This document shows, in pieces, positions 1 through 64,000 of a stretch of 64,000 nucleotides of DNA (position 1 is its first letter; each line of letters starts with the position of its first letter). The stretch lies in the NCBI GenBank assembly GCA_021799485.1, contig JAJZAK010000003.1, positions 29,813 to 93,812 of the forward strand, read 5' to 3'. The notes under the pieces were generated by a model, which did no database searches, was not told where the DNA came from, and was given only the letters and a program-made list of their open reading frames with translations. A program made the position numbers and the translations under genes. This DNA is from a bacterium (GTDB lineage Bacteria; Elusimicrobiota; Elusimicrobia; UBA1565; UBA9628).

Positions 1-750
1 AAAAACCGCATCTTCATGGACCGGGTCGACAAGACCGGGGTCATTTCCCAGTCGGACGCGCTCGCCTACGGAATCACGGGCCCCTTCCTGCGCTCGACCG
101 GAGTCCCCTACGATGTGCGCCGCGCGCATCCTTATCTGGTCTACGACCGGCTCGACTTCGAGATTCCGGTCGGCACGACGGGCGACAATTTCGACCGCTA
201 CCTCGTGCGCTTGGCCGAGATCGAGCAGAGCCTTCGCATCATCGAGCAATGCTTCAAGCAGATTCCTCCGGGCAAGCACTCCCTGGAGGCGGCCGAGATG
301 AAGAACGCCTACGAATTCGAGGACGCCGGCAAATTCGGCGATACCGCGCTTCTCAAGAAATACGCGGCCAAGGTCGACCAGACCCTTGAGGGCGGGGGGA
401 GGCTTCAGCACGGCGACATCGACAGCCCAAGCCGCTCCGCGGTGCTCCCGCCCAAGGAGGAGACCTACGGCAACATCGAGGGCCTGATGAATCACTTCGA
501 GCTCATCATGTGGAGCTGGGGGATCAAAATTCCCGCGGGGGAGACTTACATCGCGGTCGAGGGCGGCAACGGCGAGCTGGGTTTTCACATCGTGAGCGAC
601 GGCTCGGACAGGCCGTATCGCGTGCGGTGCCGCCCCCCCTGCCTCTACATCATGGCGGCCCTGCCGATCCTCCTCAAGGATTCCTACATCGCGGACATCA
701 TCCCGACCTTCGGCTCCGTGAACATGATCGGAGGGGAGCTGGATCGATGA
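1..750 (+). CDS. nuoD: NADH-quinone oxidoreductase subunit D, 5' partial
   Basis: Frame open from base 1 (KNRIFMDR); GITGPFLRSTG, GELGFHIVSDG, PYRVRCRPP, C-terminal GELDR. Confidence 0.95.
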   Translation, partial: KNRIFMDRVDKTGVISQSDALAYGITGPFLRSTGVPYDVRRAHPYLVYDRLDFEIPVGTTGDNFDRYLVRLAEIEQSLRIIEQCFKQIPPGKHSLEAAEMKNAYEFEDAGKFGDTALLKKYAAKVDQTLEGGGRLQHGDIDSPSRSAVLPPKEETYGNIEGLMNHFELIMWSWGIKIPAGETYIAVEGGNGELGFHIVSDGSDRPYRVRCRPPCLYIMAALPILLKDSYIADIIPTFGSVNMIGGELDR

Positions 751-2555
751 GCTCCGGGAGCCCCGTTTTTTCGGCGGAGGAGGAAAAGACTCTCAAGGCC
801 TGGACCACGCGGTTTCCCCATCCGAACATGGGCCTCATCGAAGCCCTGCGCCAGGTCCAGGAATGGCGCCGCCACATCGGGACCGCGGAAGAGTCGCGCT
901 TGGCGGAGATGTTCGGTCTGCCCCTGGGCCGGGTCCACGAAGTCGCGACCTTTTTCCCGTTCTTCACCCAAAAGCCTACGGGACGGCGCCGAATCGGCGT
1001 CTGCCGGGGGCTTTCCTGCGAGCTCGCGGGCACGAACAAGGCGGTTCGGGCGCTCGGGGAGAAGTTGGGCGTCGGCCCGGGCGAGACGACCCCCGACGGG
1101 GAGTGGAGCTTCGAGGAGATGGAATGCCTTGGCGCCTGCGAGATGGCGCCGGCGGCGATCGTCAACGAAGAGCTTGTCGGCGCCGCGACGGAGGAGACGG
1201 CGCGGCGCATCGTCGCCGAGCCTGGAAAGGATTTCAGGCCCCAGACCGTTATCGGCCCCGAGTCGACGGAGCATCGCCTCTTGACGGGGCGCTTCGGGGA
1301 GCCGGGCCTCGAGACCTTGGACGGCTATCGGAGGGCCGGCGGCTACGAGATTCTTAAGAAGGCGGTCGAGATGGGCCCCGCTAAGATCATGGAGGAGGTC
1401 AAGAAGTCGAATCTTCGCGGCCTGGGAGGCGCCGGCTTTCCGACGGGGATGAAATGGGGAACGGTGCCCCCGAAGGAGAAGATGCCGGGCCCGCGCTACG
1501 TCGTCGTCAACTCGGATGAGTCCGAGCCGGGATGCTTCAAGGACCGCGTCCTCATCGAGAACTGCCCCCATGGGCTCATCGAGGGGCTCTTGATCGCCTC
1601 GCTCGCGATCGGGGCGGAGGAGTCCTTCATCTTCATCCGCGGCGAGTACAAGAGGCAGCACCATATTTTGGAGAAGGCCCTGGCCGAGGCGGAGAAGGCG
1701 GGGTTGATGGGGAAAAACATTCTCGGCAAGGATTTTTCCTGCGCGATCAAGCTCACGCGGGGCGCGGGCGCCTACATTTCCGGTCTCGACACCGCGCTTC
1801 TCGAGACGATGGAGGGCAAGAAGGCCTGGCCCCGCCAGCCTCCGCCGTTTCCGACCACGCACGGTCTCATGAATCGTCCCACGGTCGTCAACAACGTCGA
1901 GACGCTCATGATGCTGCCGCCGCTTCTTCGGATCGGCGGCGAGGCCTTCGCCAAGATGGGAACGGCGAAATGCGGCGGGACCGCGGTCTTTTCGATCAGC
2001 GGCCACGTGGAGCGGCCCGGGGTCTATGAATTTCCGATGGGGACGCCGCTTCGCCGCATGATCGAGGCCGCGGGCGGCATCAAGGGCGGGCGCAAGCTCA
2101 AGGCCGTCATCCCCGGCGGCGCTTCGACGCCGGTCTTGACCGCCGCCGAGATCGACGTGGCGATGGATTTCGACAGCCTGCGCGGCGTGGGATCCTTCTT
2201 GGGCGCGGGCGGGATCATGGTGCTTGACGAGACCGTGAACATGGCCTTCGTCGCGAGGAACATCGAGCGTTTCTTGGCTCACGAATCCTGCGGGCAGTGC
2301 ACGCCTTGCCGCGAGGGAAGCGAGTGGACCGTGCGCATTCTCGATCGGCTGATCGAAGGCGAGGGATGCCCGGAGGATGTCGTTAATTTGGATCGAACGG
2401 GGGAGAATATCGCCGGCAAGGTCATCTGCGCCCTGGGCGACACCGTCGGCTCGGTCACGCGCGCCATGATGAAGAAATTTCCCGAAGATTTCAAATCAGA
2501 AGCCGGGGAGCGGAGTTCGGGGGCCGGCAAGCAGCCGGCGGGGACCGCGGCATGA
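747..2555 (+). CDS. nuoEF: Fused NADH-quinone oxidoreductase subunits E and F
   Basis: ATGA overlap with nuoD stop; NuoE CRGLSC...CLGAC followed in frame by NuoF LRGLGGAGFPTGMKW, NSDESEPG, ESCGQCTPCREG. Confidence 0.92.
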   Translation: MSSGSPVFSAEEEKTLKAWTTRFPHPNMGLIEALRQVQEWRRHIGTAEESRLAEMFGLPLGRVHEVATFFPFFTQKPTGRRRIGVCRGLSCELAGTNKAVRALGEKLGVGPGETTPDGEWSFEEMECLGACEMAPAAIVNEELVGAATEETARRIVAEPGKDFRPQTVIGPESTEHRLLTGRFGEPGLETLDGYRRAGGYEILKKAVEMGPAKIMEEVKKSNLRGLGGAGFPTGMKWGTVPPKEKMPGPRYVVVNSDESEPGCFKDRVLIENCPHGLIEGLLIASLAIGAEESFIFIRGEYKRQHHILEKALAEAEKAGLMGKNILGKDFSCAIKLTRGAGAYISGLDTALLETMEGKKAWPRQPPPFPTTHGLMNRPTVVNNVETLMMLPPLLRIGGEAFAKMGTAKCGGTAVFSISGHVERPGVYEFPMGTPLRRMIEAAGGIKGGRKLKAVIPGGASTPVLTAAEIDVAMDFDSLRGVGSFLGAGGIMVLDETVNMAFVARNIERFLAHESCGQCTPCREGSEWTVRILDRLIEGEGCPEDVVNLDRTGENIAGKVICALGDTVGSVTRAMMKKFPEDFKSEAGERSSGAGKQPAGTAA

Positions 2556-4108
2556 GCGAGAAGAAAATGGTCTCGTTGACGATCGACGGGAAGCCCGTCT
2601 CCGTGCCGGAGGGCACTCTCGTCATCGAGGCGGCGCGGGCGCTTGGCATCAAGATCCCCCATTACTGCTATCACCGCGGCCTGGGCAATCCGGGCAATTG
2701 CCGCATCTGCGCCTGCGAGTTCGAGGGGGCGCCCAAGCCCATCCAGATGTCCTGCCGCACGATCGCGGCCGAGGGCATGAAGGTGAGGACGTCCTCGCCG
2801 AACGCCCGGCGCTACCAGGCCTCCTCTCTTGAATTCCATCTTGAAAATCACCCGCTTGACTGCCCCGTCTGCGACCAGTCGGGGGAATGCAAGCTCCAGG
2901 ACTACTACATGCAGTACGGGCTCTATGGGAGCGAAGTGCGCGAGGACAAGCTCCACAAGGGCAAGCGCATCCCGATCGGCCCTCATGTGATGCTCGACCA
3001 GGAGCGCTGCATCCTCTGCACGCGCTGTACGCGCTTCACGGACAATGTCACGAAGACCCATGAGCTGGGCATCTTCGGGCGGGGGCACCAGGAGAGAGTG
3101 GAGCTCGCGCCGGGCCGCTCTCTCGACAACGCCTATTCCGGGAACGTCGTCGACATCTGCCCGGTGGGCGCGCTCACGGACCGCGACTTCCGTTTCAGGG
3201 TGCGGGTATGGTACCTCGACGAGACGGAATCCATCTGTCCCGGCTGCGCCCGCGGCTGTTCGATCGACGTCCATACGAACACGAAGCGCCCATGGCATAA
3301 TGAAGGACGCCGTGTGGCGAGGCTTAAGCCGCGGGAAAATCCGGAGGTCAACGGCTTCTGGATCTGCGACGAGGGCCGCTACGGCTACAAGAACCTAGAC
3401 GAGCGCCGCCTGGGCCGCGTCATGCGCCTGAAGCCCCGGCCCGAGGACCTCTCCTGGAGCTCGGCGCTGGACGAAGTCGCCCGCGGGATCAAGGAAGCTT
3501 CGGCGGCCAAGGGGACGGAGGGGCTCGTGGTCGTCGCCTCCGGCATGCTTTCCAACGAGGACTGGTCTTCCTTCAAAGAGCTTTTCGTCAAGACGCTCAA
3601 GATCGGCCGTTTTCTTTTCGGCCCGGAGCCGGATCAGATCGGCGCCGAAGACGATTTCCTGCGGCGCAAGGAGAAGGTTCCGAATCTCCGCGGCGGGCTC
3701 GATCTGGGTTTCGGCAAGGAAATCAAGAGCCTTTCGTGGGATGATCTGGCGAAATCAATCGAGTCCGGAAAGACCTGGGGCCTTTACGTCGTCGAGCGCG
3801 ACCCCGCCAAGGTTTGGGGATCGGAGCGCGCCAAGGCTTTGCTGGACAAGCTGGATTTCATGGCCTTTCAGAGCCCTTTTAAAGGAGAGGCCGGCGAATG
3901 GGCGCGGTATCGGCTCCCGGCCACGGCCTATGTCGAGGAGGAGGGGCATTTCACCAATTTCGAGGGCAAGGTCCAAAAGTACGGCAAAGCCCTGGAGCCT
4001 CTGGGCTCGGCCCGGCCCGACTGGCAAATCTTCGACGATCTGCGCGCGCGGTTCCTGTCGGAAGAAGGAAGCTCCGGACGCCGCGAGAAGGCGGGCGCTC
4101 TGGCGTGA
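2552..4108 (+). CDS. nuoG: NADH-quinone oxidoreductase subunit G (short, 518 aa)
   Basis: CYH..GNCRIC, HPLDCPVCDQSGEC, CILCTRC, CPVGAL, CPGCARGC..ICDEGR Fe-S motifs. Confidence 0.92.
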   Translation: MSEKKMVSLTIDGKPVSVPEGTLVIEAARALGIKIPHYCYHRGLGNPGNCRICACEFEGAPKPIQMSCRTIAAEGMKVRTSSPNARRYQASSLEFHLENHPLDCPVCDQSGECKLQDYYMQYGLYGSEVREDKLHKGKRIPIGPHVMLDQERCILCTRCTRFTDNVTKTHELGIFGRGHQERVELAPGRSLDNAYSGNVVDICPVGALTDRDFRFRVRVWYLDETESICPGCARGCSIDVHTNTKRPWHNEGRRVARLKPRENPEVNGFWICDEGRYGYKNLDERRLGRVMRLKPRPEDLSWSSALDEVARGIKEASAAKGTEGLVVVASGMLSNEDWSSFKELFVKTLKIGRFLFGPEPDQIGAEDDFLRRKEKVPNLRGGLDLGFGKEIKSLSWDDLAKSIESGKTWGLYVVERDPAKVWGSERAKALLDKLDFMAFQSPFKGEAGEWARYRLPATAYVEEEGHFTNFEGKVQKYGKALEPLGSARPDWQIFDDLRARFLSEEGSSGRREKAGALA

Positions 4109-5160
4109 GCCCGCTTTTGACCTCCGTCCTTTGGACCTTGATCAAGGTCGCCTTCGCGCTTTTCGCGGTGGGCTTGAACATCGCGGGGCTGCTGGGCTGG
4201 GTCGAAAGAAAGCAGAGCGCCGTCCTTCAAGACCGCATCGGCGCCAACCGCGCCGACATCCTGGGTTTCAGGATCTTGGGCCTTTTCCATCCTATCGCGG
4301 ACGCGGTCAAGATGCTGACGAAGGAGGATTTCGTCCCGACCGGAGTCAACCGCCTCTTCCATACGATGGCGCCGTGCTTTTCATTGGGATTCGCCTTCCT
4401 GGGCCTGGCGGCCATTCCCTACGGCGGCGTCGTCCACGTCGCCGGAAAGGCCTGGAGCCTGGTCCCGATCGAGAGTCCGGTCGGCCTCCTCTTCGTCCTC
4501 GCGATGCTGGGCCTTGGACTCCATGGCGTCATGATGGCGGGCTGGGCCTCCAACTCCAACTACGCGTTGCTGGGAGGCCTGCGGGGCGCCGCGCAGATGA
4601 TCTCCTATGAAATCTGCATGGGCGCCATTCTCGCGGCGCCGGCCTTCCTTTATGGGACGCTCGACCTCGAGACCATGGTCGAGAAACAGGGTGGTTTTTT
4701 GTGGGGGATGATCCCCAACTGGGGGTGTTTCACCCAGCCCCTCGCCTTCATCCTGTTTTTGGTGGCGGGCACCGCGCTCTCGAAGCGGACTCCCTTCGAC
4801 CTTCCCGAGGGAGAGGCCGAGATCGTGGGCTACCACGTCGAGTATTCCGGCATGAAGTTCGGGATGTTCCTCATGACGGATTTTATCGAGACGATCGTCG
4901 TCTCGGGGCTCGCGGTCGCGATCTTCCTGGGAGGATGGCAAATCCCGGGGATGGCGCTCGACGGGCTCTCGGGCGCGGTCCTGATGCTCGCGAGCTTCAT
5001 AACGAAATTGCTGGCCGTTCTCTTCGTCCTCATGCAGATCCGCTGGACGCTCCCCCGCTTCCGCTTCGACCAACTCTTGAGCCTCGGCTGGAAGAACATT
5101 CTCCCCCTGGCGCTCGCCAACTTTCTCGTCACGATCTGGGGGATCTATCTATGGCGATGA
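4105..5160 (+). CDS. nuoH: NADH-quinone oxidoreductase subunit H
   Basis: GTGA overlap; WVERK..QDRIG, ADAVKMLTKED, RTPFDLPEGEAE, RWTLPRFRFDQL. Confidence 0.95.
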   Translation: MSPLLTSVLWTLIKVAFALFAVGLNIAGLLGWVERKQSAVLQDRIGANRADILGFRILGLFHPIADAVKMLTKEDFVPTGVNRLFHTMAPCFSLGFAFLGLAAIPYGGVVHVAGKAWSLVPIESPVGLLFVLAMLGLGLHGVMMAGWASNSNYALLGGLRGAAQMISYEICMGAILAAPAFLYGTLDLETMVEKQGGFLWGMIPNWGCFTQPLAFILFLVAGTALSKRTPFDLPEGEAEIVGYHVEYSGMKFGMFLMTDFIETIVVSGLAVAIFLGGWQIPGMALDGLSGAVLMLASFITKLLAVLFVLMQIRWTLPRFRFDQLLSLGWKNILPLALANFLVTIWGIYLWR

Positions 5161-5738
5161 CCGTCCGCGAGGTCTCGCGCCCCGCCCGATCCTTCATGGA
5201 ACAGATCTTCCTGTGGGAAGTCTGCGTGGGCCTCATGGTGACGTTCCGGCATTTCTTCGTCAACCTCGCGCGGCACGCCCTGCGCGCCCTGGGACTCAAG
5301 GTCGAGCCGGGGGCCGTCACGATCCAATATCCCGAGGATCCCGCGGTTCTGGGAAAACGCGCCCGCACTCGCCATCGGCTCTTGAAGCGCGCGGACGGCT
5401 CGCCGCGCTGCACGTCCTGCCTCCTCTGCGAGACGATCTGCCCCGCGAAATGCATCCATATCACGCCCGAGGAAAGCCCGGACCCCCGAATCGAGAAGCG
5501 CGCGAAGACCTTCGACATCGACATCGGGCTGTGCATTTTCTGCGGCTACTGCGTCGAGGCCTGTCCGGTGGACGCGATCCACATGGACGCCAACAAAGTC
5601 GAGCTTTCAAGCTACACGCGCGAGGACATGATCTGGACGATGCCCGAGCTCATGGACGACGTCCCGAAGCTTCCCCGCGCGCTGCGCCCCGCCCCCGGCA
5701 TCGGCCCGACCGTTCCTTTCGTCTCTGGATCGCATTAA
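5151..5738 (+). CDS. nuoI: NADH-quinone oxidoreductase subunit I
   Basis: VTIQYPE; two CxxCxxCxxxCP motifs (CTSCLLCETICP, CIFCGYCVEACP). Confidence 0.95.
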   Translation: MAMTVREVSRPARSFMEQIFLWEVCVGLMVTFRHFFVNLARHALRALGLKVEPGAVTIQYPEDPAVLGKRARTRHRLLKRADGSPRCTSCLLCETICPAKCIHITPEESPDPRIEKRAKTFDIDIGLCIFCGYCVEACPVDAIHMDANKVELSSYTREDMIWTMPELMDDVPKLPRALRPAPGIGPTVPFVSGSH

Positions 5739-5756
5739 GGCGTGGCATAGGCCGCT

Positions 5757-5780
5757 CCGGGCGATGCCCGGGATCTTTCT
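5757..5780 (+). terminator. Possible weak intrinsic terminator after nuoI
   Basis: CCGGGC-GAT-GCCCGG hairpin followed by GATCTTTCT; U-tract imperfect. Confidence 0.3.
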
Positions 5781-5791
5781 GCCGTTCTTTC

Positions 5792-5820
5792 TTGACATGG
5801 GCGAAGGCGACTGTTACACT
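5792..5820 (+). promoter_or_regulatory. Sigma70-type promoter for the radical SAM-DAC-DHH operon
   Basis: TTGACA-17 nt-TACACT with extended -10 TG, 20 nt before the ATG at 5841. Confidence 0.8.
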
Positions 5821-5840
5821 CCTCGGCGCAGCCCCTTAAA

Positions 5841-7436
5841 ATGCCCGCCGCCGTCCGACACGACGAACTCGAAACGATCAGCGTCAAGCCGACCTTGATC
5901 GGCCGCGAGCCTTATCTCCCCTCCGAACCGCCCCCCAAGACCCGCATCCTGCTCCTCGAGCCCTTCTATCCGGCGGAGGCGAAGTGGGGAAGCCTCAAGA
6001 CCGAGCAGGGCTTCCTGCCGCCGATCGGCCTCATCTCGATGTATTCGTGGCTGCGCTGGAAGGGCTTCGACGTGGACTTCCAGGACACGCAGTTCGGCCA
6101 GTTCACCGAGGCCTCCCTGCGGGAGTATCTGCGGCGCGGACGCTACGAGATCGTCGGCATCCCGGTGTTCACGCCGACCGCGGACTACTGCTTCTGGACG
6201 GCGAGACTCTGCCGGGAGGTCCTGCCGGACTGCAAGATCGTCTTCGGCAACATCCACGCGAGCTCGACGCCCAAGCTGACGATGGAGCAATGCCCGGAGT
6301 GCGACTTCATCGTCCGCCATGAGGGGGAATACACTTTCGAAGAGCTCGTCCGCGCTCTCGCCCGCGGCGCCTCGCCCGACTTCGCCGCCATCCGCGGCCT
6401 CGTCTGGCGCCGCGGCGGCGAGATCGTCGTCAACCAGGATCGCCCCCTCATCGGCGACTTGGACACCCTCCCTCCGGGATTTTATTCCGACCTGGATCTC
6501 GCCGGCTACGTCCCGCACGTCACCCAGTACAGCGTGCTCCCGAACTACCCCCTCATCACCCAGCGCGGCTGCCCCTATCCCTGCAGCTATTGCGAGGCCT
6601 CCAACATCCTGGGCAAGAAGCAAAGAGTCTACAGCCCCGCCCGCGTCGTCGAGGAGCTCAAGATTCTCAAGGAGAAAAAGGGCGCGCGCGGGATCTATTT
6701 CCAGGACTCGACTTTCACGATGAACCGCAAATACACGGTCGAGCTCCTAAGCCTCATGATCAAGGAGAAGCTGGGCCTCCTTTGGACCTGCAACACGCGC
6801 ACCGACCGGGTCGATCCCGAGCTCCTCGCCATGATGCGCGAGGCGGGCTGCCGGACGATTTTCTACGGCATCGAGTCGGGCAACCCGGAGTCCCTGAAGG
6901 TCATCCACAAGCAGTGCACGGTCGAGCAGCAGACCCGCGGCGCGATGTGGACCCACGAGGCCGGCATCCGGATGCTGTGCAACTACATCATCTGCCTTCC
7001 GGGGGAGGATGAAAAGATGGTGGAAAACACCATCCGATACGCGCGCAGCCTCAAGAGCCAGATGGCGCTTTTCTATCTTCCCGTGCCCTTTCCCGGATCC
7101 GCCCTTTACGAGGAGTGCCGCAAGGATGGAGGCCTGATCCGTCCCGACGCCCGTTGGAGCGACTACCTCTCGATCGACTTCGACAATCCCGTCTACGTCA
7201 ATCCGAAGATCGGGAAGGAACGCATGAAGTATTGGTATCGGCGGGCCTTCCGCGATTATTATTTGACTCCGGGGGTGTGGTGGGCGAACCTGCGCCAAGT
7301 CCGCTCCGCGCATGACGCGAGGCGCCTCCTGCGCGGGGGGCGGGCGCTTTCGATTCTGCTTGGATCGGGGATCCGGAGCCTCCTCAAGGGGTTCAACCGC
7401 GGCTACCATGGACAGGCGGCCCCGATCATCGACTAG
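5841..7436 (+). CDS. Cobalamin-binding radical SAM protein
   Basis: N-terminal B12-binding-like domain (PPIGL, GNIHAS, EGEYTF), RGCPYPCSYC CxxxCxxC, GIESG, PFPGS. Confidence 0.9.
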   Translation: MPAAVRHDELETISVKPTLIGREPYLPSEPPPKTRILLLEPFYPAEAKWGSLKTEQGFLPPIGLISMYSWLRWKGFDVDFQDTQFGQFTEASLREYLRRGRYEIVGIPVFTPTADYCFWTARLCREVLPDCKIVFGNIHASSTPKLTMEQCPECDFIVRHEGEYTFEELVRALARGASPDFAAIRGLVWRRGGEIVVNQDRPLIGDLDTLPPGFYSDLDLAGYVPHVTQYSVLPNYPLITQRGCPYPCSYCEASNILGKKQRVYSPARVVEELKILKEKKGARGIYFQDSTFTMNRKYTVELLSLMIKEKLGLLWTCNTRTDRVDPELLAMMREAGCRTIFYGIESGNPESLKVIHKQCTVEQQTRGAMWTHEAGIRMLCNYIICLPGEDEKMVENTIRYARSLKSQMALFYLPVPFPGSALYEECRKDGGLIRPDARWSDYLSIDFDNPVYVNPKIGKERMKYWYRRAFRDYYLTPGVWWANLRQVRSAHDARRLLRGGRALSILLGSGIRSLLKGFNRGYHGQAAPIID

Positions 7437-8296
7437 TGAAAACCCCCGGTTTCCCCGACGTCCTCGATATCGGCTTCGTCGCGACCCTCGTCTACGCGCT
7501 GCTCGTGTGGTTCAAGCAGACGAAGGCCGCCTTCGTCGCCATGGGATTTTTAGCCCTTTCGGCGATCTACCTCGCGGCGCGGATCGTCGACATGCGCATG
7601 ACGACGGACATCTTCCGGGGGTTCTTCGACGTCTTCATCATCGCGATCGTCGTCATCTTCCAAGAAGAGCTCCGGCAGGCCTTCGAGCGCCTGGCTCTCC
7701 GGCTCCGGGGATTCGGCCGCGGCCCGGGCGTCGCGCCCGGGCCCAGGGAAATCGAGGTGCTCGTGAGAACGGCGGGGAAGTTCGCGCGGGAGAAGACAGG
7801 GGCGCTGATCGTCCTGCGCGGGAAAGACCCGCTGGACCGTCATCTGGAGGCGGGGTGGGATTTGGGCGGGATGATCTCCGAGGCGCTCATCGAGAGCATC
7901 TTTGACTGGCATTCTCTCGGCCACGACGGCGCGGTGGTCGTCGAGGACGGGCGCATCAGCCGCTTCGGCTGCCATCTCCCCCTCTCCAAGGAGTCCTCCA
8001 AGGTGGAGGGTTTCGGCACGCGCCACGCCGCGGCCCTCGGGCTTTCCGAGAGGACGGACGCCCTCGCGATCGTCGTCAGCGAGGAAAAGGGAACGGTGTC
8101 CGTGGCCCAGGGAGGAGAGCTCGTCTATCTGGGGGACATCGGCGCGCTCCAGGAGAAGCTCGGCGCCTTCTATGCCGCAAACGCGCCTCAGACCGCCCGC
8201 GGCAAGCTCCGGCATTTTCTGCGCCGCAACATCAAGGAAAAGCTGGCCGCCCTCGCTATCGCGATCGTCGCCTGGATGCTTCTGGTGGGCTTGTGA
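7436..8296 (+). CDS. dacA: Membrane-bound diadenylate cyclase (CdaA/DacA family)
   Basis: Three N-terminal hydrophobic helices, IFQEELR, TGALIV, HDGAVV, GTRHAAALGLSE, VVSEEKG. Confidence 0.9.
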   Translation: MKTPGFPDVLDIGFVATLVYALLVWFKQTKAAFVAMGFLALSAIYLAARIVDMRMTTDIFRGFFDVFIIAIVVIFQEELRQAFERLALRLRGFGRGPGVAPGPREIEVLVRTAGKFAREKTGALIVLRGKDPLDRHLEAGWDLGGMISEALIESIFDWHSLGHDGAVVVEDGRISRFGCHLPLSKESSKVEGFGTRHAAALGLSERTDALAIVVSEEKGTVSVAQGGELVYLGDIGALQEKLGAFYAANAPQTARGKLRHFLRRNIKEKLAALAIAIVAWMLLVGL

Positions 8297-9336
8297 TGCA
8301 AGTGACCCGCCGGGCGAAGGCCCTTCTCGATTTTCTCGCCGTCGAGGGCAAGAGGCTCTCGCCGCTTCTCATCCTCACCCACGACCATCCGGACCCCGAC
8401 GCGCTGGCCTCCGCCTGGGGGCTCGCGCATCTGGCGCGGCAGATGGGAGGCATCAGGGTTCGCATCGCCTACGGCGGCGCGATCGGCCGCGCGGAGAACA
8501 GGATGATGGCCGAAAGGCTCGGTATTCCCGCCGAAGTTTTGCGCCCTCGCGAGCTGGATTCTTTTGAGCACGCGGCCCTGGTCGACACCCAGCCCGCCTT
8601 CCGCAACAACCGCTTCCCTCCGCGCAGGAAGCCCGCCATCATCGTGGACCATCATCCGTTGAATGCCGCGACGCGGGCGGATTTCGCGTGGATCGACAAG
8701 ACGGCCGGCGCGACGACCACTCTGGTCGCGGAGGCCCTTCTCGCCTCCGGCGTGCGCGTGCCTCCCAGGCTCTCGACCGCGATCGTCTATGGGATAGGGT
8801 CCGAGACGCAGAACCTGGGGCGGGAGGCGACCGGGCGGGACCTCGCCGTCTACCAGGCCTTCTGGCCGAAGGCGAGCGTCAAGACCCTGTGGAATATTTC
8901 CTACCCGCGCCGTTCAAGCGACTTTTTCGCGACGATCACCCGGGCGATTCGTCGCGCTTTCATCGCGCGCAACGTCATCGGAACGAATCTGGGGCCGCTC
9001 AAGTCGCCGGATCGCGTGGCGCAGGTCGCGGATTTCCTTTTAACCCACGAAAACATGCGCTGGTCGATCGTCACGGGGCGCTACCGCGGCCGGCTCCACG
9101 TGTCATTGAGGACGACGGATCCGGCGGGCGCGGCGGGGCCGCTTCTGAAGAGGCTTTTGGGCGGCCGCAATCGCGCCGGGGGGCACCAGATGATCGCGGG
9201 CGGCGCGCTCGACGTCGGGGCCGACGCCTCCGAGGAGAAGTGGAGGGAGATCGAGGACGCGGTGACGCTGGCTTTCCTCGAGAGCCGCGGCGTCAAGCGC
9301 CCCGAGGACCGCGTCAGGCCCTACGAGAACGCCTAA
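8296..9336 (+). CDS. DHH/DHHA1 family phosphoesterase
   Basis: HDHPDPDALASA, LVD, VDHH, SLRT, AGGH motifs; overlaps the DAC stop. Confidence 0.88.
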   Translation: MQVTRRAKALLDFLAVEGKRLSPLLILTHDHPDPDALASAWGLAHLARQMGGIRVRIAYGGAIGRAENRMMAERLGIPAEVLRPRELDSFEHAALVDTQPAFRNNRFPPRRKPAIIVDHHPLNAATRADFAWIDKTAGATTTLVAEALLASGVRVPPRLSTAIVYGIGSETQNLGREATGRDLAVYQAFWPKASVKTLWNISYPRRSSDFFATITRAIRRAFIARNVIGTNLGPLKSPDRVAQVADFLLTHENMRWSIVTGRYRGRLHVSLRTTDPAGAAGPLLKRLLGGRNRAGGHQMIAGGALDVGADASEEKWREIEDAVTLAFLESRGVKRPEDRVRPYENA

Positions 9337-9399
9337 AGCATCAGCGGCGTTCCCGCGGGCTGCTTTTCAGCTCGACCATCGTCCTCCGCGATTTGCATA

Positions 9400-9433
9400 T
9401 TCCTGAAAAAAAGTCTTGACTTTTTTTCAGGAA
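9400..9433. repeat. Perfect 16-bp inverted repeat, operator-like
   Basis: TTCCTGAAAAAAAGTC-TT-GACTTTTTTTCAGGAA. Confidence 0.9.
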
Positions 9434-9443
9434 CCAATAAACT
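9416..9443 (+). promoter_or_regulatory. Sigma70-type promoter for the ATPase gene
   Basis: TTGACT-16 nt-TAAACT, 15 nt before the ATG at 9459. Confidence 0.6.
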
Positions 9444-9458
9444 TAGTCCGGGGCTTTC

Positions 9459-10670
9459 ATGCGTTATCTATCGGGCGAGATCGAGCGCCTGCTGCGCGAG
9501 GAGCGCAAGATGGCCTTCATCGCCGGACCGCGGCAGGTGGGGAAGACGACGCTCGCCCGCCGCCTCCTGCGAGAGGCCGCTCAGGGCGGCAACTATTTCA
9601 ACTGGGACGTGGAGAGCCACCGCCGGGCGATTCTTGCCCGCCCGGAGGGCTTCTGGGCCGTCGCGCCCGCCGGGCGACGGACGCGCGTGGCCCTCGACGA
9701 AATCCACAAATACCCTCGATGGAAGCGCTTCCTCAAAGGGATCTATGACGCCGCCGGACGGGAGACCGAGATCATCGTCACCGGAAGCGGCCGCTTGGAC
9801 GTCTACCAGCGCGGCGGCGACTCCCTCTTCGGCCGCTACGGTCTTTACCGCCTCCATCCCTTCACGCTGGGGGAGCTTTTGTCTCCGGATGGCGCCGGCG
9901 TCCGCGAGCCCGAGGTCCTCTGGCGCGAGGCGATCGAGCCCGCCGCGCCGGGGACCGCTCGGGCCTTGGCCGATCTGGAGCGCTTCACCGGCTTCCCGGA
10001 GCCGCTTTTCGCGGCGAGCGAGAGCCGGCTGCGCCGCTGGAGGCGCGCCCGGCGCCATTTAATTTTGCGCGAGGACCTGCGGGACCTCACTCGCATCCGC
10101 GACATCGGCCTCGTGGAGTCCCTCGCGGCGCTCCTGCCCGAGCGAGTGGGCTCGCCCCTTTCCCTCAACGCGCTCAGCGAGGACCTGGGAGTCGCCTTCG
10201 GGACCGTCCGGGCGTGGATGGAAACCTTGGCCCGTCTCTATTACGTCTTCGAAATCCGTCCCTACGCGGGCCGCCTGGCGCGGGCGTTGCGGCGGGAGGC
10301 CAAGATTTATTTGTTCGACTATTCCGAGGTTGCCGATCCGGGAGCGCGCTTTGAGAACATGGTCGCCGTCCATCTGCGCAAGCTCGTGGACGCCTGGAAC
10401 GACTGGGGCGTGGGCGATTTCGAGATCCATTACGTGCGGGATAAGGAGAAGCGCGAGGCCGACTTCCTGATCGCCGAGTCGCGCCGCCCATTCCTGCTGA
10501 TCGAGACCAAGCTCTCGGCCCGGGAGCCCTCCTCCTCTCTCCGCTATTTCCACGAGCGCCTCAGGCCCGCTCACGCGGCTCTCCTTTCCCGCGAGGAGCC
10601 CGCGCGCGGGCCGTCGTCGATCGGGGGCATTCGCGCCATCGGTGCGGCGCGGTTCTTGTCGCGCATCTGA
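9459..10670 (+). CDS. AAA+ ATPase, AAA_14 + DUF4143 type
   Basis: Walker A GPRQVGKT, Walker B LDEIH, VTGS, SLFGR, KIYLFD, FENMV, C-terminal EADF..ETK nuclease-like motif. Confidence 0.85.
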   Translation: MRYLSGEIERLLREERKMAFIAGPRQVGKTTLARRLLREAAQGGNYFNWDVESHRRAILARPEGFWAVAPAGRRTRVALDEIHKYPRWKRFLKGIYDAAGRETEIIVTGSGRLDVYQRGGDSLFGRYGLYRLHPFTLGELLSPDGAGVREPEVLWREAIEPAAPGTARALADLERFTGFPEPLFAASESRLRRWRRARRHLILREDLRDLTRIRDIGLVESLAALLPERVGSPLSLNALSEDLGVAFGTVRAWMETLARLYYVFEIRPYAGRLARALRREAKIYLFDYSEVADPGARFENMVAVHLRKLVDAWNDWGVGDFEIHYVRDKEKREADFLIAESRRPFLLIETKLSAREPSSSLRYFHERLRPAHAALLSREEPARGPSSIGGIRAIGAARFLSRI

Positions 10671-10728
10671 CGCCGCGCGCTCTCGAATCCGGCGGCGCCA
10701 AAAATTTTTTTCCGCGGCGAAAAAAAGC

Positions 10729-10758
10729 TTGACAGAAATCGGCCGTTCGTGATATGAT
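10729..10758 (+). promoter_or_regulatory. rRNA operon promoter
   Basis: TTGACA-18 nt-TATGAT with extended -10 TG; A/T tracts upstream resemble an UP element. Confidence 0.8.
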
Positions 10759-10845
10759 GAGCAAAGTTCGCAACCGGAGCCTTGGGGCGCCGGGCAAAAT
10801 AAAAAAGTTATCGTCGGCCTGAAGGAAAGGTCCTGCGGTAGCTTT

Positions 10846-10858
10846 TGCTCTTTGAAAA
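10846..10858 (+). promoter_or_regulatory. rrn leader boxA antitermination site
   Basis: TGCTCTTTGAAAA. Confidence 0.75.
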
Positions 10859-10883
10859 AATTTGCGGGTCAATGGGCGTCCTG
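10858..10883 (+). other. 5' arm of the 16S processing stem (pairs with 12629-12654)
   Basis: AAATTTGCGGGTCAATGGGCGTCCTG is complementary to CGGGACGCCCATTGACTCGCAAATTT, allowing G-U pairs. Confidence 0.8.
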
Positions 10884-11024
10884 ATCCGGGCTCGTAAGGG
10901 TCCGGAAAGGATGAAAGGAAATAACGGTGTGGTGCCGCGCCCTTTATCGGACGCGGCAACGCATTGGTCAAACCAGCCATTTTGGGAGCCGTCCGGCCTC
11001 CTTAAAAAAAGACCGGATACCCTT

Positions 11025-12553
<1,529 letters not shown>

Positions 12554-12663
12554 CGATTTTCGGTCTCACGTCCGGAAATCTGTCGCCCCTTGGGCCACAA
12601 GACCTGGTCGTTTCAGGCTTCTGGTTCGCGGGACGCCCATTGACTCGCAAATTTCCCTCGAGA

Positions 12664-12735
12664 GGGCTCGTAGCTCAGGGGTAGAGCACACGCTTGATAA
12701 GCGTGGGGTCGGAGGTTCGAAACCTCCCGGGCCCA
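12664..12735 (+). tRNA. tRNA-Ile(GAT), CCA not encoded
   Basis: Cloverleaf; anticodon arm CACGC-TTGATAA-GCGTG; T-loop GTTCGAA. Confidence 0.97.
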
Positions 12736-12742
12736 AGTTTTT

Positions 12743-12815
12743 GGGCCCTTAGCTCAGCTGGGAGAGCGCCTGCTTTGCAAGCAGGAGGTCGGCGGTTCGA
12801 TTCCGCCAGGGTCCA
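12743..12815 (+). tRNA. tRNA-Ala(TGC), CCA not encoded
   Basis: Anticodon arm CCTGC-TTTGCAA-GCAGG; G3-U70 identity pair. Confidence 0.97.
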
Positions 12816-12856
12816 TGCGGTTGGAGTGGCCGCGAGAGAGGGTTGGAGCCAATTTT

Positions 12857-12869
12857 GGTTCTTTGACAA
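12857..12869 (+). promoter_or_regulatory. Spacer boxA
   Basis: GGTTCTTTGACAA after tRNA-Ala. Confidence 0.65.
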
Positions 12870-13013
12870 TGATAGCGCAGGCTTTGGATACCGTCGTCCG
12901 ATAAGTCCCTTGGGGGCGCGGCGCCGAATCCGAGGCCAAGAAATCAAGAAGGCCGAGCGTCTTTGGAGCGCAGATCTCCCCATGACCGGGAGATATGCGC
13001 GATGGAAGAATAT

Positions 13014-16026
<3,013 letters not shown>

Positions 16027-16121
16027 GTATTCTTCGATCGAAGAGAAAAGCTCGGTCTTCTTGGAAAGCGTTGGTCAATATCGTATGATATGCTGTTTTG
16101 GCGAAATCTTGGGGTCTCGGC

Positions 16122-16245
16122 AAGGCCGGTGACAATTCCGGCGGGGAAACACCCGTTCCCATTCCGAACACGGCAGTTAAGCCCGCCAGGGCCGATGGTA
16201 CTAGCGCCCAACTCGGCGCTGGGAGAGTAGGTCGTTGCCGGCCTT
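16122..16245 (+). rRNA. rrf: 5S ribosomal RNA
   Basis: CCCATTCCGAAC, GCCGATGGTACT, GGGAGAGTAGG; terminal stem AAGGCCGG/CCGGCCTT. Confidence 0.96.
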
Positions 16246-16286
16246 ACCGAGACCCTGGGGCATCGGGGGCCCGTGGCATCCTGATC

Positions 16287-17069
16287 TTGGGCCTATCCTT
16301 TGGTTGCTCCGCTGGCGCGGGCGCGAAAACGCTCGGGCTGTCGGCGAGGCAGATGCCGGCGGGGTCGTTTCAAATCGTTCCGTACTTCTCCGGGTTTCAG
16401 GATCAAAAGTTGAACTTCGCGGTGACGCAGCCGGCGACGTGCAGCACGCCCAATGGTCTTCCGTTCTCTTGCACGGGGGGCGGGACGGTCGAGGCGAGCG
16501 GGAGCGGGCAGGCCGCCATGGTCAAGGTGGTGGCGCAGCCGTGGGAGGGATTTCAATATTATCTGTCGGCGGGCGCCGGGAGCTTCTCGGTGGCGATTCC
16601 GTCGGTGACGGTCACGAACACTCTCTCCGGCGACAATCCCGGGGTTATCTTCGACGGAGGCTTGCGCGCCGTGGTGGTGCCGGATACGATCGTATCCCCG
16701 GCGGTCGCCGTCGACGCGGGCTTTTCGGGGTCTTGGTATCCGCTGGACCAGATTTCGGGGGCCTCGACGGGCGGCATCGACGATAGGCTGACGATTTTAA
16801 ACGAGCAGGTTGCCGTCGAGACCAGCCATTTGTTTTGTCCCATGGGCGTCGGCGGCTGGAAGTTCGATCCCTACGGCGGCGTCGAATGGGTGCGGTATCA
16901 AACCGATTTGAAGGATCTCTCGGACGGGAGCCATGCGGGAGGCTTGACGGACGTCGTCACGCCTTTCGCCGGCATTCGCATCGGTCCGTATCCGCACGAG
17001 GGTGTTTTTGGCGAGGCTTCCTTCGTGGATGGCTATCATTACGCGGGGGGGCTTTATATCCAGTTTTAG
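16287..17069 (+). CDS. Putative outer-membrane beta-barrel protein; start uncertain
   Basis: Signal-peptide-like RGILILGLSFGCSAGAGA, alternating amphipathic strands (DPYGGV, TPFAGIRI, GEASF), C-terminal GLYIQF; no ATG/GTG ahead of the signal. Confidence 0.65.
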   Translation: MGLSFGCSAGAGAKTLGLSARQMPAGSFQIVPYFSGFQDQKLNFAVTQPATCSTPNGLPFSCTGGGTVEASGSGQAAMVKVVAQPWEGFQYYLSAGAGSFSVAIPSVTVTNTLSGDNPGVIFDGGLRAVVVPDTIVSPAVAVDAGFSGSWYPLDQISGASTGGIDDRLTILNEQVAVETSHLFCPMGVGGWKFDPYGGVEWVRYQTDLKDLSDGSHAGGLTDVVTPFAGIRIGPYPHEGVFGEASFVDGYHYAGGLYIQF

Positions 17070-17095
17070 GGCGAGGCGGTTTGTACGGGAGAGCG

Positions 17096-17638
17096 ATGAA
17101 ATACACGAAAAAAGAAAAGGTCGAAAAGTCAAAAGAGTTGGCCGTGGAGTTTGGGAAGACGGCCAATCTATTCTTCGCGGATTTCCAGGGGCTTAAGTTC
17201 CAGGAGATGGCGGAGTTGCGGAGCAAGGTGGCCCCCATGAAGGGCCGATTCCAAGTGCTCAAAAATACGATGCTCCGCTTCGCGCTTAAGGGCGCCGGCT
17301 TCGAGGGCGCCAAGCCCGACCTTTTTAAGGGACAGACGGCGATGCTGCTTGCGCCGGGGGAGGATCCTATCGCGGCGGCGAAGGTCTTGGCCGCATTCGC
17401 GAAGCAATTTCCGGCGTTCAAGCTTAAGGCTGGCTGGGTCGGCGGTGCGTGGCTGGGGGCGGAGGATGTCAAGAAGCTTTCGGCCCTGGCGACCAAACCC
17501 GAGCTGCTCACGAAGCTCGCCTCCGTCCTGTACGGCGCCATGTCGAATATGGCGGCGGTCCTGGCGGCGCCGGCGAGAGATTTGGCCATGACGTTGAAGG
17601 CGTTGGAGGCCGAGCGGAGCAAGGCTCAGGCCGGCTGA
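17096..17638 (+). CDS. rplJ: 50S ribosomal protein L10
   Basis: KKEKV, DFQGL..MAELR, VLKNTM, LSALATKPELL; precedes rplL. Confidence 0.95.
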   Translation: MKYTKKEKVEKSKELAVEFGKTANLFFADFQGLKFQEMAELRSKVAPMKGRFQVLKNTMLRFALKGAGFEGAKPDLFKGQTAMLLAPGEDPIAAAKVLAAFAKQFPAFKLKAGWVGGAWLGAEDVKKLSALATKPELLTKLASVLYGAMSNMAAVLAAPARDLAMTLKALEAERSKAQAG

Positions 17639-17643
17639 GGGGA

Positions 17644-17667
17644 CGTCGCGGGCCTTGGCCCGCGACG
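17644..17667 (+). other. Stable hairpin between rplJ and rplL
   Basis: CGTCGCGGGC-CTTG-GCCCGCGACG; no U-tract. Confidence 0.7.
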
Positions 17668-17699
17668 AAGGCGATTAGACGATATTAAAGGAGGAAACA

Positions 17700-18101
17700 A
17701 TGGCGACTGCGACGAAGATGGGCAAGGAAGAAATCCTGGACGGAATCGCGAATTTGACGGTCTTGGAACTCTCGGAGCTGGTCAAGGCCATTGAGGAGAA
17801 GTTCGGCGTGAAGGCGGCTCCGGTCGCCGTTGCGGGAGCCGTTGCGGCCGCGGCGGCCCCCGCCGCCGGTGGCGCCGCCGCCGAGGAGAAGACGGAGTTC
17901 TCCGTCGTCTTGACGGGCGCCGGGGATAAGAAGATTCAGGTCATTAAGGTCGTGCGCGAGCTGACCGGTCTTGGCCTTAAGGAGGCCAAGGACCTTGTCG
18001 AGGCCGCCCCCAAGCCCGTCAAGGAAGGCGTGGCGAAGGCCCAGGCGGAGGAAATGAAGAAAAAACTGGTGGAGTCGGGGGCGACTGTTGAATTGCGCTG
18101 A
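17700..18101 (+). CDS. rplL: 50S ribosomal protein L7/L12
   Basis: [29 protein letters not shown]; AAGGAGG RBS. Confidence 0.98.
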
Positions 18102-18127
18102 TCGGGCCAGATAGCCCAGGATCCCGC

Positions 18128-21100
18128 ATGGATAATACGCGCGCGAACAGCAAGGTCTCATTCGGACGGATACCGCAGGCGCTCGATCTGCCGGACATGC
18201 TCGCGATGCCGAAGGACTCCTTCAGGGAGTTCCTTCAGGAGGGCCGGTCCGTCGAGGAAAGAGAGGCCGTGGGCTTGCAGGCGGCCTTCGAGGATATTTT
18301 CCCGATCGAGTCCGCGGACGGAAGTCTTGTGCTGGAATTCGTGCGCTATGAACTCGCGGAACCGCGCTATAGCGGCCCCGAGGAAGCCCGCTTTCACGAC
18401 GCCACCTATGCGCGCTCGTTGAAGGGCATTTTCCGGCTTTCGTCGCGCCAGCCGTCGGGAAAGCTCAAGGAGATTCTGGAGCAGGAGGTCGTTCTTTGCG
18501 AACTGCCGATCATGACGGAGAATGCCTCCTTCATCATCAACGGGGCGGAGCGCGTGATCGTCAGCCAGCTTCATCGTTCCCCCGGCATCATCTTCGAGGA
18601 GGACGACGAGAAAAAGATATCCGCCCTCGGCAAGAAGCTCTTTTTCGCGCGCGTCATCCCTTACCGGGGGGCCTGGCTCGAGTTCGAGTTCGACCTCAAC
18701 AACATCCTTTACGCCAAGATCGACCGGAAGAAGAAGGTGGAGGTCACGACGCTTTTGCGCGCGTGCGGCATCGAATCCGATGCGGACATCCTGAAGATTT
18801 TCTATCCCTATGAGGAGGTTCCCGTCACCGAACAGTCCGTGCTTGCGATGCACCACCGCATCGCGGCCGAGGATGCCGTGGACAAGGCGACGGGAGAGAT
18901 TTTGCTCGAGGCGGGCAAGAAGGTCGCCCATGAGGCGGTCAAGAAGCTCCTTGAGCGCAAAATCCCTTCCATCAAGCTTTTGCGCGGCGACCCCGAGAAG
19001 GACGATCCGGCGATCATCGAGACTCTTCGTAAGGACAAGATCAAGACCGTCAAGGAAGCCCAGCAGGACATTTATAAGAAGCTGCGGGGCCAGGAGTTCG
19101 TGGTCCCCGGCCAGGCCGAGGCCTATCTCGACTATCTTTTCTTCCGCAACCCGCACCGCTACGATTTGAGCCGCGTGGGCCGTCATAAGATCGCCGTCAA
19201 ACTCCACCGCTTCCTTTGGGCCCTTGCCGCGCGGCGCGATGTGGCTCCAAGGCCGGAGGGGCGGCGGCATAAGTATTTCGCGTTGCCGTCGTTTTCCCGC
19301 AGGACGCTCTCCCTTGAGGATGTCGTCGCGACGATCCAGCATCTCGTCGCTTTAAACCGCGGCGCGACGCATCTCGTCGAGGGCGAGGCGAAGACGTTCG
19401 GAGCTCCCGTGATGCGCGTCGACGGCGCCTACGAGGGATTGGCCGAATACCGCAAGAGCTTCGAGCCGGGGTCGGCCCGCGTGGAGACGGAATCGGCTTC
19501 GGAGTTGGCTGTGATCGACCTCTATGAGGCTGGCGGAGGCGACGAGGGGCGGACGGCCAAGGAGGATCTGCGCCGGGATCGTTTCTCCATGGTCAAGTGG
19601 GGCGACGCCCTGCGCGAGTGGCAGGCGGCCGTGCCGCGGCTCTTGGACAAGCACTTCCCGGTGGCGCTTGACGACATCGACCACCTGGGCAACCGGCGCG
19701 TGCGCGGCGTGGGGGAGCTCCTTGAAAATCAGATCCGCGCCGCCCTCTCCCAGATGTCCCGTGTCATTAGAGACCGGATGAGCTTGCAGGACCGCTCGAT
19801 GCTGACGCCGCGCTCCCTTATTAACGCGGCTCCTCTCGTGGCGATCGTCCGGAAGTTCTTCGGCACCTCCCAGCTTTCTCAATTCATGGACCAGATCAAC
19901 CCTCTGGCCGAGGTGACGCATAAGCGCCGACTCTCCGCTCTTGGGCCCGGAGGCCTGCACCGCAAGCACGCGGGCTTCGAGGTCCGCGACGTGCATTACA
20001 CGCATTACGGCCGCATCTGCCCCATTGAGACGCCGGAGGGCCCGAATATCGGACTTATCACCTCGCTCGCGAGCTATGCGCGCATCAACGAATTCGGCCT
20101 TATCGAGTCTCCTTATCGCAAGGTCAAGGACGGCAGGATCACGGGCGATGTGGAGTACCTGGTCGCCGACGCGGAGAGCGAGAAGATCGTGGCGCAGGCC
20201 AACACTCCCGTCGAAAAAGGACGGATCTCTTCCGATTTCGTCGCCTGCCGTTCCCGCGGCGACTTCCCGACCGTCGATCCCGCGCGGGTCGACTACATGG
20301 ATATCTCTCCCATGCAGGTCGTCTCCGTGTCCGCGGGGCTCATCCCGTTTCTTGAGCATGACGACGCCAACCGCGCCCTCATGGGATCGAATATGCAGCG
20401 CCAGGCGGTGCCTCTCCTCCTGGCTCAGCCTCCTCTCGTCGGGACCGGCATCGAGGGGGCCGTCGCCAAGGATTCCGGCGCCTGCATTCGCGCCCGACGT
20501 CCCGGCCGGGTGCTCTACGCCTCGGGCGAGATGGTCGCCGTTTACGCGGACGACCGTTCCGGCGCGGATCCCACCGATCTTTACTTCCTGCGCAAATACG
20601 AGCGCTCCAACCAAGACACCTGCGTCAACCAGACGCCGCTGGTGCGCGGCGGGGATCTTGTGCGCGCGGGGGATGTCCTTGCCGACGGCCCGGCGACCTC
20701 CGGCGGGGAGTTGGCTCTCGGCTACAACCTTCTCGTGGCCTTCATGCCGTGGGAAGGTTATAACTTCGAGGACGCGATCTTGGTTTCCGAAAGACTCGTC
20801 CAGGACGACGTCTTCACGTCGATCCATATTTCCGAGTTTGAGTGCGAGGCCCGGGAGACCAAGCTCGGTCCCGAGGAAATCACCCGCGATATCCCCAACG
20901 TGGGCACGGAGGCTCTGGAGTCCCTCGACGAGTGGGGGATCGTCGTCCCCTCGACGACGGTGCGGCAGGGAGACGTCCTTGTCGGCAAGGTGGCGCCCAA
21001 GGGAGAGCAGCAGCTGAGCCCCGAGGAAAGGCTTTTGAAGGTCATCTTCGGCAAGAAGGCGGAGGACGTCCAGGACGCGTCGTTGCGCGTGCCTCCGGGC

Positions 21101-22243
21101 GTCTCCGGGAAGGTCATAGGCCGCCGGATTTTCGTGCGCCGCGAGAAGATCGAGAAGACCGAGGAAAAGCGCCGTCTCGATGAGATCGCCCGCAAACTCG
21201 AGGAAGATTTGGAGACGGTGCGTCGCTTCGTGCAGGAATCGAAGGCCGCGCCGCGCGAGGGCGGATCGAAGGCCAAGGACGAGGAGCGCATCGCGGCTCT
21301 CGCCAAGGTTCTTGAAAAGCGTCTCAGGGACGAGGCCGCGAAGGCCAAGGAGAATTTGAAGTCCGGCGACGAGCTTGCGATTACCGTCAATAAGGTCGTG
21401 AAGGTTTATGTCGCCTCGCGCCGCAAGCTGCAGGTCGGCGACAAGCTCGCCGGCCGCCACGGCAACAAAGGCGTCGTCTCGAAGATCCTGCCGGTCGAGG
21501 ACATGCCGTGCATGCCGGACGGCACGCCCGTGGATGTCGTCCTGTCCCCCCTGGGAGTCCCTTCGCGCATGAACGTCGGGCAGCTTTTGGAGACGATGCT
21601 CGGCTGGGCCGCCCATACCCTGGGCGTGCAGATGGTCAACCCCGTCTTTGACGGGGCCACCGAGGCGGAGATTCATGAGCATGTCCGCAAGGCCAAGGAG
21701 GTTCTGCGCAAGCGGGGCGTTCCTGAGAAATACCTTCCGACGGACGACTGCCGCATCGCGCTTTTTGACGGGCGCACGGGAGAGCCTTTCCAGGAAAAAG
21801 TTTCCTTCGGCTACATGTACGTCATGAAGCTCAATCACCTGGTCGAGGACAAGATTCACGCTCGTTCCACGGGACCCTACGCCCTCATCACGCGCCAACC
21901 CCTGGGCGGCAAGGCCCAGTTCGGGGGCCAGCGTTTTGGAGAGATGGAAGTCTGGGCCATCGAGGGCTATGGCGCCGCCGCGGCGCTCCAAGAATTCTTG
22001 ACCGTGAAATCCGACGATGTGACCGGGCGCACCAAGATGTACGAGGCCATCATCAAGAGCGACCCGCCGGCCGAGCCGGGAGTCCCGGAATCCTTCAAGG
22101 TTCTCGTCAAGGAGCTTCAGGCCCTGGGCCTCAACGTCGATCTTTTGAAGCTGGGCCATGAAAATGGATCGGAAGGCGCCGCCGCCAACGGGACGCACGC
22201 GGCTACGAAAAAGCGGGCGGCCGCCAAGGCGGGCAAGGAATAA
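18128..22243 (+). CDS. rpoB: RNA polymerase beta subunit
   Basis: [56 protein letters not shown]. Confidence 0.99.
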
Positions 22244-22245
22244 CC

Positions 22246-26479
<4,234 letters not shown>

Positions 26480-26493
<14 letters not shown>

Positions 26494-26869
26494 TCAGCTT
26501 ATTCGGCGCGGGCGCATTCGCTCGCGAGGGCGTACCAAGGCTCCGGCCTTGAGGGCGTGCCCTCAAAGGCGAGGCGTGTGCACCCGCGTCTCGACGACGA
26601 CGCCCAAGAAGCCGAATTCGGCTCTGCGCAAAATCGCGCGCGTCAAGCTTACGACCGGGACCGAGGTCACGGCCTATATTCCCGGCGTGGGGCACAATCT
26701 TCAGGAGCACTCGATCGTCTTGATTCGCGGGGGCCGCGTGAAGGACCTTCCTGGCGTCCGCTATCATATGATCCGGGGTGTTTTGGACGCCTCCGGCGTC
26801 GAGGGCCGGCGACAGGGGCGCTCCCTCTATGGAGCCAAGCGGCCCAAGGAGGCCGCGAAGGCGGAGTGA
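26480..26869 (+). CDS. rpsL: 30S ribosomal protein S12
   Basis: [26 protein letters not shown]. Confidence 0.99.
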
Positions 26870-26899
26870 CGATGCCGAGAATCAACGGAGGAAGCAATC

Positions 26900-27379
26900 A
26901 TGCCGCGTAGGGGATTAAGGCCGAGGGAGCGCCGGGGTTTTCCGGCAGCCGACTTTAAATACCAGTCCCAGCTGGTGTCGCGCTTCATTAATAAGATCAA
27001 TTTCCAAGGCAAAAAGTCGACGGCCGAGCGGGTGGTCTACGACGCCATGGCGATGGTCGGCGAAAAGTCGGGGCAGGAGCCGCTCGCCGTCTTTACCCAG
27101 GCGATAGAGAATGTCCGGCCTCTGCTCGAGGTCAAGGCCCGCCGAGTCGGCGGCGCGACCTACCAGGTCCCCATGGAAGTCCGCCAGGACCGATCGACGA
27201 CGCTGGCCATGCGCTGGCTCATCGGCGCGGCCCGCGAGAAGGCTGGGCGGCCGATGGCGCAGCGGCTCGCCGAGGAGCTTCTCGCCGCTTTTAAAAAGGA
27301 AGGAACCGCGTTTAAGAAGCGCGAGGATACCCATAAAATGGCCGAGGCCAACCGGGCCTTCGCCCATTACCGGTGGTAA
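26900..27379 (+). CDS. rpsG: 30S ribosomal protein S7
   Basis: [26 protein letters not shown]. Confidence 0.99.
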
Positions 27380-27386
27380 ATCCCTG

Positions 27387-29486
27387 ATGCCGAGAGAATA
27401 TCCCCTGGAGAAGGTGCGCAATATCGGCATCATCGCGCACATCGACGCCGGCAAGACGACCACCACGGAGCGCATCCTTTATTACACGGGACGCATCCAC
27501 AAGATCGGCGAGGTGCACGAGGGCTCGACGACCACCGACTGGATGCCCCAGGAGCGCGAGCGCGGCATCACCATCACCGCCGCCGCGACCTACTGCAAGT
27601 GGCGTGACTGCCAGATCAACATTATCGATACCCCGGGACATGTGGACTTCACCGCGGAGGTCGAGCGCAGTCTGCGCGTGCTTGACGGAGCCGTCGTCGT
27701 CTTCGACGGGGTTCAGGGGGTCGAGCCGCAGTCCGAGACCGTCTGGCGCCAGGCGGACAAGTATCATGTTCCTCGCGTCGCCTACATCAATAAGATGGAC
27801 CGAATCGGCGCCGATTTCTATATGTCGTACCAGTCCATCATCAAGATGCTGGGCGCCAACGCCTGCCCGATCCAGCTCCCCATCGGGGCCGAGGCGGGCT
27901 TCAAGGGGCTTGTCGATCTCATCGAGATGAAAGCCTTGATCTGGCTCGGCGAGGAACTGGGCGCCAAGTGGGAGGTTGTCGATATTCCCGCCGACATGCT
28001 CGACAGGGCGCGCGAATACCGCGAGAAGATGATCGAGAAGGCGGTGGAGTTCGACGACGCGGCGATGGAGCGCTACCTTGACGGCCAGCATGATTTTAAA
28101 GCCGAGGACATCCGACGCATGTTGCGCAAGGGAGTCCTCGCCTCGAAGATTTTCCCGGTCCTCTGCGGGTCTTCCTATAAGAACAAGGGCGTCCAGCCGA
28201 TGCTCGACGCGGTGTGCGACTATCTGCCCTCGCCCAAGGACCTGTTGCCGGTCAAGGGGACGGACCCCGTGACCGACGCCCCGGCCGAACGACCCGCCGC
28301 AGACGACGCGCCGTTCTCCGCGCTGGTTTTTAAGATTCAAACCGACCCTTACGTAGGCAAGCTTGCCTTCTTTCGCGTCTATTCGGGCGCCTTTAAGGCG
28401 GGAGAGACCGTCTTTTTTCCCGCCAAGAGGACGGCGGAGCGTGTCGGCCGGCTTCTGCGCATGCACGCCAATACGCGCGAGGAGATCAAGGAAGTGCGCG
28501 CGGGCGACATCGCGGCGACGGTCGCGATGAAGAACGTCGCGGTCGGCGCGACCATGTCGTCCGAGGAGAAGCCCATCATTCTCGAGCAGATCGTCTTTCC
28601 GACTCCCGTCATCTCCGTCGCGATCGAGCCCAAGTCGAAAGCCGACGAGGAAAAGATGTCCGTCGCCCTTGGACGGCTCGCCGAGGAGGATCAGACCTTC
28701 CGCGTCAAGGTGGATCATGAGACGGGGCAGACCATCATTTCCGGCATGGGCGAGCTCCACCTCGACATCATCGTCGACCGCATGAAAAGAGAATTCAACG
28801 TCCAGGCCAATGTCGGGAACCCCCAGGTGGCTTACCGCGAGACGGTGCGCCGCAAGGTGACGGAGGAGGGCAAGTTCATCCGTCAGTCGGGCGGCCGCGG
28901 CCAGTACGGCCATTGCATTCTCAATATCGAGCCCGTGGAGACGGGCAAGGGATTCGAATTCGTCAACGAGATCAAGCAGGGCCGCATTCCCCGGGAGTTC
29001 ATACCGGCCGTGGAGAAGGGGGTGCGCGAGGCGCTCGACGGCGGAGCGCTGGCCGGCTATCCCATCGTCGACGTCAAGGTGACCCTCGTCGACGGCTCCT
29101 TCCATGAGGTCGACTCCTCGGAAATGGCCTTCAAGATCGCCGGCGCCATGGCCCTGCGCTCGGGCTGCAAGAAGGCCAACCCGACCATTCTCGAGCCTAT
29201 CATGAAGTTCGAGGTCATTACGCCCGAGCAATACATGGGAGACATCATCGGGGATTTGAACAGCCGCCGCGCGCGCGTCCAGGACATGGGCGACCGCGGC
29301 CATCTGAAGTTCGTGCGAGCCACCGTGCCGCTGGGCGAGATGTTCGGCTACGCGACGATCGTGCGCTCCATCTCGCAGGGGCGGGCCTCTTTCAGCATGG
29401 AGCCCAGCCACTACGAGGAAGTGCCGTCCAATATTTTGAGGGTGATCGTCGAAAAGAACGCCGCCTTGATGGCGGCGCAGAGATAG
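27387..29486 (+). CDS. fusA: Elongation factor G
   Basis: [34 protein letters not shown]. Confidence 0.99.
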
Positions 29487-29501
29487 AGAGGGGGGATTCA
29501 C

Positions 29502-30689
<1,188 letters not shown>

Positions 30690-30712
30690 GGAATCGGGGA
30701 GGACTATAGAAC

Positions 30713-31039
30713 ATGCCCGAGACGGCGCCCCAGCAGGCGCAGCGGATCCGCATCCGTCTGCGGTCCTATGACCATCGGATTCTTGACGCGAGCGTCGCCA
30801 AGATCGTGGGGACGGCCAAGCGCACCGGCGCGGCCGTCTCCGGGCCGATCCTCCTTCCGACTCACATCAAGAAATACACCGTTTTGCGCTCTCCGCACGT
30901 GGACAAGAAGTCCCGGGACCAATTCGAGATGAGGATCCATAAGCGTCTCATCGAGCTCAATAACACGACGCCGAAGACGGTCGACGAGCTCATGGAGCTC
31001 GACTTGCCCGCCGGCGTCGATGTGGAGATCAAGCTCTAA
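30713..31039 (+). CDS. rpsJ: 30S ribosomal protein S10
   Basis: [24 protein letters not shown]. Confidence 0.98.
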
Positions 31040-31842
31040 TGGCCGAAGAAACAGCCCAGGCTGCGTCCGCGGCCGCGCAACCGGCCTCGGCCCAGGCGCC
31101 GGAGACTTTCCGGGCGATTCTCGGCGAGAAAGTGGGCATGACCCAGATGTTTCACCCGAAGACCAAGGCGCTTTGCGGCGTCACCATCGTGAAAACATCG
31201 CCGTGCCGCGTTCTCCGGGTTAAGACGGCCGGGGGCCCGGACGGCTACGCCGCCGTGCAGCTTTCCTATGGGGCTTGCGACGCCTCCGATCTGGCCAAGC
31301 CGCAACGCGCTATTTTTGAGAAGGCGGGCATTCCTCCCGCGCGGATCATCCGCGAGGTCCGTGTGACGAAGATCGACGGCCTTGGGGCGGGCCAGATCGT
31401 CGCGGCGGAGAGGATTTTTAAGACGGGCGACTACGTGGACGTCTCGGGGCGCTCGAAAGGAAAGGGCTTCGCGGGCGTCATGAAGAGGCACGGTTTTCGA
31501 GGGCTTCCGGCTTCGCATGGAGCCTCCGACAAGCAGCGCTCGCCAGGCTCCCTGACGGCGCGGCGCTCTCTCGGACGGGTGTTGCCCGGGCAAAGGATGG
31601 CCGGCCATATGGGCGCCGTCGCCGTGACGTCGCCCAAGATCGAGGTCATCAAGGTCGAGCCGGAGCAAGGGCTCATCTATTTGGACGGTCCCGTTCCGGG
31701 GCCTGCCGGCAATTTGGTCGTGATCCGCGAGACGGTTAAGTCCCGTAAGTTCCGGCGCGAACCGCAGAAGCCCGCGGTGCGCAAGGACAAGATGGGCAAC
31801 ATCATCCAGCCGGCGAAGAAGCCGACGCCGCCCAAGAAATAA
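31039..31842 (+). CDS. rplC: 50S ribosomal protein L3
   Basis: KVGMTQ, SKGKGFAGVMKRHGF, MAGHMG. Confidence 0.98.
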   Translation: MAEETAQAASAAAQPASAQAPETFRAILGEKVGMTQMFHPKTKALCGVTIVKTSPCRVLRVKTAGGPDGYAAVQLSYGACDASDLAKPQRAIFEKAGIPPARIIREVRVTKIDGLGAGQIVAAERIFKTGDYVDVSGRSKGKGFAGVMKRHGFRGLPASHGASDKQRSPGSLTARRSLGRVLPGQRMAGHMGAVAVTSPKIEVIKVEPEQGLIYLDGPVPGPAGNLVVIRETVKSRKFRREPQKPAVRKDKMGNIIQPAKKPTPPKK

Positions 31843-31846
31843 AATC

Positions 31847-32470
31847 ATGGAAGCCAAGCTCCTCGACGTTCAGGGCCGGGAAGTGGGCACGTTGCCGTTG
31901 CGCGACGAGATTTTCGCCGCTCAGCCCTCGAAGGCCTTTCTGCATGAGTTCGTGACGGTCTTTCTGGCCAATCAGCGCCGCTACTCGGCCAACACCAAGA
32001 CCCGGGCCGAAGTCTCCGGCGGAGGCCACAAGCCCTGGAAACAGAAGCACACCGGCCGCGCGAGGGCGGGCTCCATCCGTTCGCCCCTGTGGCGGCATGG
32101 CGGGACGATTTTCGGACCGCACGCCAAGGAATTGAGGCTTGAATTTCCACGGCGCAAGGCCAAGAAGGCCCTGGCGCAGGCCTTGACGGCCCGTTTCCAG
32201 GAGGGAGGCGTGGTCTTTGTCGAGGCCCTGGGCCTCGCGGAGCCCAAGACGAAGATCCTGGCCGGCGCCCTCAAGAGCCTGGGGCTTTCCAGCCGAGGAA
32301 CCCTTCTCGTTCTGGACAAGCCGGACGCGGCCCTCGCCCGCGCCGGACGCAATCTGCCGGGACTTGAGATGGTCTGCGCGCGGGACCTGAACGCGTATTC
32401 GGTCCTGAGGAGCCGCAAGCTGTTGATGACCAAGCCGGCCTTGGAAAGCCTGGGGACTAGGTGGAATTGA
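31847..32470 (+). CDS. rplD: 50S ribosomal protein L4
   Basis: TKTRAEVSGGG.KPWKQKHTGRAR. Confidence 0.98.
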   Translation: MEAKLLDVQGREVGTLPLRDEIFAAQPSKAFLHEFVTVFLANQRRYSANTKTRAEVSGGGHKPWKQKHTGRARAGSIRSPLWRHGGTIFGPHAKELRLEFPRRKAKKALAQALTARFQEGGVVFVEALGLAEPKTKILAGALKSLGLSSRGTLLVLDKPDAALARAGRNLPGLEMVCARDLNAYSVLRSRKLLMTKPALESLGTRWN

Positions 32471-32471
32471 T

Positions 32472-32771
32472 ATGAGCGAACATGCGGTATTCGGGACGAT
32501 CGTCCGGCCGATTCTGACGGAAAGAAGCACGCTGTTGCGGGACAGCCGCAACCAATACTTCTTCGAGGTGCGTCCTCGCGCCGACAAGCGCGAGATCAAA
32601 AAGGCCGTCGAGGAGCTATTCAAGGTCCGGGTCGAGAATGTCCGGACGATGATCGTGCCGGGGAAGTTCCGCCGCCAGGGACGCTTCGGGGACTGGCGGT
32701 CGGACTGGAAAAAGGCGATCGTGACCGTCAAGGCTGGGCAGAAGATCGATTTCGGGGAGAAGGCGGCCTAA
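32472..32771 (+). CDS. rplW: 50S ribosomal protein L23
   Basis: [24 protein letters not shown]. Confidence 0.97.
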
Positions 32772-32776
32772 CTATC

Positions 32777-33619
32777 ATGGGAATCAAGAATTTTAAGCCG
32801 TACACGCCGTCCCGGCGCGGGATGAGCGGGCCGGATTTTTCGGAGTTGACGCGGTCGTACCCGGAAAAGAGCCTCGTGCGCCGTCTCCTCAAAAAAGGCG
32901 GGCGCAACAATACGGGGACGATCATGGTCCGGCACCAGGGCGGCGGGCATAAGCGCGCCTACCGCATCGTTGATTTCAAGCGGGACAAGTTCGGCGTTCC
33001 GGGAAAGGTCGTTTCGATCGAGTACGACCCGAACCGCTCCGCCCGAATCAGCCTCGTCCATTACGTCGACGGCGAGAAGCGGTACATCATTCACGCCGCG
33101 GGCTTGGCCGTGGGCGACGCCGTGATGAGCGGTCCCCGCGCGGAGATCCGGACGGGCAACGCTCTCCCCCTTAAGAACATACCCGAAGGCTCCTTTGTCC
33201 ATAATATCGAGATCACTCCCGGCCGCGGCGGGCAGCTTGTGCGAGCGGCCGGCGGCCAGGCGCAGCTCATGGCCAAAGAGGGCGGTTACGCGCAGATCAA
33301 GATGGGTTCCGGCGAGGTGCGCCTCGTCCCCGACCAATGCCTCGCGACGCTCGGGCAGGTCTCCAACGCCGAGCATAATACGATCACTCTGGGGAAGGCC
33401 GGACGCTCCAGGCATCTGGGGATTCGTCCGACCGTTCGCGGCGGCGCCATGAACGCCGTCGATCATCCGCTGGGAGGCGGCCGCGGCAAGTCCAAGGGCG
33501 GCAACCATCCGCGTTCGCCATGGAATCAGCCGTCCAAGGGCTATAAGACCCGGCGCAAGCGCAAGATTTGGGGATGGCGCATCGTCGCCGACCGGCGGCG
33601 CGCCACGGCGGTGTCATGA
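32777..33619 (+). CDS. rplB: 50S ribosomal protein L2
   Basis: [29 protein letters not shown]. Confidence 0.99.
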
Positions 33620-33900
33620 GCCGATCGACCGCCAAGGGGCCGTACATCGACGCGAAGCTGCTCAAGAAGGTCCAGCGCATGAACCAAGCCAACGAGAAAC
33701 GCTCCATCAAGACGTGGGCGCGGGACTGCACGATCATCCCGGAATTCGTGGGGCATACCTTCGCGGTTCACAATGGGCGCAAATTCCTGCCGGTGTATGT
33801 GACCGAGCAGATGGTGGGGCACAAGCTGGGGGAGTTCTCCTTCACGCGTTTTTTCAGATCTCACGGCGGCGTCCATAGAGAATCCAAGGAGCTAACGTAA
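33616..33900 (+). CDS. rpsS: 30S ribosomal protein S19
   Basis: [22 protein letters not shown]. Confidence 0.98.
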
Positions 33901-34262
33901 TGGAAGCCACGGCGCACGCTCGATTTCAGCGATACGGGACCAGGAAGGTTTCCCAGGTGCTCGCCCAGATCCGGGGGCGTCGCGTCCTCGAGGCGGAGGA
34001 GATGCTGCCCTCCTTTCCGAGGGCCTGCGCCGGCATGGTGGCCAAGACCTTGAAGTCCGCGGCGTCCAACTTCGCGGTCAAGGCGTCTCGTTCCGGGCGC
34101 AAGCTCGAACCCGCGCGGCTTTTCGTCAAGTCTTGCTGGGCGGGCCAGGGGCCGATGCTGCAAATGAAGCGCACGATGCCGGCTCCGATGGGCCGGGCGA
34201 ATGTTTTTAAGCGCAAGGTCTGCCACGTGACGATCGTCGTGGCGGACGGCGCGGAGGGCTAA
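33900..34262 (+). CDS. rplV: 50S ribosomal protein L22
   Basis: Position after rpsS; [24 protein letters not shown]. Confidence 0.93.
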
Positions 34263-34263
34263 G

Positions 34264-35079
34264 ATGGGACAGAAAGTTCATCCTCGGTCGGTCCGTCTCG
34301 GCTATATCGCGGATTGGGAGTCCCGTTGGTTCTCTCCGCGCGAGATGCCGGAGCTTATCGGCGAGGACTTTAAAATCCGCGGGCTCATCCGCGACACGTT
34401 CCGGCAAGGCGCCATCAGTTGGGTCGGGATCGACAGGGCCGGCTCCTACCTCCGGGTGAATATCCACACGGCGCGTCCCGGCGTGGTCATCGGCAAGAAG
34501 GGCGTCGACATCGAGTCCATCAAGGACCGCATCGAGCGCCTGACCTCCCGCAAAACCTTCATCAATGTCGTGGAAATCAAGGAGCCCGAGCTGGACCCGA
34601 GGCTCGTGGCCCAAGCCGTCGCTTCCCAGATCGAGAAGCGCATCGCCTACCGACGCGCGATGCGGCGTGCCATGGAAAGGACGCTTGAAGCGGGGGCGCT
34701 GGGAGTCAAGATCCGAGTGGGCGGCCGCTTGAACGGCTCCGAGATCGCGCGCGTGGAGTGGATGCGCGAGGGCCGAGTTCCGCTGCATACCTACAGCGCG
34801 GAAGTCGACTACGGAACCGCCGAGGCGCGGACGACCGCGGGCCTCATCGGCGTCAAGGTTTGGATTTTTAGAAAACAGCATTTTGTGAAGCTCCCCAAGG
34901 AGCTCTTGGCGCAGGCCAAGGAGCAAAAAGAGAGCGAGGGAGCCGAGGGGGCATCGGCGCCGGCGCCGGCCGGAGAGCCGCTCGCCGCGGCGGACCAGGA
35001 TGCCGAGGCTCCGGGCGGGAGTATCCCCGCCGAACCCGCGATCGACGGCATGGCGGAGGGCGACGATGTTAATGCCTAA
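34264..35079 (+). CDS. rpsC: 30S ribosomal protein S3
   Basis: [24 protein letters not shown]. Confidence 0.98.
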
Positions 35080-35482
35080 GAGGGTCAAATACAGAAAACC
35101 GCATTCGCAGCCCCGCATCAAGGGAATGGCGAAGAAAGGCGCGACCATCGCTTTCGGCGAATTCGCCCTCAAGGCCTTGGAGCCGAAATGGGTGACGGCG
35201 AGGCAGATCGAGGCCTGCCGCGTCACCATCGGCCGCCATCTTAAGAAGGGAGGCAAACTCTGGATCCGCATTTTTCCGGACAAGGCCGTGACCAAGCATC
35301 CGGCCGAGACGCGCATGGGGAAAGGCAAGGGCGCTCCGGATCACTGGGTGTGCGTGGTGAAGCCGGGGAGGATTCTTTTTGAAATCGGCGGGGTGGGGGG
35401 CGATGTCGCTCGGGGGGCTTTTGTCAACGCTTCCTACAAGCTTCCTATCAAAACCCAGATCGTGGCCCGGGAGGAATTTTAA
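35066..35482 (+). CDS. rplP: 50S ribosomal protein L16
   Basis: [25 protein letters not shown]. Confidence 0.98.
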
Positions 35483-35700
35483 TGAAAGCCGCTGACCGCG
35501 ACGCGAAAAAGGCTCTTTCCCCGGCGGAGCTCCTCTCGGAGCTGCGCCAGACGCAGCAGAAACGATTCGAGCTGGGACTGAAGCGCTCCACCGGTTCCAT
35601 TCAGGACCCGCTTGAGCTGCGACGCCTCCGGCGCCACGCGGCTCGGCTGCGCACGTGGCTGAGGCAGAAGGAACTCGGCGGGAAGGGAGGCGCCCGATGA
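35482..35700 (+). CDS. rpmC: 50S ribosomal protein L29
   Basis: Position and size; [10 protein letters not shown]. Confidence 0.9.
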
Positions 35701-36020
35701 CGCCGGCTCAAGACGCAGCCCAGCGGGAAACGCAGCGCAAGGTCCTTTCCGGAGTCGTTGTGTCCGACAAGATGGACAAGACGCGCATCGTGCTCGTCGA
35801 AAGGACGGTGCGGCATCCCCTTTACGAAAAGACCATCGGCAAGCGCAAGAAATTCAGCGTGCACGACGAAAAAAACGAGTCCGTCGCCGGCGATTGGGTC
35901 GAGATCATGAGCACGAGGCCCATGTCGAGGACGAAGCGATGGCGGCTTCTGCGCATCGTGAGACAGTCGCCGGAGCGTTCGGCGGCGGCCCGGACGGCGA
36001 AGGAGAAGGTTTCCGCATGA
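35697..36020 (+). CDS. rpsQ: 30S ribosomal protein S17
   Basis: [27 protein letters not shown]. Confidence 0.97.
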
Positions 36021-36385
36021 TCCAGCTTCGATCCATCATCAACGTCGCGGACAATTCCGGAGCCCGAAAACTCCAGTGCTTCCATGTGTCGGGCGGCAGC
36101 TATCGCCGCTATGCCACGGTGGGGGACGTCATCGTCTGCAGCGTTCGCGACGCCCTGCCCCAGGGCGCTATCAAGAAAGGGGAGGTGGTCAAGGCCGTCG
36201 TCGTGCGCACGGTTCGCCAAGTGCGGCGCGCGGACGGCTCCTACATTTCCTTCGACGACAACGCGGCGTGCCTCATCGACGACAAGGGAGAGCCCCGCGG
36301 CACCCGCGTTTTCGGGCCTGTCGCCCGGGAGCTGCGCGAGAAGGACTATCTTAAAATCATTTCCTTGGCGCCCGAGGTGCTTTGA
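36017..36385 (+). CDS. rplN: 50S ribosomal protein L14
   Basis: [35 protein letters not shown]. Confidence 0.99.
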
Positions 36386-36708
36386 TGGCCGCGACGAAGC
36401 TTAAAATCAGGAAGAAAGACAACGTGATGGTGATGTCCGGGAGGGATAAGGGGAAGACCGGAGAGATCTTGAAGGTGATTCCCGCCGACATGCGCGTCGT
36501 CGTCGCGAAGGTCAATATGATCGCCAAGCACCGCAAGCCCCGCGGCTCGGAACCAGGCGGCATCCAGCATATGGAGGCCCCCATCGCGGCCTCGAAAGTG
36601 ATGCTTATGTGCCCCAAATGCGAGAAGCCGGCCCGGATTCGCCTGGAGCGCCTTCCCGATGGAAAGCTCTCGCGCGCCTGCCGGCGCTGCGGGGAGGTGA
36701 TTCTTTGA
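36385..36708 (+). CDS. rplX: 50S ribosomal protein L24
   Basis: [12 protein letters not shown] motif, EAPI; CxxC..CxxC tail. Confidence 0.97.
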
Positions 36709-37445
36709 TGGCCGACGATAAAAAGCCGGTCAAGGCCCCCGGAACCATGGGGAAGAAGGCAGGAGGCGCGGCCCCCGCCAAAAGCGGCCCGGCGTTCGCC
36801 CTTTCCGACGGCCGGGGCGCGCCGCACTCCGCGCCGCGACTCAAGACTTATTATGTCGAGAAGGTCGTTCCCGCCCTCATGAAGGGGCGCGGCCTGGCCA
36901 ATCCCCTCCAAGTGCCCAGGCTCCGCAAGATCGTGATCAACATCGGCGTTTCGGAGGGCAAGGAGAACATCCAGATGCTGGAGGCGGCGCGAGAGGAGAT
37001 GGCCCTCATCACGGGGCAGTGGCCGCAACTGCGCCGGGCCAAGAAATCCATTTCCAACTTCAAGTTGCGCGAGGGCATGCCGATCGGGCTGCGTGTGACG
37101 CTCCGAGGCGATCGGATGTATGAGTTCCTCGATCGCTTCGTCTCGACCGCCGTCCCGCGGATGAGAGATTTTCGCGGGCTCGACCCCGACGGCTTTGATG
37201 GACGCGGCAATTACAACATCGGCCTTCGCGAGCAGATGATTTTCCCCGAGATCGACGCCGAAAAAGTGGTGAAGCAGCGCGGGATGAATATCTCGATTGT
37301 GACGAGCGCCGGCCAGGACGATATGGGCCGGGCTCTTTTGGAGGCCATGGGATTCCCCTTTCGCCGCCTGCCTTCCGGCAGACAAGCGGGGCCGAGCAAA
37401 GACTCGGCGGTCGCGACTGCGGCGACCGCCGGGGTGGAGGGTTGA
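36708..37445 (+). CDS. rplE: 50S ribosomal protein L5 with terminal extensions
   Basis: [28 protein letters not shown]. Confidence 0.98.
37367..37388 (+). repeat. Short palindromic repeat copy 1, in rplE 3' extension
   Basis: CCTGCCTTCCGGCAGACAAGCG, 20/22 identical to the copy at 55618. Confidence 0.65.
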
Positions 37446-37448
37446 TCG

Positions 37449-37634
37449 ATGGCAACGACGGCATGGATGGCGAAACTTAGACGCCCGCCGAAATTCTCGA
37501 CGCGCTATAGAAATCGCTGCCAGATCTGCGGACGGCCGAGGGCGTTCTATCGCGATTTCGGTCTTTGTCGAATTTGTTTTAGGAACATGGCCCAGAACGG
37601 GCATATTCCGGGCGTCAGGAAGTCTTCCTGGTAG
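37449..37634 (+). CDS. rpsZ: 30S ribosomal protein S14, zinc type
   Basis: 61 aa, RCQICGR..CRICFR, KSSW. Confidence 0.97.
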
Positions 37635-37648
37635 AGAAAAGGAGAACG

Positions 37649-38041
37649 ATGGATACGATAGCCGATCTTTTGACGCGCATCCGCAACGCGAGCGGGAGGG
37701 CGCACGACCGCGTGGATGTGCCGCTCTCGAAAATGAAGCTCGAAATCATCAGGATCCTCAAGCAAGAGGGCTTCATCGCCAATTTCAAGTCGCTTTACGA
37801 CGCCGCCAAGCGCGGCACGATCCGGGTTTTTCTGAAATACTCCCCCGAGAAGGAGCCCGTGATCCGCGGGATCGAGCGAGTCTCGAAGCCCGGCATGAGG
37901 GTTTACCGCTCCTACGACGACATTCCCCGCGCGCGGCAGGGATACGTCGTGACGGTTCTCTCCACCTCCAAGGGCCTCCTTACGGGAGCGCAGGCCAAGG
38001 AGAAAAAGGTCGGCGGCGAAGTGCTTTTCAGGGTTTGGTGA
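37649..38041 (+). CDS. rpsH: 30S ribosomal protein S8
   Basis: IADLLTRIRNA, SKPGMRVY, STSKG, GGEV. Confidence 0.98.
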   Translation: MDTIADLLTRIRNASGRAHDRVDVPLSKMKLEIIRILKQEGFIANFKSLYDAAKRGTIRVFLKYSPEKEPVIRGIERVSKPGMRVYRSYDDIPRARQGYVVTVLSTSKGLLTGAQAKEKKVGGEVLFRVW

Positions 38042-38046
38042 TCGTT

Positions 38047-38634
38047 GTGTCACGCGTCGGCCGCATGCCCATCGCCGTGCCCTCCGGGGTTGAGTTGCGC
38101 CTTCAGCCGGCGCTCATTTCCGCCAAGGGGCCCAAGGGCGCCCTCGAGGAGCGCCTTCCGTCCTTCATTCAGGCCGCCCTCAAGGACGGACAGCTCCTCC
38201 TCACCGCCGATCTCGCCGCCTCGCGCAAGGCCAAGGCGCTTTACGGCACCGTCCGTGCCCGGCTCAACAACATGGTCCAGGGCGTCGCGCGCGGTTTTTC
38301 GAAGGGCCTCGAGATCGTCGGTCTGGGCTACCGCGCGGAAGTCGCGGGGCAGAAGCTGACGCTGAGCCTGGGCCACTCCCATCCCGTCGTTTTCGAGGTG
38401 CCTGCCGGCGTCGCCGTGGCCGTGGACGCGAAAAAGACGCTGATCACGCTTTCGGGGGCGTCGAAGGAGCTTGTGGGCCAGACGGCGGCGAAGCTCCGCG
38501 CCCTCAAGAAGCCCGAACCATACAAGGGAACCGGCATCCGCTATCAAGGCGAGCATGTCCGCAAGAAGGCCGGCAAGGCCGCCGCGGGCGCCGCGGGCGC
38601 CGCGGGAGGCGGCGCTGGAGGAGCGAAGAAATGA
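38047..38634 (+). CDS. rplF: 50S ribosomal protein L6
   Basis: [24 protein letters not shown]; GTG start. Confidence 0.97.
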
Positions 38635-38653
38635 TCTTGGGGGAACGGGCCAT

Positions 38654-39007
38654 ATGAAAGATAAGCATCAGCGGGCGTCGTACCGTCGGGGACGCGTTCG
38701 GCGCCAATTAGCCGCGCGGACCAACGGAAGGCCGCGGCTCAGCGTTTTTAGGAGCCTGCGGCATCTCTATGCCCAGGTGATCGACGATTCGACGGGACGG
38801 ACTCTGGCCAGCGCTTCGTCGTTGGCGGAGGGCGGCAAGACCGGCGGCAAGAACGTCGCTTCCGCCAAAAAGGTGGGGGAATTGATCGCCAAGAAGGCCG
38901 TCGGCGCCGGAGTCAAGGCGGTGGTATTCGATCGCGGCGCCCAGCGCTACCACGGGCGCATCAAGGCCTTGGCCGAGGCCGCCCGCGCTGGCGGGCTGGA
39001 GTTTTGA
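38654..39007 (+). CDS. rplR: 50S ribosomal protein L18
   Basis: [28 protein letters not shown]. Confidence 0.98.
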
Positions 39008-39008
39008 C

Positions 39009-39593
39009 ATGGCCCAGCCGATGACGAGCCAAACGCCTCAGGCCGCGCCCGCCGCGCCCCATTCGGGAGGACGTCCCATGGGTCCCGGACGAGGATTCTC
39101 GAGGGGTTTCGGGGGGGGCCGAGACACGGGGCCCGGAGACGGATTCCGGGAAACCGTCGTCGCGATCAACCGTGTCGCCAAGGTCGTCAAGGGAGGAAAA
39201 AGATTTTCCTTCGCGGCGCTGGTGGTGGTCGGCGACGGCGCCGGCAAGGTCGGGTGGGGGCTGGGCAAGGCCCGCGACGTCCAGTCGTCCATCCGCAAGG
39301 GCCACGCCTCCGCCGTTAAAAATTTAATCCACTTCCCCGTCCAGAAGGGGACCATTCCGCACGAGGCGATAGCGAAGTTCCGCTCGACGAAGGTGTGGAT
39401 GAAGCCGGCGGCCCCCGGAACGGGGGTCATCGCCGGGGGGGGCGTCCGCGCCATTCTCGAGGCGGGCGGGATCAAGGACATCCTTTCCAAGGTCTTGGGG
39501 AGCTCAAACTCTTATAATGTGATCGGAGCCACGATGGAATGCTTGAAGACGCTTAGGACGCGCGAGGATATCAAGAGGCTGCGCGGGCGATGA
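39009..39593 (+). CDS. rpsE: 30S ribosomal protein S5
   Basis: [23 protein letters not shown]. Confidence 0.98.
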
Positions 39594-40054
39594 CGACGCT
39601 AGCATCGCTCACGCCGGCCCCGGGAGCCAGGCGCCGCAAAAGAAGGCTCGGCCTCGGGGAAGGATCGGGCCATGGCCAAACCTCGACGCGCGGCCAGAAG
39701 GGCCAGCGCTCCCGTTCCGGCGACGGCAAGCTCGTGGGATTTGAGGGCGGTCAGACCCCGATCTTGAGAAGGGTCCCGAAGCGCGGCTTTTCAAACGCCG
39801 CTTTCCGTAAGGAGTACCAGACGGTCTCCCTCGCCGCGGTGTCCCGCGTTTTCGAGAGCCAGCGAGAGGTGACCATCGACGCCCTGCGCATCCATGGCCT
39901 CGCCAAGGGGCCCAGGCCCGTCAAGATTCTGGGTCCCGGGCGGCTTGCCAAGGCCTACAAGATTTTCGCCCACGCCTTCTCCGCGAGCGCTGCGGATGCC
40001 ATCAAGAAGGCCGGCGGAGAGCCCGTCGTGGTCGGGACCGCCGCCGCCTCGTGA
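39590..40054 (+). CDS. rplO: 50S ribosomal protein L15
   Basis: [24 protein letters not shown]. Confidence 0.97.
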
Positions 40055-41391
40055 TCCAGAAGTTCGGCGACATACTCGAATCCGCCGACCTGCGGAGGAA
40101 GATTCTTTTCACTCTCGGCTCCTTGGCGATCTTCCGTCTGGGGGCCGCGATCCCGATCCCAGGGATCAATGGGGAAGCCTTGAGAGCGCTGTTCGAGGCC
40201 CAGCGCAATGGGTTCCTGGGGTTTCTCAACATCTTCTCGGGAGGCGCGCTTGGCCGTTTCTCCATCTTCTCCCTCGGCGTGATGCCTTACATCAACGCCT
40301 CGATCATCATCAGCCTGATCCAGGGCGCGCACATGATCCCCTATTTCGACCGCCTGGCCAAGGAGGGCGAGCTCGGCCGCCGCAAGCTGAACTCCTGGAC
40401 CCGCTATTTGACCTTGGGTCTCGGCGCCATCCAGTCCGCGGGCCTTACGTGGTCGATCACGTCCATGCGCTCCGTCCCGGGTTCGCCGCCCATCGTGCCT
40501 CATCCCACGGCGAGTTTTTACGCGATGACGACGCTGACGCTGACGACCGGGACGCTTTTCGTGATGTGGCTTGGCGAGCAGATGACGGAGTACGGCATCG
40601 GAAACGGAGTCTCCCTGATCATTTTCGCGGGGATTGTCCAAAGGCTCCCGAGCGCCATCATGGGGATGATCGCCCTTGTTCATGCCGAGGAAATCGGCAT
40701 CATCAAGGCGCTTCTCATCGCGGCGGGAATCCTTTTCGTGACGCTCCTTGTCGTGTGGCTGGAGACCGCCCAACGCAAGATTCCGGTCCAATACGCCAAG
40801 CGGGTCGTGGGACGGAGGCTCTATGGCGGGGCGCAAAGCTACCTGCCGCTCAAGGTCGACCAGTCGGGAGTGATCGCGGTCATCTTCGCGATCTCGTTGT
40901 TGACCGTCCCCGTCACGGTGGCGAATTTCTTCCCGCAATCGTCCTGGGCTCAAAAGCTCAATCAGTATTTCAGCCTGGGCGGCTGGATCTACCAAGCCGT
41001 CTATGCGGCCCTTATCATCTTCTTTTGCTATTTCTACAACTCCGTCTCCATCAATCCCGACGACCTAGCCGATAACATGAAGAAATCGGGAGGGTTCATC
41101 CCGGGCTACCGGCCTGGCGAGGCGACCGCCAAGTACATTGAATGGGTGCTGGAGCGCATCACGCTTGGAGGCGCTCTCTTCGTGGCCGCGATCGCTGTCC
41201 TGCCGGACGTGATGCGCCGCCAGTTCAATGTTCCCTTCTTCTTCGGCGGCACGGCTCTCCTCATCGTGGTCGGCGTCGCCCTCGACACGATGGGCCAGCT
41301 CGAGGCCCAGCTTATCATGCGCCATTACGAAGGCTTCCTGAAGCGCGGCCGCATCCGCCAGCGCTGGTTCAACGTGGGCTCGGCGTCGTGA
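40051..41391 (+). CDS. secY: Preprotein translocase SecY
   Basis: LGVMPYINASII, GIGNGVSLIIF, FIPGYRPG, GGTALLIVV. Confidence 0.99.
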   Translation: MIQKFGDILESADLRRKILFTLGSLAIFRLGAAIPIPGINGEALRALFEAQRNGFLGFLNIFSGGALGRFSIFSLGVMPYINASIIISLIQGAHMIPYFDRLAKEGELGRRKLNSWTRYLTLGLGAIQSAGLTWSITSMRSVPGSPPIVPHPTASFYAMTTLTLTTGTLFVMWLGEQMTEYGIGNGVSLIIFAGIVQRLPSAIMGMIALVHAEEIGIIKALLIAAGILFVTLLVVWLETAQRKIPVQYAKRVVGRRLYGGAQSYLPLKVDQSGVIAVIFAISLLTVPVTVANFFPQSSWAQKLNQYFSLGGWIYQAVYAALIIFFCYFYNSVSINPDDLADNMKKSGGFIPGYRPGEATAKYIEWVLERITLGGALFVAAIAVLPDVMRRQFNVPFFFGGTALLIVVGVALDTMGQLEAQLIMRHYEGFLKRGRIRQRWFNVGSAS

Positions 41392-41416
41392 CGTTCTTCC
41401 TTGAGCCGGTGCGGGA

Positions 41417-42097
41417 ATGATCGCGGTCGTCCTGGGGGCGCCGGGCTCCGGCAAGGGAACGCAGTCCCGGCTTCTGAGCGAGAAGCACCATCTTTCCCAC
41501 GTCGCGACGGGGGACATCCTGCGCTCGGAGATCGCGATGGGGACGGCCCTGGGGCGCCAGGCCGACGGCTATGTCAAGAAGGGGCAGCTCGTTCCCGACG
41601 AGCTCGTCACCGCCATGCTCGCCTCCCGCATCGAGCGGGCCCCGAACGACGATTATTTTCTCGACGGTTTTCCCAGGAACTTGCGGCAAGCTGAGGAGCT
41701 CGACAAGCTTTTGAAGCGTTGGGACGGGCGCGTGGACACGGCGCTCTTTTTGAGCCTCCCCGCCGCCGAGGCCCTCAAAAGGCTCTCGGCGCGGCAGATC
41801 TGCGCGAAGTGCGGCGCCGTCTATAACGCCGTGACGAAGCCCGTGCGCAAGCCGGGCGTCTGCGATGCCTGCGGCGGCGACGTGGTTGCGCGGGGAGACG
41901 ACGCGAAGGAGACGGCGGTCCGCCGCATCGCGGTGTACGAAAAGGAAACGACTCCTCTTTTGGATCACTACCGGCGTCGTGGAATCCTGCGCGAAATCGA
42001 TGCCGCGGGCGATCCGATCCGAGTTTCCCGGGCGATGGAGGCCGCGCTGGCCGATTTCTGGGACCATCGCGATGGCGACGGGAGCGGCGGAACGTGA
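41417..42097 (+). CDS. adk: Adenylate kinase (zinc lid)
   Basis: GAPGSGKGT, DGFPR, CAKC..CDAC. Confidence 0.97.
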   Translation: MIAVVLGAPGSGKGTQSRLLSEKHHLSHVATGDILRSEIAMGTALGRQADGYVKKGQLVPDELVTAMLASRIERAPNDDYFLDGFPRNLRQAEELDKLLKRWDGRVDTALFLSLPAAEALKRLSARQICAKCGAVYNAVTKPVRKPGVCDACGGDVVARGDDAKETAVRRIAVYEKETTPLLDHYRRRGILREIDAAGDPIRVSRAMEAALADFWDHRDGDGSGGT

Positions 42098-42873
42098 GGG
42101 CCTCGCGCGTGTCGATCGAGCTGAAAAGCCCCTCCGAGATCGCCGCCATGCGGCAAGCGGGCAAGATCGTCGCCAATATCCTGGAGAAGCTCGCAGCCAT
42201 GGTCAAACCAGGCATTCGGACCAGCGATCTTGACGATGCGGCCCTGGAAATGCTCAAATCATACGAAGCCAGGCCCGCCTTTTTGGGTTACCGCGGTTTT
42301 CCGAAGACCTTGTGCGTTTCGATCAATTCGGAAGTAGTGCATGGCATACCGCGGCCCTCGCGCCTCGTTAAAAGCGGCGACGTGGTGAGCCTCGACTTCG
42401 GATGCATATGGAACGGATTTTATGGAGATGCGGCATTGACGGTGGGAGTCGCCCCTGTGTCGAAGGAGGCTTCCCGCCTCATTGAGACCGCGCGGCGGTC
42501 TCTCGATGCCGGAATCGCGGCCATGCGGCTGGGCGGGCGCGTCGGCGATATATCGAATGCGGTCCAGGAGGACGTCGAGTCCAATGGTTTTTCCGTGGTG
42601 CGGGACTTCGTCGGGCATGGTATCGGCCGGGCTCTGCACGAGGAGCCCCAAGTTCCCAATTTCGGCAAAAGCGGGACGGGACCCCGCATTGAGACCGGGA
42701 TGGTCTTGGCGATAGAGCCCATGGTGGCCGCGGGGTCGGGGGACGTCGAGGTGCTGGCGGACGGGTGGACGGCCGTGACCCGCGACGGCGGCTTGGCCGC
42801 CCATTTCGAGCACACCGTCGCCATGACGGACAAGGGCGCCGAAATTTTGACCCTGCCGGGACCGCTCGCTTAG
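42094..42873 (+). CDS. map: Methionine aminopeptidase type I (start 42094 or 42109)
   Basis: VVHGIP, GHGIG..HEEP, AIEPM, AHFEHT. Confidence 0.97.
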
Positions 42874-42874
42874 A

Positions 42875-43090
42875 ATGGCCAAAGAGGACAAAATTGAGGT
42901 CGAAGGCGCCATCCTCGAGGCCTTGCCCAACGCCATGTTTCGAGTCGAGATCCAGCCGGGGCGCGTCGTTCTGGCCCATATTTCCGGCAAAATGCGAATG
43001 CACTACATCAAGATTCTTCCCGGAGACCGCGTGAAACTCGAGCTTTCTCCATACGATTTGACCCGAGGACGGATTACCTACAGAATTTAG
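42875..43090 (+). CDS. infA: Translation initiation factor IF-1
   Basis: [25 protein letters not shown]. Confidence 0.99.
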
Positions 43091-43104
43091 AGGTTCTATC
43101 AACG

Positions 43105-43218
43105 ATGAAAGTCAGAGCCAGCATCAAGCCCATCTGCCAAAAGTGCAAGGTGATCAAGCGCCAGCGTGTCGTGCGCGTCATCTGCGCCAATCCCAAGCAT
43201 AAGCAAAGGCAAGGATAA
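43105..43218 (+). CDS. rpmJ: 50S ribosomal protein L36 (below ORF-track cutoff)
   Basis: Manual translation [37 protein letters not shown]. Confidence 0.98.
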
Positions 43219-43229
43219 GGAGGACCGTC

Positions 43230-43649
43230 ATGGCGCGTGTCGCGGGAGTGGATTTGCCGAAGAACAAGAGGATTGAGATCGCCCTTCGCTACTTGAACGG
43301 CGTGGGGCCGGCGGTGTCCAGGGAGATACTTGAGAAGCTCAACGGGGCCATTTCTCCCGACGTCCGGGTCAAGGATTTGAGCGAAAGCCAGGTGGGCCTC
43401 TTGAACAGTCTCCTCGCCAAGGAGTACAAGGTCGAGGGAGAATTGCGCCGCGCCTTCCAGGCGGACATCCAGCGGCTCTATGACATCAACTGTTTTCGAG
43501 GCTTCCGGCACCGCCGCAATTTGCCGGTCCGCGGCCAGAGGACGCGCACGAACGCCCGCACCCGCCGCGGCCGCCGAAAGACCATCGGTTCGGGCGCCAG
43601 GCCCGTGGCCCAGGCCAAGCCCGCGGCCAAACCCCAAGGAGGAGCGTAA
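43230..43649 (+). CDS. rpsM: 30S ribosomal protein S13
   Basis: [25 protein letters not shown]. Confidence 0.98.
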
Positions 43650-43655
43650 ACAGCC

Positions 43656-44072
43656 ATGCCAGGTCCCACGCCGACGGCGCCAGCGCGGCCCCAGCCGCAC
43701 CAAGGCAAGAAAAAAAATTGGAGATCGCTCGCCTTCGCGCGCATGCACATCCAGTGCTCCTTCAATAACACGATCATTTCGATGACGGACGACCGCGGGG
43801 AGGTTCTCTATTGGGCCTCCGCCGGCAGTTGCGGCTTCAAGGGCACGAAGAAGGGGACCCCCTACGCGGCGGGCGTCACGGCGGCCAAGGTCGCCAAGCG
43901 CGCGCTTGAGTTGGGAGTCAAGCAGGCGGCGGTGTTTATGAAGGGACCCGGGCCGGGCCGGGAGACGGCGGTGCGCTCCCTGGGCACCGCGGGGCTCCTG
44001 ATCGTGAGCATCAAGGATGTCACCCCGCTGCCGCACAACGGCTGCAGGCCGCCCAAGGCGAGGAGGGTTTAA
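43656..44072 (+). CDS. rpsK: 30S ribosomal protein S11
   Basis: SFNNTI, GFKGTKKGTPYAA, DVTPLPHNGCRPPK. Confidence 0.98.
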   Translation: MPGPTPTAPARPQPHQGKKKNWRSLAFARMHIQCSFNNTIISMTDDRGEVLYWASAGSCGFKGTKKGTPYAAGVTAAKVAKRALELGVKQAAVFMKGPGPGRETAVRSLGTAGLLIVSIKDVTPLPHNGCRPPKARRV

Positions 44073-44078
44073 GGATTT

Positions 44079-44705
44079 ATGGCGCGTTATTCAGGGCCCG
44101 TTTGCAGGCAGTGCCGCAGGGAGCAGACAAAGCTCTTTCTGAAGGGCGAAAAGTGCCACACCAAATGCGTGCTTGACCGGCGGCCGACTCCTCCGGGGCA
44201 GGCGAAGCCGGCTCGCGGCAAGCCGTCCTCGTATGCGATCCGCCTGCGCGAGAAGCAGAAACTGCGGCGCATGGCGGGCATCACGGAAAAGCCGCTGCGG
44301 CGCCTCATGGAAGCCGCTTCGAAAAAGCCCGAAGCGACGGGCGAGCAGCTTTTGCGGGGCCTCGAACTCCGCCTGGACAACGTGGTCAAGCGCTCCGGCA
44401 TCGCGGCGTCCCTCAAGGGCGCGCGGCAGTTCGTGCTGCACAGGCACGTCCTGGTCGGCGGACGGCCGATCAATGTCCCGTCCTATGTCCTCAAGCCCGG
44501 CGACGTGGTCAGCTGCGCTCCGGCGCTCAAGGATAACGTCGGCGTCAAGCTGAGTTTGGAGACGGCCAAGCGCCTCGCCAACCGGCCCGGCTTCCTCGAG
44601 TTCGATGAGGAAAAGATTTCGGTCAAGGTCCTGAGGGCGCCGGAACGCTCGGAGATGTCCTGGCTGGTCAACGACCAGCTCATCGTGGAGTACTATTCCC
44701 GTTAA
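44079..44705 (+). CDS. rpsD: 30S ribosomal protein S4
   Basis: MARYSGPVCRQCRRE, LREKQK, LELRLDNVV, IVEYYSR. Confidence 0.98.
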   Translation: MARYSGPVCRQCRREQTKLFLKGEKCHTKCVLDRRPTPPGQAKPARGKPSSYAIRLREKQKLRRMAGITEKPLRRLMEAASKKPEATGEQLLRGLELRLDNVVKRSGIAASLKGARQFVLHRHVLVGGRPINVPSYVLKPGDVVSCAPALKDNVGVKLSLETAKRLANRPGFLEFDEEKISVKVLRAPERSEMSWLVNDQLIVEYYSR

Positions 44706-44723
44706 TTCATCGAGGAGGACAGC

Positions 44724-45698
44724 ATGGCGTATAAAGAACTGATTCTGCCGCAGAAACTCAATGTCGAGGAGAAGACGCTGTCGGCGTCCTACGCGAAATT
44801 CGTGGCCGAGCCTTATGAGCGCGGCTACGGGCAAACGATCGGCAACGCCCTCCGGCGCATCCTCCTCTCCAGCCTCGATGGCGCCGCGGTTTCCGCGGTG
44901 CGGATCGCGAAGGTCTCGCATGAATACGCGGCCCTCCCCGGAGTCCGGGAGGACGTCATGAACATCCTTCTCAACTTGAAGAAGGCCCGCTTCAAGATGT
45001 TCACAAGCGGCCCCGAGATGATCTACCTTTCGGCCTCCAAGCCTGGCCCCGTGATGGCCGGCATGATCCAGGGCAATTCCAACATCGAGGCCGTCAACCC
45101 CGACCTCGTGCTGGCGCATCTGGAGCCGGGGGGAAAGCTGGACATGGAAATCGAGATCTCCAAGGGCCGAGGCTACGCTTCGGCGGAGGAAATCCGGGCC
45201 CGTCAGGAATGGCCGAGCGGCTTCCTCCCCGTGGACGCCCTCTTCTCCCCCGTCACGAAGGTCCACTACGACGTCGAGAACGCGCGGGTGGGCCAGGTGA
45301 CGGACTACGACCGCCTCATCCTCGAGATTTGGACGGACGGCTCGATTAATCCCGTGGAGGCCTTGCTCCAATCGGCCAAGCTCATGCGGGAGGCCCTCAA
45401 CATCTTCCTTCCGGAGGAAGAGGCTCAGGCGGAGGAATCCGCGGAGGCGGTCGCCGTGCCCGCGGGCGCGGGCGACGGAAAGCTTCAGGAATTGCTCGGA
45501 CGCTCGATTGACGCGATCGAACTCTCGGTGCGCGCCTCTAATTGCCTTAAGGTCGCCAAGATCCGCACGATCGGCGAGCTCGTGGCGAGGACCGAGGAGG
45601 AGCTTCTCGGCGTCAAGAATTTCGGGCAGAAGTCCCTTGATGAAATCAAGGATCGCTTGAAGGACATGGGACTATCGCTCGGGATGCGGGCGGCATAA
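44724..45698 (+). CDS. rpoA: RNA polymerase alpha subunit
   Basis: ERGYGQTIGNALRRILLSS, WTDGS, LSVRASNCL, NFGQKS. Confidence 0.99.
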   Translation: MAYKELILPQKLNVEEKTLSASYAKFVAEPYERGYGQTIGNALRRILLSSLDGAAVSAVRIAKVSHEYAALPGVREDVMNILLNLKKARFKMFTSGPEMIYLSASKPGPVMAGMIQGNSNIEAVNPDLVLAHLEPGGKLDMEIEISKGRGYASAEEIRARQEWPSGFLPVDALFSPVTKVHYDVENARVGQVTDYDRLILEIWTDGSINPVEALLQSAKLMREALNIFLPEEEAQAEESAEAVAVPAGAGDGKLQELLGRSIDAIELSVRASNCLKVAKIRTIGELVARTEEELLGVKNFGQKSLDEIKDRLKDMGLSLGMRAA

Positions 45699-45710
45699 GG
45701 GAGGACCTCC

Positions 45711-46055
45711 ATGACCAAGCAGATGGGCGGACGCAAGCTGGGGGTGGTCTCCTCCCATCGCCGGGCGCTTCTTCGGAACATGGCGACGAGCCTGTTTCAT
45801 CACGAGAGGATCACGACCACCGTCGCCAAGGCCAAGGAGCTGCGGCCCTTCGCCGAGCGGATCATCACGCTCGCGAAGTCCGGTTCCCGCGTCGGAGTCT
45901 ACCGGGACATCCAGGACCGGGTCGTGCGCCGCAAACTTTTTGACGTCCTGGCCGTCCGTTACAAGGAGAGACCGGGCGGCTACATGCGCATCCTGCGTCT
46001 GAGCCCGCGGCAGGGCGACAATGCTCCCGTTGGCCGAGTTGAGCTGATAAGCTGA
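45711..46055 (+). CDS. rplQ: 50S ribosomal protein L17
   Basis: HRRALLRNM, ITTTVAKAKE, RPGGYMRI, GDNAP. Confidence 0.97.
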   Translation: MTKQMGGRKLGVVSSHRRALLRNMATSLFHHERITTTVAKAKELRPFAERIITLAKSGSRVGVYRDIQDRVVRRKLFDVLAVRYKERPGGYMRILRLSPRQGDNAPVGRVELIS

Positions 46056-46067
46056 TCCTGTAATCAG

Positions 46068-47117
46068 ATGTTTGACGCTCTTTTCAGCCTCTTCTCCAAC
46101 GACATGGGGATCGATTTGGGGACCGCCAATACCCTGGTCTATGTGAAGAACCAGGGCATTGTCCTGCGGGAGCCCTCGGTCGTCGCCATCCAAAGAGAGA
46201 CCCGAGAGGTCGTGGCGATCGGCGCCGACGCCAAGCGCATGCTGGGGCGCACGCCCGCCTCGATCATCGCTGTGCGCCCCCTGCGCAACGGCGTGATCGC
46301 GGACTTCGAGGCGACGCAGGAGATGATCAAGTATTTCATCCGCAAGGTTCACAACAGGCGGGCTCTCCTGCACCCGCGGATCGTCATCGGCATCCCCTCG
46401 GGCATCACGGAGGTCGAGCGGCGCGCGGTCCAGGAATCCGCCGAACAGGCCGGCGCCCGCGACGTGGTATTGATCGAGGAACCGATGGCGGCGGCGATCG
46501 GGGCGGATCTGCCAATCGAGGAGCCGCACGGGAACCTCATCGTCGACATTGGAGGCGGGACGACGGAAGCCGCGGTCGTCTCTTTGGGCGACATGGTCGT
46601 CTCCAAATCCCTGCCGGTCGCCGGCGACGAGATGGACGAGGCCATCGTCCAACATTTCCGCCGGAAGTACAATTTGGTCATCGGGGAGACAAGCGCCGAG
46701 GAAGTCAAGATCCAGATCGGCTCCGTTTTTCCCTTGAAGGAGGAGAAGGCCATGGAGGTCAAGGGCCGAGATCAGGCCACGGGACTTCCTAAGACGGTTT
46801 TGATCACCTCGGAAGAAGTCCGCCAGGCTCTTATGGAGCCGGTCCATTTGATCATTGACGCGGTCAAGAGCACCCTGGAGGAGACGCCGCCGGAGCTTGC
46901 CGCCGACTTGGTGGACCGTGGCATCATGCTGGCGGGCGGGGGCTCCCTTTTGAGGGGCCTTCCAGAGTTGCTCCGTCAGGAAACGGATCTGCCCGTGCAT
47001 CGAGCGGCGGATCCCTTGAGCTGCGTCGCGGTAGGAACAGGGAAGTTCTTGGAGGAACTTGACCGCATTAGAAACGGCAATTCCGGCCCCGTCGGCTCCT
47101 ACCGCGGCCGGCGTTAG
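46068..47117 (+). CDS. mreB: Rod shape-determining protein MreB
   Basis: [32 protein letters not shown]. Confidence 0.98.
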
Positions 47118-47147
47118 ACGCACCGCTCCCTAGTCGTTGAGGGCGCG

Positions 47148-47163
47148 CCTGCCGGCAGGCAGG
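47148..47163 (+). repeat. Short palindromic repeat variant, mreB-mreC gap
   Basis: CCTGCCGGCAGGCAGG (same element without the TTCC loop). Confidence 0.55.
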
Positions 47164-47205
47164 ATTTGCGGCGGATCGTGTATCCGCCTAGGAAGAACAA
47201 CGCCA

Positions 47206-48054
47206 TTGCTGTCCCAATTTCGCCAGACGCGGCTGATCCACTACACTCTCGCCGTATTGACCGCGGCGTCAGTCGTGATCCTGTCCTTGCCGCTTGCGGC
47301 GCCGGTGCGGGCCTTGCGCGCGGCGCTTCACTACGCGGTCGATCCGATGGCCTATTCCGGTTTCGTGGGAGTCTCGGAGCTGAGGGGCGTCTCCAGGCGC
47401 TTGATCAACCTTGTGGACGCCGCGAAGGACAATGAGATCCTGCGCCGGCGGCTCGCGGAGATGGATTTGATGGGCACCCGGTTGCAGGGGCTGGAAAAGG
47501 AGAACGCTAGGCTCCGGGAGGAACTTAAACTTAAACTTCCTGCCGCGGAACGAGGGCTCTGGGCGCATGTCCTCGAAAAGGAGCCTTTCCGCTGGTATCA
47601 GGATGTTGTGATCGATGCGGGGGAGACTCGGGGCGTGAAGCTCAATGCCCCGGTTTTCGCGCCGAGCTCCCAGGGACTCGCGGTCGTCGGGCAAGTCGTC
47701 GAAGTCCGCCCCGAGACCTCCGACGTCCTGCTTATCACCAATTCCATGTCCGCCGTGGCCGCTTACGTCTCCTCGGAGGCGGTGAGCGGGCTCGTGCTCG
47801 GGCAGGGGGGCTCCATCCTCAAGATGCTCTACCTGCCGCCGGGATCGGCTCCGGCCGTGGGCCAGCCGGTCTACACCTCGGCCGTAAGCCCGACCTTTCC
47901 CGCCCATATGCTCATCGGGGCGGTCGCGAGCGTGGGGGCGCCGGATCGGCGGTACGGCTTCTTGAGCGCGGATGTCGTTCCCGCGGCGGCCCCGCAGGGC
48001 TTTTCCGAGGTCCTGGTGCTTCTCCCGCGCGCCGGCTATCCGGGGAAAAGTTGA
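47206..48054 (+). CDS. mreC: Rod shape-determining protein MreC (start uncertain, TTG)
   Basis: N-terminal TM, coiled coil (ENARLRE), IDAG, VGQV, VYTS; position after mreB. Confidence 0.88.
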   Translation: MLSQFRQTRLIHYTLAVLTAASVVILSLPLAAPVRALRAALHYAVDPMAYSGFVGVSELRGVSRRLINLVDAAKDNEILRRRLAEMDLMGTRLQGLEKENARLREELKLKLPAAERGLWAHVLEKEPFRWYQDVVIDAGETRGVKLNAPVFAPSSQGLAVVGQVVEVRPETSDVLLITNSMSAVAAYVSSEAVSGLVLGQGGSILKMLYLPPGSAPAVGQPVYTSAVSPTFPAHMLIGAVASVGAPDRRYGFLSADVVPAAAPQGFSEVLVLLPRAGYPGKS

Positions 48055-48536
48055 TGGGTCCTCTGGGCTGGGTCGCCATCTTCGCCTCGGCGCTTGTGGG
48101 CCAATGGGTGTGGGCGTCGGAGTTCCCGTTTTTTGGATATTCTCCGCAGCTTGTTCTCGTCGCCACGGTGGCGCTGGCGGCGCGCCGCGGCCCCTTGGCG
48201 GCCATGGCGGCCGGCTTTTGGGGAGGCCTCCTCGGCAACGTCGGCAGCCGCCAGCTCTTCGGCATCGACGCCCTGGCGTTCGTATGGATCGCTTACGGCG
48301 TTTGGATTCTTTCGAAGAACGTGGATACCACCCGCCTTCTGCCGCAATGCGCCTTGACCATCTTCATGTCGTGGGCCTACGCCGTTCTCGCTATCGTCGC
48401 GGGCTTGGCTTTCGCCGGAGCTCCCCAATGGCCCGGTTGGGCCGGTTGTTTCGTGGTTCCGCTTTATAACGCGATCGCCGCCGCGGCTTTATTCGAGATC
48501 CTCAGTCGGGCCGAGAAACGCCGGGGACTGCGATGA
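48054..48536 (+). CDS. mreD: Rod shape-determining protein MreD
   Basis: Hydrophobic 160 aa protein between mreC and PBP2. Confidence 0.82.
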   Translation: MGPLGWVAIFASALVGQWVWASEFPFFGYSPQLVLVATVALAARRGPLAAMAAGFWGGLLGNVGSRQLFGIDALAFVWIAYGVWILSKNVDTTRLLPQCALTIFMSWAYAVLAIVAGLAFAGAPQWPGWAGCFVVPLYNAIAAAALFEILSRAEKRRGLR

Positions 48537-50275
48537 AAACGGCCGACCGCATCGAGACATTGTGGGGGATCATCGTCTTGGGCGCCGCCATCGTTGGGTT
48601 CAAGCTCTTCGACTTGCAAGTCATGGAGCATGCCGCCTATTGGGGCGCGGCGGAGCGCAACCGCGTCCAGGTGATCTACGAGACCGCTCCCCGCGGGCGC
48701 TTCTTCGACCGAAACGGCGTCTTGCTGGCGTCGAACCGCCTTTCTTTCGCGTTGGTTTATGTCCCGCGGGAAAAGGCGGCCGAGTCGGAGCTTGCCTCCC
48801 TATCCCGAGCGCTGGCTCTGGAGTTGAGGGTGAAGTCCGGAGACATCCTCGATAAGCTCAAGGAGGCGCAGAGGGAGGAGGCGACCATCCGCCTGGCCGA
48901 AGACATCCCCTTGAGGGAAATGTTCCGCCTTTCGGAACTCAAAGCAAGACACCCGGGCCTCTATCTCATCAACGACGCCCAGCGCGACTACCCGAACGGC
49001 AGCCTGGCGGGCCATCTCCTTGGTTATTTGGGGAAAATGGACCCGAAGGCATGGAGGCTGTTCAAGAGGCTGGGATACCGCATCGATTCCAGAGTGGGAC
49101 GCTTTGGTTTGGAGAAAGTCTTCGAGGACGTCCTTCGAGGACAGGACGGAGGCATGGATCTCGAAGTGGACGCCCGGGGCAGGTTGCAGAGGATTCTTGG
49201 CCGACGGGAAGGAGTGCCCGGCAACGACGTCTATCTGACGATCGACTCCGCGGTTGAACGTGCGGCCGCCGAGGGCTTGGCGGCGAGCCCCACCCGCCGC
49301 GGCGCCGCGGTGGCGATCGACCCCGGCACCGGCGCCCTGCTGGCTCTCGTCTCGGCGCCGGAATTCAATCCCGGGGATTTCCTCGCCAAGGAGGCGGCGC
49401 CGGGGAAAATCTCGGAGTTCGACCGGGCCATCAGCGGGACCTATCCTCCGGGTTCGACGTTTAAGATCGTTGTCGGCGCCGCCGGGCTCAACGAGGACAA
49501 ATTCAACGTCACGGACAAAGTCCTCTGTAAAGGGTTTTTCGAGCTTGGCAACAAGATCTTCCTGTGCTGGAAGCACTCGGGCCACGGCCTCATTTCCTGG
49601 TACCGTGCCGTCGCCCAGTCTTGCGACGTCTATTTCTACGAGATGGGCCTTCGAACGGGAGCCGAGCTTATCGAGGGCTACGAACGGCGTTTCGGCTTCG
49701 GAAGCAAGACGGGGGTGTCGCTCCCCGGAGAGGCCGCGGGGAAGCTCGCCGGGCCGGATGCGCTGCCGCGGGGAAGAAGGCGCTGGCGGCAAGGGGACAC
49801 CGTCAATCTTTCGATCGGCCAGGGGGGCCTCCTGGCGACGCCTCTGCAATTAGCGGACATGATCGCCGCCGTCTCGCGGCGAGGGGAGCGTTGGAGGCCC
49901 TACTATACGGATAGGATCGTCTACGCGGGAGAGCTGGGCACCTACCGCCAGGAACCCCACCGCCTGGGAACAATCGATCTCAAGCCGCGGGTATGGGATG
50001 ATCTGGAGAAGGCGCTCTCCTTGGTGGTGTCGTCTGGCACGGCGCCCGCGGCGGCTGTTCCGGGCCTCGACGTGCGGGGCAAGACCGGGACCGCGCAGAA
50101 CCCGCATGGCCGCGATCACGCTTGGTTCGTCGGCTATGCGTCGCGCCCAGGGAAACCGGCCCGAATCGCGGTCGCCGTCCTCGTCGAAAACGGCGGACAC
50201 GGCGGAAGCGTCGCGGCGCCCATTGCCAGGGAAATGTTCAAGGCCGCCTTCCGGGCGCCGGCGAAATCGTCATGA
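48533..50275 (+). CDS. mrdA: Penicillin-binding protein 2
   Basis: APRGRFFDRNG, YPPGSTFK (SxxK), SCDVYFY, KTGTAQ. Confidence 0.95.
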   Translation: MKTADRIETLWGIIVLGAAIVGFKLFDLQVMEHAAYWGAAERNRVQVIYETAPRGRFFDRNGVLLASNRLSFALVYVPREKAAESELASLSRALALELRVKSGDILDKLKEAQREEATIRLAEDIPLREMFRLSELKARHPGLYLINDAQRDYPNGSLAGHLLGYLGKMDPKAWRLFKRLGYRIDSRVGRFGLEKVFEDVLRGQDGGMDLEVDARGRLQRILGRREGVPGNDVYLTIDSAVERAAAEGLAASPTRRGAAVAIDPGTGALLALVSAPEFNPGDFLAKEAAPGKISEFDRAISGTYPPGSTFKIVVGAAGLNEDKFNVTDKVLCKGFFELGNKIFLCWKHSGHGLISWYRAVAQSCDVYFYEMGLRTGAELIEGYERRFGFGSKTGVSLPGEAAGKLAGPDALPRGRRRWRQGDTVNLSIGQGGLLATPLQLADMIAAVSRRGERWRPYYTDRIVYAGELGTYRQEPHRLGTIDLKPRVWDDLEKALSLVVSSGTAPAAAVPGLDVRGKTGTAQNPHGRDHAWFVGYASRPGKPARIAVAVLVENGGHGGSVAAPIAREMFKAAFRAPAKSS

Positions 50276-51594
50276 GACGCGACATCGATTGGATCTTTTG
50301 GGGCAGCCTTATCTTGCTCGTGGCGTTCGGCGTCGCCGCTGTCGCGTCCGCGGCGAGCCCGTTGCCTCACTACGGCCGTGTTTTGAGCCGCCAGTTCGAG
50401 GCCTTGGGCGTCGGGTTTCTCGTCTTCGGTTTGGCGTGGCGCTGGCCCTATCCAGTCTACCAGGGCCAAGCGAAGGCGATCTACGCGGCGTCGTTGGCGT
50501 TGCTCGTCCTTGTATTGATCGTTGGGACCTCGCACAAAGGCCATCGCTCCTGGATTGAGTTTTTCCACATCACTCTGCAGCCGTCGGAGTTGGCGCGCGT
50601 GGGCTTCATCATCGCCTTGGCCGACTACCTTTCGCGACGGGAAAAGACCGTAAGCCGCCCTGAAGTGGTGGGAGGGGCGATCCTGCTCGCGCTTCCCGTC
50701 CTCCTTTTAATCCTCAGGGAGCCCGACGTCTCCTCCGCCTTGACTTTCGTTCCGATCATCTTGGCCATGCTCTTCTGCGCGGGCGCCAAACCCGCGCATC
50801 TGGTGGGATTTCTCTTGTGGGGAGCGGTCGCTGGAAGCTTGGTCCTCGCGGATCTCTTCTACGAGGCCCGCTATTCGGGCGGCGATTACGCCCCCCGCGC
50901 GATGCTTTTCTTCCTGGAGGCGTTCCATCGCGTCGGTCCTTTCCTTGCCTTTCTCGCCATGCCCTTCGCGGCCGCGGCCCTCTGGAGACGGCTCGCGGAG
51001 TTCCTGGGGGCTAGGCTCCCGCTGGCGAAGGCCCTGCGTTGGGCCGCGATCGTCGCGGTTGGATTTCTCTGCGCGGTCGCGTCGGTGCGGCTCCTCAAGG
51101 ACTACCAAAGGCGGCGATTCCTGGCCTATCTGGCGCCTCACTCCCGAGCGTCCGGGGCGGCGTATCACGCCCAGCAGTCGAAGATCGCCGTCGGGTCGGG
51201 GGGGGTGATCGGGAAGGGCCTCTTTAGCGGCACGCAGTCGCGGCTCGGCTTTTTGCCCGAGCGCCACACGGATTTCATCTATGCGGTCATCGGCGAGGAA
51301 ACCGGCTTTGTCGGCTCGATGAGCCTTTTAGCCCTCTATCTTCTGCTCATCCGCCGAATCCTCGCCGCCGCAAAGACGGCTCCTGACCGCTTCGGTTCGC
51401 TCGTTTGCAGCGGAATCGCGGCGATGATGGGCTTCGAATTTTTAGTGAACGCGGGAATGTGCGTCGGCTTGAATCCCGTCGCGGGGCTTCCGCTGCCGTT
51501 GGTGTCCTACGGCGGTTCGAGCCTCCTGGCGACTTTTTGGGCGCTTGGGATCGTGGCCAACGTTTATTCCCGAAGACTAAGAATGGAATTTTAA
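50272..51594 (+). CDS. rodA: SEDS glycosyltransferase RodA
   Basis: QPSELA, GSGG..GKG, LPERHTDFI, PLVSYGGSS. Confidence 0.95.
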   Translation: MRRDIDWIFWGSLILLVAFGVAAVASAASPLPHYGRVLSRQFEALGVGFLVFGLAWRWPYPVYQGQAKAIYAASLALLVLVLIVGTSHKGHRSWIEFFHITLQPSELARVGFIIALADYLSRREKTVSRPEVVGGAILLALPVLLLILREPDVSSALTFVPIILAMLFCAGAKPAHLVGFLLWGAVAGSLVLADLFYEARYSGGDYAPRAMLFFLEAFHRVGPFLAFLAMPFAAAALWRRLAEFLGARLPLAKALRWAAIVAVGFLCAVASVRLLKDYQRRRFLAYLAPHSRASGAAYHAQQSKIAVGSGGVIGKGLFSGTQSRLGFLPERHTDFIYAVIGEETGFVGSMSLLALYLLLIRRILAAAKTAPDRFGSLVCSGIAAMMGFEFLVNAGMCVGLNPVAGLPLPLVSYGGSSLLATFWALGIVANVYSRRLRMEF

Positions 51595-51612
51595 GGCCTG
51601 AAAGGGGGAACG

Positions 51613-53370
51613 ATGCCAGAACAGGAAAAACACGGCGAGCCGGCCGAGGCGCAGGGCGGCCAGGATCAGCCGCCCAAGCCGCAAGAGGCGTCCATGCCGG
51701 CGCCATCGAATCCATCCAGCGGCGGCCCCGCCCGGGAGGGCGAGGCCCGTCGCGAGAGGCACGCGCGGGGCTTCCGCTCGCGGCGGGGGCGCCGCGGACG
51801 GGGAGGCGCCGGGCACGGGGACGGGAGCCACGGCCACGCGCATCCCCATGCTCCCGCGGGCGGGCCGGCGCACGAGCATGCCCAGCGACATCAGCACGCG
51901 CATGCTCCCGCGCCGGCGCCGCGCCAAGGCGGCAAGCCCTCGAAGCGCGAAATTCTCGCCGCCACGAACTTCGAGGAGACGCGCGTCGCTCTCGTTGAGG
52001 ACGGGAGGCTCGCGGAGCTCTTCTGGGAACGAAAGAGCGAGGAGTCCATCGTCGGCAACATTTACAAGGGGACGGTCGAGAACGTTCTGCCGGGCATCTC
52101 CTCGGCTTTCGTGAACATCGGGTACGAGAAGAACGCCTATCTTTACATCTCGGATGTCATCGGCGAGCGCAGCGCTCCCATCGACGCCCGTTTGAAGCGC
52201 GGCCGGCACATCATGGTGCAGGTGGCCAAGGAGGCGATCGGAACAAAGGGAATGAAGGTGAGCATGGATGTGGCGTTGCCAGGAAAATACCTTATCCTGA
52301 CCCCCTTCAGCGATTTCGTCGGCGTTTCGCGTTCGATCGATGATTCCGCCCAGCGCGAGCGCCTGGGGGTGATCGCCCAGGGCCTCGCGACGAAGGGCCT
52401 GGAGGGGCGCGGCCTCATTATACGCACGGAGGCCGAGGGGGTCCAAGCTTCGGAGCTCGAGCGGGAGCTCCAATATCTGCTGTCCCTGTGGAAGACGATC
52501 GAGGAAAAGTTCGAGTCCTCGCAGGCTCCGGCTCTCCTCTACAAGGATCTCGACCTGGCCGACCAGATCGCGCGGGACGTCTTATCGGATGATATCCTGG
52601 TCTACCTCCTCGACGACAGGACCAGCTACCAGAACGTGCTCGACTTTCTGGAGCGGACATCTCCCGAGCTCAAAAACCGAGTGCGTCTCTACGAGGGGAA
52701 AACCCCCATCTTCAAGGCCTACCGGATCGAGGAGGAAATCGAGAAGCTCCGGCAGATCAAGGTCGAGCTCACGAGCGGAGGTTCCATCATCATCCAGGAG
52801 GCGGAATCCCTCTGCGCGATAGACGTCAACACGGGCCGCTTCACGGGCTCGCGCTCGCAGGAGGAGACGGTCACCTTGACGAACATCGAGGCCGCCCAGG
52901 AGGTCGCGCACCAGCTGAGGCTGCGCAACATCGGCGGCATCATCGTCGTTGACTTCATCGACATGAAGAAGGCTTCGAACCGCAACAAGGTGATGGAGGC
53001 GTTTTCCCAGGCGCTCAAGAACGACCGCGCCAAGGTCCGCATTCTGCCGATCACCCGTCTGGGCTTGATCGAACTGACCCGGGAGCGCAAGCGGGAGTCG
53101 ACGGTTTCCTTCATGACCGAGGAGTGCCCGCAATGCAAAGGCTCCGGAAGGGTCCTTTCGGGGGAGACCTTGCGCATCCGCATCCAGCGCGAGATCATGG
53201 AGATGACCGGAGGGCGTCCCGGGGGGCAGGTGCGCCTTCAGCTTCATCCGGGGCTCGCCGAGCAATTTCACGCCAGACTCGGGACGATCGAAAAGAACGT
53301 GCACCGTTCGATCAAGATCGATCCCACGCCGCAGCTTCTGTGGGAGGATTACAGAATCATACTCGAATGA
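51613..53370 (+). CDS. rng: Ribonuclease E/G family with long disordered N-terminus
   Basis: GNIYKG, AFVNIG, IDVNTG, LRNIGGIIVVDFIDM, CPQCKGSG. Confidence 0.93.
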   Translation: MPEQEKHGEPAEAQGGQDQPPKPQEASMPAPSNPSSGGPAREGEARRERHARGFRSRRGRRGRGGAGHGDGSHGHAHPHAPAGGPAHEHAQRHQHAHAPAPAPRQGGKPSKREILAATNFEETRVALVEDGRLAELFWERKSEESIVGNIYKGTVENVLPGISSAFVNIGYEKNAYLYISDVIGERSAPIDARLKRGRHIMVQVAKEAIGTKGMKVSMDVALPGKYLILTPFSDFVGVSRSIDDSAQRERLGVIAQGLATKGLEGRGLIIRTEAEGVQASELERELQYLLSLWKTIEEKFESSQAPALLYKDLDLADQIARDVLSDDILVYLLDDRTSYQNVLDFLERTSPELKNRVRLYEGKTPIFKAYRIEEEIEKLRQIKVELTSGGSIIIQEAESLCAIDVNTGRFTGSRSQEETVTLTNIEAAQEVAHQLRLRNIGGIIVVDFIDMKKASNRNKVMEAFSQALKNDRAKVRILPITRLGLIELTRERKRESTVSFMTEECPQCKGSGRVLSGETLRIRIQREIMEMTGGRPGGQVRLQLHPGLAEQFHARLGTIEKNVHRSIKIDPTPQLLWEDYRIILE

Positions 53371-54185
53371 GGAGATATTTCGCTTCGAGGATCCGGTTCG
53401 GGCTCGCGCGGGCCGCCGGGGCGGCGGTCCTTGTCGCCGTGTTCGCCGCGGCCGCTCCCCCGCGCAAGATCCGCGTCCTCGTCGACCCCGGTCACGGGGG
53501 AAAAGACGCCGGCGCCATCGGCTGGAAAAGGACGAAGGAGAAGGACGTGAATCTGAGAACCGCTCTCGATCTCGCCAAGCGCCTGCGGGAGACGGGCCTT
53601 TTTGACGTGAGGCTCACGCGCACGAAAGACGTCTTCGTGACGCTGCCGAATCGCTGCCGACTGGCGAACGATTGGAAGGCGGATCTCTTCGTCTCGATCC
53701 ACGCCAACTACGCGCACGATCGCCGTGAAAAGGGCGCGGAGGTCTATTTCCTCTCCGATCACGCCTCGGACCCCGAGGCGGCCCGCCTGGCGGAGGTGGA
53801 GAACGCGGCCGACGCCGGGCCTCCGGACCCATCGCGGGACGGCGAGGTCGCCCAATCGATCCTGGGCGTGATGGCGAGAACGGAGAATTTGAACCGAAGC
53901 TCGAAGCTCGCGGCGACCTTGGCTCTGGCCCTGAAAAAAAAGACGACATTGTCGAGCCGCGGCGTCAAGCAGGCGAGCCTCTACGTCCTTCATTGGACGG
54001 ACGCGCCCGCGGCCCTGGTCGAAATGGGATTCGTCTCGAACCGCAAGGATGCCGCGCGCCTCCGTTCCGCCAGTTTTAGGAACAAGATCGCGAAGGCCTT
54101 GGCTTCGGGAATCGTGGAATACGCGCGCAGCAAGGAGTTTGTCGAGCAGATGCGGCAAGGATCCATGACGGCGGGGACGCAATGA
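53367..54185 (+). CDS. N-acetylmuramoyl-L-alanine amidase (Amidase_3)
   Basis: N-terminal signal; DPGHGG.D.GA, FVSIHAN, LVEMGF. Confidence 0.92.
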   Translation: MRRYFASRIRFGLARAAGAAVLVAVFAAAAPPRKIRVLVDPGHGGKDAGAIGWKRTKEKDVNLRTALDLAKRLRETGLFDVRLTRTKDVFVTLPNRCRLANDWKADLFVSIHANYAHDRREKGAEVYFLSDHASDPEAARLAEVENAADAGPPDPSRDGEVAQSILGVMARTENLNRSSKLAATLALALKKKTTLSSRGVKQASLYVLHWTDAPAALVEMGFVSNRKDAARLRSASFRNKIAKALASGIVEYARSKEFVEQMRQGSMTAGTQ

Positions 54186-54997
54186 GACGGGCGGATGTCT
54201 CTCGGCCGATCGGGGTTTTCGATTCCGGCTTGGGGGGGCTGACCGTCTTTAAGGCGCTGTCTCGTCGCCTCCCCGGGGAGGACCTTGTTTATTTCGGGGA
54301 CACCGCCCATGTTCCCTATGGATCTAAATCGGCCGCGGAGGTCGAGCGCTGTTCCCTGGCCGCGGCGCGGTTTCTCATGGGGAAACATATCAAGGCCCTG
54401 GTCGTCGCCTGCAACACGTCGTCGGCCTTGGCGCTTCCCAGGCTGCGCCGGGAGCTTCCAGTCCCCGTGATGGGCGTCATCGAGCCGGGGGCGCGGGCCG
54501 CCGCCTTAGCCAGTCGCGGAGGAAAGGTCGGCGTGATCGGGACGGAAGCCACCGTTTTGTCGGGCGCCTACCCGGAGGCGCTTCGAAGAGCTCTTCCGGG
54601 CGCCAAGATCAAGGCCGCCGCGTGCCCGCTCTTTGTTCCCTTGGTGGAGGAGGGCTGGTGGGGCGGTCCGGTGGCCTTGGAGACGGCCCGGCGCTATCTC
54701 TCTCCCATGAAGCGCTTCGGAGCCGACACCTTGATCCTCGGGTGCACGCATTACCCGCTTTTGAAGGGAGTGATCGGCCGTGTCATGGGTCCCGGCGTTC
54801 GGCTCGTTGACTCGGCCGTCGAGGCCTCGAAGGAAGCGGCGCGGCAGCTTGAGGCGATGGGGCTTCGGAGAGTCGCGGCGTCGCGCCGGGGGCGCTGGTC
54901 GTTCTACGCCTCGGATGCCCCCCGGCGTGTGCTGCGCTTGGCGCGGCGGTGGCTTGGGACGGGAGAGCTCCGCGTCGAGCTCGCGAATTTGCCATGA
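54182..54997 (+). CDS. murI: Glutamate racemase
   Basis: FDSGLGGLTV, ACNTSS, LGCTHYP. Confidence 0.97.
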   Translation: MRRADVSRPIGVFDSGLGGLTVFKALSRRLPGEDLVYFGDTAHVPYGSKSAAEVERCSLAAARFLMGKHIKALVVACNTSSALALPRLRRELPVPVMGVIEPGARAAALASRGGKVGVIGTEATVLSGAYPEALRRALPGAKIKAAACPLFVPLVEEGWWGGPVALETARRYLSPMKRFGADTLILGCTHYPLLKGVIGRVMGPGVRLVDSAVEASKEAARQLEAMGLRRVAASRRGRWSFYASDAPRRVLRLARRWLGTGELRVELANLP

Positions 54998-55668
54998 CCA
55001 GGAATCAGGAAAAACAAGCTCATCCGCGCTGGCTTGAGATCGCGAAGGCCCGGATCGACAACGGGTTGAGCCGCTTGGGGAAATCGCTTGATGCGAGCCA
55101 TCCCGTCGACAGGGCCCTCATGCTCCTGACGGCCCGGATGGTCTCCGTCGCCGACGCCGCGGCGCTTTTGTGCCTGCGCGACCACGCGGCGGAGGCGCCT
55201 CCCCTGTCTGTCGCGCTGATCGGCTTCGCGGCCGAGATGCGCGAGATCGCGCGGGATTCCGACGAAGCGCGCGCCCGGCGCTTCCTCGACGGCGAGCCGG
55301 TCGTGCTGTGCGGGGACCCCCGCTGGCGCGCGGAGTTCGACTGGCGCCTCAAGAGCCTGGGCTTCCAGGAGGAGCTGCGGGATGCCCTCCGCGCTTGGCA
55401 GATCGCTTTCGTCAGGGGAGGAGCCGGCGGCCTTCCCTGGAGCCATCTCTTCGACGCCCGTCCGGCCGCGGATGCCGCGGAGCGGGATTGGCTTGAGGCG
55501 GCGGCGATATCCATGGGGCACGCGCTTAAGGCGCTTGAAACCCGCTGGCCGAAAGCCTTCCCCGGCGCGGCCGAGGATTTGTGGTCCGAAATCGTCCGCG
55601 GCCGCCCCCAAGCCCGCCCTGCCTTCCGGCAGGCAGGCGAACAAAGTCGCAAGGAGAATAGCCCATGA
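54994..55668 (+). CDS. Hypothetical helical protein (possible degenerate DUF5677/HEPN-like)
   Basis: ATGA overlaps at both ends; all-helical pattern; family assignment is pattern-based only. Confidence 0.6.
   Translation: MTRNQEKQAHPRWLEIAKARIDNGLSRLGKSLDASHPVDRALMLLTARMVSVADAAALLCLRDHAAEAPPLSVALIGFAAEMREIARDSDEARARRFLDGEPVVLCGDPRWRAEFDWRLKSLGFQEELRDALRAWQIAFVRGGAGGLPWSHLFDARPAADAAERDWLEAAAISMGHALKALETRWPKAFPGAAEDLWSEIVRGRPQARPAFRQAGEQSRKENSP
55618..55639 (+). repeat. Short palindromic repeat copy, 3' end of the gene before rho
   Basis: CCTGCCTTCCGGCAGGCAGGCG. Confidence 0.65.
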
Positions 55669-56681
55669 GCGAAGCAAGAAGATACGAGCACCGTCCGAGG
55701 TTTTTCAGGCCGAGGCATCGGCCCAAGCACGGCTACGGCGGCTGGCAGGGAGGCGGACAGCACCAACAGAACCCGCAGAAGCGCTTCAACAAAGGCTCCG
55801 ACATGACCGTTGATTTGGGGCCGGCGGAAAAGGAGTTCATGACGAAAACCCCCGTCGACCCCATGGAGTGGATTTCTCTCGAGAAAGGCTCGAACGATCC
55901 CTCGATGCGGGCGGTGGACCTCCTCTGTCCGATCGGGAAGGGGACACGAGGGCTCATCGTCGCCCCGCCCAAGGTGGGAAAGACGACATTTCTCAAGCAG
56001 ATATCCAACGCCGTCAAGGAGAGCGCGCCCGAAATCCAGCAGTACTGCCTGCTGGTCGACGAGCGCCCCGAGGAAGTCACGGACTTCAAGCGCAGCGTCC
56101 CGGCGGAAGTGCACGCTTCCTCAAGCGACCAGTCCTACGAAAACCATGTGGTCGTCGCCGAGGCGCTTATGCGCAAGGCCGTCGAGGACGCGAACGCCGG
56201 CAAGGATGTCTTCCTCCTTATCGACTCCCTCACCAGGCTTTCGCGGGTGCACAACCAGTTCTCGCCCGGCAACCGCACGATGTCGGGGGGGCTCGACTCG
56301 AGGGCGATGGTGATCCCCCGGCGCTTCTTCGGTCTGGCGAGAAAGATCGAGGAGGGAGGGTCTCTCACCATCTTGGCGACCATCCTTGTGGACACCGGAA
56401 GCAAAATGGACGACATCATCTTCCAGGAGTTCAAAGGGACGGGCAACATGGATCTGGTCCTCTACCGGCCCGCGGCCGATATGCGCATCTTCCCGGCGCT
56501 CAAGATCCGCGATACCGGAACGCGCAAGGAGGAAAAGCTCCTTCCGCCGGATTTTCTGGAGGGCGCCTGGAAGCTGCGGCGTCATATGGCGGGCCTCTCC
56601 GACATCGAGGCCATCAAGGCCCTGACCGAGCTCCTGCGCAGCTACAAGACGAACAAGGCGCTCCTGGGGGCCCTGCGTTGA
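55665..56681 (+). CDS. rho: Transcription termination factor Rho, N-terminally short form (338 aa)
   Basis: PIGKGTRGLIVAPPKVGKT, DERPEEVTD, DSLTRL, EEGGSLTILAT, EFKGTGNM, GTRKEE. Confidence 0.92.
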   Translation: MSEARRYEHRPRFFRPRHRPKHGYGGWQGGGQHQQNPQKRFNKGSDMTVDLGPAEKEFMTKTPVDPMEWISLEKGSNDPSMRAVDLLCPIGKGTRGLIVAPPKVGKTTFLKQISNAVKESAPEIQQYCLLVDERPEEVTDFKRSVPAEVHASSSDQSYENHVVVAEALMRKAVEDANAGKDVFLLIDSLTRLSRVHNQFSPGNRTMSGGLDSRAMVIPRRFFGLARKIEEGGSLTILATILVDTGSKMDDIIFQEFKGTGNMDLVLYRPAADMRIFPALKIRDTGTRKEEKLLPPDFLEGAWKLRRHMAGLSDIEAIKALTELLRSYKTNKALLGALR

Positions 56682-57049
56682 AAGAGGACCTTAAGCCGGG
56701 CATGGTCAAGCCTATCGGCCCTTACTCTCCGGCCAGGGCCGCGGGCGAGTGGCTCTTCGTTTCGGGGCAGATCGCCTTGGACGAGTCGGGTCAGCTCGTC
56801 CAGGGGACGGCCGCGCGCCAGGCGGAAATCTGTCTTCGGCATCTGGGCGCGCGCTTGCGGGAGGCGGGATTTTCCCCCGCGGATGTCGTCAAGACGACGG
56901 TCTTCCTCGCCGACATGGGTAGCTTCGCCGAGGTCAACGAGGTCTACGCGAAGTTCTTCGCCCCTCCCTATCCGGCGAGGTCCGCCGTGGCTGTCGTGGC
57001 GCTCCCCAAGGGCGCCGCCGTCGAGATCGAGGCTGTCGCGCGGCGATAG
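56678..57049 (+). CDS. ridA: RidA/YjgF enamine-imine deaminase (start TTG 56678 or ATG 56702)
   Basis: IGPYS, FVSGQI, VVKTTVFL, PARS, LPKGAAVEIE. Confidence 0.93.
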   Translation: MKEDLKPGMVKPIGPYSPARAAGEWLFVSGQIALDESGQLVQGTAARQAEICLRHLGARLREAGFSPADVVKTTVFLADMGSFAEVNEVYAKFFAPPYPARSAVAVVALPKGAAVEIEAVARR

Positions 57050-57056
57050 CGCGTTC

Positions 57057-59141
57057 GTGCCGCAGCCCAGAAAAGCGGTTCCTTTGACGATCGCCGCCCT
57101 GATCTGGGCGGGCGCGGTGATCATCGCGCGGGCAGTCCATGTCGCGGCAAAAAAACCAAGCGGCCCGGCGGCGCCTGCGCGATGGTTGACGGGCGCCCTC
57201 GCCGTGGGCTCCCATTTCGCTTCGTTCTGGGCGGCGCATGCGGCGAGGCTCGCGCTGTGCCTCCTTTTTTTCGCGGGCGTCCATGCCTGCGGGCGTTGGG
57301 CGCTTGAAGGAATCCTGGAGGCGGATCGCGACGCGGAGACGGAGGCCCTTCGTCCGTTGTTCTCCATCGCGCTGGGGCTCGGTTTAGTCGGCTACCTCGC
57401 CTTCTTCATGGCGGCCGCGGGGTTGTCGGGCCGGGGGTGGGCCGACGCGGGCTTCGCGATGGTGTCTGGACTTGGAGCCTGGAACTTGCGGCGCTTTGGA
57501 AAAAGGCCAAGGATCGCGTCGTTCTCATGGCTCTTGGAGCGCCGCGGCATCCTGGAGCGTGGCGCGCTTCTTTTCCTAGCCGCGGGCCTTGCGTATTCTT
57601 TTTTGGGGACCACGGTTCCCGAGGTCTTTTATGACGCGCTCGTTTATCATTTGGCCGTTCCGCAGGCCTATCTGGCCTCGGGCCGCATGGTCGACCTTCC
57701 CTATAACCATTATTCGTATTTGCCGCTCTTCGTTTCGATGCTCTATTACTGGGCGCTCGCCGCCGGGGGGATGTACGCGGCGAAGATATTCGCTTTTTTC
57801 CTGGGCCTCTGCCTTTTGGCGGCGCTCGTCGCCGGGGGCAGGTTTTTCAAGGATTGGGGCTCGGGACTTGTCGCGGCGGCGCTCTTCCTGGGGGCGCCTC
57901 TCGTGCTGCTTCTTTTTTGGGAGTGCAACTCGGATGGCGGCGCGGCGTTTTACCTCGCCCTCTCGATCTTGAGCTTCGCCCAGTGGCGCCGCCGCGGGGC
58001 CGACGCCCGCCGGTGGCTCTATCTTTCGGGACTTATGGGAGGACTCGCCCTGGCCTCCAAGTATACGACAGCCATCGGCGTCGCGTGCCTGGCTTTCGCG
58101 GCGTTCGTCGCGACGTCGCGCGCGGGTCTCCGGAGGCGGTTGGGAACCTTGATGCTCTACGCGGCCTTGATGATGGCTCCGCTTCTTCCCTGGTGGGTCC
58201 GCAACGGAGTTTATGCGGGGAATCCCTTTTATCCGTACCTGGCCGGCGTTCTGGGGGGGCCGAACGCCGAGTCGGCCTTGCTTGAGGGGTGGCGCGCGGA
58301 TGCGCGCGGTGGTTCTCCGGGATTTCACCCGTCGGCGATGGCGGCAAAGATATGGCGGGACGCCATGCGCGGGTTCGAGCATCCTTCTTATTACGATACG
58401 GGCCCCGCTTTTGTCGCATTCCTTCCCTGGACCGCTTGGGCGGTCCAGGAGACTTGGGGACCGTTTTTGGCGGTCTATGCCGCGAGCGCCTATGGGCTCG
58501 GGCTGTGCGCGACATACGTCACCCGGTTTCTGACGCCGTATCTCATTCCAGTCTGTTGGCTCTTGGCCGTCGGCATCGTCGCGGCGGCGGCGACCAGGGC
58601 CGTCGCGCTGTGTCTCGGGACGTTGCTCGCGGCCAGCCTGTTCGCCAATCTCTACCAGCTTTCGAAAGTGACGCTGGGGACAAGCGGAAGAGGCTTGGCT
58701 GTCGCGGAAGGCTTGATGACGCCCGAGACCTACTTGAGCAAGCAGCGCAACCTCTATCCCCAACCCAGCTACGGGGCCTGGAGCTATCTCAGAAAATACG
58801 GCCTTCCTAAGGAGGGGGCCATTTTATTGATAGGAGATTCGCGCGCCTTCTACAGCCCGGCGCCGACGATCGCCGGGGCTCCCTATGACCCGCCGCCGGC
58901 TTTCGCGTGGGCGCGCGCTTCAAGGGATCCGGAGGAGCTCTGGAGAAAACTGCGGGAGGAGGGCGTGAGCGTCGTGGTATCGAACGGCGCGGAACTCCAA
59001 CGAGACTATCCCGCGGCCTACAGGGACGACAGGAGATCCATCGCGATGATCTCGCGGACGCTCAAGGACCACTTTAAGTTGGTTTATCAGGATCGCTATG
59101 CGGTCGTCTATCTTCTCCGAAATCCCGCATCCTCTTCTTGA
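57057..59141 (+). CDS. Polytopic membrane protein, GT-C (PMT/ArnT-like) glycosyltransferase
   Basis: Many TM segments; YDALVYHL..P loop, SKYT, PWWVRN..GNPFYP. Confidence 0.7.
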   Translation: MPQPRKAVPLTIAALIWAGAVIIARAVHVAAKKPSGPAAPARWLTGALAVGSHFASFWAAHAARLALCLLFFAGVHACGRWALEGILEADRDAETEALRPLFSIALGLGLVGYLAFFMAAAGLSGRGWADAGFAMVSGLGAWNLRRFGKRPRIASFSWLLERRGILERGALLFLAAGLAYSFLGTTVPEVFYDALVYHLAVPQAYLASGRMVDLPYNHYSYLPLFVSMLYYWALAAGGMYAAKIFAFFLGLCLLAALVAGGRFFKDWGSGLVAAALFLGAPLVLLLFWECNSDGGAAFYLALSILSFAQWRRRGADARRWLYLSGLMGGLALASKYTTAIGVACLAFAAFVATSRAGLRRRLGTLMLYAALMMAPLLPWWVRNGVYAGNPFYPYLAGVLGGPNAESALLEGWRADARGGSPGFHPSAMAAKIWRDAMRGFEHPSYYDTGPAFVAFLPWTAWAVQETWGPFLAVYAASAYGLGLCATYVTRFLTPYLIPVCWLLAVGIVAAAATRAVALCLGTLLAASLFANLYQLSKVTLGTSGRGLAVAEGLMTPETYLSKQRNLYPQPSYGAWSYLRKYGLPKEGAILLIGDSRAFYSPAPTIAGAPYDPPPAFAWARASRDPEELWRKLREEGVSVVVSNGAELQRDYPAAYRDDRRSIAMISRTLKDHFKLVYQDRYAVVYLLRNPASSS

Positions 59142-60006
59142 GAAGCGCGCGCTTCTCGGGGGCCAGCGGCACGAGGGGCGGGCGCAGGATGTCCCTGGAG
59201 AGTCCCGCCAGGGCCAGGGCGGCCTTGAGCGGGATCGGGTTCGACTCCCCATAGAGGGCCTTGATGGCCGGAAGCATTCGAAGATGGATCTCGCGCGCGC
59301 GTCTAAAGTCGTCGCCGAGGGCCGCCCGATAAAGCTCGGCGACGTTTGCCGGCGCGAGATTGGACAGGACGCTGACCGCCCCTCGGGCGCCGACCGAAAG
59401 CATGGGGAGGATCAGCGAGTCGTCTCCCGCGAGGAGGGAAAAGTCCGGAGGCGCCAGACGCAGGATCTCGCTGGCCTGGTCGAGGCTTCCTGAGGATTCC
59501 TTGACGGCGATGATGCGGGGGATCTCCCGGGCCATGCGGGCCACCGTTTCCGGCTCGATGTTGACCGCCGTCCGGCCTGGAATATTGTAGATGATGATCG
59601 GAATCTTGGTGGCCCTGGAGATGGAGGAGTAATGAGCGGCGATGCCGCGCTGGGGCGGCTTATTGTAGGAAGGGGCCGTCACGAGAAGAGCCTGCGCGCC
59701 CGCGGATTGGGCTCTCTGTGCAAGCCGGACGGCCGCGGCCGTGTTGTTGACGCCCACGCCGGCGATGATGATCATGTCTCCGGCTTCCGCGATGGCGGCG
59801 CGGATCAGAGCCGCCAACTCCCCGGGCTCAAGCGCGCTTCCCTCTCCGGTTGAGCCGCCGATCACGACGCCTTCGACGCCTGCGGCGGCCTGCCGCCGCA
59901 GCAGCCGGCGGAAAGCGGGCATGTCGAGGGAGAAGCCGGGACGAAACGGCGTCGCGAGCGCGGTAAAGACGCCGGCGAGGGGCAGGCGTATCCGGCGCGC
60001 GATCAC
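59074..60006 (-). CDS. dapA: 4-hydroxy-tetrahydrodipicolinate synthase
   Basis: TALATPF, GSTGE, YNIPGRT, VKES, NPIPLK. Confidence 0.95.
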   Translation of the reverse strand: MIARRIRLPLAGVFTALATPFRPGFSLDMPAFRRLLRRQAAAGVEGVVIGGSTGEGSALEPGELAALIRAAIAEAGDMIIIAGVGVNNTAAAVRLAQRAQSAGAQALLVTAPSYNKPPQRGIAAHYSSISRATKIPIIIYNIPGRTAVNIEPETVARMAREIPRIIAVKESSGSLDQASEILRLAPPDFSLLAGDDSLILPMLSVGARGAVSVLSNLAPANVAELYRAALGDDFRRAREIHLRMLPAIKALYGESNPIPLKAALALAGLSRDILRPPLVPLAPEKRALLKKRMRDFGEDRRPHSDPDKPT

Positions 60007-60836
60007 AAGCGGATGCTCCCTTGATAGACGGTCCGCGCCGGGCCTTCCAGCCACAACTCGGCGGGATCATCTCCCGTTTCGACATGGACCCGAAGACGGG
60101 CTCCGCTTTTGACGCGGACGGAGACGGGGGAGCGGCATTTTCCAAGGTGGAGGCCTACCAGCGCCGCGGCGGCCGCGCCCGTCCCGCAGGCGAGCGTCTC
60201 GTCCTCGACGCCCCGCTCGTAGGTGCGCACGGCGATTTCCCGGCGTCCGAAGGCGACGAAGTCGGCGTTCGCTCCCGCCGGCTTGAAGATGGGATGCCGC
60301 CTGAGCGCGCGGCCGATCTCATGGACGGGAAACCGTCCCAAATCGGCGGTTTCGACGACCGCGTGGGGGACTCCCGTGTCGACAAAGTAGACCATAAGCC
60401 GTCGGCCGCCAATCGAGAGGAGCCGCGGAGCGGACACGATGCCGGGAACGGGCAGCCGGATCGCGACGCGCTCGCGGCCCGCGATCCGGGCCCGCAGATC
60501 TCCGGCCTGGGTGAGCAGGGTGAATTCCCGAGCACGCATCCGGCCGCTTTGGTGCGCCCACCATGCCGAGCAGCGCGTGCCGTTGCCGCAAAAAGCCTCG
60601 GAGCCGTCGGCGTTGAAATAACGCATGCGCGGCGAGCCGCGGCCGCCGAAGCTTAGATGGATGAGCCCATCCCCGCCGATTCCTTCGCGGCGGTCGCAAA
60701 GCCGTTTCGCCAGGGCCGCGAGCCCCAGCCGCGCCGGCGTGGAGCGTCCGTTCCGTCGGCGGGTCGTGTCGAGGAGGACGAAGTCGTTGCCGGCTCCGGA
60801 CATCTTGGCAAATCGCAGCGTCAACGGTCGCCCCAT
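60003..60836 (-). CDS. dapF: Diaminopimelate epimerase
   Basis: KMSGAGNDF, CGNGTRC, TGVPH, ERGVEDETLACGTG. Confidence 0.96.
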   Translation of the reverse strand: MGRPLTLRFAKMSGAGNDFVLLDTTRRRNGRSTPARLGLAALAKRLCDRREGIGGDGLIHLSFGGRGSPRMRYFNADGSEAFCGNGTRCSAWWAHQSGRMRAREFTLLTQAGDLRARIAGRERVAIRLPVPGIVSAPRLLSIGGRRLMVYFVDTGVPHAVVETADLGRFPVHEIGRALRRHPIFKPAGANADFVAFGRREIAVRTYERGVEDETLACGTGAAAAALVGLHLGKCRSPVSVRVKSGARLRVHVETGDDPAELWLEGPARTVYQGSIRL

Positions 60837-61801
60837 GTCTTTAGAATCTTTTGGGATACGGCGGCCACGAAGGGCGTCTTTTCGCTGAAGTCCGCGGCAA
60901 GCCGCATCTCCCGGCGCGCATCGATGAGATGTCCGAGGCTTTGATCCGCCATGGCGGCGACCCAGTGGGCCAGGGAGTCGCGCGGATCCGTTTTGAGGAG
61001 TTTCCGCGCTTCCTGGAGGGCCTCGGGCGCCTTGTGGGCTTCGAGAAGCCAGAGACCCAGGGCCCGGCCGAGGGCGGGGCTCGCGTTCGGGCGCTCGCGC
61101 GCTTCCTTCAGGGCGGCGATGGCCGCATCGAGGCGGCCTTGGGAGCGCTGGATGAGAGCCAAGTCGAGGTACGCGGCGGCGTCCTGGCGAAGAGACAGGG
61201 CCTTTTCAACGGCGGTTTTCGCCTCGTCCCATCGTCCTGAGTCCGAGAGAGTCTCGGCGTAGAGCCTCCAGACATCGGGGTTTCGAGCCTGCGAGGAGTC
61301 TTCGAGGGCGAGACGGTAGTTGCCGGCGCTGCGGTCGTAATATCCCAGGGCCTGCTGCGTCCTCGCCAGCCCCAGGCGCGCCTGGGGGGAGGCGGGATCC
61401 TTTCTGAGGATGCCTTCAAAAACGGCCTGGGCCTGCTTCGGGAGATCCGAGCCGCGCAGAAGCTCGGCGAAGCCGAGTTGAAGCCTTTGATCGCGGGGGT
61501 AGAGCTTGGTGGCGAGCTCGAAGACGCTCAGCGCCCGGGAGAAGCGGCCCATCTCCGCCAAGCTTTCAGCTCGAAGCCATTGCGCCTTGGCGGCGTTCTT
61601 GGTTTTAAGCTTGGCGATGAATTGGGGAGTGACGATCTTGATAACTTCGTCGTAGTTCTTCGCGGCGAAAAGGGCGGAAACTTCTTTCAAGGGGTCCCTC
61701 GCGCGCAGCGTCCAGAACGCGGCGGCCGGGGAGGCTTGGAGCAGTAGAAGAATCGCCGCGGCCGCCTCCAACCCCCGCAGGCCGACGAGAGGAGCCCGCA
61801 T
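60821..61801 (-). CDS. Exported tetratricopeptide-repeat protein
   Basis: Signal peptide (AAAILLLLQASPAAA); repeated A..LG..A..Y..AL..P helical hairpins. Confidence 0.8.
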   Translation of the reverse strand: MRAPLVGLRGLEAAAAILLLLQASPAAAFWTLRARDPLKEVSALFAAKNYDEVIKIVTPQFIAKLKTKNAAKAQWLRAESLAEMGRFSRALSVFELATKLYPRDQRLQLGFAELLRGSDLPKQAQAVFEGILRKDPASPQARLGLARTQQALGYYDRSAGNYRLALEDSSQARNPDVWRLYAETLSDSGRWDEAKTAVEKALSLRQDAAAYLDLALIQRSQGRLDAAIAALKEARERPNASPALGRALGLWLLEAHKAPEALQEARKLLKTDPRDSLAHWVAAMADQSLGHLIDARREMRLAADFSEKTPFVAAVSQKILKTWGDR

Positions 61802-61802
61802 T

Positions 61803-62807
61803 CTATTTCCTGACGATCTCGGCCGCGGCCGTCGATGGGCCGGGTGTCTTCAAGAGCCATGGCAAAGACGACAGGATGAGCCTCTCCTCGGCGGCTGGAA
61901 GACGCTGCTGGGCCGCGACGATGCCGGCGTCGATCGCCTCGGGAATCTTGGATGTGTCGTAGAAGGGGATGGCTCCCACGGCGGGCTCGATGACAAAGTT
62001 CGCTTCCCGGCTCTGCTCTCGCGCGAGGATCGAGCCTCGTATGTCGAGAACCTGCTGAAGGCCCTGGAGGGCGGTGCGAGGGCGTGATCGGGTGAAATCG
62101 CTCAAAGTGACGCTCGCCAGGACCCACTGGGCGCCGAGCAGCTTCGCGGCGTCCACGGGGACGTCGTCGATGACGCCGCCGTCCACGAGGAAGCGCTGCC
62201 GGTATTCGACCGGCTCAATGATGCCGGGCAGGCTCGAGCTCGCTCGAACGGCTCTTGAGACGGGGCCGTCGCGAAAGACGATCTTCTCGCCCGAGTCGAG
62301 GTCCATCGCGACGCAGGCGAAGGGCTTGGCGAGTTCCTCGAAGCGCCTGGGGCCGAACTCCCGGATCAGAGCCTCCTCGGTTTTCCGGTTGGTCAATGGT
62401 TTTTGCCCCAGGACGAGCCGCAGCAGGCTCATGGCGCCCCAATTCGTGCCGATCTCGGGGGTTATGGAGCGCATGATCTTCCGCAGCCGTCTCGGCGGGT
62501 CCCCCGCCGCGTAGAGAGCTCCGATGATGGCTCCCATGGACGTCCCGGCGACGACGTCGATCGGAAATCGAGCCCGGGTCAGCACCGTGAGCACTCCCGT
62601 ATGGGCGGCGGCCCGCGCCGCGCCTCCGGAGAGAGCCAGGCCCACGACGGGGCGGCGGCCCTTGGGAAGAGCCGTGAGCTGCGACCATAGATGATCGCGA
62701 AGAAGCCCGTCCGAGGACATATCGGGCTGGGCCGGGGCGGAGACGGCCATGGCGGCGAAAGCGGCTGCGGCGGCAAAGGCGGACCGACGCCGATGGAAGG
62801 CGCTCAT
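61803..62807 (-). CDS. Exported patatin-like phospholipase
   Basis: LALSGGAAR, GTSMG nucleophile elbow, DGG; N-terminal signal. Confidence 0.9.
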   Translation of the reverse strand: MSAFHRRRSAFAAAAAFAAMAVSAPAQPDMSSDGLLRDHLWSQLTALPKGRRPVVGLALSGGAARAAAHTGVLTVLTRARFPIDVVAGTSMGAIIGALYAAGDPPRRLRKIMRSITPEIGTNWGAMSLLRLVLGQKPLTNRKTEEALIREFGPRRFEELAKPFACVAMDLDSGEKIVFRDGPVSRAVRASSSLPGIIEPVEYRQRFLVDGGVIDDVPVDAAKLLGAQWVLASVTLSDFTRSRPRTALQGLQQVLDIRGSILAREQSREANFVIEPAVGAIPFYDTSKIPEAIDAGIVAAQQRLPAAEERLILSSLPWLLKTPGPSTAAAEIVRK

Positions 62808-64000
62808 TGAATATCCCGGCCGACGGCCCGCACAAGCTCCGCCCGTGCCGTCGCCGCCGACGCCAGAGCGTCAAGAAGGGAGAATTTAAGATCGAGGAGG
62901 CTCTCCAGGGCCTTAAGCCTGCGAAGGGTTCCGAGCTTTGGCGCGAGGGCGCGCAGGGACGAGGAAATCTCCTCGTAGCGCGCGTGTATTCGCGGGGCCT
63001 CTTTTTGCCAATAGGAGACGCTCTCGTGGGCGTTGCGGACCTCGAGGCGGACTTGGTCCTCGAGCTCCGAACGCTTGAGATCCCCCTGCCGCTGCTCGGC
63101 TTGTTTCTGGCTGAGCTGGCTCAGGTAGTCGTAGGCGATGGGGATCTTGACGCCCAAGGTCGCGTCCCAGTTCGTCTGGGTAATAGCCTGAATTTGGTTG
63201 GATTGATTGACGACGCCGTAATCGCCGTCTAGAAAGACGGTGGGGATGCGCCGGGCCTGGGCGAGATTGACCGAGATGGCGTCCATTTGAGCTTTGTAGC
63301 CTTCGGCCTGAAGTTCCGGACGGAATTCGAGCGCCCAGAGAAGGGCCTTGTTGATCTCGGGAGGGGCGGGAGTTTCCCGCAGGCGGCCCTTGATCTCGAA
63401 GGGGGTGTCAAGCTCGAGGTTGAGGACCTTGAGAAAAGAGAGGCGCGCCAGACGTTCCTGGTGGGCGGCGGCGGAGGCCTTTTCGCTCAGGCGCTCGACG
63501 ATCCCTTCCGCGTCAATTTTGTCCACGGGCCCCATCATCGCGCGCTTGCCGATGGTCTCCGCCTCCTTCAGGGCGTTCTGCGCCGCGGTGGTTTTCTCCT
63601 CGAGAGCCAACAGCCCGTAAAAGCCCCTGCGCACGGCAAGAACGATGTCTCGGCGGGAGGACTCGAGCCTGGTCTTGGCCTGCTTGAGGGCCGCTTGGGC
63701 GAGCTTCAAGGTGTTGAGAGTCCGGCCGCCTTCATAGAGGGACATATGGAGGTATCCCATCCCGGCGAAAAGGGCGTCCGAGCTCCCATAGGCGGAGTTC
63801 CTGGGAAACAGAAGCAGGCTCCCGGATTCGGCGGAGGTGGCAAAGGGATACTGGGAGGAATAGCTGGTGGCCGCGCCGCGCATGCCCAACTCCGGCAGGA
63901 AAAGATACTTGGCCTGCTTGACGCGTTCCTCGGCGATCAACTCGTCTTGTTCGGCCGAAAGGAGCTTGGAGTCGTTGAGGAGGGCGAGCTTCTCGGCTTC
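62804..64000 (-). CDS. TolC-family outer-membrane efflux protein, 5' end beyond window
   Basis: Frame open to base 64000 (EAEKLALLND..); two OEP-like repeats (LPEL..LYEGG; RPEL..PTV..IP), ends ELVRAVG. Confidence 0.8.
   Translation of the reverse strand, partial: EAEKLALLNDSKLLSAEQDELIAEERVKQAKYLFLPELGMRGAATSYSSQYPFATSAESGSLLLFPRNSAYGSSDALFAGMGYLHMSLYEGGRTLNTLKLAQAALKQAKTRLESSRRDIVLAVRRGFYGLLALEEKTTAAQNALKEAETIGKRAMMGPVDKIDAEGIVERLSEKASAAAHQERLARLSFLKVLNLELDTPFEIKGRLRETPAPPEINKALLWALEFRPELQAEGYKAQMDAISVNLAQARRIPTVFLDGDYGVVNQSNQIQAITQTNWDATLGVKIPIAYDYLSQLSQKQAEQRQGDLKRSELEDQVRLEVRNAHESVSYWQKEAPRIHARYEEISSSLRALAPKLGTLRRLKALESLLDLKFSLLDALASAATARAELVRAVGRDIQ

Follow-up and report, generated by a model that had tools for sequence, protein, structure and literature searches.

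A Rho-family motor with a cationic tail in place of the primary RNA-binding domain in uncultured Elusimicrobiota

Introduction

Can the motor of a Rho factor be of use to a cell once the domain that reads RNA has been lost? The OB-fold primary site, by which rut is read, counts as one of the features that define Rho, and recent surveys require it before a Rho is called functional (accessible parts of PMC11347177 and PMC13613805). A gene within the window, i.e., the 64-kb stretch of DNA that was analysed here, encodes a Rho-like protein (hereafter short Rho) which a sequence-only reading had described as a motor lacking helix bundle and OB fold, with an R/H/G/Q-rich tail instead. Is this an intact gene, and if so, does its product act as the Rho of its host or beside another one?

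Results

Gene and start site

The 338-aa open reading frame of the sequence-only reading was read from the sequence at 55665..56681 (+ strand), where 338 codons are followed by a TGA stop. The start had been said to be bounded by an ATGA overlap and a ribosome binding site, and this was borne out. A Shine-Dalgarno-like AGGAG occupies 55652..55656 (+), leaving 8 nt to the ATG; the frame is closed by a TAG at 55659..55661 (+), 6 nt or two codons ahead of the ATG; and at 55665-55668 the ATG overlaps the stop of a putative DUF5677-family gene in an ATGA. Together these three elements fix the start, and because of the TAG an upstream extension of the frame is impossible. In the related loci L001 and L002 a similarly close stop precedes the gene. 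GC3 of short rho (0.83) was similar to that of the adjacent genes. Scanning of positions 51000-59500 for promoters and terminators yielded nothing informative, no promoter-like site being found on the + strand before rho.

The Rho motor

In a Pfam search PF00006 was the sole match in short Rho, at residues 81-281. The NCBIfam Rho equivalog NF006886 scored 353.3 bits against a cut-off of 315; residues 55-335 were aligned to profile positions 130-411 of 413, the homology beginning exactly at the linker and C-terminal domain. With TIGR00767 the score was 338.4 vs a cut-off of 509.45. Residues 136-410 of E. coli Rho (sequence including PDB entry 1xpo, given as E. coli Rho in the accessible text of PMC11347177) were aligned to residues 60-331 of short Rho. 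Rho chains from the PDB matched at E = 4.9e-81 to 1e-71, compared with at least 1.9e-10 for T3SS and F1 ATPases. The linker and Rho ATPase/translocase domain occupies residues 58-338 (55836..56678, +), and other Rho chains besides that of E. coli align with it.

Functional residues were mapped by alignment and followed through 39 orthologues, namely the window copy and 38 full-length sequences from other Elusimicrobiota assemblies. In the Walker A motif or P-loop (residues 100-107; 55962..55985, +), P102, K106 and T107 are the equivalents of E. coli P180, K184 and T185 and do not vary in any of the 39. Residues D132-E133-R134 (56058..56066, +) correspond to E. coli D210, E211 and R212, of which E211 is the catalytic Glu and R212 the Arg valve. 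The Walker B region and Arg sensor (56223..56246, +) contain D187, S188, R191 and R194, equivalent to E. coli D265, S266, R269 and R272 and likewise invariant (39/39). At 56274..56297 (+) lies the Q-loop region, part of the secondary RNA-binding site; here R204 stands at the position of E. coli K283 and is kept in every orthologue, whilst at residue 207 (S in the window copy), aligned to T286, 31 orthologues have S and 8 have T. In the R-loop region (56385..56405, +), L241, T244 and K247 match E. coli L320, T323 and K326 without exception among the 39. The same holds for R287 (56523..56525, +), the counterpart of E. coli R366, the arginine finger.

The bicyclomycin pocket of E. coli Rho is formed by P180, K184, D210, E211, R212, D265, S266, R269, L320, T323 and G337 (accessible text of PMC11347177), and 11 of these 11 named residues are identical in the aligned short Rho. 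Identity extends to T185, R272, R353, K326 and R366, the only replacements being K283 to R and T286 to S. All 18 mapped positions were therefore present, with 17 invariant in 39/39 orthologues and the remaining one S or T, and the earlier claim of intact ATPase, Q-loop and R-loop motifs stands. The motor retains the ATP site, the Q- and R-loop RNA contacts, the arginine finger and the bicyclomycin pocket.

Missing RNA-binding domain and N-terminal tail

The part of the protein before F58 of the linker motif is exactly 57 residues long (55665..55835, +), and the tail string quoted in the sequence-only reading corresponds to residues 5-38. This tail is basic and of low complexity (R+K 21%, G 14%, Q 9%, H 7%, net charge +6), and no Pfam or NCBIfam domain was matched by it. 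Neither PF07497 nor PF07498 was found in short Rho by Pfam search at E<=0.01, and PF00006 was the only domain in 120 of 120 homologues among the matches listed (67-96% identity). A custom OB-domain HMM, which recognized 155 of the 214 sequences in total, matched none of the 39 full-length orthologues. Following six-frame translation of 769,354 bases (47 Elusimicrobiota-type loci plus the window), no OB match was obtained; in controls, 23 of 27 loci were positive. The whole primary RNA-binding N-terminal domain, helix bundle and OB fold alike, is thus replaced by a 57-aa cationic low-complexity tail, as had been read from the window.

Throughout the 39 orthologues the tails measure 57-128 aa and carry a net charge of +6 to +10; their hydrophobic content is 3-18%, and the start motif at the N-terminus is conserved in each. 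The constraint on the tail is thus one of kind, not of sequence. An AF2 monomer model gave pLDDT values below 50 at residues 1-49, which hints only weakly at a disordered tail because the model was poor overall (pLDDT 56.6; 23-row alignment of close relatives).

Distribution and selection

A survey of the phylum, suggested along with the sequence-only reading, showed the OB-less architecture in 38 independent full-length Elusimicrobiota assemblies besides the window. Purifying selection was examined and found: over 14 pairs, dN/dS was 0.006-0.116 for the motor and 0.01-0.59 for the tail, the window tail giving 0.03-0.07 against L001 and L002. With a median identity of 76.4% across 44 Elusimicrobiota-type loci, the motor ranks second in conservation among ten cluster genes (MreB 86.6%, MurI 61%, RidA 55.5%). 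The gene is accordingly intact and under selection, a Rho-family member of which only the C-terminal RecA-type motor is kept, and throughout a large clade of uncultured Elusimicrobiota the OB-less form is the norm.

In phylogenetic analysis, which was done without the ATPase-only sequences of the isolates in PMC11347177, short Rho fell into an OB-less clade whose branch is separate from all OB-bearing rows (support 93). In FastTree this clade adjoins OB-plus-motor forms of 356-357 aa from Desulfobacterales. Near relatives of the OB-less forms grouping with it include records named Elusimicrobiota and Omnitrophota. The best-scoring canonical Rho, P0126, was considered as a canonical Rho of Elusimicrobiota and rejected, its homologues being from Bacillota (Pelotomaculum/Desulfofundulus group).

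Gene neighbourhood

Short rho belongs to a fixed housekeeping cluster, mreBC-pbp2-rodA-rng-amidase-murI-[DUF5677]-rho-ridA. In the window, an N-acetylmuramoyl-L-alanine amidase gene (53124..54185, +; PF01520, 2e-55) overlaps by an ATGA with the glutamate racemase gene murI (54182..54997, +; PF01177, 8.4e-24), which is syntenic in 34 loci. The 224-aa gene of the putative DUF5677 family follows at 54994..55668 (+) and is linked by ATGA overlaps to the murI stop on one side and the rho start on the other, so that it is translationally coupled. Downstream, at a distance of 20 nt from rho, lies ridA (Endoribonuclease L-PSP/RidA family; 56702..57049, +; PF01042, 2.2e-36), and of 47 Elusimicrobiota-type loci 46 have this gene after short rho.

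Using PADLOC, a RidA-domain match to PD-T4-2_B (83.7 bits) was obtained for ridA and a P-loop match of 21.9 bits for Rho, with no match for the DUF5677 gene. Reading the locus as a defence system was rejected in view of the fixed housekeeping synteny.

Earlier descriptions of ATPase-only Rho

A 2024 survey of 2730 genomes by Moreira et al. (PMC11347177, accessible parts) lists in its supplement 28 "Rho-like" proteins reduced to the ATPase domain. All derive from isolated strains of Pseudomonadota, the PVC group, Chloroflexi and Myxococcales. Apart from one Myxococcota, these phyla have no species without Rho in the paper's Table 2, and with this one exception the ATPase-only forms can therefore be taken as second copies there. 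The same source requires both an RNA-binding and an ATPase domain of a functional Rho and says of sequences with the latter alone that they "are not functional Rho factors"; measured by that definition, short Rho has the ATPase domain and lacks PF07497 and PF07498. In both Elusimicrobiota isolates of the survey the only Rho is of Type 1 and 418 aa long. Since the cultured Elusimicrobiota surveyed have canonical Rho only, the clade described here is not simply "the Elusimicrobiota Rho".

The short Elusimicrobiota clade is not mentioned in the main text and the accessible parts of the supplement of PMC11347177, OB-less forms of Rho are not discussed in the available portions of PMC13613805 and PMC12360218, and our literature searches did not turn up any description of an Elusimicrobiota or Omnitrophota Rho devoid of the RNA-binding domain. 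Prior characterisation of the short class had been named as grounds for giving up the sequence-only reading. On this point the outcome was divided: the class has been catalogued and called non-functional (28 proteins in 2730 genomes), but the accessible text of that survey holds neither an experimental characterisation nor an Elusimicrobiota example. The ATPase-only class was thus catalogued in 2024, and the Elusimicrobiota clade is not in that survey.

Discussion

A proposed translocase capturing RNA by charge

We lean towards a reading in which short Rho would be a working hexameric RNA translocase or terminator that captures RNA electrostatically through its tails. The protein would assemble as a Rho-like hexameric ring, hydrolyse ATP and pull RNA 5'->3' through the central channel. 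Without the OB-fold sites, pyrimidine-rich rut RNA would not be read. The place of these sites would be taken by six flexible tails (+6 to +10 each) crowning the ring, which would catch exposed untranslated RNA non-specifically by charge and then hand it to the channel. Ring closure would probably be assisted by NusG bound to RNA polymerase, by analogy with primary-site mutants of E. coli, in which rut recognition can be largely compromised without serious genome-wide loss of termination and NusG-assisted recruitment compensates (PMC4150792, accessible text). The outcome would be that unprotected transcripts are terminated or removed with hardly any regard to their sequence. Condensation may be a further effect of the G/Q/R-rich tail, as it is of the disordered regions of other Rho factors; in the Rho of Bacteroides and Mycobacterium such regions influence both phase separation and the selection of RNA, according to published abstracts, that of PMC11347177 among them.

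More tentatively, and at somewhat less than even chances, the short form may be the only Rho in the genomes of these Elusimicrobiota (and related Omnitrophota), with the cationic tail as an RNA-capture module that possibly forms condensates. The 64-kb window and ~705 kb of flanks from 47 related loci, only a small part of each genome, contained no canonical rho.

A possible second copy beside a canonical Rho

The strongest competitor, which we hold plausible without favouring it, places a canonical Rho elsewhere in the genome and makes the short form a specialised accessory paralogue. It might form mixed hexamers that tune the activity or condensation of Rho, or act as a separate translocase, e.g., in partnership with RNase E/G, whose gene lies three genes upstream of short rho. 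A precedent for pairing a Rho motor with RNase E/G is the degradosome, and rng is part of the same conserved cluster. An old duplication with differential loss would also fit the canonical-only cultured Elusimicrobiota. The separate branch of the short clade, in FastTree next to the OB-bearing Desulfobacterales forms, counts on the same side. Furthermore, the 28 catalogued proteins appear to be second copies, judging from the table of Rho-less species, and hetero-hexamers have been raised for N-terminally reduced copies (PMC11347177, accessible parts). Against an accessory role speak the 76% median identity of the motor, its dN/dS of at most 0.12 and its fixed place in the operon, although MurI in the same operon is only 55-65% identical; the flanks just described, small as they are relative to the genomes, point the same way.

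An unlikely split Rho with RNA binding in trans

We consider it highly unlikely that Rho has been split, with RNA binding supplied in trans by the coupled upstream DUF5677 protein. The arrangement would invite such a reading, as this gene abuts or overlaps the rho start and lies between murI and rho in 28 of the 34 loci holding both. In the other 6, however, murI runs straight into rho and the DUF5677 gene is missing from the site. It is also the least conserved gene of the cluster (38% median identity). The family is probably DUF5677, not a Rho domain family: at E<=1, PF18928 is matched by all but one of the 23 orthologues (22; best 1.8e-9), and the exception is the window copy, which is 88% identical to the L002 copy. 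Its AF2 model (pLDDT 81) is predicted to be all-alpha with 8 helices rather than an OB fold, and had no fold match in the PDB at E<0.5 (best E 0.53). Complex prediction for short Rho and the DUF5677 protein (score 0.00, mark 0.32) spoke neither for nor against binding.

Unlikely alternatives: start at M59, pseudogene or deletion

Slightly less credible again is translation from M59, by which the tail would not be made and a bare motor of 280 aa would remain. Several database entries of 280-297 aa do begin at the equivalent methionine. The Shine-Dalgarno sequence nevertheless stands before the first ATG, which overlaps the upstream stop; the tail is under purifying selection in the subclade of the window (dN/dS as low as given above); and start motif and positive net charge are kept in 39/39 orthologues notwithstanding a twofold variation in length. 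Nothing was found in favour of a pseudogene, already doubted in the sequence-only reading, or of an N-terminal domain deleted in assembly. Both are refuted by the architecture common to 38 independent assemblies, the in-frame stop 6 nt upstream of the ATG, the absence of any OB-coding remnant in all frames, and strong purifying selection on a motor with its 18 functional positions kept.

Significance

A large, strongly selected clade in which a charged, putatively disordered tail takes the place of the OB fold represents a natural experiment, bearing on how much of the work of Rho needs reading of RNA sequence and on what disordered regions contribute. If short Rho were the sole Rho, a whole bacterial branch would run factor-dependent termination without a primary binding site or rut reading, and primary-site-independent termination would become directly testable. 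In that case, surveys requiring PF07497 would wrongly score such lineages as being without a functional Rho, and the scoring of Rho presence in candidate phyla would change. If it were a paralogue, this would point to a conserved second role for the Rho motor. The intact bicyclomycin pocket predicts, on the basis of residue identity, sensitivity to the drug, which would provide a simple experimental handle.

Comparison with known systems

Canonical Rho (NF006886/TIGR00767; PDB 1pv4, 1xpo, 3ice) has the same motor, with all mapped ATP-site, RNA-loop and pocket residues conserved, but is preceded by ~130 N-terminal residues (Rho_N helix bundle and OB/cold-shock-like primary site) where short Rho has the 57-aa cationic tail. 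By its domains, short Rho falls into the "Rho-like ATPase domain" class, as set out in the accessible parts of PMC11347177: only the Rho ATPase/bicyclomycin domain is present and essential residues are kept. Myxococcales "Rho-like" members of that class have a D/G/R-rich initial region (same source). Unlike the 28 isolate sequences as catalogued there, the short clade comes from uncultured Elusimicrobiota, is strongly conserved and sits in a fixed housekeeping cluster.

Type 4 and Type 2d Rho (older "Group B") are N-terminally shortened too, but keep the OB RNA-binding domain. So do the Desulfobacterales forms of 356-357 aa, the nearest OB-bearing neighbours of the short clade in the FastTree phylogeny. 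The NCBIfam model NF041509 (paralog_Rho2, "Rho, short form") scored 291.1 vs a cut-off of 628, and 12 relatives scored 288.7-398.8, so that short Rho is not a member of that family. The atypical Rho proteins of B. thetaiotaomicron and M. tuberculosis resemble short Rho in having a G/Q/R/N-rich region N-terminal of the motor; there, however, the N-terminal domain is intact and the disordered region comes on top of it, whereas in short Rho the tail stands in its place. For the same reason short Rho is not an atypical Type 2 Rho, the biased region being present and the RNA-binding domain absent. Finally, FliI/T3SS and F1 ATPases have the RecA-type hexameric ATPase fold (PF00006) in common with short Rho, but their models reached at most 65 bits vs 353 for Rho, and the Rho-specific RNA loops are present in short Rho.

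Methods

Homologues were searched with the short Rho; 8000 candidates were scored and the best 120 examined. A scan of species-representative genomes with the same query yielded 74 loci, 47 of Elusimicrobiota type (identity 66–95%; some record titles say only "bacterium") and 27 from Planctomycetota, Verrucomicrobiota, Desulfobacterales and others (46–60%). Full-length genes were rebuilt from 40 of the 47, leaving out seven loci cut by contig ends (L007, L015, L033, L034, L037, L045 and L072). Following the setting aside of L035 (5′ end apparently frameshifted) and L044 (different tail), 38 loci and the window formed the set of 39 orthologues. An OB-domain HMM was built on 11 Pfam-confirmed Rho RNA-binding domains. 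Residues were mapped using the printed alignment of the short Rho to the PDB sequence including 1xpo, named E. coli Rho in PMC11347177.

Trees were calculated using FastTree (182 rows, with 14 of the 39 short-clade rows, after removal of seven rows with <255 aligned motor residues) and an IQ-TREE LG+C20 quick search (65 rows, 47 chosen and 18 random). The representatives P0121, P0123 and P0202 were dropped from the trees, having <255 motor residues aligned. dN/dS was estimated by Nei-Gojobori for 14 close pairs. To rank the cluster genes, each locus was compared with the window and the median identity taken per gene, excluding the near-identical L001 and L002.

Results

The short rho gene (55665–56681, + strand) encodes 338 aa as read from sequence. 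Its start is fixed by an AGGAG (55652–55656, +), an in-frame TAG upstream of the ATG (55659–55661, +) and the overlap of that ATG with the TGA of the upstream gene, which upholds the sequence-only reading that the ATGA overlap and a ribosome-binding site bound the start. That reading's 57 low-complexity residues before the linker were likewise recovered, ahead of F58; this tail is rich in R, K, H, G and Q (R+K 21%, net charge +6). The sole Pfam match was PF00006, the ATPase domain, at residues 81–281; the canonical N-terminal domains Rho_N and Rho_RNA_bind were not matched (Pfam, E≤0.01). NF006886, the NCBIfam Rho equivalog, scored 353.3 bits (cut-off 315), its alignment limited to residues 55–335, profile positions 130–411 of 413. 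Scores for TIGR00767 (338 vs. 509) and NF041509 "Rho, short form" (291 vs. 628) were below cut-off.

All of the best 120 of 8000 homologues carried PF00006 only (identity 67–96%, length 262–408 aa), and their taxon-bearing names denoted Rho of Elusimicrobia or Elusimicrobiota MAGs. The OB-domain HMM matched 0/39 orthologues vs. 155/214 assembled sequences overall. Applied in six frames, it gave no match in 769,354 bases (the 47 Elusimicrobiota-type loci and the window) and matched all control loci except four that are N-terminally cut (23/27). The proposed lack of the whole RNA-binding domain is therefore borne out and, judging from these sequences, the OB-less architecture is the clade-wide form and no accident. 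Orthologue tails measured 57–128 aa (median 105), with a net charge of +6 to +10 and a composition of G 13–39%, Q 3–23%, R+K 9–23% and hydrophobic residues 3–18%. Their start motif is kept; a run of 6–7 arginines occurs in most and is absent from the window's subclade.

Three cases stood apart. L044:9473–10843 represents a more divergent member within Elusimicrobia (66% identity in the motor); its 175-aa tail is made of G/Q/H repeats, and the usual neighbours amidase, murI and ridA are missing. At L035:9089–10855, on a 3.1-Mb contig, translation from the first in-frame ATG would give 297 aa and the start motif lies in another frame, possibly because of an indel introduced during assembly of the G-rich stretch that encodes the tail. 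L019 and L025, contigs of one MAG record set, carry two differing DUF5677-rho-ridA copies in one bin (tails of 108 and 111 aa, start motifs unlike), which could reflect a mixed bin or real duplication.

PDB Rho chains matched the short Rho with E-values from 4.9e-81 to 1e-71, compared with 1.9e-10 at best for secretion or F1 ATPases. P180, K184, T185, D210, E211, R212, D265, S266, R269, R272, L320, T323, K326, G337, R353 and R366 of E. coli Rho are identical; K283 is replaced by R and T286 by S. These positions include the catalytic Glu, Arg valve, Arg finger and Q/R-loop contacts. Across the 39 orthologues 17 of the 18 were invariant, the remaining one carrying S (31 sequences) or T (8), so the motor motifs are intact, as had been proposed, with 16/18 E. 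coli positions identical. The 11 bicyclomycin-pocket residues listed in PMC11347177 are all kept. The predicted structure model of the monomer was poor.

Motor dN/dS was 0.006–0.116 and tail dN/dS 0.01–0.59, the latter 0.03–0.07 within the window's own subclade. Because of these low values the tail is taken as translated and constrained, which opposes both a start at M59 and gene decay, in line with the earlier view that this is no pseudogene. On sequence grounds, the motor is intact and under selection. By median identity it ranked second (76.4%) to MreB (86.6%), followed by RNase E/G (65.6%), MurI (61.0%), RidA (55.5%), PBP2 (50.3%), amidase (49.1%), RodA (44.6%), MreC (40.6%) and DUF5677 (38.2%).

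An exhaustive search of 1.84 billion representatives yielded 6822 relatives, the best being 47–60% identical apart from P0121 (73%), P0123 (81%) and P0202 (61%). P0122, P0129, P0133, P0143, P0151, P0152 and P0156 have no OB match and basic low-complexity N-terminal tails. In both trees the Elusimicrobiota short forms constitute one group (support 98), joined by L044 (96–98), next by P0122 and P0133 (96) and last by P0129 (89–93). With IQ-TREE, a branch with support 93 separates every OB-bearing row from the OB-less clade; with FastTree, Desulfobacterales OB+motor forms of 356–357 aa adjoin that clade (support 93). Among the best 120 of 8000 scored members of the P0122 family, 119 were PF00006-only, those named being from Elusimicrobiota (2), Omnitrophica/Omnitrophota (6) and Verrucomicrobiae (1). 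The ESM Atlas holds PF00006-only "Rho family" clusters, most commonly of Planctomycetota, Eiseniibacteriota and Methylomirabilota, taken as leads only. P0145 and P0125 have a basic R/Q/H/P-rich N-terminal tail, then an OB domain and the motor, and could stand midway between canonical and OB-less Rho.

The window is a core region with nuo genes, an rrn operon, rplL-rpoB-rpoC, the S10/spc/alpha ribosomal clusters and mreB-mreC-pbp2-rodA, followed by the RNase E/G gene, amidase, murI, a 224-aa gene, short rho and ridA. The mreB-to-ridA order is constant in related loci, ridA following rho in 46/47. ATGA overlaps at three successive junctions (54182–54185, 54994–54997 and 55665–55668) chain amidase, murI, DUF5677 and rho, which suggests that cell-wall genes and the Rho-like motor are translationally coupled. 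Since the promoter scan found no + strand promoter-like site ahead of rho and the overlaps are chained, co-transcription with the upstream genes is likely.

The 224-aa gene (54994–55668, +; true start 54994) overlaps by ATGA on both sides. Of the 34 loci holding both murI and rho, 28 have it in between; in the other six murI abuts rho and the gene is absent from the site. Of 23 orthologues in this conserved family of ~200 aa, all except the copy in the window matched DUF5677 (22/23; best E 1.8e-9). Its AF2 model (pLDDT 81, pTM 0.80) found no match in a PDB fold search. It was rejected as the missing Rho domain, the predicted eight-helix bundle being neither an OB fold nor a Rho_N bundle. No Rho RNA-binding domain was found in the 54 window proteins.

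Several other features were noted. The ridA-family gene (56702–57049) matches PADLOC model PD-T4-2_B (83.7 bits); as the housekeeping synteny is fixed, this most likely reflects the shared RidA domain and not a defence system. A 752-aa PMT_2-like glycosyltransferase ORF, listed at 56883–59141 (weak Pfam match, 22.7 bits, below cut-off), overlaps the ridA end by 167 nt and probably starts further downstream. A complete rrn operon (11025–16243; 16S, tRNA-Ile-GAT, tRNA-Ala-TGC, 23S, 5S) lies ~1.5 kb upstream of rplL-rpoB-rpoC; given its overlap with the 5S gene and the lack of a Pfam match, a 323-aa ORF (16098–17069) is probably spurious.

Discussion

The short Rho lacks the primary binding site, has a conserved cationic tail and is operon-linked. 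Its chains would assemble into a hexamer whose six tails, together about +36 to +60 at +6 to +10 per chain, would capture naked RNA non-specifically by charge, followed by ATP-driven 5′→3′ translocation. NusG may help ring closure, and condensates might form. The RNase E/G family gene (51613–53370) lies three genes upstream in the same conserved cluster, and a functional tie between the motor and RNA decay is conceivable.

The short Rho may be the sole Rho of the cell, a reading preferred tentatively. An accessory paralogue beside canonical Rho ranks next, at somewhat lower probability. The trees, unrooted and with no named canonical Elusimicrobiota Rho, fit an old paralogue and domain loss in an orthologue equally. 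Other explanations are each improbable.

As to whether such a short class is already characterised, ATPase-only forms are in print, and our literature search found no RNA-binding-domain-less Rho in Elusimicrobiota or Omnitrophota. In the portion of Moreira et al. (2024; PMC11347177) available to us, a functional Rho comprises an RNA-binding and an ATPase domain, and 28 ATPase-only sequences in 28/2730 genomes (Pseudomonadota, PVC group, Chloroflexi and Myxococcales, the last with a D/G/R-rich initial region) are labelled "not functional Rho factors". Because Table 2 there gives almost no Rho-less species for those phyla (one Myxococcota only), we infer that these are extra Rho copies. The same portion assigns one 418-aa Type 1 Rho each, and no further Rho-domain protein, to Elusimicrobium minutum and Endomicrobium proavitum. 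According to the part of Shashni et al. (2014; PMC4150792) at hand, E. coli tolerates largely compromised rut recognition because NusG-assisted recruitment and activation compensate.
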